Shown: positions 1 to 64,000 of the stretch, piece after piece
Position numbering within the stretch: the first letter of the stretch is position 1
How the letters are laid out: each line of letters opens with the position of its first letter
Source: Syntrophales bacterium
GTDB lineage: Bacteria > Desulfobacterota > Syntrophia > Syntrophales > UBA6807
DNA: 64,000 bases
Direction: 5' to 3'
NCBI GenBank assembly: GCA_040767195.1
Contig: JAXGPA010000001.1
Coordinates: 128,001-192,000 of the forward strand
Position numbers and translations under genes: made by a program
The notes under the pieces: model-generated
Told to the model about the DNA's origin: nothing
Seen by the model: only the letters and a program-made list of their open reading frames with translations
Database searches by the model: none

Positions 1-1753
1 TGGCGATGCCCCTGTCCTGGAAATCGTCCCGGACGGCGAAGGCCACTTCCGCCGTGTGCGTCCGTTCATCGATGCCGTACTGCCCAACGGCGACGATCTT
101 TTCCCGGATTTTCCGGTCCACCACGGCCACGATGAGCATTTCCTTCGTGTAATCGATGACCGTGAAATCCTGGAGGCGTTCGTGGGGCATGTCCTTCCGG
201 CTGGAGATGAAACGCCGGTAAAGGCTCTTGTCGGACAGGGAATAGAAAAAATCCTTGAGAAGGGGTTCGTCGCTGATCTTGACGGGCCTCAGGTAGATGT
301 TCAGTCCCGCGTCCGTCGTCCGGTACCCCTCGAGGGTCTCCGGGTATTCCCCCTTTTTCCCGGGAATGTAGGTCTGGTCCTGGTAAATGAGCCCCGCCTT
401 TTTCGCTTCCTCGATGAGCCAGGGCCGGAAGCGGGGATGGGCGACGGCGATGAGTTCCATGGCCCGCTCGCGGATGTTCCTTCCGTGGAGATAGACGATG
501 CCGTACTCGGTGACCACGTAGTGGATGTCCCCCCGGTTCAGGGTCGCTCCCGCCCCTTCCTTGAGAAAGGGCACAATCCGGGAGACCTCGCCCTGGGAGG
601 CCGTGGAAAGCATGGCCAGGATCGTTTTCCCGTTCCGGGCCAGGACGGCCCCCCGCATGAAATCGGCCTGACCTCCGATGCCGCTGTAAAAGATTTTCCC
701 GATGGATTCGGCGCTGGCCTGGCCCGTCAGGTCGATTTCCAGGGCCGAGTTGATGGCCGTCATGTTCTCGTGCTGGGCGATGACCAGGGGATCGTTGGTG
801 TAGTCGATGGTCTTCAGCTCCACCATGGGATTGTCGTGAAGGTATTCATAAGTCCCCTTTTTTCCCATGCAGAAAGCGGCAACGGCCTTTCCCCGGTTCA
901 GGGTCTTCCGCTCGTTGGTGATGACGCCCGCCTTCATGAGGGCCACGATGCCGTCACCGATGAGTTCCGTGTGGATCCCGAGATCCTTTTTGTCCCCCAG
1001 GTTTTTCAGGATGGCGTTGGGGATGTTTCCGTAACCGACCTGGATGGTGTCCCCATCCTGGATGAGCCGGGCCACGTATGCGCCGATCCTGCGGATTTCT
1101 TCCGTCTCCTCCCCGGGGTCGTATTCCAGAAGGTCTTCATCGCAGGGAAAAACGTAATCCACGTCGCCGATGTGGATGAACCCGTCACCGTGAACCCGGG
1201 GCATGCGGGCGTTCACCTGGGCGATGACTACCCGGGCGCAGTCCACCGCCGCCTTGTCGATGTCCACACTCACGCCAAGACTCATGTAGCCGTGCCTGTC
1301 GGGCATGGATGTCTGGACGAGGGCCACGTCGATGGGAACGATCCGTCGATAAATGAGATCGGGGACTTCGGAGAGAAAGATGGGGGTGTAGTCGGCCATG
1401 CCCCGGTTCACCGATTCCCGGGTGTTGTCTCCGATGAAAAAGGAATTGTGGCGAAAGTTGGATTTGAATTTCTGATCCGTGTAGGGGGCGACGCCAAGGG
1501 TCCAGACATGGAGCACCTCGGCGTCGAAAAACGACTTGGGATGGGCGTCCACGTATCGGATGAGGGCGTCCACCAGGGACCGGGGCTCGCCGCACCCCGT
1601 GCTGATGAAGATCCGGTCCCCCCGGTGAATGGACTGGAAGATTTTTTCCTCCGTCCCGAACTTCTCCGGGTACGCCTCCTTCAACTCCTCTGTTTTCTTT
1701 GCGTTGATTTCCCGCTGGAGGTCGTGCCAGCCGGATCTGCTGTTCTGGCTCAT
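1..1753 (-). CDS. Acetyl-CoA hydrolase/CoA-transferase family protein with C-terminal GNAT domain (3' end runs off the window)
   Basis: Manual minus-strand translation from ATG 1753 (not in ORF track because no stop lies inside the window): GDRIFISTGCGEP, SLGVSVD, QVGYGNIP, LGIHTE, SGIGGQADF, VTEYG, then GNAT-like YLRPVKISDE...AEVAFAVRDDFQDRGIA. Confidence 0.9.
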   Translation of the reverse strand, partial: MSQNSRSGWHDLQREINAKKTEELKEAYPEKFGTEEKIFQSIHRGDRIFISTGCGEPRSLVDALIRYVDAHPKSFFDAEVLHVWTLGVAPYTDQKFKSNFRHNSFFIGDNTRESVNRGMADYTPIFLSEVPDLIYRRIVPIDVALVQTSMPDRHGYMSLGVSVDIDKAAVDCARVVIAQVNARMPRVHGDGFIHIGDVDYVFPCDEDLLEYDPGEETEEIRRIGAYVARLIQDGDTIQVGYGNIPNAILKNLGDKKDLGIHTELIGDGIVALMKAGVITNERKTLNRGKAVAAFCMGKKGTYEYLHDNPMVELKTIDYTNDPLVIAQHENMTAINSALEIDLTGQASAESIGKIFYSGIGGQADFMRGAVLARNGKTILAMLSTASQGEVSRIVPFLKEGAGATLNRGDIHYVVTEYGIVYLHGRNIRERAMELIAVAHPRFRPWLIEEAKKAGLIYQDQTYIPGKKGEYPETLEGYRTTDAGLNIYLRPVKISDEPLLKDFFYSLSDKSLYRRFISSRKDMPHERLQDFTVIDYTKEMLIVAVVDRKIREKIVAVGQYGIDERTHTAEVAFAVRDDFQDRGIA

Positions 1754-1851
1754 GAAATTCCCATCTGCCGCGAAAAGAACAACTGCCGGTGAACGGACCT
1801 TTCCGATCTGCCGGAAATATCCCATATCACTTCATTTCTACCCCGGTAAGG

Positions 1852-1880
1852 ATTATAGTCCCCGGGAGCACCCCGGTCAA
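1852..1880 (-). promoter_or_regulatory. Sigma70-like promoter of the CoA-transferase-GNAT gene
   Basis: Minus strand TTGACC-17 nt-TATAAT. Confidence 0.6.
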
Positions 1881-2045
1881 GGCGAAAAATAGTCACGACC
1901 GGTAAGGCCTCAAAGTCGCCGTTCGAAACCCACAACCCGCCCCGCTCATGGCGGACGGGCAAAATTCCCGTCCCGAAATAAACGCGGGGGCTTCCCGCCT
2001 TGCCGGAAGCCCCCGTGACAATTTTCTAAAAGCTCCTGTTTTCCC

Positions 2046-3395
2046 CTACACCGGCAGGTACAATAGCGCCAGTATAAAGAGTATGGCGCTCACCACCAGG
2101 ACGACCATGGTGTACCCGACGATTTCTCTCGCTTTCAGCCGCGTGATCCCCAGGAGGGCGAGGGCCCAGAAGGGCTGGAGCATGTTCGTCCACTCGTCGC
2201 CGTAGGCCACGGCCATGATGGTCTTGTTCATGTCGAAGTTCATGGCCTGGGCCGCCTTCACCATGATGGGCCCCTGGACGGCCCACTGGCCGCCGCCGGA
2301 AGGCACGAAGAGGTTCACCAGGCCGGCGCTCAAGAACGTGAAGACGGGGTACGTCGTCTCCGTGGAAATGCTGACGAACCAGCCGGCCATGATGGCGACG
2401 AGGCCGGAGTACTTCATCATTCCCATGATACCCGCGTAGAAGGGGAACTGAACAATGATCCCCGCACAGGCCTTGGCACCTTCGCTGACGGCCCGGACGT
2501 AGTTGATGGGAGTCCGCTGGAACAGGATGCCCAGGAACAGGAAGGTGAAGTTGACGATGTTCAGGTCCAGGGCGAACCCTTTCGTGTAAAAGTACCAGAC
2601 CACGTAGATCATACCGGCAGCGCCGACGATCCCCGAGATGATGACGCTGTTTTCGATCTTGTCGGCCACGACCATTTCTTCCCTGGGAACGACTTTGACC
2701 TCTTCCTTTTTCACCAGGTCGGGGTCCACGTCAACGATGGTTTCGATCTCCTCCTTGTTCCTCGGGGCCATGAGCATGCACACCGTGGGGATGAGGAGGA
2801 TGAGGGCGATGGAAACGACGATGTTCATGGTGCTGAAAAGGGTCTGACTCGACGGGATGACACCGATTTCGTTCACCAGGAAGTGCTTCTGGGTGGCCAC
2901 GAGGAGGGGTGCCGACGCGGAAAGGCCGCCGTGCCAGGTGAGGAACCCGGCGTAGCCCGCGGCCCCGAGAAGGGGATAGTGCATCGGGATTCCCCGGAGC
3001 TGGCCGCTGCGCCCCACTTCACGGGCCATGAGGGCGCCGACGATGATCCCGAGACCCCAGTTGATCCACGCGGCGATGGCCGCCGTGAGACCGACAAGGA
3101 AGATGGCCCCGGTCTGATGTTTGGGGATTTCAGCGAGATGCTCGATCCCTCTACGCACAATCGGCGAGGTGGCCAGGGCGTGGCCCGTGACAAGGATGAG
3201 GCACATCTGCATGGCGAAGGACAGGAGTTCCCAGAAGCCCTTGTACCAGTGCTGAAGCATCTGGAAGGGACCGCTTTCCGTCAGGATGACGCCGATGATG
3301 TAGGTCAGGAACGTCAGCAGAATAGCGAAAAGCATCGGGTCCGGCATGAATTTGCGCGCGAACTTGTCAAAGGCGCGCCCCATTGCTCTGATCAT
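2046..3395 (-). CDS. atoE: Short-chain fatty acid transporter (AtoE family)
   Basis: 449 aa polytopic membrane protein; MPDP, LLSFAMQM, WHGGLSASAP, PSGGGQWAVQGP, WTNMLQPFWALALL motifs. Confidence 0.9.
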   Translation of the reverse strand: MIRAMGRAFDKFARKFMPDPMLFAILLTFLTYIIGVILTESGPFQMLQHWYKGFWELLSFAMQMCLILVTGHALATSPIVRRGIEHLAEIPKHQTGAIFLVGLTAAIAAWINWGLGIIVGALMAREVGRSGQLRGIPMHYPLLGAAGYAGFLTWHGGLSASAPLLVATQKHFLVNEIGVIPSSQTLFSTMNIVVSIALILLIPTVCMLMAPRNKEEIETIVDVDPDLVKKEEVKVVPREEMVVADKIENSVIISGIVGAAGMIYVVWYFYTKGFALDLNIVNFTFLFLGILFQRTPINYVRAVSEGAKACAGIIVQFPFYAGIMGMMKYSGLVAIMAGWFVSISTETTYPVFTFLSAGLVNLFVPSGGGQWAVQGPIMVKAAQAMNFDMNKTIMAVAYGDEWTNMLQPFWALALLGITRLKAREIVGYTMVVLVVSAILFILALLYLPV

Positions 3396-3689
3396 GATCT
3401 ACCTCCTCTCGAATTTACTTAAAAGAAAAAAAGAAAAGATAACAATGACCCCGCAAAAAGTTTCCTTCTTACCCAATGTGCTGTGTCACTTGAAAAAAAG
3501 AGAACGGTTGAAATGAAGAAGCATCCCTCCTTTCCGGACAGAATTTCTATCGTCGTGGAGAGTCCTGACGTCCGGTCCGCGGCCGGCCGACAGCATTCAG
3601 ACCCCCCGGTATTGCCGCCGGTCCTAAAGAGAAAGGGACTTTCGCCTCTTTCGAAAAAGAGTTTCATGTGTTTTATGAAACACTTGTAA

Positions 3690-3717
3690 AATATACAGAA
3701 AAAAACGGGCCTGTCAA
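3690..3717 (-). promoter_or_regulatory. Putative sigma70 promoter of atoE
   Basis: Minus strand TTGACA-16 nt-TATATT. Confidence 0.4.
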
Positions 3718-3763
3718 TCCCTTTATTCCCCGGCGACTTCGGTCGCCGTCACGGGGCCTCCCG

Positions 3764-5863
3764 TCAGTTTTTCCAGATGAACCGGGCATCCACCGCCCCG
3801 GACCGCTTCGACCCGGCGATAAAGGGATTGATGTCCATTTCCAGGAGGTCGGGGATTGCCTCGGCGAGACAGGACACCCGAAGCAGGGCGTCGACGAGAA
3901 GCGCCAAATCCACCCCCGCCTGGCCCCGGGCCCCTTCGAGAATGGGATAGATACGAAGGGACCGAAGCATGTCCTCCGCCTCCTTCCGGTCCAGCGGGGC
4001 GATTCCCCGGCTCACGTCCCGGAAGATTTCCGTGTAGATCCCGCCGAACCCGCAGGCCAGGACGGGGCCGAACTCGGGATCCCTCTTCATTCCCAGGAGA
4101 AGCTCCGTCCCGGATAGCTGCTCCTGGAGATGGAATCCTTCAAAATCCGCCTTCGGGGCTTTTTCCGCGATCCGGGCGGACAGCTCGTCCCACGCCCGGA
4201 AGAGCGCTTCCTCGCCGCCGATCCCCGTGACGACCCCGCCCCATTCGCTCTTGTGGAGAAAGGACGGACCGGTGACCTTGAGGACCAGGGGACAGGAAAG
4301 TCCCCGGGCCGTTTCCCCCAGGACCTCCCTTTTCGGGACAACATGGCCCGGGACGACGGGCATGCCGAAGGCGTCGAGAAGCGCCAGGGCCTCTTCCCCG
4401 AGAAGAACGCCGTCCCGGCGGCCTTTTTCAATGAGGGTCCGGGCCTTTTCCCGGTCCCGGGAAGGGGCTTCGGGCAAAGGGGCGGGCCGGGCGGCCGCCT
4501 GGCGATACCGGCGTGAAAAAGCCAGCCCCCGAACGGCATCCTCGATGGAGGGGAAGGCGGCGACATTTTCAATTTCCTCATATTGCTCTTCCTGCACGTC
4601 CAGGTCGTCCGCATAGAGCCACAGGGCGATGGGTTTCCCGCCGCCCTCACCTTCCCGGGCCTTTTTGACCACCTCGACGAGACTGGCAATATTTCCGTGA
4701 AGGGGTGAACTCATGGCCGGAATGATCATGAGAAGGCCGTCGACACCGGAAGACGCCTGAAGCTCCCGAAGGGCCGTCGACACCGCCCCGGTATAATTTC
4801 CGCCGATCATGCCGATGGGCCAGATGTCCACGGGATTGGTCACCCCGATCCAGTCGGGAAGGCCTTCCGTCAGGCTCTTCGAAAGGCCGGCCGGCAGCTC
4901 CGCCAGGGTCAGGTCCCCCTCGGCGGCGTCGATGGCCATGATGCCGCCGGCCCCGGTGACGGTGATGATCCCGACCCGCGGGCCCGCCCTATCGCCGAAG
5001 CGGACCAGGGCCCGGAGGGCCGTCCGAAATTCCTGCGTGTCCCGGACCCGGATGACGCCCGCCTTTCGAAAGGCGGCGTCGTACACGGCGTCCTCCCCGA
5101 CGAGGGACCCGCTGTGGGACAGGGCCGCCCGGGCCCCTTTTTCGCTCCTCCCCGTTTTCAGGACGACGATGGGCTTCTCTCTCGTGATCCGGGAGGCCAC
5201 CTCGAGAAATTCTCGTCCCCGGCGGATTCCCTCCATGTGGACGGCGATCACCCGGGTTTCGGGATCCTTTTCGAAGTATTCGAGGGCGTCCACGAAATCC
5301 ACGTCGCAGGTGTTCCCGATGTCGATCCCCTTTCCCCAGTGCCTGTAAGCGAAATCGATGGCGGCCACCTGGAAGACCCCCGTCTGGGCGATCAGGGAAA
5401 CGGGGGAGAATTTCTCCGGAACGGGGAGGTCGACGAAACTCGTCGTGAAGGAAGCGAAGTTGTTTACCACCCCCATGGTGTTGGGCCCCAGGATACGGAT
5501 CCCCTTTTCCCGGGCGAAGGCCGTCATCCGTTCCTGGAGCGCCCGGCCGTGGTCGTCGGCGTCGGAAAACCCCTGGGTGACGACGATGATCCGCCCGATG
5601 CCCGCCCGGGCGCACGCCTCGAGGACGGGGAAGACCCGGTCTCTTCCCACGGAGACCACGGCAAGGTCCGCCCTCTCGGGAACATGGGCGATGGATTCAA
5701 AGGCCCGAAGGCCGCAGATCTCGCCGGCCTGGGGATTGACGGGATAGATACGGCCGCCATAGCCGTACCGGAGCATGGTTTCCACGTTGTTGAAGGAACC
5801 GGGACCGGTCCGCCTGGGCGCCCCCACGATGACGACGGACCGCGGGTTGAGAAATTTTTCCAT
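3764..5863 (-). CDS. ADP-forming acyl-CoA synthetase (acetate--CoA ligase family, alpha+beta fusion)
   Basis: FLNPRSVVIVGA CoA-binding start, LGPNTMG, ALSHSGSL (phospho-His), NPVD, HKSEWGGV ATP-grasp, MDINP; ATG 5863 preceded by AAGGAGG. Confidence 0.88.
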   Translation of the reverse strand: MEKFLNPRSVVIVGAPRRTGPGSFNNVETMLRYGYGGRIYPVNPQAGEICGLRAFESIAHVPERADLAVVSVGRDRVFPVLEACARAGIGRIIVVTQGFSDADDHGRALQERMTAFAREKGIRILGPNTMGVVNNFASFTTSFVDLPVPEKFSPVSLIAQTGVFQVAAIDFAYRHWGKGIDIGNTCDVDFVDALEYFEKDPETRVIAVHMEGIRRGREFLEVASRITREKPIVVLKTGRSEKGARAALSHSGSLVGEDAVYDAAFRKAGVIRVRDTQEFRTALRALVRFGDRAGPRVGIITVTGAGGIMAIDAAEGDLTLAELPAGLSKSLTEGLPDWIGVTNPVDIWPIGMIGGNYTGAVSTALRELQASSGVDGLLMIIPAMSSPLHGNIASLVEVVKKAREGEGGGKPIALWLYADDLDVQEEQYEEIENVAAFPSIEDAVRGLAFSRRYRQAAARPAPLPEAPSRDREKARTLIEKGRRDGVLLGEEALALLDAFGMPVVPGHVVPKREVLGETARGLSCPLVLKVTGPSFLHKSEWGGVVTGIGGEEALFRAWDELSARIAEKAPKADFEGFHLQEQLSGTELLLGMKRDPEFGPVLACGFGGIYTEIFRDVSRGIAPLDRKEAEDMLRSLRIYPILEGARGQAGVDLALLVDALLRVSCLAEAIPDLLEMDINPFIAGSKRSGAVDARFIWKN

Positions 5864-6017
5864 GAAACCCTCCTTTTTTATCGGCCGAACGGAAGAACCT
5901 TTCCCTTCTTTAGGAAACGGTCCGTCTCCTGTCAATGCAAATCAACCCACGGCGACCGATTGACGGGACCACCGGGCTGTGATAACCATGGTCATCAAGC
6001 CGATTTCGGAGACGCTC

Positions 6018-7691
6018 ATGATCCTAGGTATCGATGTCGGGGGCACCCACACGGATGCCGTTCTCCTGGACAGCCGTTTCGACGTGGTCGAATGGGCCAA
6101 GGTTCTCACGAACCCTGACAATCTCATCGACTCGTTCCGCGAGGCGACCTCCCGGGTTCTGAACGGTAAAAACCTGACGAAGCTCGAGAGGATCGTCCTC
6201 AGCACCACCATGTCCACCAACGCCATTGTTCAGAACAAGGTGGACCGGGTGGGCATGATCCTTGCCGGGGGGCCCGGGCTGGCCCCGGAGGCGCTTCACG
6301 TCGACGGGGACACCCACTTCGTCTCGGGGTACATGAGCCACCGGGGAATCGAGGCGGCGGCCGTGGACGAGAGCGAGGTCCTGGAAGCGGCAGGCCGCCT
6401 CAAGGCGTCAGGAATCCGTCACGGCGGGATCGTGGGAAAATTCTCCACGAGAAACCCCGGCCTGGAACTCAAAATCGGAAATCTCATCGAAAAGGACTTC
6501 GACCATCTCTCTTTCGGCCACCGCATGTCGGGAAACCTGAACTACCCCCGACGGATCGCCACGACCTACCTGAACGCCGCCATCTGGAGCGTCTACAATC
6601 GCTTCGTCGACAACCTTCTCCGTTTCGTCGGCGAACTCGGAGTGACGGCACCGGTGTATATCCTCAAGGCTGACGGCGGTACCTCGGAAATCCGCCAGTC
6701 GGCGAAATACCCCGTGGGCACGATCCTCTCCGGCCCGGCGGCGAGCATCATGGGAATCCTCAGCCTGACGGGCGGGAAGGAAGACGCCGTGGCCCTCGAC
6801 ATCGGGGGAACGACCACGGACATCGCCCTTTTCGCCGACGGGGTCCCCCTCCTGGAACCCTTCGGCGTCACCATCGCGGGACGACGCACCCTGGTCCGGG
6901 GCCTGAAGACCCGTTCCATCGGCGTGGGCGGAGACAGCCGGGTCCGCTGGGAAAAGGGGGAACTCCGGATCGGCCCCGAGCGGGAAGGTCCCGCCCGGGC
7001 CTTCGGCGGACCCTTTCCGACCCCGACGGACGCCATGATCGTTCTCGGTCTCACGGCAATGGGAAACCGTGAAAAGGCTTTGGAGGCCATGGCGGAACTG
7101 GCGGAAGAAGGAAAGACATCCCCCGGGGAAATGGCCAGGATCGTTTATGAAAAGGCCTGCGAGATCATTTCCGGGGCCGTCCGGGAGCTCCTCGAGGAGG
7201 TCAACAACAAGCCTGTTTACACCATTCATGAAATCCTGGAAGGGAAGATCATTACCCCGAAAGTCCTCTTTACCGTCGGGGGACCCGCGGAAGCCATGGC
7301 CCCGAGGATCGGGGAACACCTGGGCTGCCCCTCCCGCCTCCCGGAACATGCCATGGTGGCCAACGCCGTGGGGGCCGCCCTGGCAAGAACGACGGCGGAA
7401 ATCACCCTTCTCGCGGACACGGAAAAGAAGACCCTCACCATCGTGGAAGAGGGTCTCCAGCAGGACATTCCCGGCCGGTTTTCCCGGGACGACGCCCTTT
7501 TCATCTGCCGGGAACGGCTCCTGGAGCGGGCCCTGAAGATGGGGGCCCGCGAAGCGGACCTGGTCATGGAAATCATCGAGGACCAGGTGTTCAACATGGT
7601 CCGGGGTTTTTACACCACGGGGAAGAATATCCGCATCAAGGCCCAGATCAAGCCCGGCCTCATCGCCCGCGGGCAGGAAGGAGCACCGTGA
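6018..7691 (+). CDS. Hydantoinase/oxoprolinase A-family protein
   Basis: GIDVGGTHTD, TILSGPAAS, DIGGTTTD, SIGVGGDS, GGPFPTPTDA, VANAVGAA. Confidence 0.85.
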   Translation: MILGIDVGGTHTDAVLLDSRFDVVEWAKVLTNPDNLIDSFREATSRVLNGKNLTKLERIVLSTTMSTNAIVQNKVDRVGMILAGGPGLAPEALHVDGDTHFVSGYMSHRGIEAAAVDESEVLEAAGRLKASGIRHGGIVGKFSTRNPGLELKIGNLIEKDFDHLSFGHRMSGNLNYPRRIATTYLNAAIWSVYNRFVDNLLRFVGELGVTAPVYILKADGGTSEIRQSAKYPVGTILSGPAASIMGILSLTGGKEDAVALDIGGTTTDIALFADGVPLLEPFGVTIAGRRTLVRGLKTRSIGVGGDSRVRWEKGELRIGPEREGPARAFGGPFPTPTDAMIVLGLTAMGNREKALEAMAELAEEGKTSPGEMARIVYEKACEIISGAVRELLEEVNNKPVYTIHEILEGKIITPKVLFTVGGPAEAMAPRIGEHLGCPSRLPEHAMVANAVGAALARTTAEITLLADTEKKTLTIVEEGLQQDIPGRFSRDDALFICRERLLERALKMGAREADLVMEIIEDQVFNMVRGFYTTGKNIRIKAQIKPGLIARGQEGAP

Positions 7692-9007
7692 TGAAAGGAA
7701 AAGAGAGAAAAACCGGCCTCGTGTTCTTTCCCGCCTTTGACTGGGCCATCAGCTCCACCCACCCGGAGCGCGAAGAAAGGCTCCTTTACACCCAGGACCA
7801 GGTTTTCGAGGAGGGCCTCCTCGACCTGGAAAACATCGTCGAGTTCAAGCCGGGCCTGGCGACGAAGGCAGACGTGGACCGGGTTCACATCTGCGTTCCC
7901 GACGTGAGTCATGTGACCACGGAATCCCACATGATTTCAGCGGGAGGGGCCATCACGGCGGCGGAAAAGGTGCTCGAGGGAGAGGTGGACAACGCCTTCG
8001 CCCTCGTCCGCCCCCCGGGACACCACGCCATGCGGGTCGTCCACGGCGCGCGGGGGTTCTGCAACATCAACATCGAGGCGGTCATGATCGAGCACATCCG
8101 CAGGAAGTACGGCCACAGGCGGATCGCCATCGTCGACACGGACTGCCATCACGGCGACGGCACCCAGGACATCTTCTGGCATGACCCGGACACGCTCTTC
8201 ATCTCCCTTCACCAGGACGGGAGAACCCTCTACCCCGGTTCGGGTTTTCCCGAGGAGTTCGGAGGGCCCAACGCCCTGGGAACGACCCTGAACATCCCCC
8301 TCCCTCCCCGGACCTCGGAGGAAGGGTTCCTTTACGTCCTGGACAACCTCATCCTTCCCATACTGGACGACTTCAAGCCCGACCTCGTCATCAATTCCGC
8401 CGGCCAGGACAATCACTACACGGACCCCATCACGGACATGCAGTTCACCGCCCAGGGGTACGCCCGGCTGAACGACCGGCTTTCTCCCCACATCGCCGTC
8501 CTCGAAGGAGGATACTCTGTGGAAACGGCCCTGCCCTACATCAACGTAGGGATCATTCTCGCCATGGCCGGCCTCGATTACAGCCACGTCAGGGAACCGG
8601 ACTACGACCCGGAAAGAATCCGGCAGTCCGCCGACATCACCCGTTACATCGAGAAACTCTCCGAGGGGATCTATGGCCTCTGGAAACGACGGGACGAGGA
8701 AAAAAGCAAGCTTCGCCGGGATGGCGAGTTCGCCCGGAGAAGCCGGGGCATTTTCTATGACACGGACCACATATCGGAGGAGCAGACGGAGCTTGTGCGG
8801 ATATGCGACGACTGCGGCGGCCTCATCACCATCGATTCCCGGGCCGATCACAGCACCCGGATCTTCGCCGTCGTCATCCCCGGCCGAAGCTGCCCGGCCT
8901 GCCGTAAAAAAGGCGAGGAGATCTACGAGACCAGGTCCCGAAAGGACGGGCCCTACGATCACATCTATCTCCAGGACCGGGACCGGGACCTCTACATGAA
9001 CAAGTAA
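7688..9007 (+). CDS. Histone deacetylase family (Zn-dependent deacylase) protein with C-terminal Cys-rich extension
   Basis: HPE, RPPGHHA, GFC, DTDCHHGDGTQ, SAGQD, LEGGY; overlaps the upstream gene's stop (GTGATG). Confidence 0.88.
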   Translation: MMKGKERKTGLVFFPAFDWAISSTHPEREERLLYTQDQVFEEGLLDLENIVEFKPGLATKADVDRVHICVPDVSHVTTESHMISAGGAITAAEKVLEGEVDNAFALVRPPGHHAMRVVHGARGFCNINIEAVMIEHIRRKYGHRRIAIVDTDCHHGDGTQDIFWHDPDTLFISLHQDGRTLYPGSGFPEEFGGPNALGTTLNIPLPPRTSEEGFLYVLDNLILPILDDFKPDLVINSAGQDNHYTDPITDMQFTAQGYARLNDRLSPHIAVLEGGYSVETALPYINVGIILAMAGLDYSHVREPDYDPERIRQSADITRYIEKLSEGIYGLWKRRDEEKSKLRRDGEFARRSRGIFYDTDHISEEQTELVRICDDCGGLITIDSRADHSTRIFAVVIPGRSCPACRKKGEEIYETRSRKDGPYDHIYLQDRDRDLYMNK

Positions 9008-9113
9008 TCGAATTTCACCTTGACAGGGGGGGCTCTTTTCCATTACAGTCGCCGGAAATCCCGGGAATCACTGAAGGGATCACCGGGAGGATCGCAGTGA
9101 GGAGGTCATTGTT

Positions 9114-9512
9114 GTGAGCGACGAGGCAATCAGGAAACGAACCCAGGAAACAGCGACGAAGCTCTTTGGAAAAGGGATCAAGATGGACCCCCCTTACCTC
9201 ATGTGGCGGGAGTTCGACAAGGACCTGGCCAATGAGTTTTCCAAGTTCATCACCGGCAATCTTTACTCCAGGACGGTTCTCACCCTGCCGGAAAGGCAGA
9301 TGGTCGCCTGCGCCATGCTGGCGGCCCTGAGGGCGACGGGAGAGCTGAAGCTCCACGTGAACGCCGCCCTGAACGTGGGCTGCGACCCGAGAAAACTCGC
9401 CGAAACCTTCTTCCAGGTGGCCACATACGCCGGCATGCCGGCGGTAAACGAGGCCCTCGAAGTCTTTCGCGATGTCCTGAAAGAAAGAGGAGAGTGGCCG
9501 GTCAAGGCGTAA
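9114..9512 (+). CDS. Carboxymuconolactone decarboxylase (CMD/AhpD) family protein
   Basis: LYSRTVLTLPERQMV, ELKLHVNAALNVG, YAGMP; GAGGAGG RBS before GTG. Confidence 0.85.
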   Translation: MSDEAIRKRTQETATKLFGKGIKMDPPYLMWREFDKDLANEFSKFITGNLYSRTVLTLPERQMVACAMLAALRATGELKLHVNAALNVGCDPRKLAETFFQVATYAGMPAVNEALEVFRDVLKERGEWPVKA

Positions 9513-9590
9513 GTTTTTTTGAGGGAAATAAAACAGCGGAAGGGGGGGTCCGAATAGTGGCCCCCTTTTTTACTTCGGAGTGGAAGAAAG

Positions 9591-10613
9591 ATGAAAACAG
9601 TGACCGATGCGGATTTCGAAAGGACCGTCCGGGTTATCCGGGAACGGGACGAGGAGGCATGCGCCGGTTTCTGGTTCAACCTCATCCAGTACGGGGGGTG
9701 CCGGTTCATCCAGGGAAGCGTCGTGGACGGGGATTCGCCCCGTGGCACCCACAGGGACATCGCCCTCCTCTCCGATACGGTCACCGCCGAGGACATCGCG
9801 GGGTTCTGGCCGGAAATCTCCGGGCACCCCGTCACGCCATCTGAAGAAAGAAGACTGGTCGCCTATCTCTCCACCCGGCCGCCCGATACGGTGGAACTCA
9901 TCGTCCCGGAGAGAAACGTCTCCCGCCCCGTGGACTGGGACATTTTCGAAAACGCCCGGGAATTCGAAATCTACCGGGACCACATTTACCCCGAGATCAT
10001 CAAGATCATGGGGGCCATCATTTCCCGGGACCGGGCCGTCTCATCGGTTCCGCCGCCGGCGCGGCGGTCCCGGGCCGAAAAAACCTTGCCCCTCCGTGTT
10101 CTCGACCTGGGGTGCGGATCGGGAAACCTGATCGAAGCCATCTACGGGCACTTTCGCCGGAAAGGCGGCGCGCTGGGGCCTGCGGGCACCGCTGGGCCCG
10201 GTTCCGGTGCGATGTCTCCCTTCCAGTGTTACGGGGTGGATGTGAGCGAAGAAAACGTCGAGGCGGCGCGAAACCGGGGCCTGGAAAACGTCTTTGAGGG
10301 AGACGCTGAAAAGATCGACGAGATCTTCCCCCCGGGGCTGACCTTCGATCTCATCCTTTTCTGCGGCCTTCTGAACCGCCAGGTCGTTCCCACCAGGGAA
10401 AAAGCACGGGCCATCCTGGGAAAAGCCCTGGAACGGCTCCGTTCCGGAGGTCACGTCATCGTCACCGGCTACACGTCCTGCCATCTCACGGCGGAGGACC
10501 TGGACCGTTCGGGCCTCGAAGTCCTTCAGAAATGTCTCCCCCGCAATCTTTTCAAGGATTATGACCGGTATTTTCTCCGTCAGCTCTACACGGGCCGAAA
10601 AAAACCCTCCTGA
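9591..10613 (+). CDS. Class I SAM-dependent methyltransferase with uncharacterised N-terminal domain
   Basis: VLDLGCGSG, YGVDVS, FDLI, LRSGG motifs. Confidence 0.75.
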   Translation: MKTVTDADFERTVRVIRERDEEACAGFWFNLIQYGGCRFIQGSVVDGDSPRGTHRDIALLSDTVTAEDIAGFWPEISGHPVTPSEERRLVAYLSTRPPDTVELIVPERNVSRPVDWDIFENAREFEIYRDHIYPEIIKIMGAIISRDRAVSSVPPPARRSRAEKTLPLRVLDLGCGSGNLIEAIYGHFRRKGGALGPAGTAGPGSGAMSPFQCYGVDVSEENVEAARNRGLENVFEGDAEKIDEIFPPGLTFDLILFCGLLNRQVVPTREKARAILGKALERLRSGGHVIVTGYTSCHLTAEDLDRSGLEVLQKCLPRNLFKDYDRYFLRQLYTGRKKPS

Positions 10614-10673
10614 CGTCCCCCGAAACCGCCTCGACACCGGCGCCCCGGAGAAAGGTCGCGCCGTTTCCCTTCG

Positions 10674-11603
10674 TCAGGGGTCACAGGAACGGGGATCCCG
10701 CAGATGGGAGATCATGGCGGGGAATTCCCTGCCCATGAATGCCTCCAAGTCCCGGCTTAAAGCGACAAGCCGATTGAGATCGATTCCCGTCTCGATTTTC
10801 GAATGATGGAGCAGGTGAACCGTGTCTTCCGTGGCGATGTTTCCCTTCGCCCCGGGGATGAAGGGGCATCCCCCCAGCCCCCCCAGGGAGGTGTCGAAGA
10901 TCGTCACCCCGTGGCGCAGGGCCTCCCAGAGATTGGCCAGGCCGAGCCCCCGGGTGTTGTGGAGATGGAGGGACAGGGAAACTTCTCCAGTCACGGGCCG
11001 GACCCGGCGAAGAAGATCCCCCACCTGGCCGGGGTGCGCCATTCCCGACGTGTCGGCGAGGCAGATCTCGTCCGGGCCGTGATCCAGAAACGCTTTGACG
11101 AGCCCGGTCACCTTTTCCGGCGGCACCGGCCCCTCGTAGGCGCAGCCGAACGCGTTCATGACCCCGGCCCGGACCTCCATGCCCCGGGATTTCGCCCGGT
11201 CCATGAGACGAAGCGCCTCCGCCGTCGCCTCCGCCACGGTGCGGTTGCTGTTCCGGAGGCTGTGCGTCTCGCTGGCGGAAACGAAAATTCCCCCGTGGGG
11301 CACCCGGCAGCGCAGGGCCCTCTCGAGGCTCTTTTCACCGAGGATGAGGGCGGAAAAAAGAACCCCCGTCGGACGTTCCACACGATCCCAGAGGGCTTCC
11401 GCGTCGGCCATCTGGGGAACGAGGCGGGGGTTGACGAAAGACGACAGCTCGATCCGCCCGATCCCCGACCGGATCAGGCCGTTCACCAGCTCGATCTTCC
11501 GGTCCGTCGGAACGAGGGTTGGTTCGTTCTGGATACCGTCCCGCAGGACGACTTCGTGGATGAAAACCCTCTCCGGTAAAGAATACCCCGTTTCTTTTTT
11601 CAT
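10674..11603 (-). CDS. Hydroxymethylglutaryl-CoA lyase
   Basis: LRDGIQNE, LADTSG, HLHNTRG, GGLGGCPF...GNIATED canonical HMGL motifs. Confidence 0.88.
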   Translation of the reverse strand: MKKETGYSLPERVFIHEVVLRDGIQNEPTLVPTDRKIELVNGLIRSGIGRIELSSFVNPRLVPQMADAEALWDRVERPTGVLFSALILGEKSLERALRCRVPHGGIFVSASETHSLRNSNRTVAEATAEALRLMDRAKSRGMEVRAGVMNAFGCAYEGPVPPEKVTGLVKAFLDHGPDEICLADTSGMAHPGQVGDLLRRVRPVTGEVSLSLHLHNTRGLGLANLWEALRHGVTIFDTSLGGLGGCPFIPGAKGNIATEDTVHLLHHSKIETGIDLNRLVALSRDLEAFMGREFPAMISHLRDPRSCDP

Positions 11604-11710
11604 TTTACACGCCCTTTAACATGGGTGAAGAAAAGCAAGGTTTCTTTCGATCTTACCGAGAAAAAGTCAATCCGGTACGTGTTTAAGTTTCTGTAAAATG
11701 AATTTTCTCG

Positions 11711-11836
11711 GACGGCTTCGTCAAAAGGTCCAGAGTCAAAGCGCTCGAATCCCGAGGAGTGAGGCATACTGACCGGTACGCCGCCGTGACGAGGGGTGAA
11801 GGGCAGCGCCGCCTATGCCCTTTTGACGGAGCCGTC
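11711..11836. mobile_element. 126-bp MITE-like element with 17-bp terminal inverted repeats
   Basis: GACGGCTTCGTCAAAAG ... CTTTTGACGGAGCCGTC (1 mismatch); related partial copies near 26674 and 36981. Confidence 0.65.
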
Positions 11837-11908
11837 AAAATAAATATGCCGAAAGAACCTGACTTGGTCCTCCCGGCATAAGGAATGACTATTTTTCCCT
11901 GTTCAGGG

Positions 11909-12124
11909 TTACTCGAGAACGAGCAGGACCTGGTTGGTGTCCACCTTGTCCTCTTCCGCGACCTTGATTTCCTTCACGGTGCCGTCCACGGGGGCAACGA
12001 TGGGGTTTTCCATCTTCATCGCTTCGAGAATGATGAGCTCCTCATCGGCGCTGACCTGATCACCCACTTCCACGATAATCTCAGCGATCGTTCCGGGCAT
12101 GGGGGCTACGACTTCTACGGCCAT
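11909..12124 (-). CDS. Stand-alone biotin carboxyl carrier protein
   Basis: 71 aa; VVAPMPG, LEAMKMEN biotinylation motif; AGGAGG-like RBS. Confidence 0.9.
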   Translation of the reverse strand: MAVEVVAPMPGTIAEIIVEVGDQVSADEELIILEAMKMENPIVAPVDGTVKEIKVAEEDKVDTNQVLLVLE

Positions 12125-12255
12125 TTGAACTTCCTCCTTCAACATTATTTCATATAGTCATGAGTGCTCTCGACGGAAAGCGAAGGGGGCACTCGAATGA
12201 TCACCGTGTTTTTTTAACGGGGCAGGGGGGAGTGCCCCCCCTGCCATCATGGGTG

Positions 12256-13446
12256 CTATTTTTTCCAGAGCGGATCCGAGGGACCCCACTTCTCGGGAAG
12301 GACGGCCTTCTCGCCCCAGCCCTCGGGAAGCCTCTGGCCCTTCTTCTCGCCCAGCTTCTCCTTCGCCTTCGGGAGACCCGGGCGGGCGAACTTCATGTGC
12401 CCTTCCTTCTGGGTCCGGCCGTTGATGACCGCCTCGGACCGGAGACGCCGGCCGATGGTCTTCTCCATCTTCCGGCCCATCCACAGGACACGGTCCACGT
12501 CGTAGCCGTGCTCGATGCCCAGCTCGTCGATCTGAACGAGAAGGTCTTCCAGGCAGATGAGGCCGACGTACCGGGGGTCTTCGTAGTAGTACTCGCCGGT
12601 GCCCCGGATGGGGGAGTCGTCGAGGAAGTTCGCCGGCTGGCCGCCCAGGCCGCCGAAGCACGCCTCGAAACGGGTGATCCCAGCCTGCAGGGCCGCCAGA
12701 ATCGACGAAGAAGCGACACGCTTCGTCTCGTGGAGATGGCAAAGATGGGCTTCCGGATTCGGCATGGCATCGAGAACCATGGAGAAATACCGGTACACAT
12801 CCGCCGCGTTGGCCGAACCGTCGTGGTCGGCGTGCTCGATGTCGTGGGCGCCGATCTCGAACCAGCGCTTGGTGAACTCCACGGCGTCCTCCAGCTTCGT
12901 GGCGCCGCCGATGGGGCTCCCCCAGATCGTGCTCACCGTCCCCACCATCTTCATCCCCGCGTCACGGGCCTTCTTGATGCACCGCTCCGCTTCCTTCCAG
13001 TAGTTGGGCAGCGTCGTCCCCGAGTTGGCGAAATGATGCTCCTCGTCCGTGGAAACCATCATGAGAATCCGGTCGGGACCGTACCCCTCCTTCCGCCACT
13101 CGATGGCCAGATCCACCGAGGGCTCCCGAATCGTCACGGCGGTGAGGCACAAGTCCTTGTCCAGATCGATGCCCTGGCGGGAAGCCCGCTTCCGGAACTC
13201 GTCGCTCCGCAAGGCCTTCATCACCTCGGCACCGTCCACAAACTGGGGCGTCGTCCCGTGGGCCATGTTGGTCACTTCCAGCTCCCGGCAGCCCGCCAGG
13301 ATGATCTCCTGGCCGTAAAAAATCTTCGCCCGGGTGGAAATGAACTTCTCCTCGTGCTGGAAACCATCGCGAATCGTGATGTCCCCGATGCTCACCTTCT
13401 TCGGCATCCTCGGGAAAACTTTCCAGAGATCATATTCCGTTGCCAT
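12256..13446 (-). CDS. DRE-TIM metallolyase, HMG-CoA-lyase-like (divergent paralogue)
   Basis: IRDGFQHE, HADHDG, HLHETK, GGLGGQPANF. Confidence 0.8.
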   Translation of the reverse strand: MATEYDLWKVFPRMPKKVSIGDITIRDGFQHEEKFISTRAKIFYGQEIILAGCRELEVTNMAHGTTPQFVDGAEVMKALRSDEFRKRASRQGIDLDKDLCLTAVTIREPSVDLAIEWRKEGYGPDRILMMVSTDEEHHFANSGTTLPNYWKEAERCIKKARDAGMKMVGTVSTIWGSPIGGATKLEDAVEFTKRWFEIGAHDIEHADHDGSANAADVYRYFSMVLDAMPNPEAHLCHLHETKRVASSSILAALQAGITRFEACFGGLGGQPANFLDDSPIRGTGEYYYEDPRYVGLICLEDLLVQIDELGIEHGYDVDRVLWMGRKMEKTIGRRLRSEAVINGRTQKEGHMKFARPGLPKAKEKLGEKKGQRLPEGWGEKAVLPEKWGPSDPLWKK

Positions 13447-13492
13447 AAATTTCTTCCTCCTGTGTTGGTATAAACAAGGGTGAACGGGTTTT

Positions 13493-14293
13493 TTATTCGC
13501 CCTTGAAAACGGGTTTTCGCTTCTCCGCGAAGGCGGCCAGGGCTTCCAGGCGGTCCTTCGTGGGAATGGTCACTTCATAGGCCTTGGATTCGAGAGGCAA
13601 CGCCACGCCGAGGCTCGCCTCCATACCGTAATTGATGGCGAACTTCGCCTGGGCCACGCCGATGGGGCCGTTCTTGGCGATTTCCCGGGCCAGTTCGAGG
13701 GCCGCTTCCATGAGCTTGTCCGGCTCCACGACCTTGCTCACCAGGCCGATTTCCAGGGCCGTCTTGGCGTCGAACCGGCGGGCCGTGTAGACGAGCTCCT
13801 TCGCCTTGGCCATGCCGACGATTCTCGGGAGCCGCTGGGTGCCGCCGGCGCCGGGGATGATGGCGAGGCTCGTCTCGGTGAGCCCCATGAGGACGTTGGT
13901 CGAGCAGATCCGAAGATCGCAGGCGAGCGCCAGCTCCGTCCCGCCGCCGAAGGCGAACCCGTTGATGGCGGCGATGACGGGCACCCGTACCTGCTCCACC
14001 GCCGTGAAGGTGTTCCGGATGGTAAAGATGAACCGGCGGACCTGGTCCTGGGTGAGGGTCCGTCTCTCCTTGAGGTCCGCCCCCGTGGAGAAGGACCATT
14101 TCCGAGGTTCGTCACCCGCTTTCGAACCGGTGATGACGATGCACCGGAGGTCCATATCGAAGTTCGCTTCCCGGATGGCGTCGGCCAGTACGGCGAGAAG
14201 ATCGAAATTGAAGCAGTTCATCGCCTCGGGACGATTGAGCGTCAGGATCAGGATGCCGTCTTCCGTCCTTTCCTGCAAAAGTACATCTGCCAT
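13493..14293 (-). CDS. Enoyl-CoA hydratase (methylglutaconyl-CoA hydratase-like)
   Basis: TLNRPEAMN, FSTGADLKE, GGGTELALACD, IPGAGGTQRLPR; liu-like operon context. Confidence 0.88.
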   Translation of the reverse strand: MADVLLQERTEDGILILTLNRPEAMNCFNFDLLAVLADAIREANFDMDLRCIVITGSKAGDEPRKWSFSTGADLKERRTLTQDQVRRFIFTIRNTFTAVEQVRVPVIAAINGFAFGGGTELALACDLRICSTNVLMGLTETSLAIIPGAGGTQRLPRIVGMAKAKELVYTARRFDAKTALEIGLVSKVVEPDKLMEAALELAREIAKNGPIGVAQAKFAINYGMEASLGVALPLESKAYEVTIPTKDRLEALAAFAEKRKPVFKGE

Positions 14294-14340
14294 AGCTGCA
14301 CTCCTTCTTGTCTCTTGAAATGTCTGTCACAGGGTTTATG

Positions 14341-14372
14341 AAAACGGCGGCAGGATAAGAACCTGCCGCCGT
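14341..14372 (-). terminator. Intra-operon hairpin or weak terminator after the carboxyltransferase gene
   Basis: ACGGCGGCAGG-7 nt-CCTGCCGCCGT followed by a short T tract on the minus strand. Confidence 0.5.
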
Positions 14373-14382
14373 CCGGAATACC

Positions 14383-16056
14383 TTACAGCTTCAGATCGCC
14401 CCAATCGGATTTTTCGACGGGCACGCGAAGCGCGATCTCGAAAGCCCTGGCCAGCTTGTCCCGGGCCTCGGAGAAGGCGATGACGCCGTCGTGGAAGTTG
14501 ATGGAGCCGGTGTAGAAGGGATGGCCTTCCTGATCGTACCGGTCCCGCATCATGTTGCGGAACGCCTTCATTTCCTCTTCGTCCACCGCCTGGCCCTTGT
14601 CGACGATGTTTTTCCGCCGGACGGTCTCCACGATGAAGCCCGCCGTCTCACCGGACATGACGGTGGTGCGGCCCCGCATGTTCGTGAAGGCGAATTTCGG
14701 CCGGAAGGCCCGGCCGCACATGCCGTAGTTGGCGGCGCCGTGGTCGGGGCCGATGACGTAGGTGACCTTGGGGCTCTTGAGGCACGAGCAGGCCCGGACC
14801 ATGTCGGAGCCGTATTTTCCGATGCCGCCCCACTCTTCCGCCTTGCCCACCATGTAGCCCGGGGAGCCCTGGAGGAAGAGGACGGGGAGGTTCGAGTTGC
14901 CGCAGCGGATCATCCACTCGGTGGCCTTCCGGGCCGCGTCGATGTAGATGACGCCGCTGGCGTTGGAGGCCACGACACCCACGGGGATCCCCTTGAGCCA
15001 CATCTTGCCGGCGATGATGGCGTCGCCGCGGCCGGGACCGTAGGTGGGCTTGTACTCGTGGAAATAGCTGTCGTCGGCGAGGCACTTGATGGTTTCCTTG
15101 ATGTTGATGTACTTGTAGGTGTCGATGGGGGTGCCCCGCATCATTTCCTTGTAGTCGAACTTGGGTTCCCGGCTCTCACGGCGATCGCTGTAAAGGGTCT
15201 GGGAGGGTTCGAACTCCATGATGTCCCGGAGCTTCTGGATCCCCTCGTCCTGGGTCCGGACGAAGTGGTCGCAGCCGCCCGAGTGCTGGGTGTGGACGTA
15301 GGCGCCGCCCAGGTCTTCCGGGGAAACGGTCTCGCCGATGGCCGACTTCACCATGGGGGGCCCGGCCAGGAAGGCGAAGGACATCTTCTCGATCATGATC
15401 GATTCCGTGGCGAGGTAGACGATGTAGGCGCCGCCCGCCGTGTTCCCGCCCGTGGAGAGGGTGTACTGCTTGATCCCCATGGCGGACATGCGGCACATGT
15501 TGTAGAACATGGAGCCGAAATGGCCGTCATCGGCGAAGCAGCCCACCTGGAGGGGCAGGTTGATTCCGCCCGAATCGGCGATGTAGATGCAGGGCAGACG
15601 GCTCGCCTCGGCGATCGCCTGGGCCCGCATGTGCTTCTTCAGGGTGATGGGGAAATAGGTCCCCGCGGCGTATCGGTTCTCGTTACCGAAAATCATGCAG
15701 TCCTTGCCGTGGACCTTGCCGACGCCGGTGACCATCCCGCCGCCGGGGATGTGGCCCCGCTTTTCCGACTCGTAGATCTCGCCGCCGTAAAGCCGAACCT
15801 TCCCGATGTCGTAGCCGCAGTCCTGCCCGATCTCGAAGAACTCCTCGCCGGGGTCGACGAGCTGGGTGATGAGCTGCCTTACCGGTTTCTTTTTCTGCTT
15901 GGCAAGCCTCTCGACCTGCGCCGCGCCGCCGATATCGTAGGTTTCCTCGCGATGCTTGAAAAGGAGCTCATCCTGTTCCATCCAGTGCTTGAGGTTGGCT
16001 TCCCGTTCCGCCTCGAGCCTCTCGGCCCGGGTCATCTTTTTTCTTTCTTCAGCCAT
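14383..16056 (-). CDS. Acyl-CoA carboxyltransferase subunit (methylcrotonyl-CoA carboxylase beta-like)
   Basis: DSGGINLP, GGNTAGGAY, LAGPPMVK, DLGGAYVH, GAANYGMCGRAF. Confidence 0.88.
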   Translation of the reverse strand: MAEERKKMTRAERLEAEREANLKHWMEQDELLFKHREETYDIGGAAQVERLAKQKKKPVRQLITQLVDPGEEFFEIGQDCGYDIGKVRLYGGEIYESEKRGHIPGGGMVTGVGKVHGKDCMIFGNENRYAAGTYFPITLKKHMRAQAIAEASRLPCIYIADSGGINLPLQVGCFADDGHFGSMFYNMCRMSAMGIKQYTLSTGGNTAGGAYIVYLATESIMIEKMSFAFLAGPPMVKSAIGETVSPEDLGGAYVHTQHSGGCDHFVRTQDEGIQKLRDIMEFEPSQTLYSDRRESREPKFDYKEMMRGTPIDTYKYINIKETIKCLADDSYFHEYKPTYGPGRGDAIIAGKMWLKGIPVGVVASNASGVIYIDAARKATEWMIRCGNSNLPVLFLQGSPGYMVGKAEEWGGIGKYGSDMVRACSCLKSPKVTYVIGPDHGAANYGMCGRAFRPKFAFTNMRGRTTVMSGETAGFIVETVRRKNIVDKGQAVDEEEMKAFRNMMRDRYDQEGHPFYTGSINFHDGVIAFSEARDKLARAFEIALRVPVEKSDWGDLKL

Positions 16057-16318
16057 AAATACTACCTCCTCCTTCTTTCAATTAAATGAGCTTTTAATGA
16101 AACACTATGTCTTGCCCCTGGTGATTAACAGGGCATTCCATCGCGAGCGTTTTTCCCGGTAATTACGGACGCCGGGAACATGGTTACCTAACACCTTCCT
16201 CCCGAAAAATCAAGCCGAAAGGGACGGCAAATTCAAATAGCCCGGGAAAACCCTTTTGACAGGAAGGACAAACCGTGTTATTCAGGATCCGCTTAAAAAT
16301 AAAGAGTTTTCTCCTGCC

Positions 16319-17125
16319 ATGAAAGACAAATTCACAGGCCCCGTTCAACCCTCCCTGGATGCCCTTCGGGCGGTCCTCTTAAAACTCCGCTCCCCGGAAG
16401 GATGCCCCTGGGATCAAAAGCAGAAAAAGGAGGATATCCGCCGTTATCTCCTGGAAGAGGCTTACGAGGCGGCCGACGCCGTCGCCGGCGGCGACCCCGG
16501 GGCGGCCCGGGAGGAACTGGGGGACCTCCTGTTCCAGATCCTCTTTCTCGTCCGGATATACGAGGAGACCGGGTCTTTCACCTTCGAGGACGTCCTCCGG
16601 GAAATCACCGAAAAGATGGTCCGCCGGCATCCCCATGTTTTTGGAAACACCTCCGTCGATTCGGTGGAGGAGGTCAGGCAGAACTGGCAGGCCATCAAAA
16701 CCGGAGAAAAAAAAGGCCGGAAGACGGGCTTTTTCGACGGCATCCCCCGTGCCATGCCGGCCCTCCGGCGGGCCGGGGCCATCCAGGAACGGGCGGCCGC
16801 CGTGGGGTTCGACTGGAAGGTTGCCGCGGACGTCCTGCCGAAGGTCCGGGAGGAGCTGGGAGAACTGGAAACCGCCGTGGCCACGGGGAGCCCCGGGGAT
16901 GTCCGGGAAGAGCTGGGAGACCTCCTCTTCGCCCTGGTCAACCTTTCCCGGTTCCTTTCGGTGGACGGAGAAGAAGCCCTCCAGGCCGCCACGGACAAGT
17001 TCATCGGAAGGTTCCTGAAAATCGAAGGCGCCGTCAACGCCCGGGGAGGGACCCTTTCAGCGGCTTCCCTGGAGGAGATGGACGCCCTCTGGAACCGCTT
17101 CAAGACGGAAGAAAGGAAATCTTAG
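16319..17125 (+). CDS. mazG: Nucleoside triphosphate pyrophosphohydrolase MazG
   Basis: GCPWD, LEEAYE, EELGDLL (twice), RRHPHVF. Confidence 0.93.
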   Translation: MKDKFTGPVQPSLDALRAVLLKLRSPEGCPWDQKQKKEDIRRYLLEEAYEAADAVAGGDPGAAREELGDLLFQILFLVRIYEETGSFTFEDVLREITEKMVRRHPHVFGNTSVDSVEEVRQNWQAIKTGEKKGRKTGFFDGIPRAMPALRRAGAIQERAAAVGFDWKVAADVLPKVREELGELETAVATGSPGDVREELGDLLFALVNLSRFLSVDGEEALQAATDKFIGRFLKIEGAVNARGGTLSAASLEEMDALWNRFKTEERKS

Positions 17126-17132
17126 GAAAGCC

Positions 17133-17321
17133 ATGGAACTTTTTTTGTCGGCCTTGGGGCTCGTTTTCGTTCTGGAGGGCCTCCCCTATTTCGCCTTTCC
17201 CGAGAAAATGAAAGGATACCTTCTCCGGATTGCCGAAATCCCCGAGGGGCAGCTCCGGGTTTTCGGTTTTCTGTCCGTCATCGGCGGACTCGCCCTCGTT
17301 TACTTCACCCGGCAGGGCTGA
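17133..17321 (+). CDS. Small membrane protein, DUF2065 family
   Basis: LGLVFVLEGLPYFAFPEKMK...LRVFG signature. Confidence 0.8.
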   Translation: MELFLSALGLVFVLEGLPYFAFPEKMKGYLLRIAEIPEGQLRVFGFLSVIGGLALVYFTRQG

Positions 17322-17346
17322 AAGCCGTCGCCGCGGGGACATTCCC

Positions 17347-19535
<2,189 letters not shown>

Positions 19536-19593
19536 TTCTTTTTTGCATTAAAGCAAGCCTTTTACGGGTTCATCAATTGAGGAGGAAGAAACG

Positions 19594-19920
19594 ATGATCG
19601 AAACCGCTTATGCCATGGGTACAGCGGGACAGGGCGCCGGCGCGCCCGGAAGCGAGTACCATTTCATCATCCTTATGGGTGCCATTTTCGCCATTTTTTA
19701 TTTTCTGCTCATCCGTCCCCAGCAGAAGCGGCAAAAAGCGGTCAAGGAGATGCTCGACCATCTCGGCCACGGTGATCTGGTCGTCACCGTCGGCGGGATC
19801 CACGGAAAGATCACGGGGATCACCGACACCGTCGTCACCCTTGAAATCGCCGACAAGGTCCGCGTCAAAGTCTCGAAAAACCACATCGCCACGGTAAACC
19901 AGAAGGCGCCGAAAGAATAA
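19594..19920 (+). CDS. yajC: Preprotein translocase subunit YajC
   Basis: FYFLLIRPQQKRQK, GGIHG; tgt-yajC-secD order. Confidence 0.93.
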   Translation: MIETAYAMGTAGQGAGAPGSEYHFIILMGAIFAIFYFLLIRPQQKRQKAVKEMLDHLGHGDLVVTVGGIHGKITGITDTVVTLEIADKVRVKVSKNHIATVNQKAPKE

Positions 19921-19940
19921 GGTACAGAAAGGGATTTCTC

Positions 19941-21542
19941 ATGGCTTCAAACATCAAGTGGAGAAGCATTTTCGCCGTTCTCATCGCCCTGGCGGGTCTT
20001 TTCTACCTGCTCCCCTCGATGACGGATCATCTTCCCGCTTTCTGGAAATCCTACCTGCCCCACGACAAGATTCATCTCGGTCTCGACCTCCAGGGGGGCA
20101 TGCATCTCGTCCTGGAAGTGGATACGGACAAGGCCGTTGAGAACAGCCTCAACCGGACCGCCGGCGACCTCAAGGATTTTCTCATGGACAGGAAGCTCCG
20201 CTTCCGGGCTTTTGAAATCCAGGAAGGCCGCACCATCTCCCTGGAGCTTCCCGGCCCGGAAGAAGACGAGGCATTCCGTAAAATCCTGACGGACAGCTTT
20301 CCAAACCTGGATATCCGCTCGAGCCAGTGGGTCGACGGAAGGGAAACACTCGCCCTCGGTTTCCGGCCCAAGGACGCCGATGGGATCCGGACCTTCGCCG
20401 TGGAGCAGAGCCTGGAAACGATCCGGAACCGCATTGACCAGTTCGGGGTGACGGAACCGGAAATCGTTCCCCAGGGGACAGACCGGATCCTCATCCAGCT
20501 GCCCGGTGTGAAGGATCCGAGACGGGCCATCAATCTCATCGGGAAGACGGCCCTCCTGGAATTTCACCTGGTGGACGAAGAACGCAGCCTCGACGAGGCC
20601 CTGAAGGGGAACGTTCCCGAGGGCAGCGCCGTCTACTACGGCACCCAGTACAACCGCCAGACGGGGCAGAGGGTGAGAAACCCGTATCTCCTCAAAGAAA
20701 AGGCGGTCCTCACGGGGGATGCCCTGGAGAATGCCGTCGTCAAGATCAGTGACCGTTTCGGCGAACCCTACGTGGCCCTGAAATTCAACACCCAGGGCGC
20801 CCGGGACTTCGACCGGATCACCGCGGAAAACGTTAAAAAGCGTCTGGCCATCGTCCTTGACGACGTGGTGCACTCGGCCCCGGTCATCCAGGAGCGGATT
20901 TCCGGCGGGGAAGCCCAGATAACCGGTACGTTCACCATGGACGAAGCCCGGGATCTCGCCATCGTCCTTCGGGCGGGCGCCCTGCCGGCACCGGTGAAAA
21001 TCCTGGAACAGAGAACGGTGGGGCCCTCCCTGGGGCAGGACTCGGTTGAGCAGGGATTCCTCTCCATTATCGTCGGAGGCCTTCTCGTCGTCCTCTTCAT
21101 GGTCGTTTATTACCGTTTCTCCGGCCTCATCGCCAACGTGGCCCTCATCATGAACATCATTCTCATCATGGCCGCGCTGGCGGCCTTCGGGGCCACCCTG
21201 ACCCTCCCGGGCATCGCCGGCATCGTTCTCACTATCGGCATGGCCGTGGACGCCAATGTCCTCATTTTCGAACGAATCCGGGAAGAGCTCCGCCTGGGCA
21301 AAACGCCCAGCGCGGCCATCGCCGCCGGATATTCCAAGGCCTTCATCACCATCGTCGACGCCAATGTGACCACCCTGATCGCCGCCCTCGTCCTTTTCCA
21401 GTTCGGGACCGGGCCCATCAAGGGATTCGCCGTCACGCTCAGCATCGGCATCGTGTGCAGCATGTTCACCGCCATCTTCGTGACCCGGATCTTCTTCGAC
21501 TATCTTCTCTGGTTCCGAAAAATCCGGACGGTCAGCATCTAA
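19941..21542 (+). CDS. secD: Protein translocase subunit SecD
   Basis: LGLDLQGG, RIDQFGVTEP, LRAGALPAP, GMAVDANVLIFERI. Confidence 0.95.
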   Translation: MASNIKWRSIFAVLIALAGLFYLLPSMTDHLPAFWKSYLPHDKIHLGLDLQGGMHLVLEVDTDKAVENSLNRTAGDLKDFLMDRKLRFRAFEIQEGRTISLELPGPEEDEAFRKILTDSFPNLDIRSSQWVDGRETLALGFRPKDADGIRTFAVEQSLETIRNRIDQFGVTEPEIVPQGTDRILIQLPGVKDPRRAINLIGKTALLEFHLVDEERSLDEALKGNVPEGSAVYYGTQYNRQTGQRVRNPYLLKEKAVLTGDALENAVVKISDRFGEPYVALKFNTQGARDFDRITAENVKKRLAIVLDDVVHSAPVIQERISGGEAQITGTFTMDEARDLAIVLRAGALPAPVKILEQRTVGPSLGQDSVEQGFLSIIVGGLLVVLFMVVYYRFSGLIANVALIMNIILIMAALAAFGATLTLPGIAGIVLTIGMAVDANVLIFERIREELRLGKTPSAAIAAGYSKAFITIVDANVTTLIAALVLFQFGTGPIKGFAVTLSIGIVCSMFTAIFVTRIFFDYLLWFRKIRTVSI

Positions 21543-21565
21543 ACAGAAACGCAGGAGACCTTTTC

Positions 21566-22483
21566 ATGGAACTCATCAAACCCGGGACGAATCTTGATTT
21601 TGTCGGTAAAATGAAACCGGCCTTCTCCCTTTCCCTGGCTCTCATCGTGATTTCCGTTCTCTCCGTCATCCTTCACGGGGGGTTGATCATGGGAATCGAC
21701 TTCGCCGGCGGCACCCTCGTTCAGCTGAAGTTCCAGAAACCGGCGACGGTAGAGCAGATCCGGGAGGCCCTCAAGGAGGTGAACCTGCAGGACAGCGTCA
21801 TCCAGGACTTCGGTTACGAGGGGAATGAGTTTCTCGTCAAAACGGCCAGTTCGACCTCCGAATTGAAAGGGTTCTCCGACACCATCGAGGACGCCCTCGC
21901 AACGGTTTTCGCCCGGGAGGATTTCGAGGTGCGGCGCGTGGAAATGGTGGGTCCCAAGGTTGGCAGCGACCTGCGCCAGAAAGGTCTTCTTTCCATCCTT
22001 TACGCCATGATCGGAATCCTCATCTACATCACGTGGCGTTTCGAGTTCCGTTACGCCGTCGGGGCCGTGGCGGCCCTGCTTCACGACGTCATCATCACCG
22101 TGGGCATCTTTTCCCTCCTGGGAAAGGAATTCACCCTGCCCATCGTGGCCGCTCTTCTGACGATCATCGGGTATTCCCTCAACGACACCATCGTCGTGTA
22201 CGACCGGATCCGGGAAAACCGACGGGCGAACATCCGGGGGGACCTGGCCGTCACCGTCAATTCCAGCATCAACCAGACCTTGAGCCGGACCCTTCTCACG
22301 GCGGGGACGACTCTCCTGGTCGTGGCGGCTCTCTTTTTCCTGGGCGGTGCGGTCATCCACGATTTCGCCTTCGCTCTCATCGTGGGCATCGTTGTGGGAA
22401 CCTACTCCTCCATTTTTATCGCGAGCCCCACCATCCTCGTCTGGGAGCGGGTGCGTCCGGCCAGGAAAAAGAAAAAAGGGTGA
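21566..22483 (+). CDS. secF: Protein translocase subunit SecF
   Basis: GIDFAGG, VGPKVG, GYSLNDTIVVYDRIRE, GTYSSIFIA. Confidence 0.95.
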   Translation: MELIKPGTNLDFVGKMKPAFSLSLALIVISVLSVILHGGLIMGIDFAGGTLVQLKFQKPATVEQIREALKEVNLQDSVIQDFGYEGNEFLVKTASSTSELKGFSDTIEDALATVFAREDFEVRRVEMVGPKVGSDLRQKGLLSILYAMIGILIYITWRFEFRYAVGAVAALLHDVIITVGIFSLLGKEFTLPIVAALLTIIGYSLNDTIVVYDRIRENRRANIRGDLAVTVNSSINQTLSRTLLTAGTTLLVVAALFFLGGAVIHDFAFALIVGIVVGTYSSIFIASPTILVWERVRPARKKKKG

Positions 22484-22524
22484 TCCTGGAAACGGAGATC
22501 CAGACTTTATAAGGTCCTTGTAAC

Positions 22525-23043
22525 TTGTCCAATTTAGAAACCGCCGGTTACACGCTCTTCATGCTGGTCCTTTTCCTGGGAATCTTCGCCATTCACCTCG
22601 GCCTCCCGGGAACGATCCTCATTTTTCTGGACACCCTCGTCTTTGCCGGCTCGACGGGCTTCGAGCCTCTCGGCCCCGTCGTGCTCGCTTCCCTCTTCTT
22701 TCTTGTGATCGTGGCTGAAGGGGGCGACTTCTGGCTCACGTCCATGGGACCGCAGAAATTTCCGTCCTACTCGTTTGGCCAAGGCCTCGCCGTCCTTGCC
22801 GCCGCCGTGACGGGCGCTTTTATCCTCGGCCGCCATCTCCAGGGCCTGGGCCTTTTTGCAGGTTTCTACCTGGGGGGGCTCGCGGGCTCCTTTACCGTTC
22901 AGTCCGTGCGGGACATGAAACTGAAACCGGCCTTTCGAAACGGGCTGAAAAACATCGCCCTTTCCACGGCCCGGAGCGCCCTGAGGGGACTCATGGCCCT
23001 TTTCATGACCGTCATCGCCCTGTCGTCGATTTACACATCATAA
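22525..23043 (+). CDS. Membrane protein, DUF456-like
   Basis: Hydrophobic 172 aa ORF with GLPGT motif, located between secF and lepB. Confidence 0.6.
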   Translation: MSNLETAGYTLFMLVLFLGIFAIHLGLPGTILIFLDTLVFAGSTGFEPLGPVVLASLFFLVIVAEGGDFWLTSMGPQKFPSYSFGQGLAVLAAAVTGAFILGRHLQGLGLFAGFYLGGLAGSFTVQSVRDMKLKPAFRNGLKNIALSTARSALRGLMALFMTVIALSSIYTS

Positions 23044-23056
23044 AAAGGAGATACCG

Positions 23057-23671
23057 GTGCCGAAGAGCAGATCCTCTGTCATCATCGAATACGGAAAAGC
23101 CATTTTCATCGCCGTTCTGATCGCCCTTTTCATCCGGACGTTCGTCGTCCAGGCCTTCAAGATCCCCTCCGGTTCCATGAAGCCCACCCTTCTCGTGGGT
23201 GACTGGCTCCTGGTCAACAAGTTTCTCTACGGCGTCAGGATCCCCTTCATGAGAGCGACCCTGATCCCGGTGAGCGAACCAAAGCGGGGCGACGTCATCG
23301 TTTTCATTTACCCCATGGACAAGAGCAAGGACTTCATCAAGCGGGTCATCGGGACGGCCGGGGACACCATTGAAATCCGGGACAAGAAAGTCTACATCAA
23401 CGACAATCCGATGGAAAACGACACGGGTGTGCACATGGACAACCTGGTCATCCCCAGGGCCATTCAGCCCCGGGACCATTTCGGACCCGTCACCGTCCCC
23501 GAGGGCACGGTCTTCGTCATGGGCGACAACCGGGACCAGAGCTATGACAGCCGGTTCTGGGGATTCGTCGATCTCAAGGACATCCTGGGAAAAGCCTTCA
23601 TCCTCTACTGGTCCTGGGACAGCGAGGAAGGGGCGGTCCGGTGGGACCGCATCGGGGACATCATCCACTGA
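23057..23671 (+). CDS. lepB: Signal peptidase I
   Basis: IPSGSMKPTL, FIKRVIG, MGDNRDQSYDSR. Confidence 0.95.
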   Translation: MPKSRSSVIIEYGKAIFIAVLIALFIRTFVVQAFKIPSGSMKPTLLVGDWLLVNKFLYGVRIPFMRATLIPVSEPKRGDVIVFIYPMDKSKDFIKRVIGTAGDTIEIRDKKVYINDNPMENDTGVHMDNLVIPRAIQPRDHFGPVTVPEGTVFVMGDNRDQSYDSRFWGFVDLKDILGKAFILYWSWDSEEGAVRWDRIGDIIH

Positions 23672-23772
23672 CGGCTTGACGAAAGAAACCGCCGTCTTTG
23701 CCGCCTTTCGTCACGAATCGTTCCGACGTCCCGGAAGGGTCACCCATTGCACCTGTTGTCACCCATTGTACC

Positions 23773-23801
23773 TTGACTTGCTTCCCCACGGCTGTTATAG
23801 T
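23773..23801 (+). promoter_or_regulatory. Sigma70 promoter of the pyr operon
   Basis: TTGACT-17 nt-TATAGT. Confidence 0.65.
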
Positions 23802-23865
23802 GCTTTCGACACAAGAGGGTTGATCCAGGTTGTCGACGATGAAAGCCACGATTTCCATAGCGGAT

Positions 23866-23902
23866 AAAAAGGCCTTCCCGGTTCAGGGAAGGCTTTTTTT
23901 TT
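23866..23902 (+). terminator. Leader attenuator terminator upstream of pyrR
   Basis: GGCCTTCCC-6 nt-GGGAAGGCT followed by a long T tract, between the promoter and the pyrR start. Confidence 0.7.
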
Positions 23903-23925
23903 GAAATTCGGAAGGGACGGAGGCC

Positions 23926-24459
23926 ATGAAAAAAGTCGTCATGAATGATGAGGAAATCGAGAGATCCCTGACCCGGATCGCTTATGAGATCCTGGAAAGA
24001 AACCGGGGCGCCGAATCTCTCATTATCGTCGGCATCCGGACGGGGGGGATCTTTCTGGCCAGTCGTCTCCGGGACCGCATCTCGTCCATAGAAGAGAAGG
24101 AAGTTCCCTTCGGCATCCTCGACGTCACTTTTTACCGGGACGACGTCACATCCCTGGGCAGAAAACCCAAGCCGGGCCGGACGGACATTCCCTTTTCCGT
24201 GGATCAGAAAAAAGTCATCCTCGTGGATGACGTGCTTTTCACGGGCCGGACCATCCGGGCGGCCATGGACGCCCTGATCGACTTCGGCCGCCCGAAGATG
24301 ATCCAACTGGCCGTGCTTGTGGACCGGGGGCACCGGGAACTGCCCATCTGTCCCGATTACGTGGGCCTCAATCTTCCCTCGAGTCTCTGGGAAAAGGTCA
24401 ATGTTCACCTTTCCGAACACATCGGGAAGGATGAGGTCATCATCGAAGAAGAAGGCTGA
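23926..24459 (+). CDS. pyrR: Pyrimidine operon regulator / uracil phosphoribosyltransferase
   Basis: RIAYEILE, LDVTFYRDD, VDDVLFTGRT, DRGHRELPI. Confidence 0.95.
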   Translation: MKKVVMNDEEIERSLTRIAYEILERNRGAESLIIVGIRTGGIFLASRLRDRISSIEEKEVPFGILDVTFYRDDVTSLGRKPKPGRTDIPFSVDQKKVILVDDVLFTGRTIRAAMDALIDFGRPKMIQLAVLVDRGHRELPICPDYVGLNLPSSLWEKVNVHLSEHIGKDEVIIEEEG

Positions 24460-24474
24460 CGGGGGACACGATCC

Positions 24475-25395
24475 ATGAAGCTTCGCCATAAAGACATCCT
24501 CGGGATGAAGGAACTCACGGCCGAGGAGATCAACCTGATCCTGGACACGGCGGACTCCTTCGCCGAGGTGTCCACCCGGGACATCAAGAAGGTCCCCACG
24601 CTCCGAGGGAAAACGATCATCAACCTCTTCTACGAGGCGAGTACGCGGACAAGAACATCCTTTGAAATCGCCGCCAAGAGGTTGAGCGCCGACGCCGTCA
24701 ACATCTCCACGTCCACGAGCAGTGTCGTCAAGGGGGAAACCCTCATCGACACCGCGAGAACCCTCGAGGCGATGAACCCCGACATCGTCATCATCCGCCA
24801 CAGCGCGTCCGGGGCCCCCCACCTGATCGCCCGCCTGGTCCGGCATTCGGTCATCAACGGCGGCGACGGTTTCCATGAGCACCCCACCCAGTCTCTCCTG
24901 GACATGCTGACCATACGGCGCCGGAAGGGCACCCTGAAAGGGCTCGACGTGGCCATTGTCGGGGACATCGCCCACAGCCGGGTCGCCCACTCGAACATTC
25001 ACGGCCTCACCAAGATGGGGTGCCGGGTGACGGTCTGCGGTCCGGCCCCGATGATCCCCCGGGACATCGAAAAGCTCGGGGCCGCCGTTACATGCGACAT
25101 GAACGAGGCCGTCCGGGACCGGGACATCGTCATGATGCTCCGGATCCAGCTCGAAAGGCACCGGGCCGCCTTTCCGTCCATCCGGGAATACGCCAAGTTC
25201 TACTGCCTGAACCGGGAACGCCTCGAGATGGCCAGGCCCGGCGCCCTGGTCATGCACCCCGGACCGATAAACCGGGGAACGGAGATCGCTCCGGACATTG
25301 CCGACGGCCTTCAGTCGGTGATTCTCGAGCAGGTCACCAACGGCATTGCCGTCCGCATGGCCCTGTTATACCTTCTTTCGGGAGGCTCCTCATGA
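24475..25395 (+). CDS. pyrB: Aspartate carbamoyltransferase catalytic subunit
   Basis: [30 protein letters not shown]. Confidence 0.95.
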
Positions 25396-26675
25396 AGCGG
25401 TTGCTGAAAGGCGCTCGGATCATCGATCCTTCGCAAAACATGGACGGCCTGTTCGACCTTCTCATCGAGGACGGCCGGGTGGTGATGACGGGAGAGAAAC
25501 TGGCGGGGGGCGGAAACGGCCCCGTGGAGGAGTGGAATCTCGCCGGGAAGATTATCGTTCCCGGCCTCATCGACATGCACACCCACCTTCGAGAGCCCGG
25601 TTTCGAATACAAGGAAACCATCGCCACGGGAAGTTCGGCGGCGGCGGCCGGCGGTTTCACCGCCATCGCCGCCATGGCCAACACGAGCCCGGTGAACGAC
25701 AACCGCTCCGTAACCGAGTTCATCCTTCGAAGGGCCCGGGAAGCGGACATCGTCCGGGTCTACCCCGTCGCCGCCATCAGCCGGGGCCTCGAAGGCGACG
25801 TCCTCACCGAATTCGGCGACTTGAAAGAGGCGGGGGCCGTCGCCTTTTCCGACGATGGAAAATGGGTGGCCGACAGCAGCCTCATGAGGCAGGCCCTGGA
25901 ATACGCGGCGTCCTTCCGCATGCCCGTCATTTCCCACTGCGAGGACCCGTTTCTCACGGAAAACGGATCCATGAACGAAGGGCTCATGTCCACGGAACTC
26001 GGGCTCCGGGGAATACCTTCCATCGCCGAGGAGATCGCCGTCCGAAGGGACATCGCCCTGGCGTGGTACACGGGGGTCTCCGTTCACATCGCCCACGTGA
26101 GTACCGAAGGATCGGTCCGGGCCATCAGGGAAGCGAAGAAGGCGGGCATTCCCGTCACCGCGGAAACGGCGCCCCACTACTTCACCCTGACGGAAGACCA
26201 CCTGGCCACGTACGACACGGCCTTCAAGGTGAACCCGCCGCTGCGGTCGGCCAGGGACGTGGAAGCGGTCAAGTCGGGCCTGGCGGACGGCACCATCGAT
26301 GTCATCGCCTCCGATCACGCCCCCCACTCTTCCATGGAAAAGGACGTGGAATTCGAATACGCCGCCTTCGGCATGATCGGCCTGGAAACCTCCCTCGGCC
26401 TCTCCATGAAACTGGTGAAAGACCGGGTCCTCTCCCTGGGACAGCTCGTCGAAAAGATGAGCGTGAACCCCGCCCGGATACTGGGCGTCCCCGGGGGGAC
26501 CCTGAAGGCCGGCTCCGACGCCGATGTCACCGTCATCGACCCGAACGTCTGCTGGAAGGTCCGCCTGGAGTCCCTGCGGTCCCGAAGCCGGAATTCCCCC
26601 TTCGGCGGCTGGGCCATGGAAGGGAAATCCCTCATGACCCTGGTGGGCGGCGAGATCCGGCACGACGAAACCTGA
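25392..26675 (+). CDS. pyrC: Dihydroorotase
   Basis: [24 protein letters not shown]; start overlaps the pyrB stop (ATGA). Confidence 0.93.
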
Positions 26676-26724
26676 CGACTTCGTAAAAAATCCGATCTTA
26701 GCGTTACGCTTCATCCCTCGTCAC
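26674..26724. repeat. Truncated, inverted, diverged copy of the 11711 MITE end
   Basis: GACGACTTCGTAAAAAA...CTTCATCCCTCGTCAC aligns with the reverse complement of 11786-11836. Confidence 0.55.
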
Positions 26725-26771
26725 GAACAATCAAAGGGGACAGAGTTGAAATCTGTCCCCTTTGATTGTTC
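26725..26771. repeat. Perfect 20-bp-stem palindrome (REP-like)
   Basis: GAACAATCAAAGGGGACAGA-GTTGAAA-TCTGTCCCCTTTGATTGTTC. Confidence 0.8.
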
Positions 26772-26941
26772 ATTCCTCTTTACGTCTTTTCACGCCCTGT
26801 TACCGCCTTCGGGTGTCCCTTGTTCTTACCGGCAAGGAGTGGTATAAAGATCAGCGTTCACCGTTGACTTCCCGAAAAAAGCGATTTTGAGACTTCGCTG
26901 CGGGCGCATCATCCTTTTTCCGCTGAAAAACGAGGATTTTC

Positions 26942-28300
26942 ATGGCCGATCCGGGAGATTTCACGACAAAATTGAGTCAACTGCGGGAGTGGATCCGGGA
27001 AAACCGGGAGTTCGACATCCTCGACCTCTTCACCGACCTTCACCCCGCCGACATCGCCGAACTCATCGATCACCTGGAGGAGCAGGAAAAAATTCGCCTT
27101 TTCTCCCTTCTGGAAGTGGAAAAGGCGTCCGACGTCATCCTCGAACTGAGCGACCTTTCGAAAGAGGAAATCCTCGGTGATCTTTCGAGTAAGCAGATCG
27201 CCGAAATCATCGACGAGATGGATTCGGACGACGCGGCGGACCTCATCGCCGAGCTCCCGGAAGACCGGGCCCGGGCCATCCTGGAAAAAATCGAACCGGA
27301 AGAATCGGAGGACCTGAAGGAACTCCTCAAGTACGAGGAAGACACCGCCGGCGGTCTCATGCAGTCGGAGATGGTCACCGTTTCCGAGGGAACGACGATT
27401 CGGGAAGCCCTCCAGGCGGTGGTGGATGCCTCGGAAGACATCGAAAACGTCTACAACGTGTTTGTCGTCGACGGCGACCGAAGGCTGGTCGGGGTCATCC
27501 CCCTCCAGAAGCTCATCGCCTCCCGGCGGAACCTCCCCGTCATCGAGGCTGTCGAGCGGTCCTATCCCAGCGTACTCGTCAACGTGGACCAGGAGGAAGT
27601 GGCCCGGATGTTCGAAAAGTACGACCTCGTCTCGCTCCCCGTGGTGGATGACGGAAACCGCCTCCTGGGGCGGATCACCGTTGACGACATCGTCGACGTC
27701 ATGGAGGAGGAAACGTCGGAAGACCTCTACCGCATCGCCGGTCTCGAAGAGGACGACAGTATTTTGAACCCGCCCTTCGACTCGGTGAAAAAACGCCTCC
27801 CATGGCTGTGTCTCAACCTCGTCACGGCCTTCGCGTCGGTCGTCGTCATCGGGGTCTTCGAGGAAACGATCCAGATCATGGTGGCTCTCGCCCTTTTCAT
27901 GCCGGTTGTCGCCGGCCTCGGCGGAAACGCCGGGAGCCAGACCCTGGCGCTCGTCGTCCGCGGCCTCGCCATCGGAGAGGTGGACTCGGACAACTCGAGA
28001 AAAGCCGTTCTGCGGCAGTTCGCCGTCGGGACGGTAAACGGCGTCGCCGTCGGCGCCATCGTAGGAGTGGTAGCCTATTTCTGGAAAGGAATGCCCATCC
28101 TGGGTGTCGTTCTGGGGCTCGCCATGATCCTGAACATTCTCATGGGGACCCTCATCGGGACGCTGATCCCGCTGAGCCTCAAGTGGTTCAAGGCGGACCC
28201 GGCCCTGGGGTCCCACATCTTCGTCACCGCGTTCACCGACGCCTTCGGGTTTTTTTCCTTTCTCGGCCTGGCCACCCTTTTCCTCAAAATTCTGACCTGA
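26942..28300 (+). CDS. mgtE: Magnesium transporter MgtE
   Basis: HPADIA, DDAADL, TAGGLM, CBS pair, RLPWL, GGNAGSQ, DPA. Confidence 0.93.
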   Translation: MADPGDFTTKLSQLREWIRENREFDILDLFTDLHPADIAELIDHLEEQEKIRLFSLLEVEKASDVILELSDLSKEEILGDLSSKQIAEIIDEMDSDDAADLIAELPEDRARAILEKIEPEESEDLKELLKYEEDTAGGLMQSEMVTVSEGTTIREALQAVVDASEDIENVYNVFVVDGDRRLVGVIPLQKLIASRRNLPVIEAVERSYPSVLVNVDQEEVARMFEKYDLVSLPVVDDGNRLLGRITVDDIVDVMEEETSEDLYRIAGLEEDDSILNPPFDSVKKRLPWLCLNLVTAFASVVVIGVFEETIQIMVALALFMPVVAGLGGNAGSQTLALVVRGLAIGEVDSDNSRKAVLRQFAVGTVNGVAVGAIVGVVAYFWKGMPILGVVLGLAMILNILMGTLIGTLIPLSLKWFKADPALGSHIFVTAFTDAFGFFSFLGLATLFLKILT

Positions 28301-28301
28301 C

Positions 28302-29069
28302 ATGAGAACGCGCGTCAAAACGGCCGGCTTCGTCATTCGAACCCTCGACTACGGGGAATCGGACCGGATCGTGTCCTTCTACACGGAAGAGCACGGCAAG
28401 ATCCGGGGAATCGCCAAGGGGGCCCGGCGAAGCCGGAAGCGCTTTGTCAACGCCCTCGACATTTTTTCATGTTCCACCATACGTTTTTCCCAGGGCGACC
28501 GGGGCGGCCTCGCCTTTATCGAGGGGTGTGACGTGACCCGCCATTACCCGCGCATCCGGGGTGATCTCGACAAGACCCTGACGGCTTCGTACCTCATCGA
28601 GCTGGTGGATCTTTTCACCGTGGACGGAAAGCGCAACACCGCCCTCTTCGTTCTCCTCCGGGACTTTCTCGATCTTATCGAGGAAAGCGACCCCACGGAA
28701 GCCCTCCTCAGGTTTTTCGAATTCCGGCTTCTCGGGCTCTCGGGATACGAGCCCCTGCTGGAAAAATGCGTGGCCTGCCACAGGGGCATCGACGGAATCG
28801 TCCGACCCACCTTTCGTCTTCTCGACGGGGGAATCCGATGCGAGTTCTGCACCGTTCCGGGGGAGAACGATCTTACGATTTCCCCGGGAACCGTCAAAAC
28901 CCTCCTCTTCAGCAGAAACATGACGGTGGAAAGACTCCCCCGGGTCGCTTTTCCCCCTCCCTCGCTCCAGGAAAGCCGCCGGCTTCTCCACGGAATGATC
29001 CACCACATCCTCGGAAGGGAAATCCGTTCGCTCTCCGTCCTCCAGTCCGTGAGCCGGATCCTCCTGTAA
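28302..29069 (+). CDS. recO: DNA repair protein RecO
   Basis: [26 protein letters not shown]...CEFC Zn finger. Confidence 0.9.
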
Positions 29070-29149
29070 TTTCGCTTGACAGGCCCTTTCACCGATGCTA
29101 TTTCCCACCGATCACACCGATGAAACCCCGAACGGGGAAGGAGGCTCCC

Positions 29150-30034
29150 GTGACCTTTCAGGAACTCATCTTTGCCTTGGAAAAGTACTGGGCGGACCAG
29201 GGATGCATCGTTCAGCAGCCCTATGACATCGAGGTGGGGGCGGGCACCTTCAACCCCGCCACCTTCCTGCGGGCCCTCGGCCCGGAGCCCTGGAACGTGG
29301 CCTACGTGGAACCTTCCCGAAGGCCCACGGACGGCCGCTACGGCGAGAACCCCAACCGCCTGCAGCACTACTACCAGTACCAGGTCATCATGAAACCCTC
29401 CCCCCTGGAGATCCAGGAGATGTACATCGATTCCCTCCGCAGCTTCGGGATCGACCCCCTGGCCCATGACATCCGCTTCGTCGAGGACGACTGGGAGTCA
29501 CCCACCCTGGGCGCCTGGGGCCTCGGCTGGGAGGTGTGGCTCGACGGCATGGAAATCACCCAGTTCACCTACTTCCAGCAGGTGGGCGGCTTCGACCTGA
29601 ACCCGGTCTGCGCGGAAATCACCTACGGCATCGAACGGATCGCCATGTATCTTCAGAAGGTGGACAACGTGTACGATCTCGACTGGGGACACGGTATCAA
29701 ATACGGTGACGTTCACCACAAGGGGGAAGTCGAATTTTCCACCTACAACTTCGAGAAAGCGGACGTTCCCATGCTGAGGAAGCTGTTCGACATGTACGAG
29801 GCGGAATCCATCGCCATGGCGGAACTGAAACTGGTGCTGCCGGCCTACGACTACTGCCTCAAGTGTTCCCATGTCTTCAACATCCTCGACGCCCGGGGCG
29901 CCATCAGCGTCACCGAAAGAACGAGCTACATCGGGCGGGTTCGGAATCTGGCGAGACTCTCCGCCGAAGGCTATCTGAAACAGCGGGAGGCCATGGGGTA
30001 TCCCCTCATGGGCCGGTGGCCGAAGAAGCGCTGA
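29150..30034 (+). CDS. glyQ: Glycine--tRNA ligase alpha subunit
   Basis: GTG start after [45 protein letters not shown]. Confidence 0.96.
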
Positions 30035-30064
30035 CCCCCCAACCAACCAAACGGGAGCATTTCA

Positions 30065-32137
30065 ATGGCAAAGGAACTCTTACTGGAAATCGGGACGGAA
30101 GAAATCCCCGCGGCCTTTCTGCCCAGGGCCCTGGGCGACATGGAAACCCTGATCCGAAAAACCCTGGCAGAGGAACGGATCCCCTTCGGGACCGTCGAAA
30201 CCATGGGAACGCCCCGCCGTCTCGTGGTGGCCGTGTCCGCCGTGGCGGAAGCCCAGGAGGACGAAATCCAGGAAAAACTGGGGCCGGCGAAGCGGGTCGC
30301 CTTCGACGACCAGGGACAGCCCACGAAAGCGGCCCTCGGGTTCGCCCGGGGACAGGGCCTCGACATGTCCGAGCTGGAAACGGCGGTCACGGAAAAAGGG
30401 GAATATCTCGTCGCCCGGAAAAAAATCTCCGGCAAGGCGACCCGGGACCTTCTCGCCGACCTGCTGCCGCGGTTCATCACCGCCATTCCCTTCCGGAAGT
30501 CCATGCGCTGGATGAACCTGGACATGCGGTTCGCCCGTCCGATCCACTGGATTCTCGCCCTCTTCGGCGGCGAGGTGGTTCCTTTCCGGATGGAAAACAT
30601 CCGAAGCGGCAACAGGAGCCGCGGGCACCGTTTCATGGCCCCCGAACCCTTTGAGGTAAACGATCTGGCGGACTACCTCGTCAAGACCCGGGAGCACTTC
30701 GTCATCGCCAAGCCCGACGAGAGGCGCGCGATTCTGATGGACGGGGCCCGGGCGGAAGCGACCGCCGTATCCGGCGAGGTCCTCTGGAATGACGATCTTC
30801 TCGAGGAGGTCGCCTTCCTGACCGAATACCCCTCCGCCGTCTGCGGCACCTTCGAAAAAGAATACCTGGCTCTCCCCCGGGAAGTCCTCATCACCACCAT
30901 GACGAAGCACCAGAAGTACTTTCCCGTGACGGACAAAAAAGGGGATCTCCTTCCCCACTTCATCACCATCAACAACACGGTGGCCAAGGACCCGTCCGTG
31001 GTGGCCCGGGGAAACGAGAAGGTCATCCGGGCACGACTCGCCGATGCCCGGTTCTTCTTCCAGGAGGATCAGAAGAAGCCCCTGGAGGAATACCTGCCGG
31101 AGCTGAAGAGTGTCGTGTTTCACAGCCAGCTCGGAACATCCTATGAAAAGGTCATGCAGTTCCGGGAACTGGCTGGATACATCGCGGAAAGGGTGAGGCC
31201 GGGGAAGGCCGGCACCGTGGACCGGGCGGCCCTCCTCGCCAAGGCGGACCTGGAAACCCAGATGGTCTACGAGTTCACCGAGCTCCAGGGCGTCATGGGC
31301 CGGGAATACGCCCTCCTTTCGGGGGAAGATCCCGTCGTGGCCAAGGCCGTGTACGAGCATTACCTCCCCGTCGCCGCCGGCGGGGACCTTCCCGAAACAG
31401 ACGAAGGGGCCATGGTGAGCATCGCCGACAAGATGGACACCATCGCCGGCTTTTTCGGCATCGGCCTCGTCCCATCGGGAACGGCGGACCCCTATGCCCT
31501 CCGGCGACAGGCCCTGGGAATCATCAACATCATCCTGGCGAAGGCCTATCCCCTCGACCTGGGGGACCTGGTCGACAAGAGCCTCGAGATTCTCGGAAAC
31601 AAGGTCAAAAAGCCCCGGGAGGAGGTCCGGAGAGAGATCCTCGATTTCTTCCGGGGCCGGTTCGAAAATCAGCTCGTCTCCCAGGGGCACCCCCTGGATG
31701 CCGTCGTCGCCGTCCTGTCCAGGTCCTCCACCGACCTTGTCCGGTCGATCAAGAAGATCGAAGCCGTGGAAAAATTCAAATCCCACCCCGATTTCGAACC
31801 CCTCGTCGTGGCCTTCAAGCGGGTGGTCAACATCCTGAAGGATTTCAGCGGCGGCTCCGTGGACCCCGCCCTTTTCGAAGAGGCCGAAGAGAAAAACCTT
31901 CACGACGCCTTTCTGGCAATCCGGGACCGGGCCGGCGAACTCATCGAAGCCGACCGGTACGAGGAAGCCCTCGTCGAGATGGCCCGCCTGCGGGCGCCGG
32001 TGGACGCCTTCTTCGACACGGTCCTCGTCATGGCCCCGGACGAAAAGGTACGCTTCAACCGCCTCTCGCTCCTGCAGGGCCTCGCCGGGCTTTTCTACCG
32101 GGTCGCCGATTTCTCGAGGATCGTCACGGAGCGTTAG
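30065..32137 (+). CDS. glyS: Glycine--tRNA ligase beta subunit
   Basis: LLLEIGTEEIP, GNEKVIRARLADA, EFTELQG, DPYALRR. Confidence 0.96.
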   Translation: MAKELLLEIGTEEIPAAFLPRALGDMETLIRKTLAEERIPFGTVETMGTPRRLVVAVSAVAEAQEDEIQEKLGPAKRVAFDDQGQPTKAALGFARGQGLDMSELETAVTEKGEYLVARKKISGKATRDLLADLLPRFITAIPFRKSMRWMNLDMRFARPIHWILALFGGEVVPFRMENIRSGNRSRGHRFMAPEPFEVNDLADYLVKTREHFVIAKPDERRAILMDGARAEATAVSGEVLWNDDLLEEVAFLTEYPSAVCGTFEKEYLALPREVLITTMTKHQKYFPVTDKKGDLLPHFITINNTVAKDPSVVARGNEKVIRARLADARFFFQEDQKKPLEEYLPELKSVVFHSQLGTSYEKVMQFRELAGYIAERVRPGKAGTVDRAALLAKADLETQMVYEFTELQGVMGREYALLSGEDPVVAKAVYEHYLPVAAGGDLPETDEGAMVSIADKMDTIAGFFGIGLVPSGTADPYALRRQALGIINIILAKAYPLDLGDLVDKSLEILGNKVKKPREEVRREILDFFRGRFENQLVSQGHPLDAVVAVLSRSSTDLVRSIKKIEAVEKFKSHPDFEPLVVAFKRVVNILKDFSGGSVDPALFEEAEEKNLHDAFLAIRDRAGELIEADRYEEALVEMARLRAPVDAFFDTVLVMAPDEKVRFNRLSLLQGLAGLFYRVADFSRIVTER

Positions 32138-32163
32138 GCCTTAAAAAAAACGGACGTTTTGTG

Positions 32164-32209
32164 AAAAAACCCCGGCTTCGGGCGATCGGCCCTTTGCCGG
32201 GGTTTTCTT
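32164..32209. terminator. Bidirectional terminator between glyS and the nitrilase gene
   Basis: AAAACCCCGGC...GCCGGGGTTTT hairpin flanked by A and T tracts. Confidence 0.6.
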
Positions 32210-32231
32210 ACGTTCAGACTGCACAGGAGGT

Positions 32232-33035
32232 TCACGGACTTTTGACGATTTCTCCGTAGAATCCGGGTCTACGGTCACGAAAAAGGTCGTTGTACCTATT
32301 GATTGCCTTATCCGTGGCCAACCCCGGGTCGATGTCGACAATCCCCACCGTTTCCTCTTCCTCCCCCGCCCGGAGGAGAACCTCGGAACGGAAATTCACC
32401 GCCTGGCTTTTTCCCGTGTAGGCCAGGCTCTTGCCGCCCCGGTTTTCCATCCCGGTCCGGTTGCAGGTCACGGCGAACAGACGGTTTTCCAGGCACCGGG
32501 TTTTCATGGCCTCCTGGCAGTAAGGCAGAACCAGGTTGGACGGGTGGCCGATGACCTGGGCCCCCTTGAGGGCCAGGACCCGGGCGGCCTCGGGAAAGAA
32601 CCAGTCGAAACAGATCATCACGCCGAGCCGGCAGTGTCCGATGTCGAAAACGGGAAACGCCCCGTCCCCCGGGGTGAACCAGATCGTCTCCTCGAAAAAA
32701 AGATGGACCTTCCGGTACGTTCCGGCATAGCCCCGGGGCGACACGAGGACGGCGGAATTGTAAAACCGGTCCCCGTCTCTCTCGGCCAGTCCCCCCAGGA
32801 GGTGCATCCCCTTTCTTCGAGCCAGGCGGACCAGGAATTCGGTGGTCTTTCCGGCGGGAATTTCCTCCGACAGGCCGCCTACCTCTTCGGCCTTCACGAA
32901 GAGATAGCCCGTGTTGAAAAGTTCCGGAAGGACGAGAAGATCCGCGTCGACGGCGTCAACAAGCCTTTCCACCGTTTCCAGGTTCCGGTCCACCTCGCCG
33001 AACCGGGGGTTGAACTGGACAAAACCGACCTTCAT
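32232..33035 (-). CDS. Carbon-nitrogen hydrolase (nitrilase superfamily)
   Basis: LPELF, YRKVHLF, ICFDWFFPE (E-K-C triad). Confidence 0.88.
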   Translation of the reverse strand: MKVGFVQFNPRFGEVDRNLETVERLVDAVDADLLVLPELFNTGYLFVKAEEVGGLSEEIPAGKTTEFLVRLARRKGMHLLGGLAERDGDRFYNSAVLVSPRGYAGTYRKVHLFFEETIWFTPGDGAFPVFDIGHCRLGVMICFDWFFPEAARVLALKGAQVIGHPSNLVLPYCQEAMKTRCLENRLFAVTCNRTGMENRGGKSLAYTGKSQAVNFRSEVLLRAGEEEETVGIVDIDPGLATDKAINRYNDLFRDRRPGFYGEIVKSP

Positions 33036-33157
33036 GAAAGACTCCTCTCTTCTCCTTTTTCATAAGCCCGATCCGGAGGGAACGGGAAACCAGTATACGG
33101 ATTTTTCTCTTTCCCATCGAGTTTTTTCCGGGCCTTTCACCAGGGCCCTTTCAAGGG

Positions 33158-34237
33158 TCACAGCCGGAACCGCTTCCGCTCCCCCATGCCGAAACAGGCA
33201 TCGACGGAAACCTTCCCCCCTCCCCCGGACCGGATCCACCCGGAAAAACGGCCGAAGGAAGCCCGGTAATCGATCCGCGCGACGAGGAAGTTCCTCTTTT
33301 CGGCGACTTCCCATCGGGGATGGAAATCCACGTGGACGGAACCGGCGTCATCCCGAACGGACCAGACCTCCTGTCCCCCTTGGCGGGTCCGGGTGAAGCT
33401 GACCGGCGGCAGCGGGGTCATTTTCCCGTCCAGCCAGAGGCAATTCTCGTTGTATTCCTCTGGGCAGAGGACCTGGTTACGGGTCAGGTTGAATCCCAGA
33501 AGACCTCTTTCGGGAGATCGGACGGCTCCGGTCACCCAGTCGAAGGCCATCCGGTAGGGGTAAAAGCCCTTGTGATCGTCGATGATGGCGAAGGCGTCCT
33601 CTTCCCCGAAGAGAATTCTCCGGTCCCCCGTAATGAGATGCCCTTCCGCGGGCATCAGGGCCTTGTGGGAATAGAGAGCCCGGTTGTCGGTGAAAGGATG
33701 ACAGATGACGATGGGCTCCGTGACATGGTGGCACCGGACGGACAGCGTCACCGGCAGCCGGCCCCCCGTCGCCGGGATGATTCCCTCGACATGGATCCGA
33801 TTTTCCGCCAGGCGGTTCTCGATCCGGAGGCGCGCACGCCCGGATCGGCACTGGGAAACGCTTTCCTTCATTCCGTTGCCGAGGCGCATGCGAGAGGGAG
33901 CGCATTCCAGAAGATATTGCGTTCCCCTCCCGGAAGGAATATCATGAATGACGAGGACCAGGAGCCTTTTCCATCGGATGTTGTAAACGGCACCGAGAAC
34001 GAAAACATCCCGGTTTCCGACCTGGAAGGCTTCCCATTCCTTCAGGCGTAGCCTCTTGAACCAGGCGGGAACGGGGAAGATTCCCGGTCCATCGAGCATG
34101 TTGACGAACGTAAAGGGGGTGTTGAATGTTCCGAACTGAAACCGGCCGTCTTTAACGGGTGATGGGGGGGCGGGCGTGACCGCCCGGGGCCGTCGATCCC
34201 GGCTTTCAAGGGAACAACCCTCCTGTCTTCCATCCAT
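33158..34237 (-). CDS. DUF2804-like uncharacterised protein
   Basis: LKEWEAF, DDHKGFYPY, ENCLWLDG, FGRFSG resemble DUF2804; start position uncertain. Confidence 0.65.
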   Translation of the reverse strand: MDGRQEGCSLESRDRRPRAVTPAPPSPVKDGRFQFGTFNTPFTFVNMLDGPGIFPVPAWFKRLRLKEWEAFQVGNRDVFVLGAVYNIRWKRLLVLVIHDIPSGRGTQYLLECAPSRMRLGNGMKESVSQCRSGRARLRIENRLAENRIHVEGIIPATGGRLPVTLSVRCHHVTEPIVICHPFTDNRALYSHKALMPAEGHLITGDRRILFGEEDAFAIIDDHKGFYPYRMAFDWVTGAVRSPERGLLGFNLTRNQVLCPEEYNENCLWLDGKMTPLPPVSFTRTRQGGQEVWSVRDDAGSVHVDFHPRWEVAEKRNFLVARIDYRASFGRFSGWIRSGGGGKVSVDACFGMGERKRFRL

Positions 34238-34336
34238 GGAAACACCTCCCGGATCCGGATCGGGTCTCGCGTGTCACCCTTTTTCTTGTACGACAAAAAA
34301 ACGGACAGGCAAGAAGGAAGAAAAACCGGAAGCGAC

Positions 34337-35101
34337 ATGAACGTGACGGAAATAACGGTCAGGACGGCCCTGGTCCGTTCGGGCATTCCCGGGGTGGACT
34401 ACGGGATCAACCCCTACCTGGGCTGCGGCCACGGTTGCCTTTACTGCTACGCCGCTTTCATGACCCGGTACGCCCGGCACCACGCCTCTTTCCGGTGGGG
34501 GACCTTCGTGGAGGCCAAGGTCAACATCGTCCAGGTCCTTCGGAATGAACTCTCCCGAAAGCGGAAGAAGGGCTCGGTGATGCTGTCCACCGTCTGCGAC
34601 CCCTACCAGCCGGCCGAAGTCCGATACGGGCTCACCCGGGGCTGCCTGGAAGCCCTTCGAGAGTCCGGCTGGGGCTTCGACATCCTGACCCGATCCCCCC
34701 TGGTCAACCGGGACAAGGACATCCTGCAAGCAACTCCCGGTGTTTCCGTGGGAGTCACGATCCCCACGGACGACGACTCGGTACGTAAAATCCTGGAACC
34801 GAACGCCCCGCCCATCGAAAGCCGCCTGGAAGCTCTTGGAAAGCTCCGGGACGCCGGCATTGACACGTGGGCCTTCATCGGACCCATGCTTCCCATGGAC
34901 CCGGCAAGGCTCTGCGAGGCCCTCGATCCCCTGGTGAATCACGTCTTCATCGACAGGCTCAACTACCGGTCTAAAGTGGCAGGCCTCTTCAGAAAACACG
35001 GCTGGGAATACGCCCTCACGGAGCGGTACGCCCTGGACACGGAAAAAGCCCTCCTTCGCCTCTTCGGCGAAAAAGCCGACAGCGTCTCGTCGCGTCCCTG
35101 A
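34337..35101 (+). CDS. Radical SAM protein, spore photoproduct lyase-like family
   Basis: NPYLGCGHGCLYCYA, TVCDPYQPAE, ILEPNAP. Confidence 0.85.
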   Translation: MNVTEITVRTALVRSGIPGVDYGINPYLGCGHGCLYCYAAFMTRYARHHASFRWGTFVEAKVNIVQVLRNELSRKRKKGSVMLSTVCDPYQPAEVRYGLTRGCLEALRESGWGFDILTRSPLVNRDKDILQATPGVSVGVTIPTDDDSVRKILEPNAPPIESRLEALGKLRDAGIDTWAFIGPMLPMDPARLCEALDPLVNHVFIDRLNYRSKVAGLFRKHGWEYALTERYALDTEKALLRLFGEKADSVSSRP

Positions 35102-35158
35102 TGAGCCCGGACTTCCGGGGCGTCTTCATGGCATGCTTTAAAAGCGGCCCCCGGGCTT

Positions 35159-35608
35159 TCAGCCTTTCTGCCGCCTTTTCAGAATCTGGATGCCGATGCA
35201 GTGGAAAACCTCTTCATCCCGCTGGTTCCGGCTCGAATAGCGGAACCGCACCGTCCCCCGGTCCGGTCGCTTTGTCGAAGCGGTCGTTTCCAGAACTTCC
35301 GCTTCCGCCGTCAGGGTGTCGCCGGGCTTCACGGGCATCGTCCACCGGACTTCGTCAAATCCCGGGGACCCCAGGTTGTTCGCCAGGATCCCCGACATGA
35401 GAAGAAGCCGGAAAGTCAGGGCCATCGTGTGGATGCCGCTGGCCACGAGACCCCCGAAGATGGACTCCCGGGCCGCTTCCACATCGGTGTGAAAAGGCTG
35501 GGAATCGAACGTCATGGCGAAATCGATGATCTGGCTTTCCGTAACGGTCATGCCGGGCGACCGGAACCGGTCGCCGGCCTTGAAATCCTCGAAATACAAA
35601 GACCTCAT
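35159..35608 (-). CDS. MaoC family dehydratase
   Basis: YFEDF, DSQPFHTD, FGGLVASGIHT, PVKPGDTL. Confidence 0.85.
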   Translation of the reverse strand: MRSLYFEDFKAGDRFRSPGMTVTESQIIDFAMTFDSQPFHTDVEAARESIFGGLVASGIHTMALTFRLLLMSGILANNLGSPGFDEVRWTMPVKPGDTLTAEAEVLETTASTKRPDRGTVRFRYSSRNQRDEEVFHCIGIQILKRRQKG

Positions 35609-35921
35609 TGTTCTTTTCTCCTTCGGCACATCCGCCGCCGGGATGTTCCGCTCTTCGAATTCCCGGGTCAGACGGCCGGGACGCCTTCAGGGATTTGAGG
35701 CTGTCCGACAGGGCCGCACGAGTCAGGCTATAGAATTTCCCGGAATCTGTCAACAGGAGCCCTGGCAACGGGCCCGCCCGCTTTCCCGGTCCCCGCTTTC
35801 CGCCGGCCGGTCCTTTACCTCATGAATAAAAGCTACCGAGGGGAGATGAGGCAGAGGGGTCGTTGCCTCATGAAAAGTGTTACTCAAAAAGAGTTGAGTC
35901 CATTCGCCGGCTATTTTGATC

Positions 35922-35951
35922 TTGACAGAAGGGCTCCCGGTCAACTATAGT
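35922..35951 (+). promoter_or_regulatory. Sigma70-like promoter of the phosphoesterase gene
   Basis: TTGACA-18 nt-TATAGT. Confidence 0.55.
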
Positions 35952-36038
35952 TCGCCGCCGAGTCACGCCGCTGATTCGCGAAAGACCTCTTGCCTGCCGG
36001 GTTTTCGGACTTTTCTTCCCTCCCGGCCCACGGGATCG

Positions 36039-36623
36039 ATGAACGACATTTCGACGACAGCCCGTTTCCTTGTCCTGTCGGACACCCATGACGACCCGGC
36101 GGCCATGGAATGGACCCTGGATTTTCTCGAAAGGGAACCCTTCGACGGGGTCATCCACCTGGGCGACTACTACAGCGATGCCGACATCCTGGACCGGAAC
36201 GGCCACCGCCTCATCCGGGTCCCGGGCACGTGGGACACCTGCTATTATCCCAACCCGGAGGTGGAAAACCGCAAGTTCATCCGGGTGGGGCCGTGGCGGG
36301 TCTTCCTCACCCACACCCCCCACAGCCATTACAACGACCTGGCCTCGGACATCAACCCCGAATTCATCATCACCCGGGGCGAGGCGGACATATTCCTCTA
36401 CGGACACACCCACATCGCCGAAATCCAGCGGAAAAACGGAATGGTCTTCATCAACCCCGGACACATGACGCGCGACGAAAGCCGGGGCTGCGGCATGTCA
36501 TGCGGGCTTCTCGAGTTCGACGGCCACACGCTGACGGCCCGGATCATCCGGATCCGGGACAACCAGGTCCGGCTCAAGGGAACCTTTAAAAAGGACTCTC
36601 TGAAAATGCCCACGGGCATCTGA
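36039..36623 (+). CDS. YfcE-family metallophosphoesterase
   Basis: SDTH, HLGD, THTP, GHTH, NPG. Confidence 0.82.
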   Translation: MNDISTTARFLVLSDTHDDPAAMEWTLDFLEREPFDGVIHLGDYYSDADILDRNGHRLIRVPGTWDTCYYPNPEVENRKFIRVGPWRVFLTHTPHSHYNDLASDINPEFIITRGEADIFLYGHTHIAEIQRKNGMVFINPGHMTRDESRGCGMSCGLLEFDGHTLTARIIRIRDNQVRLKGTFKKDSLKMPTGI

Positions 36624-36783
36624 TCCCGAACACCCCTCTTTCCCCACGATCAGGAACCGCCCTGTAAACACTGGGCCTGACGGCAAAACAGGACTTGCGA
36701 CCTTCTTTTTTTGCAGCGATAGAAGCCGCAGTGGCCGAAGATGAAGGTCGAGAAAGGGGCGGGACGTGTCTGCGAGGCGAATT

Positions 36784-36904
36784 AACCGCCTTTTCACAAC
36801 GGTTCCTTTCGATGCGAAACGAAAGCAACGCCGTGTGTCTGAGCCCGAAGGGCGAGTTTACGGCGTTGCCGTGGAGCGAGAAACGGAACCGTCGAAAAGC
36901 GGTT
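36784..36904. repeat. Long imperfect hairpin element
   Basis: Outer arms AACCGCCTTTTC..ACGGTTCC / GGAACCGT..GAAAAGCGGTT; inner arms GCAACGCCGT / ACGGCGTTGC. Confidence 0.6.
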
Positions 36905-37011
36905 CCTGAGCCGGCAGACACGGACGCGCCCCTTCCGGTTTTCGGACGAAAAAAAACATGCCGGGCCTGACGTGCCGCTGCGCCGCAATGACGAAGGATG
37001 AAGGGCGACTA

Positions 37012-37055
37012 TAAAAAAGAGGGGCCCCGGTCTTCTTCGGACCGGGGCCCCTCTT
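37012..37055 (-). terminator. Intrinsic terminator of the beta-oxidation operon
   Basis: AAGAGGGGCCCCGGTC-7 nt-GACCGGGGCCCCTCTT with a T tract on the minus strand. Confidence 0.8.
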
Positions 37056-37076
37056 ACGTTTCAGACGGAATGTCCG

Positions 37077-38264
37077 TTACAGGAGCTCGTAGATGCCCGC
37101 GGCACCCATGCCGCCGCCGATGCACATGGAAACGATGCCCCGTTTCGCTTTCCGGCGCTTCAGCTCATGGAGAAGCTGGGCCGTCAGCTTGGCGCCGGTG
37201 CATCCCAGGGGGTGGCCCAGGGCGATAGCGCCGCCGTTGGGATTGATGTCCCCCTTCCAGTACCGCTCCTCGATCCCCAGGGTCCGGACGGAGTAGAGGG
37301 CCTGGGAGGCGAAGGCCTCGTTGATTTCAAAAACCTCGACATCATTCAGCGTCAGTCCCGCCTGTTCAAGCACCTTGGGAATGGCGTAGGCCGGTCCCAC
37401 GCCCATCTCATCGGGCTCGCACCCCGCCACGGCATAGTTGGCGAGACGGGCTACGGGTTTCAGGCCCAGTTCCTTCGCCTTTTCCGCCGACATGAGAAGC
37501 GTGAAAGCCGCCCCGTCGGTCATCTGAGAGGCATTCCCCGCCGTGACGGACCCGCCGTTCTTGAAGGGCGATTTCAACTTGCCCAGGGAGTTGAGGTCGG
37601 TAGGCCACCGGACGCCGTCGTCCGTGTCGAAGACGACCTCTTTCTTCACCCACCTGTTATCCTTGTCTTTTTCATGCTTCCAGGCCTGGATGGGGATGAT
37701 CTCCTCCTTGAATTTCCCCGCCTTGATGGCCTCGTAGGCCCGGCGGTTGCTTTCCACGCCCATCTTGTCCTGATCTTCCCGGGAAACGCTGTATCGGGCC
37801 GCCACGTTTTCCGCCGTGATACCCATGGAAACGTAGGTGTTGGGACGGTCCCCCCACTCGGGATGGGGCCGGAAAATGGACCCCCCCATGGGGATGTGGC
37901 TCATCGTTTCGACGCCCCCGGCAATGACGACGTCGGACCACCCCGCCCGGATCTTCGCCGTGGCGTCGGCAATGGCCTGCAGCCCGGAGGAGCAGAACCG
38001 GTTGATGGTCATCCCGCAGGTCGACACGGGAAGACCGGCCCCGAGGGCCACCACCCTGCCCAGGTTCATGCCCTGCTCCGCTTCTGGGAAGGAGCAGCCG
38101 CAGATGAGATCATCCACGTCCCCCGGCTTCAGCGCGGGAACCCTCGCCATGAGCCCCTTGAGAACCTGGATCCCGATTTCATCGCCTCTCGTTTCCGCAA
38201 GACCACCCCTGCGGTACCGGCCGCCCGGACTCCTCACGGATTCAACAATAACAGCATCACGCAT
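37077..38264 (-). CDS. Acetyl-CoA C-acyltransferase (thiolase)
   Basis: NRFCSSG, EINEAFA, GHPLGCTG, MCIGGGMG. Confidence 0.93.
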   Translation of the reverse strand: MRDAVIVESVRSPGGRYRRGGLAETRGDEIGIQVLKGLMARVPALKPGDVDDLICGCSFPEAEQGMNLGRVVALGAGLPVSTCGMTINRFCSSGLQAIADATAKIRAGWSDVVIAGGVETMSHIPMGGSIFRPHPEWGDRPNTYVSMGITAENVAARYSVSREDQDKMGVESNRRAYEAIKAGKFKEEIIPIQAWKHEKDKDNRWVKKEVVFDTDDGVRWPTDLNSLGKLKSPFKNGGSVTAGNASQMTDGAAFTLLMSAEKAKELGLKPVARLANYAVAGCEPDEMGVGPAYAIPKVLEQAGLTLNDVEVFEINEAFASQALYSVRTLGIEERYWKGDINPNGGAIALGHPLGCTGAKLTAQLLHELKRRKAKRGIVSMCIGGGMGAAGIYELL

Positions 38265-38326
38265 GATTATTCCTCCTTATGGTCAAAGTGTTCGTTCCTG
38301 AATTTCCTGGACACAGGCCGTCTTCA

Positions 38327-40744
38327 TCAGTTCCTCAGGGGTTTACCCGTCGTGAGCATGTGCATGATCCGGTCCTGGGTCTTCTGTTCCCCGGCGAGAC
38401 TGAGGAAAGCCTCCCGCTCCAGGTCCAGAACCTGGTCTTCCGTGACGTAGGTCCCTTCGGCGCACTGCCCGCCGGCGATCACTTCGGAGAGCTTCATGGC
38501 CACGTGGAAATCGTAATCGGAAATGTAATTCCCCGCCTTCATGTTGAAGAGGATCGACTCGGCCATGCCGACGAAGTTTTCGCCCATGACGGGGATCATG
38601 GCCTTTTCGGCTTTCCGGTAGAACCGGGAAAGGCCGAGGACGACTTCCTTGGCATCCCAGATCTGGTGATCCCGGTTCAGGCTGATGGTGTCGGTCTTCC
38701 GGACGTACCCGAGATCCTGGGCCTCCACGGCGCTTGTGGCCACCTTGGCCATACCGATATTCTCGAAGACCTTCTGGTAGAACTGCTGGAGGTTGAGTCC
38801 CCCTTCCACGGCGCCCTTTGGAATCCCCTCGGTCATGCGGACCATGAGTTCCTTCGTTCCGCCGCCGGCGGGAATGACGCCGACGCCGACCTCGACAAGG
38901 CCCATGTAGGTTTCACCGGCCGGCTGGCACCGGGTGCCGTGCATGGCGATCTCGCAGCCGCCGCCCAGGGTCATGCCGGCCGGGGCGGTCACCACCGGTT
39001 TTTCGCAGTACTTCATCCGCATGTTGGCGTATTGGAACTCCCGGATCAGCTTTTCCAGGAGATCCCAGTCCCCCTTCTGGATGGCCACGAGAACCATGAA
39101 GATGTTGGCGCCGACGGAAAAATTCGAGCCGTGGTTGGCCACCACGAGTCCCAGGTAATCCTTCTCCACGATGTCGCAGGCATCGTAAATTCCCTGGATG
39201 ACGTCCTGATCGATGGCGTTCATCTTCGTGTGGAACTCGAGACAGGCCACACCGTCACCGATATCCACGAGCGTGGCCCCCAGGTTTTCCCGGATCACCT
39301 TCTTCCTCTCCTTCAGGGGCGGGAGGAGGATGATCTTGGGTTTCGCATCCATCTTCTCATACTGTTTCGTCTTGAAGTCGTAATAGTATTTGCCGTCCTC
39401 CTTGCTCACATAGAAGGATTTGAAACCCTTTTTGAGCATTTCCTCGATCTTCTTCGGAACGGGAAGCTTGAGATCCTTCATGACCGCCACGGCCTCGGCA
39501 ACCCCCACGGCGTCCCACATCTCGAAGGGGCCGAGTTCATGATTGAATCCCCACTTCATGGCGTTGTCGACAGCCACCACGGTGTCGGCGATCTCGGGAA
39601 TCCGGTTGGCGGCGTATATGAAGTTCCGGCACAGGTACTCCCGGACGACCTCGGCAGCCACGTCCTTGCCCTGGAAGAACGGTTTCAGCCGGTCCGCCAT
39701 GTCTCCTTCGACCTTTTTCGCCGCCGAAACGGAGTCGAACCGGGGCTTCGCCGCGGGGCGGTATTCCATGGTGTTGTAGTCGAGGACGAGCTTCGCTTTT
39801 TTGCCCTTTTCGTCCTTGGTCCGCTTGTAGAAGCCCTGTTTCGTCTTGTTGCCGAGCCACTTCTTTTCCATCATCTCCTTCATGAAATCGGAGGGGACGA
39901 AGTAGTCCCGCATTTCGTCGTCGGGGACGGCGTTGTAAAGGTTGTTCATGACGTGGTAGCCCACGTCGAGGCCGACGAGATCGAGGGTGCCGAAGATGGA
40001 CGACCCGGGACGGCCGACGGCCTTCCCGATGACGGCATCGAGCTCGTCCACGGCAAGGCCCTTGTCAATCATGATCCGGATGGCGTTGGAGATGTCGAAG
40101 ACACCGATCCGGTTGGCCACGAAGTTGGGGACGTCCTTGCAGATGACCACGCCCTTCCCGAGAACGTCCTCGCAGAACCGGGTGACATAGTCGACGACCT
40201 CTTTTTTCGTTTCCTTTCCCGGGATCACCTCGACGAGCTTCATGTAGCGGGGGGGGTTGAAAAAGTGGATCCCGAGAAAATGCTCCTTCAGGTTCTTTCC
40301 GAATTTGGCGGAGATGTCCCCGATGGGGATTCCCGAGGTGTTGGTGCTGACGATGCAGTCCGGGCGGACGGCTTTCTCCACTCTCGCGAAAAGGTCCTGC
40401 TTTATTTTCAGGTTTTCCACCACCGCTTCGATGACGAGGTCGGCATCGGCCAGCCAGCCCAGGTTGTCTTCGAAGTTCCCCGGCGTGACCAGGGCGGCCT
40501 TCTGCCTGGCGTAGAAGCTCGCCGGCTTGGATTTCCGGACGTTCTCCAGTCCCGTCACGGCGAAACGGTTCCGCCAGGCGGGACTTTTCTCCGTCAGTCC
40601 TTTTTTCTTGTCCTCCTCCGTCAATTCGAAGGGAACGATATCGAGCAGGTAGCAGGGAATCCCCGCGTTGGCCAGGTGGGCGGCGATGGACGCCCCCATG
40701 ACACCCGCTCCCAGAACAGCTGCCTTTTTGATTTCAAAAGCCAT
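38327..40744 (-). CDS. 3-hydroxyacyl-CoA dehydrogenase/enoyl-CoA hydratase (FadN-type)
   Basis: GAGVMG, SGIPI, HFFNPPRYM, FVANRIG; C-terminal crotonase domain GGGCE, TGKPLRN. Confidence 0.92.
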   Translation of the reverse strand: MAFEIKKAAVLGAGVMGASIAAHLANAGIPCYLLDIVPFELTEEDKKKGLTEKSPAWRNRFAVTGLENVRKSKPASFYARQKAALVTPGNFEDNLGWLADADLVIEAVVENLKIKQDLFARVEKAVRPDCIVSTNTSGIPIGDISAKFGKNLKEHFLGIHFFNPPRYMKLVEVIPGKETKKEVVDYVTRFCEDVLGKGVVICKDVPNFVANRIGVFDISNAIRIMIDKGLAVDELDAVIGKAVGRPGSSIFGTLDLVGLDVGYHVMNNLYNAVPDDEMRDYFVPSDFMKEMMEKKWLGNKTKQGFYKRTKDEKGKKAKLVLDYNTMEYRPAAKPRFDSVSAAKKVEGDMADRLKPFFQGKDVAAEVVREYLCRNFIYAANRIPEIADTVVAVDNAMKWGFNHELGPFEMWDAVGVAEAVAVMKDLKLPVPKKIEEMLKKGFKSFYVSKEDGKYYYDFKTKQYEKMDAKPKIILLPPLKERKKVIRENLGATLVDIGDGVACLEFHTKMNAIDQDVIQGIYDACDIVEKDYLGLVVANHGSNFSVGANIFMVLVAIQKGDWDLLEKLIREFQYANMRMKYCEKPVVTAPAGMTLGGGCEIAMHGTRCQPAGETYMGLVEVGVGVIPAGGGTKELMVRMTEGIPKGAVEGGLNLQQFYQKVFENIGMAKVATSAVEAQDLGYVRKTDTISLNRDHQIWDAKEVVLGLSRFYRKAEKAMIPVMGENFVGMAESILFNMKAGNYISDYDFHVAMKLSEVIAGGQCAEGTYVTEDQVLDLEREAFLSLAGEQKTQDRIMHMLTTGKPLRN

Positions 40745-40777
40745 AATTTTCCTCCTTTACGTTGAGGGGTCAGCAAT

Positions 40778-42637
40778 TTAAAAGGATGCTTCGAGCATCT
40801 CGATGGGGGTTCTGTCCCCAAGCCCGACACTCTGGCAGCGTCCCTGAACCGTCGGAAGAACGGCAGCGGCAAAATACACGGCCGAGGCGATCTTCCCCTG
40901 GTAGAAAGCCACCTCCTCGCTCTCCCGGGCCAGAGCCCTCTGTTTCGCCTTGGACTTCTCGGCGCCCTTTTCCCTGTAGAGGCCTTCCAGTTTTTCCGCG
41001 GCGATGGCGCCGGCTTCGAGGACAAGCCACCCCACCACGAGATCCCCCATGATCATGAGGTAGGGGCGGGCGTTGAGAACGGGGATCATGAAGCTCGCGC
41101 TCTTTCCCCAGCGGCCGAACTGCTGGGTCAGCTGCACCATGGCCCCGAGGGCTTCCTCGAGATGTCCCGCCTCTTTCTTCAAAGCGGGTATCTTTTTGGC
41201 CCGGGCCACCGTCTCCCCGATCTTCTGGAAGAGCTTCGTCACGTGGGCCCCCTTGTTGGCGCCCAGCTTCCGGCCCACCAGGTCGAGAGCCTGGATGGCG
41301 TTGGTCCCCTCGTAGATCGTGGCGATCTTGCAGTCCCGCATGTACTGTTCCACCGGGTATTCGGCGCAGTAACCGTACCCGCCGTGCACGTCGATGGCAT
41401 AGGAGCAGATGTCCATGGCCTTGTCGGACGTGTAGGCCTTGCACAGGGGGGTGAGAATCTCCACGAATCCGTTCCAGAGGGCTTTTTCCTCGTCGCTCTC
41501 GGCCACGTGGGTCATGTCGAGGGCGTAGGCGGCGAAATAGTTCATCGCCCGGAGTCCCTCCACGTGGGACTTCATCCAGAGGAGCGTCCGGCGGATGTCG
41601 GGGTGCTCGATGATGGAAACGGGCTTCGCCGCGGGGTTTTTCATTTCCCAGACCGGCGGGCTCTGTATTCTCTCTTTGGCGTACCGGAGCGCCCGCTGAT
41701 AGGCCGCCGATGCGTGACCGAGGGCCTGCATGCCCACCTCGAGGCGGGCTTCGTTCATCATCTGGAACATGATCCGCATGCCCTGCCGTTCCCGGCCGAG
41801 GAGCTCACCGATGCATTTGCCCTCGTCACCGAAATTGAGGGTGCAGGTGGCGGAGCCCTTGATGCCCATCTTGTGCTCGATGTTTCCCGTGTGGACGTCG
41901 TTCAGCTCGCCCAGGGAACCGTCGTCGTTGACCCGGTATTTAGGGACGAGAAAAATGGAAATCCCGCCCGTCCCGGGAGGGTCCCCCTCGATTCTCGCGA
42001 GAACGGGATGAATGATGTTTTCCGCCAGGTCGTGGTCCCCGCAGGAGATGAAGCACTTGGTCCCGGTAATGCTGAAGGTCCCGTCAGGGAGGCGTTTCGC
42101 CGTTGATCTGAGCGCGCCCACGTCGCTTCCCGCGCCGGGCTCGGTGAGGCACATGGTGCCCGTCCATTCGCCGGAGAGCATTCGGGTAAGGTATTTTTCC
42201 TTCTGTTCGCCGGTGCCGTACTTTTCCACGAGACCCGCCGCGCCGACGGTGAGTCCGGGATACATCATGAAGGCGAAATTGGCGGCGTCCATCATCTCGA
42301 CACAGGCGGAGAAAATGACGGCCGGCATACCCTGGCCCCCGATTTCCGGGTCCTTGGTCGGGCACAGCCACCCGCCTTCACAGAACTTTCCGTAGACCTC
42401 CCGGAAACAGGCCGGAACGCTCACCTGGCCCTCCTTGAAGGTGCAGCCTTCCCGATCCCCCACGTCATAGGTGGGCAGGAGGACTTCCTCGGCCATTTTC
42501 TCGGCCTCGCCGAGCATCATGTCCACAACGTCCTTCGAGTAGTCCCCGAACTTCTCGTAGCTGAACAAATTTTCAACCTGGAGCTGTTCATAGAGGAGAA
42601 ACTTCTGATCCCGCGATTTTACCAGTATATCGCTCAT
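40778..42637 (-). CDS. Acyl-CoA dehydrogenase
   Basis: MCLTEPGAGSD, EHKMGIKGS, GGYGY, IYEGTNAIQ. Confidence 0.92.
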   Translation of the reverse strand: MSDILVKSRDQKFLLYEQLQVENLFSYEKFGDYSKDVVDMMLGEAEKMAEEVLLPTYDVGDREGCTFKEGQVSVPACFREVYGKFCEGGWLCPTKDPEIGGQGMPAVIFSACVEMMDAANFAFMMYPGLTVGAAGLVEKYGTGEQKEKYLTRMLSGEWTGTMCLTEPGAGSDVGALRSTAKRLPDGTFSITGTKCFISCGDHDLAENIIHPVLARIEGDPPGTGGISIFLVPKYRVNDDGSLGELNDVHTGNIEHKMGIKGSATCTLNFGDEGKCIGELLGRERQGMRIMFQMMNEARLEVGMQALGHASAAYQRALRYAKERIQSPPVWEMKNPAAKPVSIIEHPDIRRTLLWMKSHVEGLRAMNYFAAYALDMTHVAESDEEKALWNGFVEILTPLCKAYTSDKAMDICSYAIDVHGGYGYCAEYPVEQYMRDCKIATIYEGTNAIQALDLVGRKLGANKGAHVTKLFQKIGETVARAKKIPALKKEAGHLEEALGAMVQLTQQFGRWGKSASFMIPVLNARPYLMIMGDLVVGWLVLEAGAIAAEKLEGLYREKGAEKSKAKQRALARESEEVAFYQGKIASAVYFAAAVLPTVQGRCQSVGLGDRTPIEMLEASF

Positions 42638-42757
42638 AAAGCCTCCTTTCATTGTATCTCGGCTGTGTCTGTGACAGCGAATCCCTGATTTCGGCGATTC
42701 CGTGAAAAGCCCGCTCAAAAAGCATCGTCGCGGGACCGGTCACCACGTCGCCGTCTT

Positions 42758-43411
42758 TCACCCGTCGAAAACGGTTTTTCTTCTGAACCCCTCGATCAGT
42801 ATCTTCATGCCTTCCCGGACATTCGACCGGATCCGCTCTTCCCGGGTCGACTCCTTTCCCGTAAAAACATGAAGGGAGATGATCCCGTTCAGAAGCCCCC
42901 AGACGGCGTTCCGGCTTTTTTTCAGATCGTTGGTGCAGGCGAACTCCCCTGACGAGAGGCCCAGGTTGAAAATTTCCTCGATGACCCTGATGGTTTGGTT
43001 TGTCGCCCCGATAAGGTCACGCTTTATCTCTTCGGAAAAATTGAAAGGAACGGTCTGAAGCATGAAGTTCATGAGTATCCGGAAAAGCTCCCGGTCGGAC
43101 AGGAAGAAATCCACGTAGGCTTCGGCGAAGCGGGCCAGCATTTCCGAGGCCGGCGCTTCCGTCTCCCGGAGTTCGCGCATCTTTTCATTGAATTTCTCGA
43201 TGTCGGTGAGGAGAACGTGGGCGTAGATTTCCTCCTTGCTCTTGAAATAGAGGTAGATCGTTCCCTTGCTGAAGCGGGCCTCCCGGGCGATGCCCTCCAT
43301 GGTCACTTTCTTGAAGCCCCGCTCCAGGAACTGCCTGCGGGCGGCCCGGAGGATGACCCGCTTGCGCTGTTCCTTTTCTTTCTTCCGCCTCTGTTCGACC
43401 CTTGCCGCCAT
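42758..43411 (-). CDS. TetR/AcrR family transcriptional regulator
   Basis: TMEGIAREARFSKGTIYLYFKSKEE helix-turn-helix; first gene of the fad operon. Confidence 0.9.
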   Translation of the reverse strand: MAARVEQRRKKEKEQRKRVILRAARRQFLERGFKKVTMEGIAREARFSKGTIYLYFKSKEEIYAHVLLTDIEKFNEKMRELRETEAPASEMLARFAEAYVDFFLSDRELFRILMNFMLQTVPFNFSEEIKRDLIGATNQTIRVIEEIFNLGLSSGEFACTNDLKKSRNAVWGLLNGIISLHVFTGKESTREERIRSNVREGMKILIEGFRRKTVFDG

Positions 43412-43433
43412 GAAACGCCGCTTGAAAAGTTTT

Positions 43434-43482
43434 TGACCACCGGTTATTTTTTGAATTATGGTCATTTAATGACCGACGGTCA
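43434..43482. promoter_or_regulatory. Candidate TetR operator sites
   Basis: Perfect palindrome TGACCGACGGTCA (43470-43482) and variant TGACCACCGGTTA (43434-43446) upstream of tetR. Confidence 0.55.
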
Positions 43483-43752
43483 GAAAAGAACATACAGAAT
43501 GCATTCTTCAAAGTCAAGAAAAAAATAACCGGAAAAAATAAGGACGCTTGAAAGCCTTGTCCGCCCCCCCCTGACTCTCTGTCTCCCCGGCGATCCGGGA
43601 GGCCTGACACGCGAAAAACCATTGACAGGCCTACCCCTTTGTGCTACCCAAGAAGGCGAAATATTTCATAATCACAGAAAATTACCCCGGGTGGAGAAAC
43701 CCTTTCAACGGCCGGGGTTCTTTTGAAAACGAAGGGGACAGGGCAGGCTCAC

Positions 43753-44130
43753 ATGACGCTCTTCGAAGTGATGGACATACTGAACGCCAGGCTTCTTGTC
43801 GGCCGGAAGCTTCTCAACACGGAGGTGAAGACGGCTTTCTCCGCCGACCTGCTGAGCGACGTTCTCGCCTATGCCCGCCCCGGGAGCGTCCTCCTCACGG
43901 GCCTGACCAATCCCCAGGTCGTTCGAACGGCGAGCGTCCTCGACATCGCCGCCATCATCCTCGTGCGGGGAAAGATACCGCCCGCGGAGACCCTCCGCCT
44001 GGCGGAGGAACTGGGGGTTCCCATGATGGCCACCCATTACATCCTCTTCGAGTCATCGGGGCGGCTTTACAGCCGCGGCATGGTCGGCTGTATCCAGAAG
44101 GTCGGGAACGATGAGATTATGGCCCTATGA
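43753..44130 (+). CDS. DRTGG domain protein
   Basis: ADLLSDVLA, LLTGLTNPQVVRTA, ILVRGK. Confidence 0.85.
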   Translation: MTLFEVMDILNARLLVGRKLLNTEVKTAFSADLLSDVLAYARPGSVLLTGLTNPQVVRTASVLDIAAIILVRGKIPPAETLRLAEELGVPMMATHYILFESSGRLYSRGMVGCIQKVGNDEIMAL

Positions 44131-44558
44131 GCCTGATATGTGAAGCGTCATTCCCCGTCCGGGGAGGGGATTTCAAGGACGCGGGGAAAGTGGCTGTCCA
44201 GATAAAAGCGACCCTGAAGAAGCTGGGCATCGACCCTGAAATCCTGCGAAGGGCCGCCATCGCCGCTTATGAATCGGAAGTCAACATCATCTCCTATGCC
44301 CGGCTTGGGAAAATTCACCTGCAGGTGGACCCCGACAGAATCCTGATGAATGTGGAGGACGAAGGCCCCGGTATCGAAGACATTGAACTGGCCATGAGGC
44401 CGGGGTATTCAACGGCGAGCGACCTGATCCGGGAACTGGGGTTCGGGGCGGGCATGGGGCTTGTCAACATCAAGCACTGCGCCGACGAGTTCGAAATCAC
44501 GTCAATGGTGGACCAGGGGACGAAGCTCAGGATATTGATTCACGTCCCTGACGGATAA
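44127..44558 (+). CDS. Anti-sigma-factor-like (RsbW/RsbT) Ser/Thr kinase, HATPase domain
   Basis: YESEVN, DEGPGI, GYSTA, GFGAGMGL, GT. Confidence 0.85.
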   Translation: MSLICEASFPVRGGDFKDAGKVAVQIKATLKKLGIDPEILRRAAIAAYESEVNIISYARLGKIHLQVDPDRILMNVEDEGPGIEDIELAMRPGYSTASDLIRELGFGAGMGLVNIKHCADEFEITSMVDQGTKLRILIHVPDG

Positions 44559-44583
44559 ACAAAAAAACCGAGGGTGGGCGAAA

Positions 44584-44925
44584 ATGAACCTGGCTTCCGT
44601 GGTGGAAAAATTGAACCTGAGAGTGGCCTGCGGACAGGGAGGGCTTGAACGGCCCGTCCGGGGCGGGTATGCCGGCGATCTTCTCAGCGATGTCCTGGCG
44701 AACAGCAGCGAGGGGGATCTCTGGATCACCCGGCAGAACCACCAGAACATCGTGGCGGTGTCGAGCCTCAAGGATCACGCCGGGATCCTCCTGGTCCAGG
44801 GGAAGGAGCCGGAGGCGGATACCCTGGAAAAGGCCGTCAAGGAAGGCATCCCCATCCTTGTCACCGAGCTGACCACCTTTGAAATAGCGGGCCGCCTGCA
44901 CCGGCTTCTTCACGGGCCTTCGTAA
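44584..44925 (+). CDS. DRTGG domain protein
   Basis: GYAGDLLSDVLA, WITRQNHQNIVAV. Confidence 0.85.
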   Translation: MNLASVVEKLNLRVACGQGGLERPVRGGYAGDLLSDVLANSSEGDLWITRQNHQNIVAVSSLKDHAGILLVQGKEPEADTLEKAVKEGIPILVTELTTFEIAGRLHRLLHGPS

Positions 44926-45025
44926 GCGGGACCTTTCAAGGGTCGAAGGGGCGGACCCTTCGGGAAAGTCCGTCATCCCGACAGGGAGGTCGACAAAAGG
45001 ATGACAACCGGAACGATCAATCGAG

Positions 45026-45763
45026 ATGATACAGGAATTCCGATGCGATCTTCATATCCACACGTGCCTGTCGCCGTGCGGGGACCTGGGCATGTATCCC
45101 ACGGCCATCGTGACGAGAGCCCTCGAAGCGGGTCTCCATGTCATCGCCGTCTGCGACCATAACGCGACGGAAAACGTTCCCTCGGTCATCCGGGCCGCGG
45201 CGGGGAAGCCTCTCACCGTCATCCCGGGGATTGAGGTGACCAGCCGGGAGGAAGTGCATCTCCTGGGGCTCTTTGATAACATGAACGCTCTATCGGAACT
45301 TCAGGACATGGTCTACCGCTCCCTCAAGGGGTCGAACCGGGAAGAGAAGTTCGGCTGCCAGGCCGTCGTCAACGAATATGACGAAGTCGAAGGGTTCAAT
45401 GAACGGCTCCTCATAGGGGCGTCGGAGATTCCTCTTCGCCGTGTCGTTGAAGAGATTCACCGCCTGGGAGGGATTTCCATCGCGGCTCATGTCGACAGGG
45501 AAAGCTTCAGCATTCTCGGGCAGCTGGGCTTCATACCCGAGGATCTTCCCCTTGACGCGCTGGAACTTTCCCGCCGAACGGGACCGGCGGAAGCCCGGAA
45601 GTTGTTTCCCCGCATCGCCCGCAGGCCCGTTCTTCGAAGCTCCGACGCCCATTTTATCGAGGACATCGGCAGTGCCTCGACGGTCATCGCCATGAAAGAA
45701 CCGGTTATGGAAGAGTTCAGGAAGGCTTTCCGGGGTGTGGACGGGAGGTACATCAAAACGTAG
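45026..45763 (+). CDS. PHP-domain phosphoesterase
   Basis: DLHIHTCLSPC, CDHN, GIEV, AHVDR, SSDAH. Confidence 0.87.
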   Translation: MIQEFRCDLHIHTCLSPCGDLGMYPTAIVTRALEAGLHVIAVCDHNATENVPSVIRAAAGKPLTVIPGIEVTSREEVHLLGLFDNMNALSELQDMVYRSLKGSNREEKFGCQAVVNEYDEVEGFNERLLIGASEIPLRRVVEEIHRLGGISIAAHVDRESFSILGQLGFIPEDLPLDALELSRRTGPAEARKLFPRIARRPVLRSSDAHFIEDIGSASTVIAMKEPVMEEFRKAFRGVDGRYIKT

Positions 45764-45766
45764 CCC

Positions 45767-46315
45767 ATGCTCGAACTGTCCATGCACATTCTCGACATCG
45801 TGGAGAACTCGATCCGGGCGGGGGCGACCCTGGTCTCCATAGCCATCGAGGAAGACCTGGAGGGGGACCGTTTCCGCATCGAAATCACGGACGACGGCTC
45901 GGGCATGGACGCGGAAACCTGCCGGAAGGCCGTCGATCCCTTTTACACGACCAAGACGGTGCGGCGGGTCGGCCTGGGCCTTCCTCTCTTCCGGCAGGCC
46001 GCTGAAATGACCAACGGATCCTTCTCCATTCGTTGCGGTTCTTCGGGAGGAACGACCGTCTCGGCGGAATTCCAGAGAAGCCACATCGACCGCCAGCCCC
46101 TGGGAGACATGGCTTCCACCCTGAAAGCCCTGTTGGCGGGGAACCCCGCCATGGACCTCGTCTATACACACGGGAGAGCCGGCGCCTCCTACCGTCTCGA
46201 CACCCGGGAAATCCGAGGGGCGCTGGACGGCATCCCCATGGATCACCCGGAGGTCCTGCGGCTGATCGGGGAAAATGTTCGGGATGGGCTTCGGGAAATA
46301 AAGGCGAACCAGTAA
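45767..46315 (+). CDS. HATPase_c ATP-binding protein (histidine-kinase-like)
   Basis: ELSMHILDIVENS, DDGSGM, DPFYTTK, GLGLP, HIDRQPLG. Confidence 0.85.
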   Translation: MLELSMHILDIVENSIRAGATLVSIAIEEDLEGDRFRIEITDDGSGMDAETCRKAVDPFYTTKTVRRVGLGLPLFRQAAEMTNGSFSIRCGSSGGTTVSAEFQRSHIDRQPLGDMASTLKALLAGNPAMDLVYTHGRAGASYRLDTREIRGALDGIPMDHPEVLRLIGENVRDGLREIKANQ

Positions 46316-46354
46316 GTTTAAGATATAGAGATACATAATAAGGAGGAGAAATGA

Positions 46355-46849
46355 ATGAAACCCGGAAATGACGATCAACTGAAAGAATTTACACCGGAAC
46401 AGATCCAGGAACTCGACCGGATCATCGAGGATCACAAGGGCAGGCCGGGAGGTCTCATCCCCGTCCTTGAAAAGGCCCAGGTCGCTCTCGAGTACCTTCC
46501 CATGGCGATTCAGAAACGGATCGCCCGGGGATTGAACCTGCCTCTCAGCCAAGTCTACGGTGTCGTCACCTTCTATTCCTTTTTCACCATGACGCCCCGG
46601 GGACGCCACACCTGCCGGGTGTGCCTGGGAACGGCCTGTTACGTCCGGGGCGGAAAGAGCATCGCCGATAACATTCAGAAAACCTATGGCGTCACGGAAG
46701 GGGAAACGACACCCGATCGCCGGTTCACCTACGAATCGGTCCGCTGCCTCGGAGCGTGCGGGCTCGGTCCCGTGGTCGTCGTGGACGAGGACGTCCACGG
46801 CCGGGTCAAGCCGTCCAAGGTCAGGGAAATCCTCAACCAGTACAGTTAA
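46355..46849 (+). CDS. NuoE/HndA-like [2Fe-2S] subunit
   Basis: VYGVVTFYSFF, CLGTAC, CLGACGLGP. Confidence 0.9.
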   Translation: MKPGNDDQLKEFTPEQIQELDRIIEDHKGRPGGLIPVLEKAQVALEYLPMAIQKRIARGLNLPLSQVYGVVTFYSFFTMTPRGRHTCRVCLGTACYVRGGKSIADNIQKTYGVTEGETTPDRRFTYESVRCLGACGLGPVVVVDEDVHGRVKPSKVREILNQYS

Positions 46850-46876
46850 CGAAAAGCACAGGCACGGAGCGCAATC

Positions 46877-47260
46877 ATGGGAAAGATAAAAATCGAAGAC
46901 CTCAAGAAGATCAAGGAACGGATCGGTTCGGAAAACGCCCTCCGGGCGGGCGAACGGCGGGTCAAGGTGACCGTCCACATGGGAACCTGCGGAATCGCCG
47001 CGGGCGCCAGGGAGGTCATGAATTCCCTGATCAATGAAATCAACGAGTCGGGTGTGAACGACGTGGTGGTCACCACGTCGGGATGCATGGGCCTCTGCAG
47101 CCGGGAACCCCTCGTCACCGTCGAGGTTCTCAGCGAGGAACCGATCAAGTACGAGCATGTGGACCCGAACAAGATGCGCCAGATCTTCAAGCGCCACATC
47201 CTGCAGGGTGAAGTCCAGACCCCCTTCGTCCTGGCCAAGGGCCGGGAAAAGACCGAATGA
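46877..47260 (+). CDS. Thioredoxin-like [2Fe-2S] ferredoxin (HndB-like)
   Basis: HMGTCGIAAGA, GCMGLCSREP. Confidence 0.87.
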   Translation: MGKIKIEDLKKIKERIGSENALRAGERRVKVTVHMGTCGIAAGAREVMNSLINEINESGVNDVVVTTSGCMGLCSREPLVTVEVLSEEPIKYEHVDPNKMRQIFKRHILQGEVQTPFVLAKGREKTE

Positions 47261-47280
47261 CATAAGGAGGTTCATATCCG

Positions 47281-50200
47281 ATGAAGGTATTCCGCTCTCA
47301 TATATTGCTCTGCGGGGGAACGGGCTGTCACGCCTCCGGCAGCATCGCCGTCCGGAAAGCTCTTCTGGAGGAGCTGGACAAAAGGAAACTTTCCGATGAA
47401 ATCCGCCTGGTGGAAACGGGGTGCAACGGCTTCTGCGCCATGGGGCCGATCCTCGTCGTCTACCCCGAGGGGATCATCTATATGCTCGTCCAGCCCGGCG
47501 ACGTGCCCGAGCTGGTGGAGGAGCATTTCATCAAGGGACGGCCCCTGGAGAGGCTCTTCTACAAGGAGCCGACGACGGAAGAAGTGATCCCGACGATGCA
47601 GGAGATCCCCTTTTTCGCCCTTCAGGAGCTCCGGGTTCTTCGGAACCGGGGGCTCATAGACCCCGAGAAAATCGACGAGTACATCGCCCGGGACGGTTAT
47701 TCCGGCCTGGCCAGGGCCCTGTCGGAGATGACCCCGGAAGAGATCGTCGATGTCGTCCTCAAGTCCGGCCTCCGCGGCCGGGGAGGGGCGGGGTTTCCCA
47801 CGGGACTGAAATGGAAATTCGCCGCCCAGTCTCCCGGGGACATCAAGTACGTGCTCTGCAACGCCGACGAGGGTGATCCCGGGGCTTTCATGGACCGGAG
47901 CGTCCTGGAGGCGGACCCTCACTCGGTCCTCGAGGGCATGGTCATCGGGGCCAAGGCCATCGGGGCCCACAAGGGTTACATATACTGCAGGGCCGAATAC
48001 CCCCTGGCCCTGAAACGGCTTGACATCGCCATCGAACAGGCACGGGAGTACGGGCTTCTCGGCCAGGACATCCTGGGGACCGGCTTCGACTTCGACATCG
48101 AGGTCTACCAGGGCGCCGGCGCCTTCGTCTGCGGTGAGGAAACGGCTCTCATGACCTCCATAGAGGGGAAGCGGGGAATGCCCCGGCCACGGCCGCCTTT
48201 TCCCGCCCTGAAGGGCCTCTGGGGAAGACCGAGCGTCCTGAACAACGTGGAGACCCTATCCAGCGTCCCCGAGATCATCCTGAAGGGCCATGAGTGGTAT
48301 GCCTCCGTGGGAACGGAGAAAAGCAAGGGGACCAAGGTTTTCGCCCTCACGGGGGACGTGAACAACGTCGGCCTCGTGGAAGTGCCCATGGGAACGACCC
48401 TGGGGACGATCATCTACGACGTGGGAGGCGGGATCCCCGGCGGCAAAAAATTCAAGGCCGTTCAGCTCGGCGGGCCCTCGGGAGGCATGATCCCCGTCCA
48501 GCACCTGAACGCTCCCGTGGATTACGAAACCATCTCCGACCTCGGGGCCATCATGGGCTCCGGCGGCATGATCGTCATGAACGAGGACAAGTGCGCCGTC
48601 GACATGGCCCGCTTCTTCATGGACTTCTGCCAGGAGGAATCCTGCGGGAAATGCACGCCCTGCCGCGAAGGAACGAAGCGGATGCTCGAGATCCTGACGA
48701 ACATCTGCAACGGAAAAGGCAAGGAAGGGGACATCGAGCTTCTCGAGGAAATGGCCGCCATCATCAAGGATGCCTCCCTGTGCGGCCTCGGCCAGACGGC
48801 TCCCAACCCCGTCCTGAGCACCATCCGTTATTTTCGAAGCGAATACGAAGCTCACATACGGGACAAGAGGTGCAGCGCCGTGGTCTGTTCCGCCCTCTTC
48901 AAGTCGCCCTGCCAGCACGCCTGTCCCATCGGCATGGATGTTCCCTCCTACGTCGCCCTGATCCGGGCCGACCGCCTGGAAGACGCCTACAAGGTCATGC
49001 TCCGGACGAACCCCTTCCCGTCTGTCTGCGGGCGGGTGTGCGACCACCAGTGCCAGTCCAAGTGCCGCCGGCAGACCCTGGACGAACCCGTGGCCATCAA
49101 GTTCCTGAAGCGGTTCATCACCGACAGCGCCGACCGGCCCAAAGTGGAGAAAGTTCCCGTGACGAGGAACGAAAAGATCGCCGTGGTCGGCGCCGGGCCG
49201 GCGGGCCTCACCGCCGCCAAGGACCTCGCTCTCAGGGGTTACTCGGTGGTCGTTTTCGAGGAGCTTCCCGAAGCCGGCGGCATGCTCCGTTACGGGATTC
49301 CCTCCTACCGGCTTCCCCGAAACATCCTGGCGAAGGAAATTGAGGCCATCGCCGCCCTGGGTGTGGACATCCGGTGCAACACCCGGATTGGACGGGACAT
49401 CTCCCTGGAACAGGTCCGGAAAGAATTCGATTACCTCTACCTGGCCCCGGGGGCTCACAAAAGCCAGCGCATGGGCGTGGAAGGAGAAGACCTCCAGGGC
49501 GTTTACGGCGGTGTCGAGTTTCTGCGGGACTTCAACCTTGATGAGGAGAAGTGGCTCAAGGGTGAAAAGACCCTGGGCCGGAAGGTGGCCGTGGTGGGCG
49601 GGGGGAACTCGGCTATCGACGCCGCCCGGTGCGCCTTGCGCCTGGGTGCGGAAGTCACCATCCTTTACCGACGCCTCCGGGCCGACATGCCCGCGGCGGA
49701 AGAGGAAATCGTCGCGGCGGAACACGAAGGCATCAAAATCGAGTACCTCGTGGCTCCCCTCAAAATCGTCGGAAAGGACGGCAACGTGACGGGCATCCGC
49801 TGTCAACGGATGGAACTGGGCGACTTCGACCGCTCCGGCCGAAGGCGGCCCGTGGCCGTTCCCGGTTCCGAGTTCACCCTGGACGTGGACGCCGTCGTCG
49901 CCGCCATCGGCCAGGCGCCGGACGTCTCCTTCGTTCCCGGTGACAGCGGGGTGGCCGTGAACAAGTGGGACACCTTCGATGTGGAAAAGGGCACGAAAGC
50001 CCAAACCAGCCATCCGAAAGTCTTTGCCGGGGGGGACGCCGTCACGGGACCCTGGACGGTCGTCGGCGCCATCGCGGCAGGACACCAGGGAGCCGAAGAA
50101 ATCGACAGCGCCATCCGGCTGGCCAACGGCGAACCGCCCTACGAGGCCCCCGCCGAGGAAGCCATCGACATCCCCGCCGTCATTGACGAGGAGACGGAAG

Positions 50201-50337
50201 AACGCCCCCAGGCGGCCATGCCGGAGCTGGAACCGTCGGAGCGGAAAAGCAACTTCCGGGAAGTGGAGACGGGGTTCGCCAAGGATGTAGCCATCCAGGA
50301 AGCGATCCGCTGCCTCCGGTGCGACCTGGAAATCTGA
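47281..50337 (+). CDS. NuoF/HndC-like flavoprotein fused to a GltD/NfnB-like FAD-NAD(P) oxidoreductase
   Basis: CGGTGC...CNGFC, GRGGAGFP, NADEGDPG, CGKCTPCREG, SLCGLG, CQHACP, CGRVC, GAGPAG, GGGNSAID, YRR, RCLRCD. Confidence 0.9.
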   Translation: MKVFRSHILLCGGTGCHASGSIAVRKALLEELDKRKLSDEIRLVETGCNGFCAMGPILVVYPEGIIYMLVQPGDVPELVEEHFIKGRPLERLFYKEPTTEEVIPTMQEIPFFALQELRVLRNRGLIDPEKIDEYIARDGYSGLARALSEMTPEEIVDVVLKSGLRGRGGAGFPTGLKWKFAAQSPGDIKYVLCNADEGDPGAFMDRSVLEADPHSVLEGMVIGAKAIGAHKGYIYCRAEYPLALKRLDIAIEQAREYGLLGQDILGTGFDFDIEVYQGAGAFVCGEETALMTSIEGKRGMPRPRPPFPALKGLWGRPSVLNNVETLSSVPEIILKGHEWYASVGTEKSKGTKVFALTGDVNNVGLVEVPMGTTLGTIIYDVGGGIPGGKKFKAVQLGGPSGGMIPVQHLNAPVDYETISDLGAIMGSGGMIVMNEDKCAVDMARFFMDFCQEESCGKCTPCREGTKRMLEILTNICNGKGKEGDIELLEEMAAIIKDASLCGLGQTAPNPVLSTIRYFRSEYEAHIRDKRCSAVVCSALFKSPCQHACPIGMDVPSYVALIRADRLEDAYKVMLRTNPFPSVCGRVCDHQCQSKCRRQTLDEPVAIKFLKRFITDSADRPKVEKVPVTRNEKIAVVGAGPAGLTAAKDLALRGYSVVVFEELPEAGGMLRYGIPSYRLPRNILAKEIEAIAALGVDIRCNTRIGRDISLEQVRKEFDYLYLAPGAHKSQRMGVEGEDLQGVYGGVEFLRDFNLDEEKWLKGEKTLGRKVAVVGGGNSAIDAARCALRLGAEVTILYRRLRADMPAAEEEIVAAEHEGIKIEYLVAPLKIVGKDGNVTGIRCQRMELGDFDRSGRRRPVAVPGSEFTLDVDAVVAAIGQAPDVSFVPGDSGVAVNKWDTFDVEKGTKAQTSHPKVFAGGDAVTGPWTVVGAIAAGHQGAEEIDSAIRLANGEPPYEAPAEEAIDIPAVIDEETEERPQAAMPELEPSERKSNFREVETGFAKDVAIQEAIRCLRCDLEI

Positions 50338-50357
50338 AATCACCCGTGCTTTGCGAT

Positions 50358-50389
50358 AAAAGCCCCGCCTTTCCCGGCGGGGCTTTTTT
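50358..50389 (+). terminator. Intrinsic terminator closing the oxidoreductase operon
   Basis: AAAAGCCCCGCC-TTTCCC-GGCGGGGCTTTTTT. Confidence 0.8.
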
Positions 50390-50499
50390 ATCGGCAAGCC
50401 GGTCGATCCGATGGTCCCGTTTGACAAAACGGGATCCGTTACCAAAATTAAAAAAAAGGATTGCAATCAACCGGCTAACCCGGTGAGAGGGAATAACGG

Positions 50500-50964
50500 A
50501 TGGATCACAGCCTGTTTTTTCGGGAATGGACCTGGGACGGCCGGGGAAAATACATCGACGACAAGGGACAGATCATGCCCTTTGAAGGCACGGCGAGAAC
50601 CTTTCACGAGGAAGGCCTGTGGCTCCACGAAGGAAAGATGACTCTCACGCCCGTAGAAGGGCCGCCCCTTTCCATTGTAAACCGACAGGAGGTCCTCCCC
50701 TTCGAAAAGGAAACGATGATAACAGAATGGACCACACGGAATCCCCATCTCGGGGTCCTGACGGGACACTTGGTCATCGTCGACGAGGCCATTCTGTCCC
50801 TCTGCCGCTCGGAAAACGGCCTTTTTACAGGCTGCGAGACGTTCCTGCGGATTGACGATGAAATGTACGGCAGCTGGGGAACCCTATTCCGGCAAGGGGA
50901 GCGGATCTCGTCGTGGACGCTTCGATTCAGGAAAAAGGCCCAGGTCGATAAGCCTAATGAATGA
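50500..50964 (+). CDS. Hypothetical protein (beta-rich)
   Basis: 154 aa ORF with GAGGGG RBS, co-oriented directly upstream of msrA. Confidence 0.6.
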   Translation: MDHSLFFREWTWDGRGKYIDDKGQIMPFEGTARTFHEEGLWLHEGKMTLTPVEGPPLSIVNRQEVLPFEKETMITEWTTRNPHLGVLTGHLVIVDEAILSLCRSENGLFTGCETFLRIDDEMYGSWGTLFRQGERISSWTLRFRKKAQVDKPNE

Positions 50965-50970
50965 GCGACA

Positions 50971-51780
50971 ATGAGAAAGGGTGTCCTGATTTTCACTTTT
51001 TTCCTGGGGATTGCCGCGTTCTTCCTGATCACCGGAATTCCGGGGACGTCGATTGTCAAAAATGCACCGGACTCGGATTTCCCGGGAAAAGAGAGAAAAG
51101 AACCCATGATTGAAATACGGAAAAAGGCTTCTCCGCAAAGGTCGCTCCCCCTGATGGACCTGGCCCGTCCCGAGAATGTGGAAACAGCGACTTTTGCCCT
51201 CGGCTGATTCTGGGGACCCGACTCCCGGTTCGGGAGCCTGCGGGGCGTAATCCGGACGAAGGTCGGGTACGCCGGCGGGAATAAGGAAAATCCCACCTAT
51301 TACAGCCTGGGCGACCACAGTGAAACCGTCCAGGTCGTTTACGACCCCACCGTCATCAGCTACGGGGATCTTCTCGACATCTTCTTCGAAAGCCACGATG
51401 CTGTGAAACCATCCTGGTCCCGCCAGTACGCTTCGGTCATCTTCTACCATGACGATCGTCAGAAAATGCTGGCGGCGGAAAAGAAAAAAGCCCGGTCCGA
51501 TGTTCTTGGGACGCGGCTCTTTACGGACATCGTCCCCTTTACCGTCTTCTATCCGGCAGAGGACTACCACCAGAAATATCACCTGAAACGGCACGGGGAA
51601 CTTGCCGGCTCGTACGAGGCCATCTACCCGGATCCGGAAGATTTCGTCCGGTCCACCGCCGTGGCCCGGGTCAACGGTTATGCCGGGGGATACGGCCTCG
51701 CCTCGCAGCTCAAGGAAGAAATCGACCTTCTCGGCCTGTCGGAAAAGGGACGGGCCGTCCTACTGAAACTTGTTCGGTAA
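50971..51780 (+). CDS. msrA: Peptide-methionine (S)-S-oxide reductase MsrA, probable selenoprotein (UGA at 51205-51207 read as Sec)
   Basis: Continuous frame ATFALG-[TGA]-FWGPDSRFG...VGYAGG..PTY..GDHSETVQVVYDP...QYASVIF...FYPAEDYHQKY; TGA occupies the catalytic Cys position of GCFWG. Confidence 0.88.
51208..51245 (+). promoter_or_regulatory. Bacterial SECIS-like stem-loop
   Basis: CTCCCG-GTT-CGGGAG (51222-51236); loop starts with G about 20 nt after UGA; lower CCCG/CGGG pairing. Confidence 0.65.
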
Positions 51781-52555
51781 CCGCCGTCGACGGCAAATGA
51801 GAAAACCGGGTTCCATCCCCCGTTCGAATCCGTCCCGGTCGGCCTGGAAAAGGGGAAATTGGAGATCCGGCGACCGCTGAATTATGGGCCGCCTGGTTAA
51901 TTCGATGTCCCGTTTTCAAAAGCGCTTTTTGAAGATCGCCCTTTAGAAAAGCCCCCTGTTGGACGAGAAAGTCGGCGATGGCCGCCGCCATTCGGGCATA
52001 CCCTTTCCCGTTGGGGTGAATGTAATCGGCCTTGAGATCCCCCGATGACAGGATTTCCGTCAGCGTGTCCGCCAGGTAAGGGGTCTTCGTCTCTTCCGCC
52101 ACGGTTTTGTACACGGGCGACGTCCGAAGCCCGAGGCCCAAAGCGGGCACCCCGATGAGGACGACCTGGGCTCCCCCGTTCCGGATGATGGCGATCATGG
52201 TTTTCAGGTTCTCCGCCGTCCGCCGGAGATCCCGCCTTCGGAGCAAATCGTTCCCGCCATGACAGAGAATAACCAGGTCGGGCCTCACGGCGTCGAGAAC
52301 CGACGGAAGCCGCTTCAGCCCGGCTTCCGTCTCCTCCCCGGGCACCCCGGACCGGACTACACGCCGGCCCGTTATTCTCTCCAGCACCTCGGGGTAGCTC
52401 TGCCCCGCCGCCGCCCCGGTGCCGTAAGTGAGGCTGTCACCGAAAGCGAGGATCACGCCGTTTTCCGGGAGAAAATTCAGCGGCCCCTTTTCTCCCCCGC
52501 ATCCTCCGGGAAGAATCAGGGCGAAGACAATGAGTGCCAATAGCATCTTTTTCAT
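51710..52555 (-). CDS. GDSL/SGNH arylesterase (TesA-like), probable lipoprotein, with anomalous C-terminal extension
   Basis: GDSLTYG, GVPGE, GGNDLLR, DYIHPN; signal MKKMLLALIVFALILPGGC. Confidence 0.83.
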   Translation of the reverse strand: MKKMLLALIVFALILPGGCGGEKGPLNFLPENGVILAFGDSLTYGTGAAAGQSYPEVLERITGRRVVRSGVPGEETEAGLKRLPSVLDAVRPDLVILCHGGNDLLRRRDLRRTAENLKTMIAIIRNGGAQVVLIGVPALGLGLRTSPVYKTVAEETKTPYLADTLTEILSSGDLKADYIHPNGKGYARMAAAIADFLVQQGAFLKGDLQKALLKTGHRINQAAHNSAVAGSPISPFPGRPGRIRTGDGTRFSHLPSTAVTEQVSVGRPVPFPTGREGRFLP

Positions 52556-52864
52556 CGATTCCCCCTGCCTGTCGAGCGGAACCGGTTGGCGGCACGGGGC
52601 GGTGCGCCTCCGACCCGCCCTTCCAAGCGATTTCGGCGGATTTATCTCAATCTCAGAAACGTCATAATCCTTTTGATTTTTCATGTCCCCTTGTTTATTA
52701 TCCTCCGTAACTATTTTTTTCAAGGCGCAGGAGGTACGTCCTTGATGAAAGGAGACCCTTCCCTCAACCCCGCGGGAGGGGAAAGAAAGCGTCGACCCTG
52801 AAGGAAGAAGCGCTCAGGATTGTTTTTAACCGAGTATGAACAGGTGTTCCCATGGGAGGAAACC

Positions 52865-54406
52865 ATGAACCGTCTTCTCAAAAAAGTTTTTTTGCCTTTT
52901 GCCGCCATCCTGCTCCTCATCCCGGGATGCTCCAGCAATGACGATTCATCCGCCGGCAGCCCGTCCGCCGCCGTCGAGGCCTATGTCCAGAAAATTACCG
53001 ATGACCTGACTTCCCGGGGATTCGATGTCATGAGAGGCTATTTCAAGCTTTACACGCAGGATGACTGTTCCTACTCCTATGAAAAGATGAAAAGCTGCTT
53101 CGGCAACAATCCCGCCGCACCTTACGTTCTCCCGATCGTACCGCTGTGGCCGGACGAATTCGCCGATCCGGCGACCCACTGGGTCTTCGGCCCGACGAAG
53201 GACGGGCACGAAGCCACCTACCGGTTCGATCCGAGGGAAGCGGTCGTCATCGTCGGTTTTCTCCCTCCCCCGGCGGCTTACATGGGACTGCAGACCTACC
53301 TGTTCACCCGGGAAGGCACCTTCGACACGGAAAGTGCCACCTATCAGTTCATCGCAAATAATTTCCCGGGCTTTCTCGATTTCCTCTTCTCCAAGGTCCC
53401 CGAAAACCCGGATCGCCTTCTCATGCTTGCGAGCCTGAGCAACAGCAACAACAACGTCGTCATCGAGAGGCAGTCGGGCGGTGCTTTCGGCCGGCTGCGG
53501 TTCTTTATCATCACGCCCGACCAGGTCATGGATGACGCGGTGAGAAACAGCCTGACGAGGATATCCGTGGACAGCGAAGACGTTTTCACGGAACCCATTC
53601 CCTTGACGATGCGGACGGGTCTCGATGAACAAGCCGATGATTTCGTGACGGTCATGCGCTATGCCATGCCTGAAAACGACGTCGACGCCGAGTCGTGGAG
53701 AAAGGACCTGCCCCTAGTCGCCCTTCGCGTCAGGGATGCCCGGAGCGACCGCGCCGCCGTTTCTTATCCCCCTGTCGTCATCGATACCAGAACGGCGAAA
53801 CCCGAGGCCGGGCTGGAAAAGGACCTCACCGACCTGGTCGTCGAAATCAACAGGACCTGGGGCCAGCCCTGCTCGGAGAGCGACTGCTCCGACCGCTCCT
53901 TCACCTTCATCGACATGCAGCGGCCTCCCGTCAATCTCGTGGGGCCCGCCTGCACGGAAATCGGAATGAACTGCCTCGGCGACACCCAGGACACGACCTA
54001 CCAGGCGACGTTCAACCTGGGCCTCGACGCCGGAGAGATCTACGCCGTCGCCGGCACGCTCGGCACGGAAACGGGAAACGCCGTCTATGTGGGCCTTTCC
54101 GTCAACGAAAGCGCCATGCTGGAAGGGATCGAGAACATTGAAAACGGTATTCTCAAAAATACCGCGAGCCGGTATGCCGGCACGGTGAACAACACGGACA
54201 AGCTCTACGTGTATTACCTGACCCGGGACTGCTCAGGCCTCGACGACCTCACCGACGGGAACTGTTTTTCCGTTTCCGAAGACGTCATCCCCGTGTCCGA
54301 TTTCTTCAAGCTCATTCAACGCCTTTACATACACAGGGGAACCCAGCGCGGCCCCGACTCAACGCTCACCCTTCCGCCCCGGCTCATCATGCTGAAGAGG
54401 AATTGA
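52865..54406 (+). CDS. Hypothetical Cys-rich lipoprotein
   Basis: GGAGG RBS; MNRLLKKVFLPFAAILLLIPG-C lipobox; 513 aa. Confidence 0.75.
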   Translation: MNRLLKKVFLPFAAILLLIPGCSSNDDSSAGSPSAAVEAYVQKITDDLTSRGFDVMRGYFKLYTQDDCSYSYEKMKSCFGNNPAAPYVLPIVPLWPDEFADPATHWVFGPTKDGHEATYRFDPREAVVIVGFLPPPAAYMGLQTYLFTREGTFDTESATYQFIANNFPGFLDFLFSKVPENPDRLLMLASLSNSNNNVVIERQSGGAFGRLRFFIITPDQVMDDAVRNSLTRISVDSEDVFTEPIPLTMRTGLDEQADDFVTVMRYAMPENDVDAESWRKDLPLVALRVRDARSDRAAVSYPPVVIDTRTAKPEAGLEKDLTDLVVEINRTWGQPCSESDCSDRSFTFIDMQRPPVNLVGPACTEIGMNCLGDTQDTTYQATFNLGLDAGEIYAVAGTLGTETGNAVYVGLSVNESAMLEGIENIENGILKNTASRYAGTVNNTDKLYVYYLTRDCSGLDDLTDGNCFSVSEDVIPVSDFFKLIQRLYIHRGTQRGPDSTLTLPPRLIMLKRN

Positions 54407-54541
54407 CAGCCGGGGGAGTGACAGCGGAAACACTATCAAGGTGCGGTCCCGGCCCGGTGTGAAAAGCGGGTCCGGGACCGCATCTTCGAAAAGGGTTCTT
54501 CCCGCAGTCCAGACCGGTGAAAACAAAAGGCGCCGGTGCCG

Positions 54542-55885
54542 TCAGGTTCCGGCCACCCCGTACTGATCCTCGGCAAAAGGAAGCAGCCCCAGGTGCTCCA
54601 GGCGGTCCAAAGGAACCCGGAACGTGACCTGGACAACCCCGGGATGGCGGCCGATTTCGATGGCCCCCGTTACGGTGGCCCGGTTCAGGACCTCGGGAAG
54701 GGGCATTTTGAAAAGCTTCGCCGCCCGGGCCAGGCCGTTGTCGGTCGCGGCATTCAGATTTGCCCCCGTGCCGATGACGGAAACGGGAACCGTCTCTTCC
54801 AGGACATCCAGTCCCCACATCCGGGCCAGGCGCTCCGCCTCTTTCCTCTCCTTCCCGGACAGGGGCCGTGCCAGGAAGGGCAGATCCTCGAGGATCGGGA
54901 AAAGAACGGGGCCCTCCAGTTTCAACCCCTTGACCAGGTGGACCTGCACCGTGATCGTGCCGGCAACATCGACGGTGTGACCGGCGATTTCACCGTCTCC
55001 CTGAAGGGCGTGCATGTCGCCCATGTAGACGCCGCCTCCCGGCACTTTCACCGGGCAGACCAGGATGGCGCCGGCCCGGACGGCATCGATATCCATGTGA
55101 CCGTCCGTGCGTTTTTCCAGCTCCTCGGCGGTGAGGCCGTAATCATGGGGGGCATTGATCAGGAAAGACCCGAAATCCCCCGCATTGTGGGAGTCCGGGA
55201 TGGGAACGGCAGGGGTGGTCCCCAGCTGTCCCATGAAGGGCCGAAGACGGGCGACAATCCCCACCAGGTCGTGGGGAGCGAACGTGAGGATCGGGTGCTG
55301 TACGGAATGTTCGGGAAGCGATGAAAAGTGGCCGGCCTGACGGGCGATTTTTTCCGCCCCCTTGCGGTCCAGGGTCAGGCCGAGGGTGTAATTGCCGTCA
55401 AAAACCATCGTGTAGCCGCTGGTGAAGGTGAACGGGGAAATTTCCTCCCCGCAGGCGGCGCAGCGGACCGCTTTCCGTCCGATGCCCTTGACGATCGTTT
55501 TGGGATGCATGGTGTCACAGTGAGGACAGCGGCGGGCCACGTAGGGGTCCCCGACGAAACGGTCCGCCGAGACGACGGTGTCGTTGCCGGAAGCGGCGGC
55601 CAGGGACGTCACCGTTATGTTTTTGATCCGGATGACGACGGCGTCCCCCGGCTCCGCGCCCTCCACGGCCACAGGCCTTGTCACCTCGTGTCCTCCCTTG
55701 ATTTCCGGCGTGATCATCGGTCCCCAGCAGCCCGGCACCGTGTTCGCCACGATATGGCCGCCGTCCCGGACAGGCCCCAGCATGGGTTTTCCGGGATCGA
55801 GAATCCCGTCGGTAAACTGGTTCACAAACACCGTCGCCGGGCATTTCGACGCCCGCTTTTTAACCGAACGCCTCGCGGTTTTCAT
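54542..55885 (-). CDS. Acetamidase/formamidase family protein
   Basis: PVAVEGAEPGD, DGHMDID, GDMHALQGDGEI; CPHC/CAAC insertion. Confidence 0.85.
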   Translation of the reverse strand: MKTARRSVKKRASKCPATVFVNQFTDGILDPGKPMLGPVRDGGHIVANTVPGCWGPMITPEIKGGHEVTRPVAVEGAEPGDAVVIRIKNITVTSLAAASGNDTVVSADRFVGDPYVARRCPHCDTMHPKTIVKGIGRKAVRCAACGEEISPFTFTSGYTMVFDGNYTLGLTLDRKGAEKIARQAGHFSSLPEHSVQHPILTFAPHDLVGIVARLRPFMGQLGTTPAVPIPDSHNAGDFGSFLINAPHDYGLTAEELEKRTDGHMDIDAVRAGAILVCPVKVPGGGVYMGDMHALQGDGEIAGHTVDVAGTITVQVHLVKGLKLEGPVLFPILEDLPFLARPLSGKERKEAERLARMWGLDVLEETVPVSVIGTGANLNAATDNGLARAAKLFKMPLPEVLNRATVTGAIEIGRHPGVVQVTFRVPLDRLEHLGLLPFAEDQYGVAGT

Positions 55886-55978
55886 CGCCCTTTCTCCTTT
55901 CTCCATTAAACGTCCGTTTCTTTCCACCTGCCCCGAGAGGGGAACACTTCCACGGTAACCCCTTGCTTTTACAAGATG

Positions 55979-56007
55979 AGTATAATGGCGGGCTTTTTCC
56001 GTGTCAA
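55979..56007 (-). promoter_or_regulatory. Sigma70 promoter of the amidase gene
   Basis: Minus strand TTGACA-17 nt-TATACT. Confidence 0.6.
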
Positions 56008-56415
56008 CACGAAACCGGGGAGAAGACCGGCGCAACCGACGGGAATCGCGGCAAAGCCATACAACCGGACCGGGTTGTCCGGCGGGCGGTGAGGCGTGGA
56101 AATATCTTTTTCCCTTTTCATAAGAACGTTTCAATCGGGCGGTTAAAGTGCCCGGCGGATTGACGGACCGATAAAAAACACATATCTATTGAAACAGCAG
56201 GCATGCAAATGGCGCAGGAAGCAAAGCGGTAATCGCAGGAATATTTCAAAAAGCCCGTCTGAATCAAAGGCATTACGGCGGGACGCAGGGGAACCGGGAA
56301 ATGAAACGAACGCTCCCGGCCTTGGAAGGAATCCGATTCGACGGAAAGAACCGGGCCTGCAAGGAACGTTATGTCACCTTCAGAAAAACCTGATACGGGA
56401 AGGGAGGGGATCGCC

Positions 56416-57294
56416 TTGAAAACAGAACTCAGCCCGGAAACAAGAAAAAAAATTTTGGCGGCACAGCGAAACGAGCTGACGGAACACTTTTTTTACCTGA
56501 AACTGTCCAATGCGGTGAAAAACCCCGAAAGCCGGGATGTCCTGAAAAAGCTGGCCCAGGACGAACTGGCCCACTACCGGTTCTGGAAGGGAATCACGGG
56601 AACGGATGTGAAGGCGTCCGGGTTCAAGCTCTGGTTCTTTTACATCATCTCCCTTGTCTTCGGGATCACCTTCGGAATCAAGCTCATGGAAAAGGGGGAA
56701 GACAGGGCACAAAACAACTACCATGACCTGGCATCCATCATCCCGGAGGCGAGCAGAATCGCCGAGGAAGAAGGCGACCACGAAAAAATGCTTGTTGAAC
56801 TCATCGACGAAGAACGACTCCGGTACGTCGGTTCCATCGTCCTCGGGCTGAATGACGCCCTCGTCGAGCTGACCGGGGCGCTCGCGGGATTCACCCTGGC
56901 ACTCCAGAACACCCGGTTGACAGCCATGATGGGTCTCATAACCGGAATCGCCGCATCCCTGTCCATGGCCGCCTCGGAATACCTGTCGACCAAATCGGAA
57001 GGAAACGGCCGTCATCCCGTGAAGGCCAGTTTCTACACGGGCGCCGCCTACATGGCGACGGTCTTCCTCCTCGTTCTCCCTTTTTTCATCCTCAGCCATT
57101 ACATGGCCGCCCTGGGCCTGACGCTCCTCAGCGGGCTCCTCGTCATTGTCGTCTTTTCCTATTACACGTCCGTCGCGAAAGACCTGCCCTTCTGGAGCCG
57201 TTTTTTCGAGATGGCGGCCATCAGCCTCGGCGTGGCGGCGCTCAGTTTCGGCATCGGGTATCTCGTCAGGCATTTCATGGGAATCGAAATATAG
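56416..57294 (+). CDS. Rubrerythrin-like + VIT1/CCC1 membrane protein (MbfA-like iron exporter)
   Basis: N-terminal E..DELAH / E..EGDH diiron motifs; VLGLNDALVELTG, SMAASEYLS; TTG start after GGAGG. Confidence 0.82.
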   Translation: MKTELSPETRKKILAAQRNELTEHFFYLKLSNAVKNPESRDVLKKLAQDELAHYRFWKGITGTDVKASGFKLWFFYIISLVFGITFGIKLMEKGEDRAQNNYHDLASIIPEASRIAEEEGDHEKMLVELIDEERLRYVGSIVLGLNDALVELTGALAGFTLALQNTRLTAMMGLITGIAASLSMAASEYLSTKSEGNGRHPVKASFYTGAAYMATVFLLVLPFFILSHYMAALGLTLLSGLLVIVVFSYYTSVAKDLPFWSRFFEMAAISLGVAALSFGIGYLVRHFMGIEI

Positions 57295-57529
57295 AGGAAC
57301 GGGCAGCCCTTTCCAAATTGTTTTTTTCATCCTTTTGTGAGAAGAGTTCAAAGGGGAATTCGAATACCCGCTTCGGGAGATGGCAACATGAAACGCTTTT
57401 TTGTCCTTGTCCTGGCCGCAGGATTCCAAAAAAATGATCCCGGTCGGTTTGATTTTGACGGAACGGGGCATTATATTGCAGGTGGCGCTCACAAGGCGAT
57501 AAACTCAAAAAGAGAGGCGCAGGAATCCC

Positions 57530-59338
<1,809 letters not shown>

Positions 59339-59347
59339 TATTTCCCG

Positions 59348-59377
59348 TTGACAGGACCGGGAGTTTCTCCCTATAGT
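59348..59377 (+). promoter_or_regulatory. Sigma70-like promoter of the gpsA-like gene
   Basis: TTGACA-18 nt-TATAGT. Confidence 0.55.
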
Positions 59378-59485
59378 TCAGCCTGTCCCCCCGAACGGTA
59401 AGGAGGGCGTCGTCCCCGGGATATCGGCCCGTTTACACGAAAACCCGGGGAAACGGGGTTTAAAGACGTAACGGATAACGCATTC

Positions 59486-60685
59486 ATGAGAGACCTGACA
59501 CTTGAACGGGTAGCCATCGTCGGACCGGGGCGCCTGGGAACGGCCCTGTCCTATAAATTCGCCCGGGACGGCAAGGAGGTGGCCCTGTATTACCACAATG
59601 CGGATTTCTGTCGCGAACTCAACGAGACCCGCCTCAACCCCCGTCATCTCACGAAAGACCTGGCCAGGCTTTCGGGGACCCTTGAAAAGGTCCCCAGGCT
59701 CCCGAATAACGTTCAGGCGACGAACGACCTGGAAAAGATCGTGGAGGAAAACGACACGGTCGTCCTCTCCGTCACCATGCAGCGACTGCCCGATGTGCTC
59801 ACCTATCTGAAGCCGCTCATGGCACAGAAAAAAAAACCGACCCTCCTCATCTCCCCCATCAAGGGCCTCGCCTCCGATGAAAAGACAAAGTCCCTCGTCA
59901 CCCCGTCCCAGGTCATTCAGAACCACCTGTTCGACATTCCGCACAAATATGAGCTTCTGTGCATCGGGGGACCTTTTTTCGATGTCGACATCGCCCTGGG
60001 GAAACCCGTCTGTGTCACCATCGCGGGAAACAAGAAGACGGCCCGGACCGTGAAAAAAGAGCTGATCGAACTGAACCGGAGGGAACTGGCCGCTTTTTAC
60101 AATTTCGACATGATCGGCGTGGAAGCCTGCGGGGCCCTGAAAAATATCGTGGCCAATCTCAAGGGCGTTTTTCAGGGCATCCACCTGGGCAATTCCATTC
60201 CTGGAACGCTCTTCGCAAGGTCCGGCGTGGAAATCCGGTCGCTCTCCAAAATTCTCGGGGGCAGTTTCCAGTCTTTTTACAGCCAGGCGGGCGTCGGGGA
60301 TATGTATGTCACCCTGTCGTCGGACGCCAGCAAGAATTACCGGTACGGCGTCCTGTATTACGAGAACTACACGGGGAACCCCGTGGAAACCCACATGAAG
60401 GTGCTGGAAAAAATCGACGGCACGCCGGAAGGGCCGAACACCATCCGAAACGTTCACCTCTACCTGGAACGAAAAAACATGTACAGTCCCCTCTTCCACT
60501 GCGCTTTCAAGATATTCAACGAAATCCGGAAAAAAGATGAGATCGAGGAGCGGATCATCCAGGCCTGTCAGTTCGACCAGAGGGAAAAGGAATACATCGG
60601 AATCTTCTCGCGAGTCCTGTACCGCCTGTTCCCGGCCCTGTGGTATCGCCGCCACAAGGGAATCCTGTCCAGGTTTCAGATCTGA
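59486..60685 (+). CDS. NAD(P)H-dependent glycerol-3-phosphate dehydrogenase family protein (divergent)
   Basis: GPGRLGTAL, PIKGL, GVEACGALKNIVA, GVGDMYVT, PEG. Confidence 0.75.
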   Translation: MRDLTLERVAIVGPGRLGTALSYKFARDGKEVALYYHNADFCRELNETRLNPRHLTKDLARLSGTLEKVPRLPNNVQATNDLEKIVEENDTVVLSVTMQRLPDVLTYLKPLMAQKKKPTLLISPIKGLASDEKTKSLVTPSQVIQNHLFDIPHKYELLCIGGPFFDVDIALGKPVCVTIAGNKKTARTVKKELIELNRRELAAFYNFDMIGVEACGALKNIVANLKGVFQGIHLGNSIPGTLFARSGVEIRSLSKILGGSFQSFYSQAGVGDMYVTLSSDASKNYRYGVLYYENYTGNPVETHMKVLEKIDGTPEGPNTIRNVHLYLERKNMYSPLFHCAFKIFNEIRKKDEIEERIIQACQFDQREKEYIGIFSRVLYRLFPALWYRRHKGILSRFQI

Positions 60686-60802
60686 CGGGATCTTTTGAAG
60701 GAGTGCCCTGTTCCCCCCGAAAACTTTGGAAAGCACGGGCCAGCCGCTGAAAAGCTGGGGGGCGGGGAAGTGAAAAGCCCTTGACCGGTCGAACGACCGT
60801 TT

Positions 60803-61735
60803 TCAGCTTCGTCTCGATTTGTGTGTTTCCTCTATTTTCTTCAATGTTCCCAGATACCGGTCACGATATTCCAGGCCCTTCTGGTTGGAGATGTCGTCCA
60901 TGAGGAGGGCCGCCTGGGGAAGGATGTCGATTCCGTATCGATTCAGTCCTTTCCTGTCGGCCTCGTCGAGAATCAGAATGGAATAATACTTGACGAGGAT
61001 TCGCGTCCGGGAATCCCGGCGGGCCAGGTAGGCCTTCCCACCGAGGGTTTCGAGAAAAAAAGAGGAATAGATGTAAAGATCCTTGAGGGACGTTCGGATT
61101 TCAGGGTTTCTCTCCTGAACGCCCGCCATGATCCATTCGTATAAAAGCTCGAAGAGGGGCTCCGTGGCCTCCTTTTCCTCGTTCAGAACAGCCTTGGCGA
61201 GGGCGATTCTCTTTCCCTTCAATTCCCGGTAAAAGTGGGCAGTGTTCTTCATCAGGATGTACACATCCCTCGTCTCCCCGGATATGACGGGCGGATTCCG
61301 GGAAAGCAGGGTGATCGCCCAGAGAAGGGTATCGTAAACGCCGCCTTCCAGACGATAGGATTCCACGTAGGGCTGGTGATCCAGATAGTCGCAGAAAAGA
61401 ATGACTTCCTTTTGAAGGGCCCCGTATAAATCGCCGTCCCGGGGGGCGCCCGCCCCCTGAGGGCCTTTCCCTCTGAAGGCACCGTTTTCTTTCAACAGCC
61501 CTTCGCTGATCTTTTTTCTAAAGACACCGTCGTGGGTCGTCCCTTCCCTTTCCCCGGAATCTTTTTCCTGGAGCAGGGAAAGAGGGTTGCCCGTTTCGAT
61601 GAAACGATGTCCCCTCTCCTGGACTTCATTCCAGTTGACGGCCAGAAACCCGCCCCCCACTACCAGGAGAAAGATGACGACCATCCACAGGGTCCCCTTC
61701 CCGCCAGACATGTCGCCCCTCGTTTCTTTTTCCAT
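60803..61735 (-). CDS. Hypothetical membrane-anchored protein
   Basis: 310 aa ORF with a single N-terminal TM helix. Confidence 0.65.
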   Translation of the reverse strand: MEKETRGDMSGGKGTLWMVVIFLLVVGGGFLAVNWNEVQERGHRFIETGNPLSLLQEKDSGEREGTTHDGVFRKKISEGLLKENGAFRGKGPQGAGAPRDGDLYGALQKEVILFCDYLDHQPYVESYRLEGGVYDTLLWAITLLSRNPPVISGETRDVYILMKNTAHFYRELKGKRIALAKAVLNEEKEATEPLFELLYEWIMAGVQERNPEIRTSLKDLYIYSSFFLETLGGKAYLARRDSRTRILVKYYSILILDEADRKGLNRYGIDILPQAALLMDDISNQKGLEYRDRYLGTLKKIEETHKSRRS

Positions 61736-62011
61736 GTCTCACCTGAGTGACGAATCTTTGAACAGCCCCATAGGAAACGGATGTATGTGGGTTTCCAGGG
61801 GGCCTTTATCAGCGTTTCCACGGCTGAACAAAAGGCCCCAGGAAGGCATGCGTCGGCTGTGACAACCAATTATTTTTCATCATTATGAAAAAAGCCCGAT
61901 GCTGTCAAGGTGAAACAGGGAAGGACTCGGTGCCTTTAATATTTCGTTGACATCATTTTCCGGGAAAGATAAGAGACATGCGAAAAAAACAGCCACAGAA
62001 GAGAGCGAATC

Positions 62012-63070
62012 ATGAAGATAAAGAACCTTTTGGTAACGGGCGGATGCGGTTTTATCGGCAGCAATTTCATCCGGTACCTCCTGGATAGGCCCGATTGCCC
62101 GGACAGGATCATCAATGTGGACAGGCTGACCTATGCGGGAAACCCGGAAAACCTGATCGACATTCCCGCCAGGTATCCCGACCGCTACGTTTTTGAACGG
62201 GCGGACATCTGCGACTTCGAGGGCTTGAAAGAGATCTTTGAAAAATACGAGGCCGACGGTGTCTGTCATTTTGCCGCCGAATCCCACGTGGATCGATCCA
62301 TCAAGCGGCCGGGAGCCTTTGTTCACACCAATATCATCGGTACTTACAACCTGCTGGAAATCGCCCGGGCCGTCCCGGACCGTTTTGTCCTCTTCCACCA
62401 CGTCAGCACCGACGAGGTTTACGGGAGCCTGGGGAAACGGGGCTATTTCCGGGAAAGCACACCCTACCGCCCCAGCAGCCCCTACTCGGCCTCCAAGGCT
62501 TCCTCGGACCACCTGGTCCGGGCCTATTACAGGACATTCGGGGTTCCCGTGACGATCTCGAACTGTTCCAACAATTACGGTCCCTACCAGTTTCCGGAAA
62601 AGCTCATCCCTCTCATGATTCTCTACGCCCTCCGGGGCAAGGCTCTCCCCGTTTACGGTGACGGCAAAAACGTCAGGGACTGGCTCTACGTGGAGGACCA
62701 CTGCGACGCCGTCTGGAGGATCATGCAATCGGGCAAAAAAGGGCAGACCTACAACATCGGGGGAAACATGGAGATGGAAAACATCGCCATCGTCGAGATG
62801 ATCTGCGATATCCTCGATGATCGGGTCGGCCTCCTGAATGGGGGCCCCCGCCGGCGTCTCATCTCTTTTGTCAAGGACCGGCCGGGCCATGACAGGCGGT
62901 ACGCCATCGACGCCACGAAGATCCAGAAGAATCTCGGCTGGACACCCCGGGAGTCTTTCCTCACGGGGCTGGGAAAAACCATCCAGTGGTATCTCGATCA
63001 TCCCCGTTGGGTCGAGAGAATCCAAACGGGTGAATACCAGTCATGGATCAAAGAACAGTATGACCCATGA
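62012..63070 (+). CDS. rfbB: dTDP-glucose 4,6-dehydratase
   Basis: VTGGCGFIGS, AAESHVDRSI, STDEVYG, YSASK, DRPGHDRRY. Confidence 0.93.
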   Translation: MKIKNLLVTGGCGFIGSNFIRYLLDRPDCPDRIINVDRLTYAGNPENLIDIPARYPDRYVFERADICDFEGLKEIFEKYEADGVCHFAAESHVDRSIKRPGAFVHTNIIGTYNLLEIARAVPDRFVLFHHVSTDEVYGSLGKRGYFRESTPYRPSSPYSASKASSDHLVRAYYRTFGVPVTISNCSNNYGPYQFPEKLIPLMILYALRGKALPVYGDGKNVRDWLYVEDHCDAVWRIMQSGKKGQTYNIGGNMEMENIAIVEMICDILDDRVGLLNGGPRRRLISFVKDRPGHDRRYAIDATKIQKNLGWTPRESFLTGLGKTIQWYLDHPRWVERIQTGEYQSWIKEQYDP

Positions 63071-63168
63071 AAGCCGGGCTTCGCAACAGCCTCCATAGGT
63101 CCTCGAGAGCGTTTTTCTCGGCTTTATGAAAAGCGGCGGAACCCTGGCCGCAATACCGCCGGGCAAGG

Positions 63169-63456
63169 TTACAAGCTCACCAGCCGCAAGGGTTTCACAT
63201 CGATTTCCCGCCACACGCCGCCGGTTACGTATGGGTCGGCCCTGAGCCAATCTTCCAGATCCTGCCGGGACGGGAAATCCATGAAAATGACCGATCCGAT
63301 CATTCCCCCTTCATCATCGAGAATGGCTCCCCCGTGAAGGAAGTGACCAAGCTCCCTCATCCTTTTCACATTCTCCAGGTGAGCCGGCCGGGCTTTCGCT
63401 CTCCGTTCCGCCGCCCCTTCGTCCCTGCCATCATAAGCCGTGACCAGAAACTGCAT
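63169..63456 (-). CDS. YciI family protein
   Basis: RPAHL, GGAILDD, GS, DPY. Confidence 0.85.
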   Translation of the reverse strand: MQFLVTAYDGRDEGAAERRAKARPAHLENVKRMRELGHFLHGGAILDDEGGMIGSVIFMDFPSRQDLEDWLRADPYVTGGVWREIDVKPLRLVSL

Positions 63457-63483
63457 AAGCCCTCTCTCTTTAGCTCCAGCGCT

Positions 63484-64000
63484 CTATTGGCCCTCGAACC
63501 GGGGTTTTCTCTTCTCGAAGAAAGCCGCCGAACCCTCCCGGTAGTCCCGGGTTTTCCCTGCCTGCACCATGCCGGCCCGTTCCCTCTCGAGCTGCCTCTC
63601 CAGAAGATCCATCATGGAGTGATTCAGGTTGTCCTTGGCAATGGCGAAAGCCTTCGTCGGCCCTGCGGCCAGCCGTTCGGCCAGCTTTTTCGTCTCCGCC
63701 TCGAGAAGCTCGTCGGCTACCACGAGGTTCACGAAACCCCAGTCCAGGGCCTCTCGAGCGTCAAAAACGGGGTCCAGGAAAATCAGCTCGGACGCCTTGC
63801 CGAAACCGACGAGAAGAGGGAGGAGGAGTCCCCAGGCCCCGTCGGGAACGAGAGCCACGCTGGTGTATGCCTGGCGGAACTTGGCGGAAGAGGCGCAGAT
63901 CCTGAGGTCGCAGGAAGCGGCGAGACTGAGCCCCCCGCCTCCCGTGGCGCCGTTGATGGCGGCGATCACCGGCTTCGGCATGTTCCGGATGTTGATGATC
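63484..64000 (-). CDS. Enoyl-CoA hydratase/isomerase (5' end outside the window)
   Basis: IINIRNMPKPVIAAING, LAASCDLR, LVPDG, AFFEKRKP. Confidence 0.85.
   Translation of the reverse strand, partial: IINIRNMPKPVIAAINGATGGGGLSLAASCDLRICASSAKFRQAYTSVALVPDGAWGLLLPLLVGFGKASELIFLDPVFDAREALDWGFVNLVVADELLEAETKKLAERLAAGPTKAFAIAKDNLNHSMMDLLERQLERERAGMVQAGKTRDYREGSAAFFEKRKPRFEGQ

Follow-up and report, generated by a model that had tools for sequence, protein, structure and literature searches.

How is a gene to be read when an open reading frame list cuts it in two, and its frame nevertheless runs on through the stop codon between the pieces? This question is raised by positions 50971-51780 on the forward strand of the window (the whole stretch of 64,000 nucleotides of Syntrophales bacterium DNA that was analyzed), where an MsrA frame is listed as one piece of 78 aa and one of 125 aa. 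According to the original prediction, the frame is continuous through TGA 51205-51207 at the MsrA catalytic motif and encodes a selenoprotein devoid of Cys, and thus of a resolving Cys, with an N-terminal signal or transmembrane segment and a SECIS-like hairpin behind the TGA. Translation bears out the continuous frame, which comprises 78 codons, the TGA, 190 codons, and a TAA, with no second stop. If the TGA is translated as selenocysteine (Sec, U), the product has 269 aa and contains the stretch ALG-U-FWGPDSR with Sec at codon 79. The Cys count of this product is zero, U79 being the only stand-in for one.

The assignment as an MsrA is based on profiles, alignment, and structure match. The product scores 140.8 bits against PF01625 (cut-off 23.7) and 119.9 bits against TIGR00401 (cut-off 108.1). 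It consists of a catalytic domain (residues 69-207, 51175-51591) and a C-terminal helical domain (51592-51777), the latter matching PF20939 with 23.1 bits, marginally below the cut-off of 23.7. The nearest solved structures are those of the MsrA of Clostridium (Alkaliphilus) oremlandii (CoMsrA; PDB 4LWJ, 4LWK-M, 4U66, 4W8C), found with an E value of 6e-60 over residues 69-266. The predicted model, which has a mean pLDDT of 88.3 with values above 95 from residue 61 onward and around 50 in the leader, matches PDB 4LWJ with a target TM of 0.90, the helical domain being covered. Compared with the product of locus L205, which matches the CoMsrA residues, the identity is 48.5% over 202 ungapped columns, and this gapless alignment runs to residue 269. 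The active-site set U79, F80, W81, Y110, E118, Y153, H200, and Y203 is present; across 44 aligned sequences, G78, F80, W81, Y110, E118, Y153, and H200 are invariant and Y203 nearly so. Judged by its sequence, the product has MsrA activity with very high probability. CoMsrA shares with it the GUFWG site with one Sec (U16, equivalent to U79) and no Cys, the combination of a catalytic and a helical domain at about 49% identity without gaps, and the position of the hairpin. A Cys-free Sec-MsrA is, hence, not new but of the CoMsrA type already characterized in the available parts of PMC4333827 and PMC4479559.

Across the homologues, the predicted alternation between Cys and UGA at the catalytic column is seen. 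Among the best 80 of 586 confirmed genome loci, the column holds TGA in 71, TGT or TGC in 8, and a frameshift in one; the order-level relatives G015 and G010 have TGA too. In a further sample, comprising 301 genomes of one clostridial order, 29 loci were fetched and 28 parsed; 27 of these have TGA and one has TGT. Within the best 80 loci, selB scores above the cut-off in 66 of the 71 genomes with TGA as opposed to none of the eight with Cys. The best 120 protein-database matches listed show a different picture, with Cys in 102 and Trp in 18 at the same column. Since Trp would abolish the nucleophile, these 18 cases, as judged from the protein records, are most likely UGA codons to which gene callers applied a different translation table. 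The two views of the family, TGA in 71 of the best 80 DNA loci as opposed to 102 Cys and 18 Trp in the best 120 protein matches, thus mark an annotation blind spot. Contig X3 (record 19, 50897-51231), which stems from a separate DNA run of 2016 in another study, has the same TGA as the window. This contig ends 24 bases beyond the codon, less than the 31-base bridging rule of the tool, and differs from the window by a single synonymous base at 51015.

The hairpin CTCCCG-GTT-CGGGAG, consisting of a 6-bp stem and a GUU loop, was found at 51222-51236, 15-29 nt 3' of the TGA and in line with the predicted distance of about 15-30 nt. In bacteria, SECIS elements follow a spacing rule of 16-37 nt, and the loop G stands here at +21. 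A G in the apical loop of the SECIS is described in the available part of PMC1976440. The folding energy of the hairpin is at chance level compared with shuffles (z of 0.04, -1.04, and -0.76), and its stability was dropped as evidence; support for the SECIS comes instead from conservation across the family. The codons of the stem are fixed in the 74 sampled TGA genes, namely Ser TCC (39 of 39), Arg CGG (44 of 46), and Gly GGG (70 of 74), whereas Gly and Arg codons outside the stem are spread. An 8-pair helix at this site is paired in 77.4% of cells of the TGA genes, with 56 two-sided changes. Its covariation of 0.255 stands against 0.116 in shuffled alignments (reached in 0 of 500) and 0.137 in the best slid control, both of them lenient controls, since the window sequence itself supplied the structure and the aligned genes share ancestry. 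This leniency does not account for the contrast with the eight Cys genes, where the same helix is paired in 37.5% of cells and gives no covariation signal. Taken together, the TGA column, the co-occurrence with selB, and the covariation confined to TGA genes support the predicted Sec-MsrA, and UGA 79 is almost certainly inserted as selenocysteine. A Sec-MsrA with a GUFWG site is also a listed prokaryotic selenoprotein family in what is available of PMC13188914, PMC9312934, and PMC1976440.

The gene departs from CoMsrA at its N terminus. Residues 1-25 (50971-51045) consist of MRK followed by a hydrophobic 19-mer that reaches 2.58 on the Kyte-Doolittle scale, and neither a lipobox Cys nor a clear cleavage site is found in this leader. 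It is predicted to be either a signal anchor or a cleavable Sec-pathway signal. Of 200,000 stretches of 45 codons drawn at random from contig C1, 58 show a start codon with a comparable hydrophobic segment. Leaders were called in 55 of the 74 sampled TGA genes (31 signal or anchor, 21 lipobox, 3 Tat-like) by a crude hydropathy rule that misses at least two likely ones (L154 and L168), and in 92 of the best 120 protein-database matches listed. Hydropathy, rarity in random stretches, and the leaders of relatives thus speak for the predicted N-terminal segment, and the long form is likely exported. CoMsrA differs in this respect: L205, its 209-aa match, has a stop 24 codons 5' of Sec and is without a leader, and a hidden leader upstream was rejected. 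Compared with it, the gene described here has a leader and a start at codon -33 in addition. Twin-arginine leaders of the Tat-like type occur in a few relatives (L107, L105, L131, and L109; P0034 and P0039), others having a lipobox or a plain anchor.

The start at -33 is ATG 51106, which lies in frame exactly 33 codons 5' of Sec within an unstructured, purine-rich stretch containing GAGAG (51086-51108). Initiation here is predicted from the sequence to yield a cytoplasmic form of 224 aa. An in-frame linker ATG at -31 to -35 from Sec is present in 31 of the 55 leader-bearing TGA genes, at exactly -33 in 17 of them, although the residues flanking the -33 ATG are unconserved. The genes with such an ATG span eight phyla. 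Linker ATGs as a whole (n=59) resemble true starts in their Shine-Dalgarno (SD) energies, their median being -5.6 where the best N-terminal starts have -5.8, as compared with -2.6 for ATGs within the domain (n=156) and -2.1 for other linker codons (n=1827); p-values are herein overstated because the sampled sequences are kin. Among the 120 protein matches listed, 16 of the 28 leaderless ones begin at exactly -33, some of which may reflect the choice of an internal start by the gene caller. In the clostridial sample, each of the nine clear lipoprotein TGA genes, one being a duplicate of L165, has an internal ATG. Its SD energy ranges from -5.3 to -11 and its position from -19 to -42 instead of being fixed at -33, and the sole Cys lipoprotein of that sample has no such ATG. 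Because the leader types differ among relatives, the export route appears to vary while the internal start is kept. The ATG at 51154 (-17), in contrast, lies inside a conserved P-I/M-D stretch in a weak and structured context, and is unlikely to be a start. The original prediction had treated 51106 and 51154 as alternatives to the first ATG; 51154 falls away, and 51106 is probably not a matter of either/or. Since it occupies the conserved second-start position of the family, the balance leans toward both starts of this gene being used, as far as sequence can tell.

Initiation at the first ATG alone, with one exported or anchored enzyme and with ATG 51106 as an ordinary Met or a relic, is unlikely. 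Such a reading agrees with the weak SD energy before 51106 (-4.2 kcal/mol) and with the lack of any linker ATG in 16 of the 55 leader-bearing TGA genes, but it leaves unexplained why this ATG sits at the exact modal position although the linker around it is not conserved, why its purine-rich surroundings are unstructured, and why its SD is stronger than that of ATG 50971 (-1.9 kcal/mol). The negligible SD of ATG 50971 would instead suit the converse, namely initiation at 51106 only, a cytoplasmic enzyme like CoMsrA, and a leader that is vestigial in this species. The leaderless forms scattered over the tree point the same way, as does contig X6 from an RNA library (depth 6.8), where the leader's T6 run (window 50997-51002) is longer by one T, which would shift the frame to end at TGA 51111-51113, adjoining ATG 51106. 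This extra T is either a strain variant or an error, and the separate DNA run has T6. Sole use of 51106 is nonetheless quite improbable: chance seldom yields an open hydrophobic leader, most TGA relatives have one, the X3 strain has changed its leader only synonymously, and the first ATG, 6 nt past the upstream stop codon, may be served by translational coupling. The two-start reading is, therefore, retained, and it is rather probable overall that the gene encodes a Sec-reading, Cys-free MsrA of the CoMsrA type with an exported and a cytoplasmic form. In a quick-method tree with 44 of 79 inner branches open, leaderless and Cys forms are scattered and the order of events is not readable. The contigs from RNA libraries cover parts of the gene and were rejected as expression evidence, as they cannot show transcription, start, or strand.

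Of the Sec genes on which the prediction depends, selA (476 aa) and selB are both intact in the source assembly (G000), whereas selD and tRNA-Sec (selC) were absent by family searches, a relaxed ARAGORN run, and a pattern search, most likely because of an assembly gap. In the sample of relatives, selD is found in 34 and tRNA-Sec in 32 of 41 genomes, and both are present in G001, a genome of the same genus that is about 0.9 Mb larger. In G001 and G002, selC follows mfd-nadA-moeA, and selD lies beside a selenium-associated LysR gene and thrC. None of these surroundings was recovered from G000: alr, thrC, nadA, and moeA gave zero tblastn matches at E 1e-3, mfd gave paralogues only, and an orthologue of the LysR gene is absent. 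Among the 39 tRNAs of G000, the Ser and Asn acceptors are both missing. As the neighbors of selC and selD and tRNA-Ser are gone as well, an assembly gap is likely, and a sizeable block of the genome is probably missing from the assembly. Pending the finding of selC and selD, we infer that the host decodes Sec.

UGA codons at known Sec sites occur in four formate-dehydrogenase-type genes of G000, a BCP peroxiredoxin, a CoA-disulfide-reductase-like gene, a UXX-star glutaredoxin-like gene, and an AhpC/TSA redoxin. The scan by a dicodon model and hairpin filter thereby returned at least eight genes of known families besides msrA. All eight have a stem whose triloop begins with G and lies at +19 to +24, compared with +21 in msrA. 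A scan for UGA read-through by codon score was discarded, since its 510 candidates were swamped by antisense frames.

That the gene is instead a pseudogene, with selC and selD lost, UGA terminating, and the frame a relic, is very improbable. The absence of both genes from a genome rated 98.8% complete could be taken in its favor, as could the sole trace of tRNA-Sec, a 39-nt piece that is 90% like its 3' end (C1:720241-720279); yet tRNA-Ser and tRNA-Asn, indispensable to any cell, are missing to the same extent, as are the neighboring genes named above. Among these, moeA is required for formate dehydrogenases, of which G000 has four. Furthermore, selA, selB, and the eight other Sec genes are intact, the same-genus genome G001 has kept selD and selC, and of the strain changes 3' of the UGA that are listed, five of seven are synonymous by hand mapping. 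A reading of UGA as Trp or Cys by an altered genetic code, for which the Trp in 18 of the 120 protein matches listed might speak, or a sequencing error has a negligible probability, as genes of this genome terminate at TGA, Trp would remove the nucleophile, TGA tracks selB, and the independent run (X3) has the TGA too. The 39-nt piece itself adjoins a low-GC membrane-protein gene and resembles a scar left by an element formerly integrated at selC.

With UGA 79 read as Sec through the downstream hairpin, the gene would give two products, a membrane-anchored or periplasmic form of 269 aa and the 224-aa cytoplasmic form. By analogy with CoMsrA, the Sec79 selenolate would attack methionine-S-sulfoxide held by Y110, E118, and Y153, upon which Met would be released and a selenenic acid left on Sec79. 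For CoMsrA itself, the available parts of PMC4333827 and PMC4479559 describe that Sec attacks methionine-S-sulfoxide, that a resolving Cys is lacking, and that catalysis can proceed via a homodimer linked at the catalytic residue. Recycling is achieved by glutaredoxin and not by thioredoxin (PMC4479559, available part), a route that would be out of reach for an exported form. As a resolving Cys is absent here too, the selenenic acid would have to be resolved from outside, either by a partner directly or through formation of a Sec-Sec homodimer. The likeliest reductant of the cytoplasmic form would be the UXX-star glutaredoxin-like selenoprotein (C6 near 98712), in analogy to Clostridium Grx1. 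For the exported form, we favor a homodimer formed at the membrane and reduced via a CcdA-like and thioredoxin-like relay. A candidate for this relay in G000 is an ArsG/ArsF-family pair on C11, one member being a membrane protein that is CcdA-like, the other an exported protein with CxxC; sulfide or another small molecule might act as the reductant instead. This reduction step is a doubtful guess, and the relay idea is weakened by the inability of thioredoxin to reduce CoMsrA (PMC4479559). A DsbD-family match in G000 was rejected as a proven CcdA, being an ArsG-family protein beside ArsF. Within 4 kb of msrA, a recurrent reductant neighbor is absent among the loci compared; the only recurrent redox cluster consists of msrB or msrAB (14 loci), and MsrB was not found in the incomplete G000 assembly. 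The AhpC/TSA Sec redoxin P0122 was rejected as a dedicated partner, close homologues being present in 4 of 16 genomes with leaderless and 5 of 34 with leader-bearing msrA, which shows no co-occurrence with the leader-bearing forms; all nine homologues look leaderless. P0122 itself (L185, C7 near 322647, at the contig end) has a short hydrophobic N-terminal extension that is absent in these nine.

Two known systems invite comparison. In Neisseria, the available text of PMC6210582 describes one msr gene, PilB, that gives a periplasmic form and, from an internal AUG, a cytoplasmic form. The principle of serving two locations from one gene by an internal start would be the same. However, PilB, which is fed by DsbD, uses Cys with a resolving Cys and is fused to MsrB and to its own thioredoxin-like domain, whereas the gene described here has Sec, no resolving residue, and no fused reductant. 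It is a single MsrA without fused thioredoxin-like or MsrB domains, and its two forms would differ by the leader only. MsrPQ is a periplasmic methionine sulfoxide reductase that repairs envelope proteins (PMC8076862, available part). Envelope repair would be the common feature, but MsrPQ is a molybdopterin enzyme supplied by MsrQ, has no sequence relationship to MsrA, and lacks stereospecificity. An exported or two-start Sec-MsrA is not described in the available portions of the literature searched, which includes PMC6316033, PMC8076862, and PMC13515050, although selenoproteome supplements may list such genes. Hence, the enzyme type is known, and the leader with a conserved second start is a variant unreported in the literature searched.

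The sole biochemically studied member of the family is leaderless and glutaredoxin-dependent, whereas about three-quarters of the sampled Sec forms carry a leader. We tentatively suggest that a widespread gene family of anaerobes, largely hidden from protein databases, employs a leader together with a conserved internal start to supply the same selenoenzyme to either side of the membrane. The outside copy, which has neither Cys nor a linked redoxin, would then be reduced again by an extracytoplasmic route not described so far, either via Sec-Sec dimers and a CcdA-like relay or directly by sulfide. If true, this would constitute a selenium-based envelope repair pathway distinct from both MsrPQ and PilB/DsbD. 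If the long form is exported, strict anaerobes of many phyla would mend oxidized envelope proteins by a selenoenzyme. The conserved second start furthermore provides a ready candidate set of bacterial N-terminal proteoforms.

Upstream of msrA and on the same strand, a 154-aa gene (50500-50964) is DUF3598/DUF3833-like by Atlas features and fold. It is possibly co-transcribed and translationally coupled with msrA, and it is absent from the recurrent neighbor clusters of msrA loci. A promoter-like site at 50421-50448 was dropped as it is at chance level (one found, 0.7 expected). Farther upstream, 43723-50337 contain small genes, which we take to be DRTGG/CBS, kinase-like, and PHP-like, followed by NuoE-like and ferredoxin-like genes and a 1018-aa fusion of a NuoF-like protein and an FAD oxidoreductase. 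This cluster resembles the partner operons of bifurcating hydrogenases or formate dehydrogenases.

Elsewhere in G000, further UGA genes were encountered. The 'GUGVC' membrane ORF at C1:736180 was rejected as a selenoprotein, as three homologues have neither TGA nor Cys at this position. A membrane-anchored beta-carbonic anhydrase (L188, C10 near 121982, reverse strand) has a frame that could pass a TGA as S-U-E-G-C to a second TGA; its hairpin at +32 may be a terminator, and it is a weak candidate. At C6:172885-173385 on the reverse strand (L186/L234), a gene encodes 167 aa with a hydrophobic N terminus and a Gly-rich tail ending in G-U-G-C, and belongs to no Pfam or NCBIfam family. Eight other homologues shown are without the G-U-G-C tail. 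The 51% identical orthologue in G001 (L235) ends in G-U-G-C-S and has the same hairpin behind the UGA, and the C6 gene is a candidate for an undescribed selenoprotein.
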